Positions 1 through 14,023 of a stretch of 14,023 bases of DNA are shown here, piece after piece; the first letter of the stretch is position 1; each line of letters starts with the position of its first letter. The position numbers and the translations under genes were made by a program. This stretch comes from an uncultured Nitrososphaerota archaeon. GTDB taxonomy: Archaea > Asgardarchaeota > Njordarchaeia > Njordarchaeales > Njordarchaeaceae. The DNA is taken from positions 1 through 14,023 of the forward strand of contig CAZFGR010000035.1 in assembly GCA_964518475.1 (NCBI GenBank), read 5' to 3'. A model generated the notes under the pieces. The model was not told the DNA's origin, ran no database searches, and was given only the letters and a program-made list of their open reading frames with translations.

Positions 1-1
1 T

Positions 2-38
2 ATTTCAATTCCCTTTCTAGGGAGTCTATTTCTGGCTC
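2..38 (-). CRISPR. CRISPR repeat copy (37 nt), outward-facing, at window edge
   Basis: Minus strand reads GAGCCAGAAATAGACTCCCTAGAAAGGGAATTGAAAT, with a TCCCT/AGGGA stem and an ATTGAAA(N) 3' handle typical of Cas6-processed repeats. It is adjacent to a leader and cas genes. No spacer is visible because the window ends. The 5' boundary is inferred from the other copies. Confidence 0.85.
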
Positions 39-196
39 CGAGGCTCTCGTTGAGCCCCTTGTCCCTATGCTCGGATCCCGACAACATCGGCTTCGAACAT
101 CTATAATCTGAAAACTGGTATTTAAATATGTTCCCGATCATGCTTCACAGAGATGAAACACTGTCCCGTTTTCATGAGAAAAATATTAAAGATTTT
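39..196 (-). promoter_or_regulatory. CRISPR leader (copy 1)
   Basis: Non-coding, abuts the repeat 5' end, and is conserved in three copies in the window. TATA-like TATTTAAATA at 119-128; conserved ATGAAACACTGT and TGAGAAAAAYATTAAA blocks. Confidence 0.8.
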
Positions 197-315
197 CCAT
201 TGTTATGATGTTTGTTTTTCGTTTTGTTTGTACTTGGTTTCGTTTTTCTGCAGTTGTTTTGGTTAGGTTTTTATTTGTTTATTTTTCTTTGGTGTGTTTC
301 TTAGGGTGGTTGTGG

Positions 316-1272
316 ATGGTTTATTTTCTTAGTGGTGAGGAGCGTAGGTATATTTTTAGGGGTTTGCTTTCTCGTGCTAGGAGTGTTGGTGTTTCTTCTG
401 ATTGGAGGGGTTGGTCTTGGGATCGTCCTCCTTTGGCGTCTCCCTATGATGATGTTTTTCTTTCTCTTAGTGAGGTTGCTTCTAGGTATTGTTCTACTGG
501 TAGGGATATTTATCTTAGGCGTGTTGAGGGTGTTAAGTATTTTCCCAATAAGAGGATGGTTCGTGGTTTAGTTCTTCATAGGGTTGTTGAGGGAGTCATT
601 ACTTTTGGGAAACAGGTTCTCTATACTAATGGGGTTGTTTCTGGGAGTTTTATCTCGTCTGAGCTTGGTTCTCGAGCAAGTGAGGAGGTTGATAGGATTT
701 TTAAGGATTTTGGGGAGTTGTTTAAGAGGGCTGGTTATACGGAAGAGGATGTCGATGTTTTGAGGAGGAGAGCTATTAATCTTTGGTTGTATGAGACGAA
801 CCAAATTTCCGCTACTGTGGATTCCACTCTTTCTAGGCATCCTTATATCTCCCTAGACTCTCTGGTTAATCTCGCTATACCAGTTATTGTTGAGCAGCGC
901 TTGGATGGTCGGTTCCTGGGTTTTAGTGGTAATTTATCCGCGGATGCTCTGAGTTATGCTCCCGTTGTTCTTGATTTGAAGACTGGTGAGTTCCGCCCTT
1001 TTCAGAGGCTTACTACTACTGGTTACGCATTGGTTCTTGAGGCTCTCTATGAGGCACCGATTGATGTCGGTGTTCTCGTTAATCTGAACTTTGATGCTCG
1101 CGACTTCCCTATTATTCACAGGCGGGCCCATATTATTAGTGAGGCTTTGAGAATGGAGCTTATTGAGGAAAGGGATAAAAAGATGGAAATTGTTGCCGAG
1201 GAGATTGATCCAGGTATAGCACCTGATTGTCCCCATGATTGCCCGTTCTATAATACTTGTCACGGGGAGTGA
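316..1272 (+). CDS. csa1: CRISPR-associated Cas4-like protein Csa1 (I-A-type adaptation), ~318 aa
   Basis: N-terminal RGWSWDRPPL...LSEVASRYCSTGRDIYL signature, RecB-like ADA...DLKTG motif, C-terminal CPHDCPFYNTC cluster, directly upstream of cas1. Start moved to ATG316 (SD-like GGGTGGT); the 205-315 extension is low-complexity T/G sequence. Confidence 0.88.
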   Translation: MVYFLSGEERRYIFRGLLSRARSVGVSSDWRGWSWDRPPLASPYDDVFLSLSEVASRYCSTGRDIYLRRVEGVKYFPNKRMVRGLVLHRVVEGVITFGKQVLYTNGVVSGSFISSELGSRASEEVDRIFKDFGELFKRAGYTEEDVDVLRRRAINLWLYETNQISATVDSTLSRHPYISLDSLVNLAIPVIVEQRLDGRFLGFSGNLSADALSYAPVVLDLKTGEFRPFQRLTTTGYALVLEALYEAPIDVGVLVNLNFDARDFPIIHRRAHIISEALRMELIEERDKKMEIVAEEIDPGIAPDCPHDCPFYNTCHGE

Positions 1273-1273
1273 T

Positions 1274-2305
1274 GTGGGGCGATCCCTTTACATTACCAAG
1301 TACGGGGCTTTCATAGGTAAGTCTGGGAACAGGATAGTTGTGAAGTTAAATGATAGGAAAGAGGAGTACGTGCCTGATGATCTAGAAGATTTAATTATTG
1401 TTGGTCGTGGAAAATCAATATCAAGCGATGTTGTTAAGCTCTGCGTCGAGGCGAAAATCCCCATCTTTTTCACCACAATGGGTGAGTATCCGTACGCTAC
1501 CGTGATGCCCATGACTATTTCTGGGACTGTGAAGAGGAGGCGGGCTCAGTACGAGGCCTATATTTCCCCGCTAGGTATCGAGATTGCTAAGAAGTTCTTG
1601 GTTGGAAAACTATATAATCAGATGAATCTTCTACGTCTATGGGCTAAGTCGAGGATGAGAAGTGATAAAGTTGGTGCTGCGATGATTAAGAAGGCGGCTA
1701 ATACGATTAAGGATCTCCTAGATTCCTTGAAAAGCATCGCTGGTGAGAGAATGACTGGTGAGATTAGGGAGAAATTGATGAGTCTTGAGGCTAGGGCAGC
1801 GGATATTTACTGGATATGGTTTGGTCGAATACTTGGTGATGTTGCTTTCTTTCCGGGAAGAGTGAAGAGAGGCGCTATGGATCCTGTAAACTCTTTATTG
1901 AATCTTGGGTACGCGATACTGTTTAGGAGAGTTTTCAAAGCCGTGCTTATCAATGGTCTAGACCCATACGCTGGTTTTCTACACGCTGATAGGTCTGGCA
2001 GAGCTTCTCTTGTTCTCGATTTGATGGAGGAGTTTAGACAACAAGTAGTGGACCGAGTCGTGCTCAGGCTCTTCACGAAAAAGATGATTAGGTACGATGA
2101 GTGCGTGAATGATGAGGGTAGGTTAAGGGATAACGTCGTAGCAACAGCGATTAAGGAGTTCGAGAATAGGTTATCCGAGGAGGTAACAACGATCTATGGC
2201 GAGAAGAGGAGTATTATTAAGCATATAAATAACCAAGCAAGAAGCCTAGCCCGTTTCTTGATAGGAGATATCCCCGAGTACAGGCCTTTCGTTCTTTCCT
2301 GGTGA
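1274..2305 (+). CDS. cas1: CRISPR-associated integrase Cas1, ~343 aa
   Basis: Motifs EARAADIYW, DPVNSLLNLGY, GLDPYAGFLH and SLVLDLMEEFRQQVVD. Start placed at GTG1274 after SD-like GGGGAGTGA. Confidence 0.97.
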   Translation: MGRSLYITKYGAFIGKSGNRIVVKLNDRKEEYVPDDLEDLIIVGRGKSISSDVVKLCVEAKIPIFFTTMGEYPYATVMPMTISGTVKRRRAQYEAYISPLGIEIAKKFLVGKLYNQMNLLRLWAKSRMRSDKVGAAMIKKAANTIKDLLDSLKSIAGERMTGEIREKLMSLEARAADIYWIWFGRILGDVAFFPGRVKRGAMDPVNSLLNLGYAILFRRVFKAVLINGLDPYAGFLHADRSGRASLVLDLMEEFRQQVVDRVVLRLFTKKMIRYDECVNDEGRLRDNVVATAIKEFENRLSEEVTTIYGEKRSIIKHINNQARSLARFLIGDIPEYRPFVLSW

Positions 2306-2312
2306 GTATATA

Positions 2313-2645
2313 ATGATACTATTCCTCATAATATATGATATAACTAATGACAAGTTGAGGACTAGAATAGCGAATACGTTAAAGGATTATGGGCTGGAGA
2401 GAATACAGTACAGCGCCTTCATCGGTGAATTGAAGAGGTACCAACTTAATTCCTTGGTGACAGATATTAAGAAGCTCCTAAAAGAGATACCCATGGAAGA
2501 AGACGAGAGAGTCAGGAATGTTCAGATATATCCAATACCAGAGATTAGTCGCAGAGGCAGGATCGAGATAAGTTTTAAGGACGGGAAACTAAAAGAGTAT
2601 AGAGGAGACTCCACTCAGGAAAAGGAAAGAGTCGAGATACTGTAA
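2313..2645 (+). CDS. cas2: CRISPR-associated Cas2, 110 aa
   Basis: LIIYDI...LKDYGLERIQYSAF signature; follows cas1. Confidence 0.96.
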   Translation: MILFLIIYDITNDKLRTRIANTLKDYGLERIQYSAFIGELKRYQLNSLVTDIKKLLKEIPMEEDERVRNVQIYPIPEISRRGRIEISFKDGKLKEYRGDSTQEKERVEIL

Positions 2646-2658
2646 GAGGCGATGAAGC

Positions 2659-3498
2659 ATGTTCCTAGTATACACAATCAACGCTATCGCCGAAGACAAA
2701 GCCACGCTAGAATTCACCGGCCCATTTGTTAGGGGCTACTTTCTCAGCCTCGTTAAAAGAATTAGCCCTGAAAAAGCTGAACAGCTACATAATCCCAGTC
2801 CAGTAGCTCCCTACTCAATCAAACCAGTCTCTAAAAAAGTGATTATCAAGGGTAGGGTAAGGCATGTTTATGGGGATAGGATAGAGCTTAACCAAGGAGA
2901 CGAGGTCTCGTTCGGTTTCGCGTTGCTGGGTAGGGAAATGGTCAATGATCTAGGGATAGAGCTTCTCAACAAGATCTTCGAGGACTCTAGAATAAAAATA
3001 GGTAACGCAACCCTTGTCCTGAAGGAAGTAAATATCAACAGGGTAGAGAGGATCCAGACCCAGGAAAGCGAGAGAATCCTCATCCACTTCCTCACACCAA
3101 CATTCTTTAGGAAAAAAGGAAGTGCTTACAGAGACCTCTTCCCAGCGCCAAGGAACGTGTTAACATCCGTTGCTAGGATCTGGAAACTATTAATAGGAGA
3201 AGAAATAGATCTCGAAGAAATTAGAGAGATCGCTGAAAACGAGATCGGCGTACTAATGTATAAGTTGAGAACCTCCAGAACAATAGATCTAGGAAAAAAC
3301 AGGAAAGCAATCGGTTTCATAGGTAAATGCGTCTACGAGACCAGAGACCCGAAGGCAAGGAACTTGATGAATAGGTTCCTAGCTATTGGAGAAGTAACGA
3401 ATGTGGGTGGGAGCAGATCCCTTGGATTCGGTGTAATAAAGTGCACCCCGATTACGAAAGAGAAGTTGGAGAAGATTATGTCACAGGAACAGACATAA
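2659..3498 (+). CDS. cas6: CRISPR RNA-processing endoribonuclease Cas6, 279 aa
   Basis: LH...PYSI, FLTPTFFR, GFIGKCVY and the C-terminal Gly-rich loop VGGSRSLGFG. Confidence 0.93.
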   Translation: MFLVYTINAIAEDKATLEFTGPFVRGYFLSLVKRISPEKAEQLHNPSPVAPYSIKPVSKKVIIKGRVRHVYGDRIELNQGDEVSFGFALLGREMVNDLGIELLNKIFEDSRIKIGNATLVLKEVNINRVERIQTQESERILIHFLTPTFFRKKGSAYRDLFPAPRNVLTSVARIWKLLIGEEIDLEEIREIAENEIGVLMYKLRTSRTIDLGKNRKAIGFIGKCVYETRDPKARNLMNRFLAIGEVTNVGGSRSLGFGVIKCTPITKEKLEKIMSQEQT

Positions 3499-4064
3499 AG
3501 AACTGGATATACTGCCCCCTCATAGTGTATTACAGGAAAATAATGAAAGCGCCAATAGCGGTAAAGTCACAGCAAAAAGAAGGAAAAACAGTTCACGAAG
3601 AAGAACTAAAAAGAATAATCAGAAGAGTAGGGCTCGCAGCAAGAAAGAAAAAACTAGACATAATAGAGAAAATAATTAAGAAAAGAATACTCATAGAAGA
3701 GGAATCCCTCTACGGAGAAATAGACTTAGTAATAAAGACGAGAAGCAAAGAGATAATACCAGTAGAACTCAAGAATACGCAGAGCAATAAAGGAAAGCCC
3801 TGGCCAGACCACAGATACCAGCTAGCATACTACGCAATCCTACTAGAAAAAGAAACGGGAAAAATAATCAAGAGAGGATGCATATACTACATACCAGAAA
3901 ACAGGCTAGTAGAAATAATAATCACAAATCACGAGAAGAACTATGTCAGGAAAATAATAGAAAAAATCAAAGAAATGATGAAAACAGAGAAACCACCAAA
4001 ACAAAGAATACACCCAAGAAAATGCACAGGAGGATGCGGATACAAATGGATCTGCAAACCATAA
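3441..4064 (+). CDS. cas4: CRISPR-associated exonuclease Cas4, ~207 aa
   Basis: YCP plus C-terminal KCTGGCGYKWIC Fe-S cysteines; GEIDLV, VELK and QLAYY motifs. The GTG start overlaps cas6, so the exact start is uncertain. Confidence 0.93.
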   Translation: MHPDYEREVGEDYVTGTDIKNWIYCPLIVYYRKIMKAPIAVKSQQKEGKTVHEEELKRIIRRVGLAARKKKLDIIEKIIKKRILIEEESLYGEIDLVIKTRSKEIIPVELKNTQSNKGKPWPDHRYQLAYYAILLEKETGKIIKRGCIYYIPENRLVEIIITNHEKNYVRKIIEKIKEMMKTEKPPKQRIHPRKCTGGCGYKWICKP

Positions 4065-4114
4065 AGATTAGTAAATAACTATCCAGCACCTCCACCCAAA
4101 GAACCCGCATCAAG

Positions 4115-4630
4115 TCAGATACTCTTCTCAACTAAGTCCCAGAAATCACTCCTTCTCAACTCAAACACGAATATATCTAGGTAAGGAATCCTATACCTCC
4201 TCCTATAGTTCAGCAACTCCCTAATATCTATCTCTAAGCACTGATTCGAGATAACCTCTAGAAAATGATAACCCCGCCTCGACAACTCCTTATCCGCGTA
4301 TGAATCCCTATAAGAAAAACCCTTCTCGATAAAAAACCTCGCCAACAAAGCAGTGTGTCTCTTAGCAGTATAGGAAGGATACGGTGGAAAAATCGCCACA
4401 GACGTGTAGCATATCTTATTCCCATCCTTATCAACTTCCTCCGAACCATAGTTAATATAGACATATATCTTCTGAGGCTCCACCAAAATAGTGTGTAGAA
4501 GATCTATCAGTGAAGATAATAGAGATATAAGAAGAGGAGAAAACTTTTCCCTCACCTCATCTCCCTCTTCTAGATACTCAGCAAGAAACCTTGCCACACT
4601 CTCTAAGAAGAAAGGAAAAGACCCACCCAT
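4115..4630 (-). CDS. Hypothetical protein, 171 aa (cassette C)
   Basis: Open ORF with ATG and SD-like GGTGG. Starts 75 nt after a degenerate CRISPR repeat and resembles the neighbouring pseudogene. Confidence 0.75.
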   Translation of the reverse strand: MGGSFPFFLESVARFLAEYLEEGDEVREKFSPLLISLLSSLIDLLHTILVEPQKIYVYINYGSEEVDKDGNKICYTSVAIFPPYPSYTAKRHTALLARFFIEKGFSYRDSYADKELSRRGYHFLEVISNQCLEIDIRELLNYRRRYRIPYLDIFVFELRRSDFWDLVEKSI

Positions 4631-4705
4631 ACAACCACCAGAACAAAAATAAGATAAAAATCACAGATAAAGCTTAATAACAACTACTACCACCCGATAA
4701 TTCCG

Positions 4706-4742
4706 TCATTAATTCCCTCATCTAAAAGCCTATCATTAGCTC
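4706..4742 (-). CRISPR. Highly degenerate CRISPR repeat (R3)
   Basis: Plus strand TCATTAATTCCCTCATCTAAAAGCCTATCATTAGCTC aligns without gaps to consensus CTTTCAATTCCCTTATCTGGGAGTCTATTTCTGGCTC at 24/37. The stem is disrupted. Confidence 0.6.
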
Positions 4743-4772
4743 AAAGACTTCTAGGAAAAAATAGAAGGAAAT

Positions 4773-5282
4773 TTACATAACGTAGTTCTCGTAGACATAC
4801 TCAGTAAACTCCTCAGGTGGCGTTCTGAATCTTAACACCCTTATGAACGGAAGCTGTCTCCTCTTCCTAAACCTTATGGGTCCATCATATTTATCACCAA
4901 GGGAGCCGTAGTAATTGCATGAAATATATGAACCCCTAAGGGTTCCGCAAGAGTCCATGCATGGATACCCCGTAATCCAGTTAATACTTCTCCCTAAGAT
5001 AGTCCGCAAACTTCGAAGCATACATTACCGCTCTCCTACTATCTCTCAAATACCTAGGTGGCGCCCCGACTATGTAATTATCAAACTTTTTTCTCCACCA
5101 GACTCATCGAAGAAAACACACCTATTAATTGAGATATGAACCTCATTAACATAATCTCAGAACACCATGAGAATTATCGGCACGAACACAAAAAGTATCG
5201 AGAAAATTCTATACAATACTTCCCTATCTCTCTCTGTCAACTTCCTAATTGCATTAAGAATCTCCCTCACATATGTGTTCAT
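4773..5282 (-). pseudogene. Decayed ~170-codon gene (cassette B), probable distant paralogue of 4115..4630
   Basis: ATG5282 with SD AGGTGA is in frame with the stop at 4773. It has an internal TGA at 5157-5159 and two inferred compensating frameshifts (A6 tract 5087-5092 and ~4983). The listed 82-aa ORF overlaps its 3' end. Confidence 0.65.
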
Positions 5283-5337
5283 GAGTTCCTTCACCTTGAC
5301 TATATCAGTTTAAAAGAAGAAGCCTATACCAGAGGAA

Positions 5338-5374
5338 CTTTCAATTCCCTTATCTGGGAGTCTATTTCTAATTC
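5338..5374 (-). CRISPR. Near-intact CRISPR repeat (R2) between two gene cassettes
   Basis: Minus strand GAATTAGAAATAGACTCCCAGATAAGGGAATTGAAAG; 33/37 identical to the right terminal repeat, with stem and ATTGAAAG handle intact. Confidence 0.9.
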
Positions 5375-5442
5375 TCAAGCGTGTTTCACTAATTTTTATG
5401 CACTTAGATAATAGCCTATACTCATAAGGAAAAGATGTGTGC

Positions 5443-5458
5443 CAAAAAGGAGAAAAGA
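5443..5458 (-). terminator. Candidate oligo-T archaeal terminator after cassette A
   Basis: Pyrimidine/T-tract immediately after the stop (minus strand). A similar T6 tract follows cassette B at ~4756-4761. Confidence 0.35.
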
Positions 5459-5459
5459 G

Positions 5460-5897
5460 TTATCTCTGAAGTAGCTTATTAATTTCCGCAACAAGAAGCT
5501 CTATCTCATCCTTAGAAAGTATCTTTAGTTGTACCTTATATTGAATGTAGATAATATCTTCTAGGTTGTCATAGATATCGATCAAATACCATTCATTACC
5601 AATTACCTTCCAAAGCCTATAGAACCTCTTTTTCTTGCTTTTATCATAACAGAAATCTAGCTTGAATGGGCCAAATCTATGCTCCCTCTCCACATAATCA
5701 TCCCTAGCAACATAGTACTGAATTATCTCTGGAGTTGGTGCTATTAGATCATCATAAGACTCCTGACCATGGTAGCAATACCTGATAGTGTCTCCTACCC
5801 TAATACCCTTCAAGCACATATTGACAGCTTCAAGTACTAGTTTTATTTCCTCTTCCTCCGCACCACTAACATATTTATTATCTTGGTCAAGAGACAT
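5460..5897 (-). CDS. Hypothetical protein, 145 aa (cassette A), enclosed between two CRISPR repeats
   Basis: Intact ORF with ATG and SD GGAGAG; starts ~27 nt after repeat R1. No family recognised. Confidence 0.78.
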   Translation of the reverse strand: MSLDQDNKYVSGAEEEEIKLVLEAVNMCLKGIRVGDTIRYCYHGQESYDDLIAPTPEIIQYYVARDDYVEREHRFGPFKLDFCYDKSKKKRFYRLWKVIGNEWYLIDIYDNLEDIIYIQYKVQLKILSKDEIELLVAEINKLLQR

Positions 5898-5924
5898 GTG
5901 CTAACTCTCCATAAGTAGTCTTAT

Positions 5925-5963
5925 ATTTCCAAATTCCCTTATCTGGGAGTATAATTCTGACCG
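5925..5963 (-). CRISPR. Leader-proximal degenerate CRISPR repeat (R1)
   Basis: 19-nt core AATTCCCTTATCTGGGAGT (5932-5950) is identical to R2. Both flanks are diverged, and the handle is altered (…GGGAATTTGGAAAT). Confidence 0.82.
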
Positions 5964-6118
5964 TTCATACGCTTCTTGCTCCTTGTTCCAGTACTTAACT
6001 CTCCATGGCATCGATCTCAATATCTGTAACTAGGGAATCGCTATTTAAATATATTTCCAAACGAGTCTCGTTAGAATGAAACACTGTTTCACTCTAGTGA
6101 GAAAAACATTAAAAGTTT
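5964..6118 (-). promoter_or_regulatory. Diverged CRISPR leader (internal third copy)
   Basis: Collinear with the terminal leaders. TATTTAAATA at 6042-6051 lies ~78 nt from the repeat (80 nt in the terminal copies). CCAAACGAGTCTCG, ATGAAACACTGT and TGAGAAAAACATTAAA blocks are conserved. Confidence 0.85.
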
Positions 6119-6490
6119 CTTAAAGATAGACTACTTGTTTCTCGCATTAATTGTACCTTATCTCATTTTCATGAAAAACAAAGTAAGAAAATGGTTTGTC
6201 AAAATTTTTACTCGAAGTGGGATTGTTGTTTCCTCATACGCCATAATAATCATCTCTTGATGTAATACATTATCACAAATAGCTATTTCTCCGATACAAT
6301 TGGTGAAGAAGTGGCTAGAATAATTATTAAGTTGAGTACTATAATGAGGAGACAAAATGACTTCCAGACAAGGAAGTAGGTGCGAAGAATAATTCCATTG
6401 AGGATTATTTCTCAGATGGCTAATCGTGTAAGACATAAGGTTCTTTTGGATAGCTGATATCTTAGTTAATCTTTTTTGAAAATATAAGGC

Positions 6491-6513
6491 GATTCTCGTT
6501 AGGGAATTGGAGA
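6491..6513 (+). repeat. Possible pseudo-repeat (3' half of the CRISPR repeat)
   Basis: GATTCTCGTTAGGGAATTGGAGA shares AGGGAATTG with the repeat and can form an ATTCTC/GGGAAT stem. Confidence 0.3.
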
Positions 6514-6799
6514 TATTTTAGTTTTACTGGTATATTAGAGAACTCCCGATGCTATTTCATAGGAGATAATATTTGTGATGCTTCAATGATTAAAACTACT
6601 TGTATGTTTCGCAAAAATGATAATGCGTATCATTTTTATGAAATGCGCTTTGAATTGTGACGCTTAATTATGTTTTTTCTGTATTATTGTATTTCCTTAG
6701 CATTCTTAGATGGTTTTTAATATGCATTTTTATGAAGTATTTGATTATATGTATTTTCTTATTTTTCATTAGAAAAGTACTGCGTTTCATTTCAGTGAA

Positions 6800-6880
6800 A
6801 ATGTATTTAGTAATGTTTAAAAATATCTGTTTCTTGCTAAAAAAAGATAGACTTAATTGCTGAGATGCAAGTTGTCTTCT
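6800..6880 (+). promoter_or_regulatory. Probable promoter region of the I-D operon
   Basis: AT-rich intergenic DNA with TATA-like TTTAAAAA at 6816-6823 upstream of cas10d. Positional inference only. Confidence 0.4.
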
Positions 6881-9454
6881 ATGAAGCTTGAAGAGTTAAT
6901 TGAAGAACTAAGAAGAATTGCTGTGAAGAATAATTGGCATCTCAAGTATGCTAAATTTGGAGAGTTAGGCCATCAGAACTTGTTAATGCACTCTTTATCA
7001 GTCATGAGTATTGCTCTTAGGATCGCAGAGGTTATAGGCCTTGAACAAGAAAAGTACGAGATCCTAGTCATTTCCGGTTTTTTGCATGATGCCTTAAAAT
7101 CTAGTGATCGGTGGCAACGAGCTATAAAGGAGCGCGGGAGCGTTCCAGAGGATTTCTGGCAAAGGAATCCTGAGGAATTAAACAGAATAATTGATCAGTA
7201 CTCTGATGAGCTTGGTATTCCTGATCATGTCAGAAAAGCTGTTAAGGACATTATATATGTGGTAGAAAGCATCGAATCTGTAGAAAATTTGCTAGAAGCA
7301 TTAAAATCGAGGCCAGATTCTACAGTTGCTCATATTATCGAGTTAGCTGATAAGATTGGTAGTTTTAAGGAGCCTATGGAGGTAGAACGAGTATCCTCTG
7401 ATTCGAAACTAGCAACGATTTTGAGGAAATTCGGTCTAGTGCTAGATTATCATCAAGTCGATATTGTTAGAGGAATAACTACGCAGTTGCTTCATAAAGG
7501 TATTATGAAAGCATATGAAAAAGCGGGTTATACACCAGTTGCGTTCTTTTCCACAGGGACAATATACATCGGTAAGCGTGAGAATGTTCGAGAAATAACT
7601 GAGTCTGATATTATAGAGTGCGTGAATGAAGCTATTCGAAGTTTCTATGAAAGAAATGCAAAGAAACTTGGAGAAGCAGCGTATGGAGCTATAGGACAAA
7701 CAGTGATCAAAGTTCCAGAGTTTCTGTTCTTCTCAGACGCTACTATTAAGAGCTTCTGGGAATTTGTCTCAGGTAAGTTCGATGATGTAAAAAAGTACAT
7801 CATTAATATGACCATCATAAGGAACTCTATAATAAATCTTCTAGGCCAGAATGATGAAGTAAAAAATGTTCTTAACGAACTACGTAAGGAACTTTACGAG
7901 AAATATGGAATTGAGGATCATATTTTCGATTTATCTTTAAAGATCATTCATAAGAGTAGTAAGGATGAAAAAGAAGTTTTGGTTAAGGGAATATTAAATT
8001 CAGCATTAGGTAAAAAAGAGAGTGATCTTAAAGAGGAACTTAAAGAGATATACCTAAACTTTACATTAAAATTGTTAAAAATTGGTCAGGAGAAGTACAA
8101 TCTAAATAAGCGACTTTGCGAGATCTCCAAAATCTTGATCAGTGATTTGATTCATCCAGTGATCTCGGGAGGAGCTGAGAGTAGGGAAAGAATCCTTGAC
8201 GAATCATTTAGTAAATATTCAGAAGGCAAGGAGAATAAGCCGCCTTTATGCGTTTTGTGTGGTCGTCCAGCGGAGAGAAAAGCTATTGCTAGTTTGGTTG
8301 GTGAAGGGGCAGAGACTTTCCTTAATTTACTTCGTGGAGGCCGTATAATTGGAGGTGATGCAAAAGCTTGGTTATGTGATCTCTGTTACGCTGAATTTGA
8401 AATGCGAAGTATTCTGGGAGGCGGTGGTCAAAAGCGTTTTGAGGAGATCATCTACATACTACCCCAGATATCCATAGGTTTTCTTATCGTAGAAAAGCTT
8501 AAACAGAGCGTAGAGCATGCAATAGCTAATTGGCAAGTTACAAATGGCATAGAGGGAAACTATCTTCATTGGGCTGAAAAAATCGTCAAAGAACCAGAAG
8601 AGATCGATCCTCTAAGCAACTGGTCTGAACTATTTAATATTCTGATAGATAAGAAGAAGCAAAAACAAAACGAGAGAAAGATAAAGAAGATCATTAAAGA
8701 ATTATTGGAATCCAATGAGGGCTATAGAGAGATACTTGAAAAAACCTATGGAGATATAAGTGAAGAACTCATCTTGGAGAGGTACTTAGATAATTCCTTG
8801 AAAAAAGATCTTGTGGATCGCTCAACGCCGAACTCCCTAGAAAAAGCTATTGGGATGGCATTTATAGAGGAGCTAGAAAGAAAACTTAGGGAGAAGAAAG
8901 TTCTTGTGGAACGAGAGATAGTAGTTAGTGAGTCACCAAACTACATACTGATTGGAATGCAGAAACTCAGGAGCTATAATGAATCTGAAGCAAGTAGTAT
9001 GATCCGTAAACTATTTATAGGGGCTTTCCAAGCATTAGTTTTTCAATCAACAGTGATCTTTGCCTCTAAGAATGATGTACTGCGAAGACCTCATTTAATC
9101 TCGAAAGGTTATGTAAAAATTCCTCATAATATAATAGTAAAGGAACTTCTCAGAAGATACCGAATCGGCTACACAAAAGTACTAGGGAAAGAATTCTATG
9201 GGTGGGTAGGATTTGATGACATTATTAGAACTTTAAAAATTCTCGGCGCTGCTGTTTTGGTTGAAGATATCCTTAGAAGAGCCGGAGCTGATTATGGCGC
9301 AAATACCCTCTTAGAAATTCTTAAACGATCACCCGGTGTTATTTTGAATCGGTTCGTGCAAAATGTAGAATCCAAATCTATTAAACGTGAAGCTCTTAAA
9401 TTGTTAAAATATTTGAATATTTTGAATAAAAATCATCAAATAAGTATTAGCTAA
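6881..9454 (+). CDS. cas10d: Type I-D large subunit Cas10d (Csc3) with N-terminal HD nuclease, ~857 aa
   Basis: HQNLLMHSL...FLHDALK...LADKIGS HD domain; YHQV...RGITTQLLH; CVLC/CDLC zinc finger. Lies upstream of csc2/csc1 and an HD-less cas3'. Start set at ATG6881. Confidence 0.9.
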   Translation: MKLEELIEELRRIAVKNNWHLKYAKFGELGHQNLLMHSLSVMSIALRIAEVIGLEQEKYEILVISGFLHDALKSSDRWQRAIKERGSVPEDFWQRNPEELNRIIDQYSDELGIPDHVRKAVKDIIYVVESIESVENLLEALKSRPDSTVAHIIELADKIGSFKEPMEVERVSSDSKLATILRKFGLVLDYHQVDIVRGITTQLLHKGIMKAYEKAGYTPVAFFSTGTIYIGKRENVREITESDIIECVNEAIRSFYERNAKKLGEAAYGAIGQTVIKVPEFLFFSDATIKSFWEFVSGKFDDVKKYIINMTIIRNSIINLLGQNDEVKNVLNELRKELYEKYGIEDHIFDLSLKIIHKSSKDEKEVLVKGILNSALGKKESDLKEELKEIYLNFTLKLLKIGQEKYNLNKRLCEISKILISDLIHPVISGGAESRERILDESFSKYSEGKENKPPLCVLCGRPAERKAIASLVGEGAETFLNLLRGGRIIGGDAKAWLCDLCYAEFEMRSILGGGGQKRFEEIIYILPQISIGFLIVEKLKQSVEHAIANWQVTNGIEGNYLHWAEKIVKEPEEIDPLSNWSELFNILIDKKKQKQNERKIKKIIKELLESNEGYREILEKTYGDISEELILERYLDNSLKKDLVDRSTPNSLEKAIGMAFIEELERKLREKKVLVEREIVVSESPNYILIGMQKLRSYNESEASSMIRKLFIGAFQALVFQSTVIFASKNDVLRRPHLISKGYVKIPHNIIVKELLRRYRIGYTKVLGKEFYGWVGFDDIIRTLKILGAAVLVEDILRRAGADYGANTLLEILKRSPGVILNRFVQNVESKSIKREALKLLKYLNILNKNHQISIS

Positions 9455-9469
9455 AAAGAGGTAGGACTT

Positions 9470-9904
9470 ATGAGAAAGATAATAGTAATGAAAGAAGTAA
9501 AAGAATTTAATGCCGAAGAAGTTAAAGAATTAGTTAATAGAATTGTGAAAGTTTTAGTAGAGTACCTCGACACATTCGTGCCTAAGACTCCCGGTTGGAG
9601 TAAACACACTATCATGGGTCCTGTAGGCAAACTTCTATCTTTGATAACTAGTGGGCGATTCGAGAACCGGGATGCTATCATAGGGTATGTTATTAACGTA
9701 CATAGGAACACAGCTCGATCTGATTATGTTCCTAAGGAAGCTATCGATAAGTTAAATGATGCACTAACATTGATGCAAGAGCTAAGAAAGAAGGTATCTA
9801 CCCGAGTATGGCTAAGATTGCTGAGAGAAATAGATTATGCTGTTTATAAGTCAAGATTTGAAAAACTCTTAGCAAAAACTCAAGAAAAGCAGGAGGGAGC
9901 ATAA
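9470..9904 (+). CDS. cas11d: Probable stand-alone type I-D small subunit (Cas11d-like), 144 aa
   Basis: Small, helical-looking, basic protein with its own SD (GAGGTAGG), between cas10d and csc2. Assignment rests mainly on position and size. Confidence 0.62.
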   Translation: MRKIIVMKEVKEFNAEEVKELVNRIVKVLVEYLDTFVPKTPGWSKHTIMGPVGKLLSLITSGRFENRDAIIGYVINVHRNTARSDYVPKEAIDKLNDALTLMQELRKKVSTRVWLRLLREIDYAVYKSRFEKLLAKTQEKQEGA

Positions 9905-10885
9905 ATGAGTCTTGAAAAATTCTTAAATAATGTGAAAGAATATTTTGTCGAGAAAATCCCCCTAACTAGAACAGCAAAGACCATTCAGATATTGCTAATA
10001 CGGGAGACCCATGACTATACGATTTTCAGAACAGAAGAGACACGAGAGCTGAACATTGTTACTTTGCCTAGAAGTATGAGTGACCCCACTCCTACTATTC
10101 GTGTAGTTATGCTGGCGTCGAAGCAGAAAGCTCCAGAAAATCGGAAATACATTGAATTGGTAAGAACATTAGCTCTTGACTACGGAATAAATCTAGATGA
10201 TAAACAGAAAAACTGTGCATTAAAAGATGCTCTCTGCATGAAATGTCCCAGATGCGTACTTTTTGGTGCTGTATCCACAGAGGCTGGAGCGCAACGGTGG
10301 AATATAAAGCATCGAATCGAGTACAGTAGTGCATATTCTCTTGAAGATTACGAAGAAATTAGCGAGCTAATAACATTTAACGCGGTGGATTCTAGAACTC
10401 AATCAACGGGTCAAGCATTAGGCGTTACTGAAAACATCAGACCAATAGCTCACTTCCCTTCAATAATCACATTAAACACGGTTACTAAGGAAGAATTCAT
10501 AATGGTTCTAAAAACTATATTAGCAACAAGATCTTATGGGGCAGAGACTAGGATAAAAGGTGATATGGTAAACCACATCGTGGGAATAGTTTTTGCTTAC
10601 GAGGAACTATTAACTAGTTTAGAATTCCTCCTCGAGTTAGCTGATAAAAATTGGAAAGATGATATATACGAAGCTGTTAGCGACGTACTTAAAGAATACA
10701 AGAAAAACGCTGTCTTTCCAGATAAAGTAGTCATCTGGACTGGAGACGAACTAAGAAAATTCTTAGAAGAATTACATAAGTTCGAGATAAATAAGGAATT
10801 CGTTGAGAAACTATACACTACTGCTAAGAATTTCGTTGAGCAATTAGAGGCCATAGGAAAAGAAGGCAAAAAAAGTAAAAAATAA
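9905..10885 (+). CDS. csc2: Type I-D backbone subunit Cas7d (Csc2), 326 aa
   Basis: LIRETHDYTIFRTE, SKQKAPE, CMKCPRCVLFGA, ITFNAV, FPSIITL and YGAETR motifs characteristic of Csc2. Confidence 0.9.
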   Translation: MSLEKFLNNVKEYFVEKIPLTRTAKTIQILLIRETHDYTIFRTEETRELNIVTLPRSMSDPTPTIRVVMLASKQKAPENRKYIELVRTLALDYGINLDDKQKNCALKDALCMKCPRCVLFGAVSTEAGAQRWNIKHRIEYSSAYSLEDYEEISELITFNAVDSRTQSTGQALGVTENIRPIAHFPSIITLNTVTKEEFIMVLKTILATRSYGAETRIKGDMVNHIVGIVFAYEELLTSLEFLLELADKNWKDDIYEAVSDVLKEYKKNAVFPDKVVIWTGDELRKFLEELHKFEINKEFVEKLYTTAKNFVEQLEAIGKEGKKSKK

Positions 10886-10899
10886 CGGTGAGCTATAGA

Positions 10900-11634
10900 A
10901 TGGAGATTTTCAGAGTACTTCTAACTCCTCACGATTTTTTCTTTTATGTTTCCAGAGAATACGGTAGAGTAGGTATTACCGAAAATATAATAAGTAATTA
11001 TGCCTTAATGTACGCCTTAAATGACGAGAGTTTCTCTAGATTAGCCAGTGGAACAAAGCCTCATTATGAAGAAGATATTAAAAGATTTAGTGTTTACGCC
11101 ACACCAGCAAGACCATATAGTGGTAGTGCTCTTATTGGTGAGAAGAAGATTCCTTGGTCGTGGGAAGACCCCGTTTGGATATCCTATAATGCACTAGACT
11201 CCACGCTTCTCTTTACAATGGAAAAGGATAAAATAATTAAGAGAAAGTACAATGTACCTAAGGTTGGAACATATCTTAAACATCCGCCTCTTAATACGTT
11301 TGAATTTTTTATAATAGGTTCTCCTAAGAAAAAAGTGATTAGGATAGGAAAGAAGTTATCCCCAGCAAGAATAAGACTATTTAAATGCGAGGACATAAAG
11401 ATTAAAAGTGGAAGATTCACACCTTCTCATCCAGTAAACTATATGGATATAAAGGAAAAGACAAACATCATAAGAGGTAGATTCTTAACAATACCTCCCG
11501 TACCCCTGATTCTTGATGCAGTGCTGGAAGGAGAATACATAGAATGCAGATTTGTTAATGAAAGAGGATATAAAACCAAAGCTATCATCGCGCTTCCAGA
11601 TAAGAATCAATACCCCGGGGTATTTCATGAATAG
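10900..11634 (+). CDS. csc1: Type I-D Cas5d (Csc1), ~244 aa
   Basis: LTPHDFFFYVSRE, ISNYALMYAL, VYATPA and IRIGKK motifs. ATG10900 follows SD GGTGA. Confidence 0.87.
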   Translation: MEIFRVLLTPHDFFFYVSREYGRVGITENIISNYALMYALNDESFSRLASGTKPHYEEDIKRFSVYATPARPYSGSALIGEKKIPWSWEDPVWISYNALDSTLLFTMEKDKIIKRKYNVPKVGTYLKHPPLNTFEFFIIGSPKKKVIRIGKKLSPARIRLFKCEDIKIKSGRFTPSHPVNYMDIKEKTNIIRGRFLTIPPVPLILDAVLEGEYIECRFVNERGYKTKAIIALPDKNQYPGVFHE

Positions 11635-13672
11635 CGAGAATAGTAACGATTTTATCACTGTTCATCTAAAACCTTTGTATATTCCTTTTTCCAACGAATC
11701 TTTTGGGAAATATCGGTTACTTGAGAATCAGTATGATCTGTTGAGATCCACAAATAGAATATTGGTTATAGATTCCCCCACTTCTTCAGGCAAGACTCTA
11801 GGCATTATCGCAAAGCTCCTAAAAAGGGAACCAACTAGTAAAAAGTTGAATGGTATTTTAGTTTATCCTACAAATGAATTAATAAGAGATCAATTAAATA
11901 ACATAAAGAAGTACCTGACCGACATGTTTGAGTACATAATAGATGACTTCGGTGAGATACCAGAAAAACCTTTAAAACACTCTGTTGGAATTTTCGAAGT
12001 AAGTGGACCTAAACTTGATGAGATACTAGAGGAGTATCATCTCAGAGCTAAAGGAAGCATTCTTAGAAGAATTCTAATAAGTGGTTTAGAACACAAGATA
12101 ATTCTGACAAATCCAGACACGTTGTACTTACTTGTTCGTGCGGAATATAAGTATGGATTAGAACTTCTGAGAGATCTTATCCAAGAAAACTTCAACTTTC
12201 TCGCATTAGACGAATTCCATCTTTATTCTGGAGTAACTCTAATGAACCTCTTAACTACTCTTACCATCATAAATAACCTTCTTGATCAAATAATCATTTC
12301 CACTGCCACGATACCAGAAAAAACATTATTGACTAGATTAGAAAAAATTTTTAACGAAAGAATTTACCGCGTGAAGTATCACCTATATGCTCACAAAATT
12401 GAGAATGCTCGGAAAATCAGACATAGAACAAAACTTAAACTAGTAAAGATTCCATCGGAAAAAAAGGTACTCTGGAGAGAAGAGGATATCGACCTAATCC
12501 GTAATCTTGTTTACGAACTTTACGAGAAATACAAGAAGTACGACACCAGTGTAAAAGTTCTAATAATAGTAAACTCTGTTATATTTGCTGAAAAACTTAG
12601 GAGAAAACTCGAGGAAGATTTTCCTGAAAAAGTTGCTGGTATTCACGGATTTGTACCATCAAAATTAAGAAGACTGAACGAAATAACTGTAGGAACTTCA
12701 GCAATAGAGGTGGGAATCGACTTTATAACCCCTTCATTAATATTTGAGGCAAATGATGCAGCATCATTCATACAGAGATTAGGTCGCGTATCAAGACATA
12801 TGGATGGAGAAGCTATAGGAATAATCCCTTACTGGGACTGGGAAGTCATTAAGAAAAAGATAAAAACCCCTGAACTTGACTATGAAACTTTCAATAGAAT
12901 CATTTTGGAATCAATGAATATCTTACCTAGCTACTCCGATTTTATCCAAAGTCTGCAAGCCCGCCTACTTCTTTATTCATATATTTGGCGTCTAACTGGA
13001 TATCTTGTAAAAACTAGAAAAATCTCTAGGGAAGCTAGAGAGTCCCAATTTATTAAACTAATAAACGAGAGCGCCAGATGTTTTCTATCAGATAGCCCAG
13101 ATGACGCTGAAAAAGAGCTTAGGTACATAGTCCTATTCATCAAGAAACAAATATCTTTAGGAAAATACATAAAGGCTCTCGAAAAGTACTCATTCAGAGC
13201 ACCCAGAGCTTGGATACCTGGTATATACAATGGAGAAATCATAAACCTATCAATCGAAGATCTAAACTACATAGATTTTGAGATACATAATGAGGGCGAC
13301 ATTAAGCAATTACACATTAGTAAGGAGACGAGAAAATACTTAAAGAGAAAAATGGAACTAGCTGATGCTGACTTCTTTCTAGAAATCAGAGACATAGGGA
13401 CTTATAATAATATAAGATTTACAATTATTGATCGCGAATTGGAAGAATCTAGCGCTCCCTTTATAATATCAGATAAAAACTTGGCATGTCAAGCAGAATA
13501 CCCAGATATAGCCAATCACGTAATGAAGATCCTAAGAAACGATATCGCATTCATCTCCACTAGAATCAATGACTGGCGACTATCAGGATTCAGACTATCC
13601 AAAAATAAATGGTTAATCATCGGGCCAGACTCCCTACTGGCATGGTACATATCACAACAAAAACAAATTTAG
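11627..13672 (+). CDS. cas3: Type I-D Cas3' SF2 helicase (no HD domain), ~681 aa
   Basis: SPTSSGKT, YPTNEL, DEFH, STAT, TSAIEVGIDF and QRLGR motifs. Start set at ATG11627, overlapping the csc1 stop. Confidence 0.93.
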   Translation: MNSENSNDFITVHLKPLYIPFSNESFGKYRLLENQYDLLRSTNRILVIDSPTSSGKTLGIIAKLLKREPTSKKLNGILVYPTNELIRDQLNNIKKYLTDMFEYIIDDFGEIPEKPLKHSVGIFEVSGPKLDEILEEYHLRAKGSILRRILISGLEHKIILTNPDTLYLLVRAEYKYGLELLRDLIQENFNFLALDEFHLYSGVTLMNLLTTLTIINNLLDQIIISTATIPEKTLLTRLEKIFNERIYRVKYHLYAHKIENARKIRHRTKLKLVKIPSEKKVLWREEDIDLIRNLVYELYEKYKKYDTSVKVLIIVNSVIFAEKLRRKLEEDFPEKVAGIHGFVPSKLRRLNEITVGTSAIEVGIDFITPSLIFEANDAASFIQRLGRVSRHMDGEAIGIIPYWDWEVIKKKIKTPELDYETFNRIILESMNILPSYSDFIQSLQARLLLYSYIWRLTGYLVKTRKISREARESQFIKLINESARCFLSDSPDDAEKELRYIVLFIKKQISLGKYIKALEKYSFRAPRAWIPGIYNGEIINLSIEDLNYIDFEIHNEGDIKQLHISKETRKYLKRKMELADADFFLEIRDIGTYNNIRFTIIDRELEESSAPFIISDKNLACQAEYPDIANHVMKILRNDIAFISTRINDWRLSGFRLSKNKWLIIGPDSLLAWYISQQKQI

Positions 13673-13827
13673 TCTCAATTTTACTCCTTGATCCAATTCC
13701 TAGTCAAAATAACAATTCAAAGATAGAAATGTTAATCCGAAAGACAATACTTAAAAACAACTCTGAAGTTATCATGAAAATGAAACGATGAATAAATAAG
13801 ATAGGAATACAGCGACCTCTAATGCCA

Positions 13828-13985
13828 AAAATCTTTAATATTTTTCTCATGAAGATGGGACAGTGTTTCATCTTGGCGAGACTTGTTTGGGAACATATTT
13901 AAATACTGGTTTTCAGATTATAGATGTTCGAAGCCGATGTTGTCGGGATCCGAGCATAGGGACAGGGGGCTCAACGAGAGCCTCG
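13828..13985 (+). promoter_or_regulatory. CRISPR leader (copy 2)
   Basis: Homologous to 39..196 and 5964..6118; TATTTAAATA at 13896-13905; precedes a repeat. Confidence 0.8.
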
Positions 13986-14022
13986 GAGCCAGAAATAGAC
14001 TCCCAGACAAGGGAATTGAAAG
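13986..14022 (+). CRISPR. CRISPR repeat copy (37 nt), outward-facing, at window edge
   Basis: GAGCCAGAAATAGACTCCCAGACAAGGGAATTGAAAG, with TCCC/GGGA stem and ATTGAAAG handle. Confidence 0.88.
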
Positions 14023-14023
14023 A

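Follow-up and report, generated by a model that had tools for sequence, protein, structure and literature searches.

The CRISPR-cas locus of an uncultured archaeon of the Njordarchaeales raises the question of whether a CRISPR array can hold whole genes where spacers would be expected. The window analyzed here, a stretch of 14,023 nt that covers one contig, carries on its minus strand a leader followed by three widely spaced repeats and three gene-sized units, which the first-pass annotation had read as a possible gene-cassette array built by Cas1-type capture or as a repeat-punctuated operon processed by Cas6. We think it probable, with some reserve, that this is a second array of the Csa1-Cas1-Cas2-Cas6-Cas4 and type I-D locus that has eroded to three repeats, and that the three "cassettes" have three mostly mundane histories. 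The capture reading retained one selected gene in spacer position, but lost its other two units, one being a resident gene and the other a decaying fragment.

Table 1. Features of the window discussed in the text, with coordinates, strand and supporting observations.
Feature	Coordinates	Strand	Observations
Left repeat (3–33) and its leader (34–200)	3..200	-	only one repeat follows the leader in the 56.5-kb contig
Adaptation and processing module	205..4064	+	csa1 205–1272, cas1 1235–2305, cas2 2313–2645, cas6 2659–3498, cas4 3441–4064; Pfam, NCBIfam
171-aa orphan gene P0002	4115..4630	-	intact ORF, co-oriented with the leader, convergent with cas4
R3, strongly decayed terminal repeat	4707..4736	-	19/30; in alignment with the L017 terminal repeat
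Middle inter-repeat segment, ~600 nt	4737..5337	-	170-codon frame 5282–4773
Antisense gene remnant, last 21 codons and stop	4755..4820	+	at least 83 aa in L034; cut at 4753, where L034 homology stops
R2, canonical repeat	5338..5369	-	29–30/30; downstream limit of the block common to L011
T5 run, terminator-like	5444..5448	-	12 nt past the stop of the 145-aa gene
145-aa orphan gene P0001	5460..5897	-	intact ORF in spacer position between R1 and R2, co-oriented with the leader
R1, decayed leader-proximal repeat	5926..5958	-	24–25/30 against the genome's repeat variants
Internal CRISPR leader	5959..6118	-	paralogue of the genome's other leaders; six-leader alignment and blastn
Leader TTTAAATA box	6042..6049	-	upstream limit of the block common to L011; conserved in five of six leaders
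Type I-D effector module	6857..13672	+	cas10d with HD domain 6857–9454, 144-aa ORF, csc2, csc1, cas3
Right leader (13834–13990) and first repeat	13834..14021	+	array continues past the contig end

Alignment and repeat scoring bore out the reported order of a full leader homologue, R1, the 145-aa ORF, R2, a ~170-codon pseudogene, R3 and the 171-aa ORF, as well as the gene-sized spacing and the location between the adaptation and effector modules (Table 1). The inter-repeat segments measure ~558 and ~600 nt (start-to-start distances of 589 nt for R1–R2 and 632 nt for R2–R3), and 592 nt lie between R3 and the stop of the 171-aa ORF. Normal arrays with the same repeat family have a 74–79-nt period, and the segments are not the uniform short spacers (about 30–50 nt) of an ordinary array. 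The element is marked as a CRISPR array by its homologous leader, by at least two direct repeats that score above background and by an ordinary array at the same site in relatives. Cas10d was assigned with the NCBIfam Cas10d/Csc3 model, and Csc2, Csc1 and Cas3 from precomputed Pfam matches on an identical contig (L035). No Rfam family was matched in 3900–6900, and a recombinase family was absent from the 16 kb surrounding the array, where all called genes are cas genes, csa3 or orphans. In two congeners (G001 and G008), toxin-antitoxin genes and not this array are found downstream of cas4.

The internal leader is a true leader copy, of which ~155 nt align with the left and right leaders of the window and with those of contig C45 and of a locus in a close relative, L034 (blastn and an alignment of six leaders). 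The aligned part contains the TTTAAATA box, the one exception among the six leaders being the upstream leader of L011, a locus from a distant member of the Njordarchaeales, which reads TCTAGATA; by comparison with the archaeal TATA consensus, this box is a putative TATA promoter element. The last ~20 nt of the internal leader, which adjoin R1, have diverged from the canonical leader–repeat junction.

Repeats were scored out of 30 against the genome's own repeat variants, and 22/30 was the top score away from arrays and recognizable solitary repeats when 4.65 million genome positions were scanned. Both R1 and R2 exceed this maximum. R3 also withstood the comparison with chance that had been called for, as ~0.005 matches of its grade are expected within the gap where it lies, and it aligns with the last repeat of a normal array, that of the sister-strain locus L017. 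R2 and the repeat of that array are one base apart, and R2 has both the 4-bp stem and the ATTGAAAG handle. R1 keeps the 4-bp stem, but its 5' part carries two changes and its 3' handle an extra T and other changes, and R3 has lost the stem. The three repeats are distinct from one another and from the repeats of other arrays. The leader-distal repeat had been described as the most decayed, which is correct for R3; decay does not follow the order of the array throughout, as the leader-proximal R1 scores worse than R2.

Judged from gene order in sister strains, the 171-aa gene is shown to be the resident downstream neighbor of the array's terminal repeat and not a cassette. Its counterpart in L017 (P0005, 96% identical to P0002) follows a normal 10-repeat array with a 77-nt period and ~47-nt spacers, which ends 53 nt before the gene, and likewise adjoins cas4. 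The same array–gene junction is present in Logan contigs of X3 and X4 and occurs as a minor form in X1 (joints 4648/4658 to 5338). No repeat was found between the 171-aa gene and cas4. The N-terminus of P0002 weakly matches an ADP-forming acetyl-CoA synthetase domain, with E 8e-6 in one genus, a result that we regard as uninformative.

On its substitution pattern, the middle segment is shown to be a truncated, neutrally evolving fragment. The first-pass annotation had assigned exactly one co-oriented gene to each unit, which is true of the intact 145-aa and 171-aa ORFs, but the middle unit has in-frame stops at codons 42, 71, 79 and 86 of its frame and an antisense remnant. In comparison with L034, substitutions fall 8/10/7 across the codon positions and are accompanied by three frame-breaking indel events; no homologues of the segment were found beyond L034/P0010. 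Homology to L034 ends 16 nt short of R3 and cuts the antisense gene, which suggests that a deletion joined the middle segment to the R3/trailer region. The middle frame and the 171-aa protein were considered as paralogues and rejected, as 21 of 500 shuffles reached their local alignment score of 40 and the z-score of the global alignment was 1.4.

The 145-aa gene is under purifying selection and is the only one of the three units that is a real gene between two repeats. P0001 and its copy in L011 (P0004) share 85% aa identity with dN/dS 0.13 and dS 0.54, and a more distant relative (P0006, 43% identical) lies in a repeat-free context. An exhaustive HMMER search yielded only four relatives of P0001. 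No further relatives or donor were found in IMG/VR, JGI metagenome contigs or GTDB genome contigs, and a search of 400 genomes of the phylum for more relatives gave weak matches only. Pfam and NCBIfam contained no match for the 145-aa, 171-aa and 92-aa ORFs or the pieces of the middle segment, PADLOC and PHROGs returned only weak rows (E at least 0.016) that were taken as chance, and nothing usable on the proteins came from the ESM Atlas. AlphaFold2 models (pLDDT 63 for P0001 and 77 for P0002) gave no significant PDB match with Foldseek, and VIA-align on the models retrieved generic helical-hairpin matches only. Two further checks gave negative results: an apparent second gene between repeats on contig C45 proved to be an open-ended ORF, the 3' portion of a longer gene, with a single repeat, and the small membrane ORFs that occur in long inter-repeat segments both of contig C32 and of L011 share no homology.

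R1 and R2 are part of a 0.71-kb block (6050 to 5338) common to the window and L011, which comprises the leader TATA box, 92 nt of proximal leader, R1, the 145-aa gene and R2. Homology with L011 stops at the TATA box on one side and right after R2 on the other, and in L011 too the block sits in an eroded array. Changes specific to R1 and to R2 are common to both copies and are therefore old. Nucleotide identity over the block is 81%, non-coding parts included, compared with 65% (63% at the aa level) for DHDPS, a single housekeeping gene that serves as the divergence baseline for this MAG with 5.8% contamination; MazE-PIN is 66–67% identical at the aa level between the same genomes. The excess over one comparable housekeeping gene suggests horizontal spread of the block, which from these similarities would most simply have occurred as part of a moved CRISPR locus. 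L011 also contains an inter-repeat segment that consists of a truncated leader between two repeats, so that a long segment of this kind can come from array fusion and not from capture.

Conservation of this block could also reflect a function of the repeats, in which the leader transcript would be cut by Cas6 at R1 and R2, so that the protein, accessory or regulatory, would have its expression or stability coupled to CRISPR expression. The non-coding parts of the block (JC distance 0.18–0.35) are no more diverged than the synonymous sites, and the stems of R1 and R2 are kept in the window, which makes a repeat function around the 145-aa gene possible. The TATA box, R1 and R2 have stayed with the gene in two diverged genomes, the limits of homology fall at the TATA box and R2, the R2 handle is intact, cas6 is in the same locus, and a ribosome-binding site and ATG begin 29 nt after R1. 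We still regard such a role as rather unlikely: the R2' repeat of L011 has lost its stem, R3 is dead, the T5 run precedes R2, an A/T-rich box over the 3' end of R1 could be the gene's own promoter, and P0001 matches no known Cas-accessory or defense family. T5–T6 runs are present 3' of each ORF and TATA-like boxes ~30 nt 5' of each ATG; by analogy with archaeal oligo-T termination, the T5 run behind the 145-aa gene would act as a terminator. As predicted signals, these runs and boxes at each ORF argue against one Cas6-punctuated operon.

If Cas1-Cas2, together with Csa1/Cas4, had integrated gene-length DNA as an aberrant long spacer and duplicated the repeat, with the products (the 145-aa unit, possibly also the middle segment) kept by selection, the 145-aa unit would be expected where it is, directly after the leader and flanked by two repeats, with a complete adaptation module 1.3 kb away. 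A gene-bearing pseudo-spacer has been published for strain LAL14/1, with faulty protospacer processing as one named scenario (PMC3718332). We nevertheless consider this origin distinctly unlikely. R1 and its junction with the leader have degenerated. R1 and R2 differ at 6–7 positions, and as the distant L011 copy has these differences too, there is no sign of a fresh duplication, although with a unit this old (dS 0.54) the divergence could postdate insertion. The insert is a complete co-oriented gene with a ribosome-binding site and a T-run terminator, which would be rare for a random fragment, and in L034 the far edge of the middle segment is seen away from any repeat.

In the close relative L034, a scaffold of 1.1 kb that is interrupted by 10 Ns at 10 nt beyond the repeat, the leader is followed by one chimeric repeat and the middle segment, and the 145-aa unit is absent. 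The 5' part of the chimeric repeat is as in R1 and its 3' part as in R2, a direct prediction of deletion, and the longest identical stretch of R1 and R2 (19 nt) is too short for assembly collapse at k of at least 21. Variable cassette content had been proposed as support for capture, and presence or absence of the 145-aa unit does fall exactly at the repeats; the chimeric repeat, however, fits deletion. An intact single-repeat empty site, as expected of a Cas1-Cas2 product, was not found, the L034 repeat being recombinant, and L034 as an empty site would need R2 to have reverted to consensus at two positions. From the chimeric repeat and the phylogenetic relationship of L011, the window and L034, deletion is more parsimonious than L034 as a pre-insertion site, and spacer loss via repeat–repeat recombination or slippage is an accepted route (review PMC8047081).

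A bolder reading, to which we give only a small probability, is a repeat-bounded mobile cassette (leader promoter, R1–145-aa gene–R2) that would enter and leave CRISPR arrays by Cas1-Cas2 long-DNA integration or repeat-specific recombination, and that would be expressed from the leader and trimmed by Cas6. Several doubly bounded cassettes were not found, the 171-aa gene having no downstream repeat and the middle unit being truncated. If this reading were true, CRISPR arrays of these Asgard-related archaea would have a second role, akin to that of integrons, as platforms that carry accessory genes.

It is very unlikely that the unit came from a mobile element with a leader-repeat or solitary repeat of its own (a mini-array borne by a virus, or a decoy like Racr), which would have recombined with a repeat of the host array, with the 145-aa protein as a counter-defense or element gene. 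It would suit the surroundings of the unit in L011, which adjoins a DUF932 gene and toxin-antitoxin pairs among scattered solitary repeats of two families, and the much greater similarity between the two genomes of the block and of a 415-aa gene than of DHDPS; solitary repeat units have been described on mobile elements (PMC10651486). Transfer of a whole CRISPR locus accounts equally well for this similarity, however, relatives of P0001 are absent from the viral contig collection, PHROGs and GTDB representative genomes, and no integrase or other element hallmark adjoins the unit in the window. CreA-like self-targeting was not detected either, since the 45-mers after R1, R2 and R3 match the genome only at 13–14 nt (E at least 0.2), which is the chance level.

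An assembly artefact, in which repeats joined contigs from different places, is extremely improbable: the genome is a 121-contig MAG in which several contigs end in repeats, but positions 3–13897 are 100% identical to the 56.5-kb ENA contig L035 (megahit k141; 13,895 nt), Logan contigs of run X1 cover R2–middle–R3–gene and gene–R1–leader without differences, R1, R2 and R3 are unique in sequence, and the two assemblies, which are independent, are in agreement.

We therefore return to array erosion as the favored explanation. The eroded array probably no longer serves acquisition. The 171-aa gene would be a conserved neighbor of the terminal repeat, before which sister strains keep an ordinary array, and the middle segment a non-coding, decaying piece of other DNA that was brought to R3 and the trailer by deletion. 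The 145-aa gene would be a functional orphan, part of a block that reached another lineage horizontally, and may have been lost in L034 via recombination or replication slippage between the direct repeats. The leader promoter would presumably drive its transcription, which would place R1 in the 5' UTR; alternatively, the promoter would be an A/T-rich box formed by the mutated 3' end of R1. Units would shift or disappear by repeat–repeat recombination rather than through Cas1-Cas2.

On this account, a cassette array can be mimicked with no gene-capturing machinery by a resident gene at the trailer, an inter-array fragment that was fused or deleted, and a single gene that hitchhikes, which makes the locus a useful control for bolder "mega-spacer" readings, including one raised in 2013. 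What stands out is a gene under purifying selection that two diverged archaeal genomes keep between two repeats, downstream of a leader promoter. Should the repeats be processed or needed for movement of the 145-aa gene, CRISPR parts would have been put to a new use; in the other case, the arrangement is an ordinary by-product of array decay.

Integron cassette arrays have IntI, attI, attC and a Pc promoter. The present locus resembles them in outcome, as it has a terminal promoter, a gene in the same orientation that looks promoterless and lies between recombination-prone repeats, and presence/absence variation among relatives, but a tyrosine recombinase, folded sites of the attC type and evidence of excision circles are absent here, and there is one real cassette. 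The likeness to ordinary array erosion (PMC8047081; Kupczok 2015, PMC4524480) is closer in mechanism, comprising a decayed terminal repeat, unit loss at repeats, a chimeric remnant and one to three repeats; the units of 0.56–0.6 kb, one of them with a selected protein, differ from the 30–50-nt spacers lost ordinarily. Degenerate or solitary repeats in or near cas loci, beside small genes, are also features of CreTA (bioRxiv 10.1101/2024.01.05.574328) and Racr (PMC10651486), although there one or two repeats accompany a spacer-sized promoter-matching segment, or a lone repeat forms a decoy, whereas here the segments are ~560–600 nt long and give chance matches.

The first-pass annotation knew of no described system with such an architecture, but a related case has been published, the pseudo-spacer SiL-E1, which lies in the CRISPR_2 array of Sulfolobus islandicus LAL14/1: 2 kb of clearly plasmid-derived, strain-specific DNA with five ORFs between perfect, identical flanking repeats (Jaubert et al. 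2013, PMC3718332). Both cases have gene-bearing DNA between two archaeal repeats by cas genes, and in both, faulty Cas processing and recombination are candidate origins. The donor of the 145-aa unit, unlike that of SiL-E1, was not found in viral, metagenome and genome collections. The present unit further differs from SiL-E1 in that it consists of one selected 145-aa orphan between diverged repeats, occurs in a distant genome as well and is linked to the leader promoter.

The window, which is contig C35 in full (14,023 bp), belongs to a 2.33-Mb MAG (121 contigs, 91% complete, 5.8% contamination), and its closest named protein match is from a Candidatus Njordarchaeales MAG. A leader and a repeat lie at each contig end, both facing outward, and a minus-strand stretch separates the adaptation genes from the effector genes (see the table). 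Misassembly of the repeat region, an objection raised in the first-pass annotation, is very unlikely: a 56.5-kb ENA contig (L035, megahit k141) is 100% identical to the window across 13,895 nt, and Logan contigs of the public run X1 span R2-middle segment-R3-gene and gene-R1-leader with zero differences.

Features of the minus-strand stretch and its surroundings, with scores from the whole-genome repeat scan
Feature	Position	Strand	Repeat score
csa1, cas1, cas2, cas6, cas4 (in order)	205-4064	+	
Minus-strand stretch after cas4	4115-6436	-	
R3	4707-4736	-	19/30
R2	5338-5369	-	29-30/30
R1	5926-5958	-	24-25/30
Internal leader	5959-6118	-	
92-aa ORF	6158-6436	-	
Type I-D effector set: cas10d with HD domain, 144-aa ORF, csc2, csc1, cas3	beyond the minus-strand stretch	+	
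144-aa ORF	9470-9904	+	

A Csa1-type (I-A-like) adaptation set is paired here with a type I-D effector set; in the former, cas6 lies between cas2 and cas4 (2659-4064), with a cas6/cas4 overlap of 58 nt. The 144-aa ORF, separate and without a family match, lies between cas10d and csc2, where one might look for a small-subunit (Cas11-like) protein. The 92-aa ORF, upstream of the internal leader in the 740-nt AT-rich gap preceding cas10d, is probably not a gene, since homologues were not found and it is uncalled on the identical ENA contig. That contig extends the window past position 3 (L035:13700-14340), where the left leader is followed by one repeat only, so the left "array" of the window strain may likewise be down to one repeat; beyond that repeat are an ORF resembling a nucleotidyltransferase, in antisense, then csa3 and another array, built from a third repeat variant.

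Over about 155 nt, conserved TTTAAATA box included, the internal leader can be aligned with three others from this genome (left, right and C45); its final ~20 nt, beside R1, deviate from the canonical junction. Repeats were scored by scanning the whole genome (4.65 million positions) with 30-nt repeat variants, which gave a background ceiling of 22/30 outside arrays and recognisable solitary repeats. R3 is weak by score alone, but only 0.005 such matches are expected by chance in its 113-nt gap, and its alignment partner in a relative is the terminal repeat of a normal array. Leader alignment, repeat scan and assembly agreement thus bear out the proposed leader and three repeats with gene-sized DNA between them (segments of ~558 and ~600 nt). 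The suggestion that the repeats decay as in ordinary arrays holds only in part: R3 scores lowest, but leader-proximal R1 is more decayed than R2. A 4-bp stem is kept in R1 and R2 and lost in R3 and in R2', the counterpart of R2 on contig L011 of the distant Njordarchaeales genome GCA_054385655.1.

Solitary repeats outside arrays occur in the same genome at C43:2272-2301 (29/30; 140 nt upstream of a 270-aa ORF, same orientation), C45:721-750 (29/30) and C15:2872-2901 (25/30). In the array at C32:14813-15570 (L040), two repeats are 407 nt apart (437 nt start to start), and the segment between them carries small two-helix hydrophobic ORFs of 55-90 aa; a comparable 310-nt segment at L011:2664-2973, with a 56-aa hydrophobic antisense ORF, has no homology to it.

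The 171-aa ORF (P0002), proposed as a third cassette, has no repeat downstream. Its 96%-identical copy P0005 lies beside cas4 on L017, a sister-strain contig, directly after an ordinary array of ten repeats (77-nt period, one base different from R2) that ends 53 nt ahead of the ATG. In runs X3 and X4, as well as in a minor form of X1 (depth 11 versus 27-43), contigs show this junction too, with 34 nt between the gene and a canonical repeat. In coexisting strains, then, a normal array occupies this site, and the 171-aa ORF is no cassette but merely the gene past the terminal repeat. A weak similarity of P0002 residues 2-104 (window 4115-4630), at 33% identity and E 8e-6 per genome, is probably uninformative; the target, present in five genomes belonging to one genus, is the Ligase_CoA_2 region in an ADP-forming acetyl-CoA synthetase-like protein of 464 aa.

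One gene per unit does not describe the middle segment either. Four internal stops interrupt its 170-codon frame, and substitutions relative to its sole relative, the 1,092-nt scaffold L034, number 8, 10 and 7 at codon positions 1, 2 and 3, with one 2-nt deletion and two 1-nt insertions, a neutral pattern of evolution. Homology to L034 ends at 4753, 16 nt short of R3, and of a plus-strand gene (at least 83 aa in L034) only the last 21 codons remain, at 4755-4817; the segment is thus a decaying, truncated piece of a larger region. Paralogy between the middle frame and the 171-aa protein was rejected, as the similarity is not significant.

The 145-aa gene (P0001), in contrast, is the sole real gene in spacer position here, between R1 and R2. 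Comparison with its homologue P0004 (85% identity, dN/dS 0.13, dS 0.54) shows it to be a protein-coding gene under selection. The DNA alignment shared with L011 starts at the leader TATA box (6050), takes in 92 nt of proximal leader together with R1, the gene and the gene's 3' region, and stops where R2 does (5338); sequence on either flank is unrelated. Both copies have the same R1 peculiarities (two 5' changes and one additional T in the handle) along with canonical R2 ends, 5' and 3', so these features are old. The block is 81% identical at the nucleotide level, non-coding parts included, whereas DHDPS, a housekeeping gene on L012 of the same distant genome, reaches only 63% (aa) and 65% (nt) identity with its closest counterpart in the window's genome; with this one gene as baseline, the block probably spread horizontally, most simply inside a transferred CRISPR locus. 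A MazE-PIN pair on L012 is 66-67% identical (aa). For P0001 there is also a 43%-identical homologue, P0006, in a repeat-free context.

In the distant genome the block is part of a toxin-antitoxin island that also has a DUF932 gene and is dotted with solitary repeats from two families; one of these repeats (L011:5660-5691), flanked by a PIN gene and an NTase/HEPN pair, has the exact sequence of the second repeat family in the window's genome (C46 array). A 415-aa orphan gene (L011:8271-9609; C45:2975-4305) may be a second case of recent exchange, given its 83% identity (nt and aa), far above the 65% of DHDPS, and the leader-repeat at one end of C45 and solitary repeat near the other. Ahead of the block the order is an additional leader, a repeat, 310 nt, then a second repeat that adjoins the block's truncated leader. 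One inter-repeat segment there is thus a leader remnant, so fusion of neighboring arrays can yield long inter-repeat DNA in this lineage.

Cassette content does vary at the repeats, although as apparent loss rather than capture. L034, ~96% identical to the window, has the leader, a single repeat and then the sequence found after R2, and its repeat is chimeric (5' part R1-type, 3' part R2-type). Because L011 and the window both carry the 145-aa unit and L034 is far closer to the window, loss by R1-R2 recombination or slippage, the accepted route of spacer loss (PMC8047081), is the parsimonious reading. R1 and R2 share no identical run longer than 19 nt, which makes assembly collapse at k>=21 unlikely, although L034 is a short scaffold in which a 10-N gap opens 10 nt past the repeat.

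The architecture is real and best read as an eroded array with three parts: a trailer gene resident at the site, a fragment that is truncated and in decay, and a single old gene that is shared horizontally and locked between two repeats behind the leader promoter; rearrangements proceed both via repeats and via ordinary deletions. Nothing at the locus needs Cas1-Cas2 capture of genes, although an ancient event of this sort is a conceivable, if unlikely, source of the 145-aa unit, and these parts take the place of the integron-like cassette array first envisaged. A repeat-punctuated operon processed by Cas6 fits less well: the 145-aa ORF and the middle frame are each followed by a T5 or T6 run, TATA-like boxes precede the ATGs of that frame and of the 171-aa gene by ~30 nt, and an A/T-rich box from the mutated 3' end of R1 lies 28-33 nt ahead of the 145-aa ATG, a pattern that, from sequence, looks like separate transcription units. 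The encoded proteins gave no family, defence, phage or fold match in Pfam, NCBIfam, PADLOC, PHROGs or Foldseek against PDB. The nearest published case to this array is SiL-E1, the 2-kb pseudo-spacer of S. islandicus LAL14/1 (PMC3718332).
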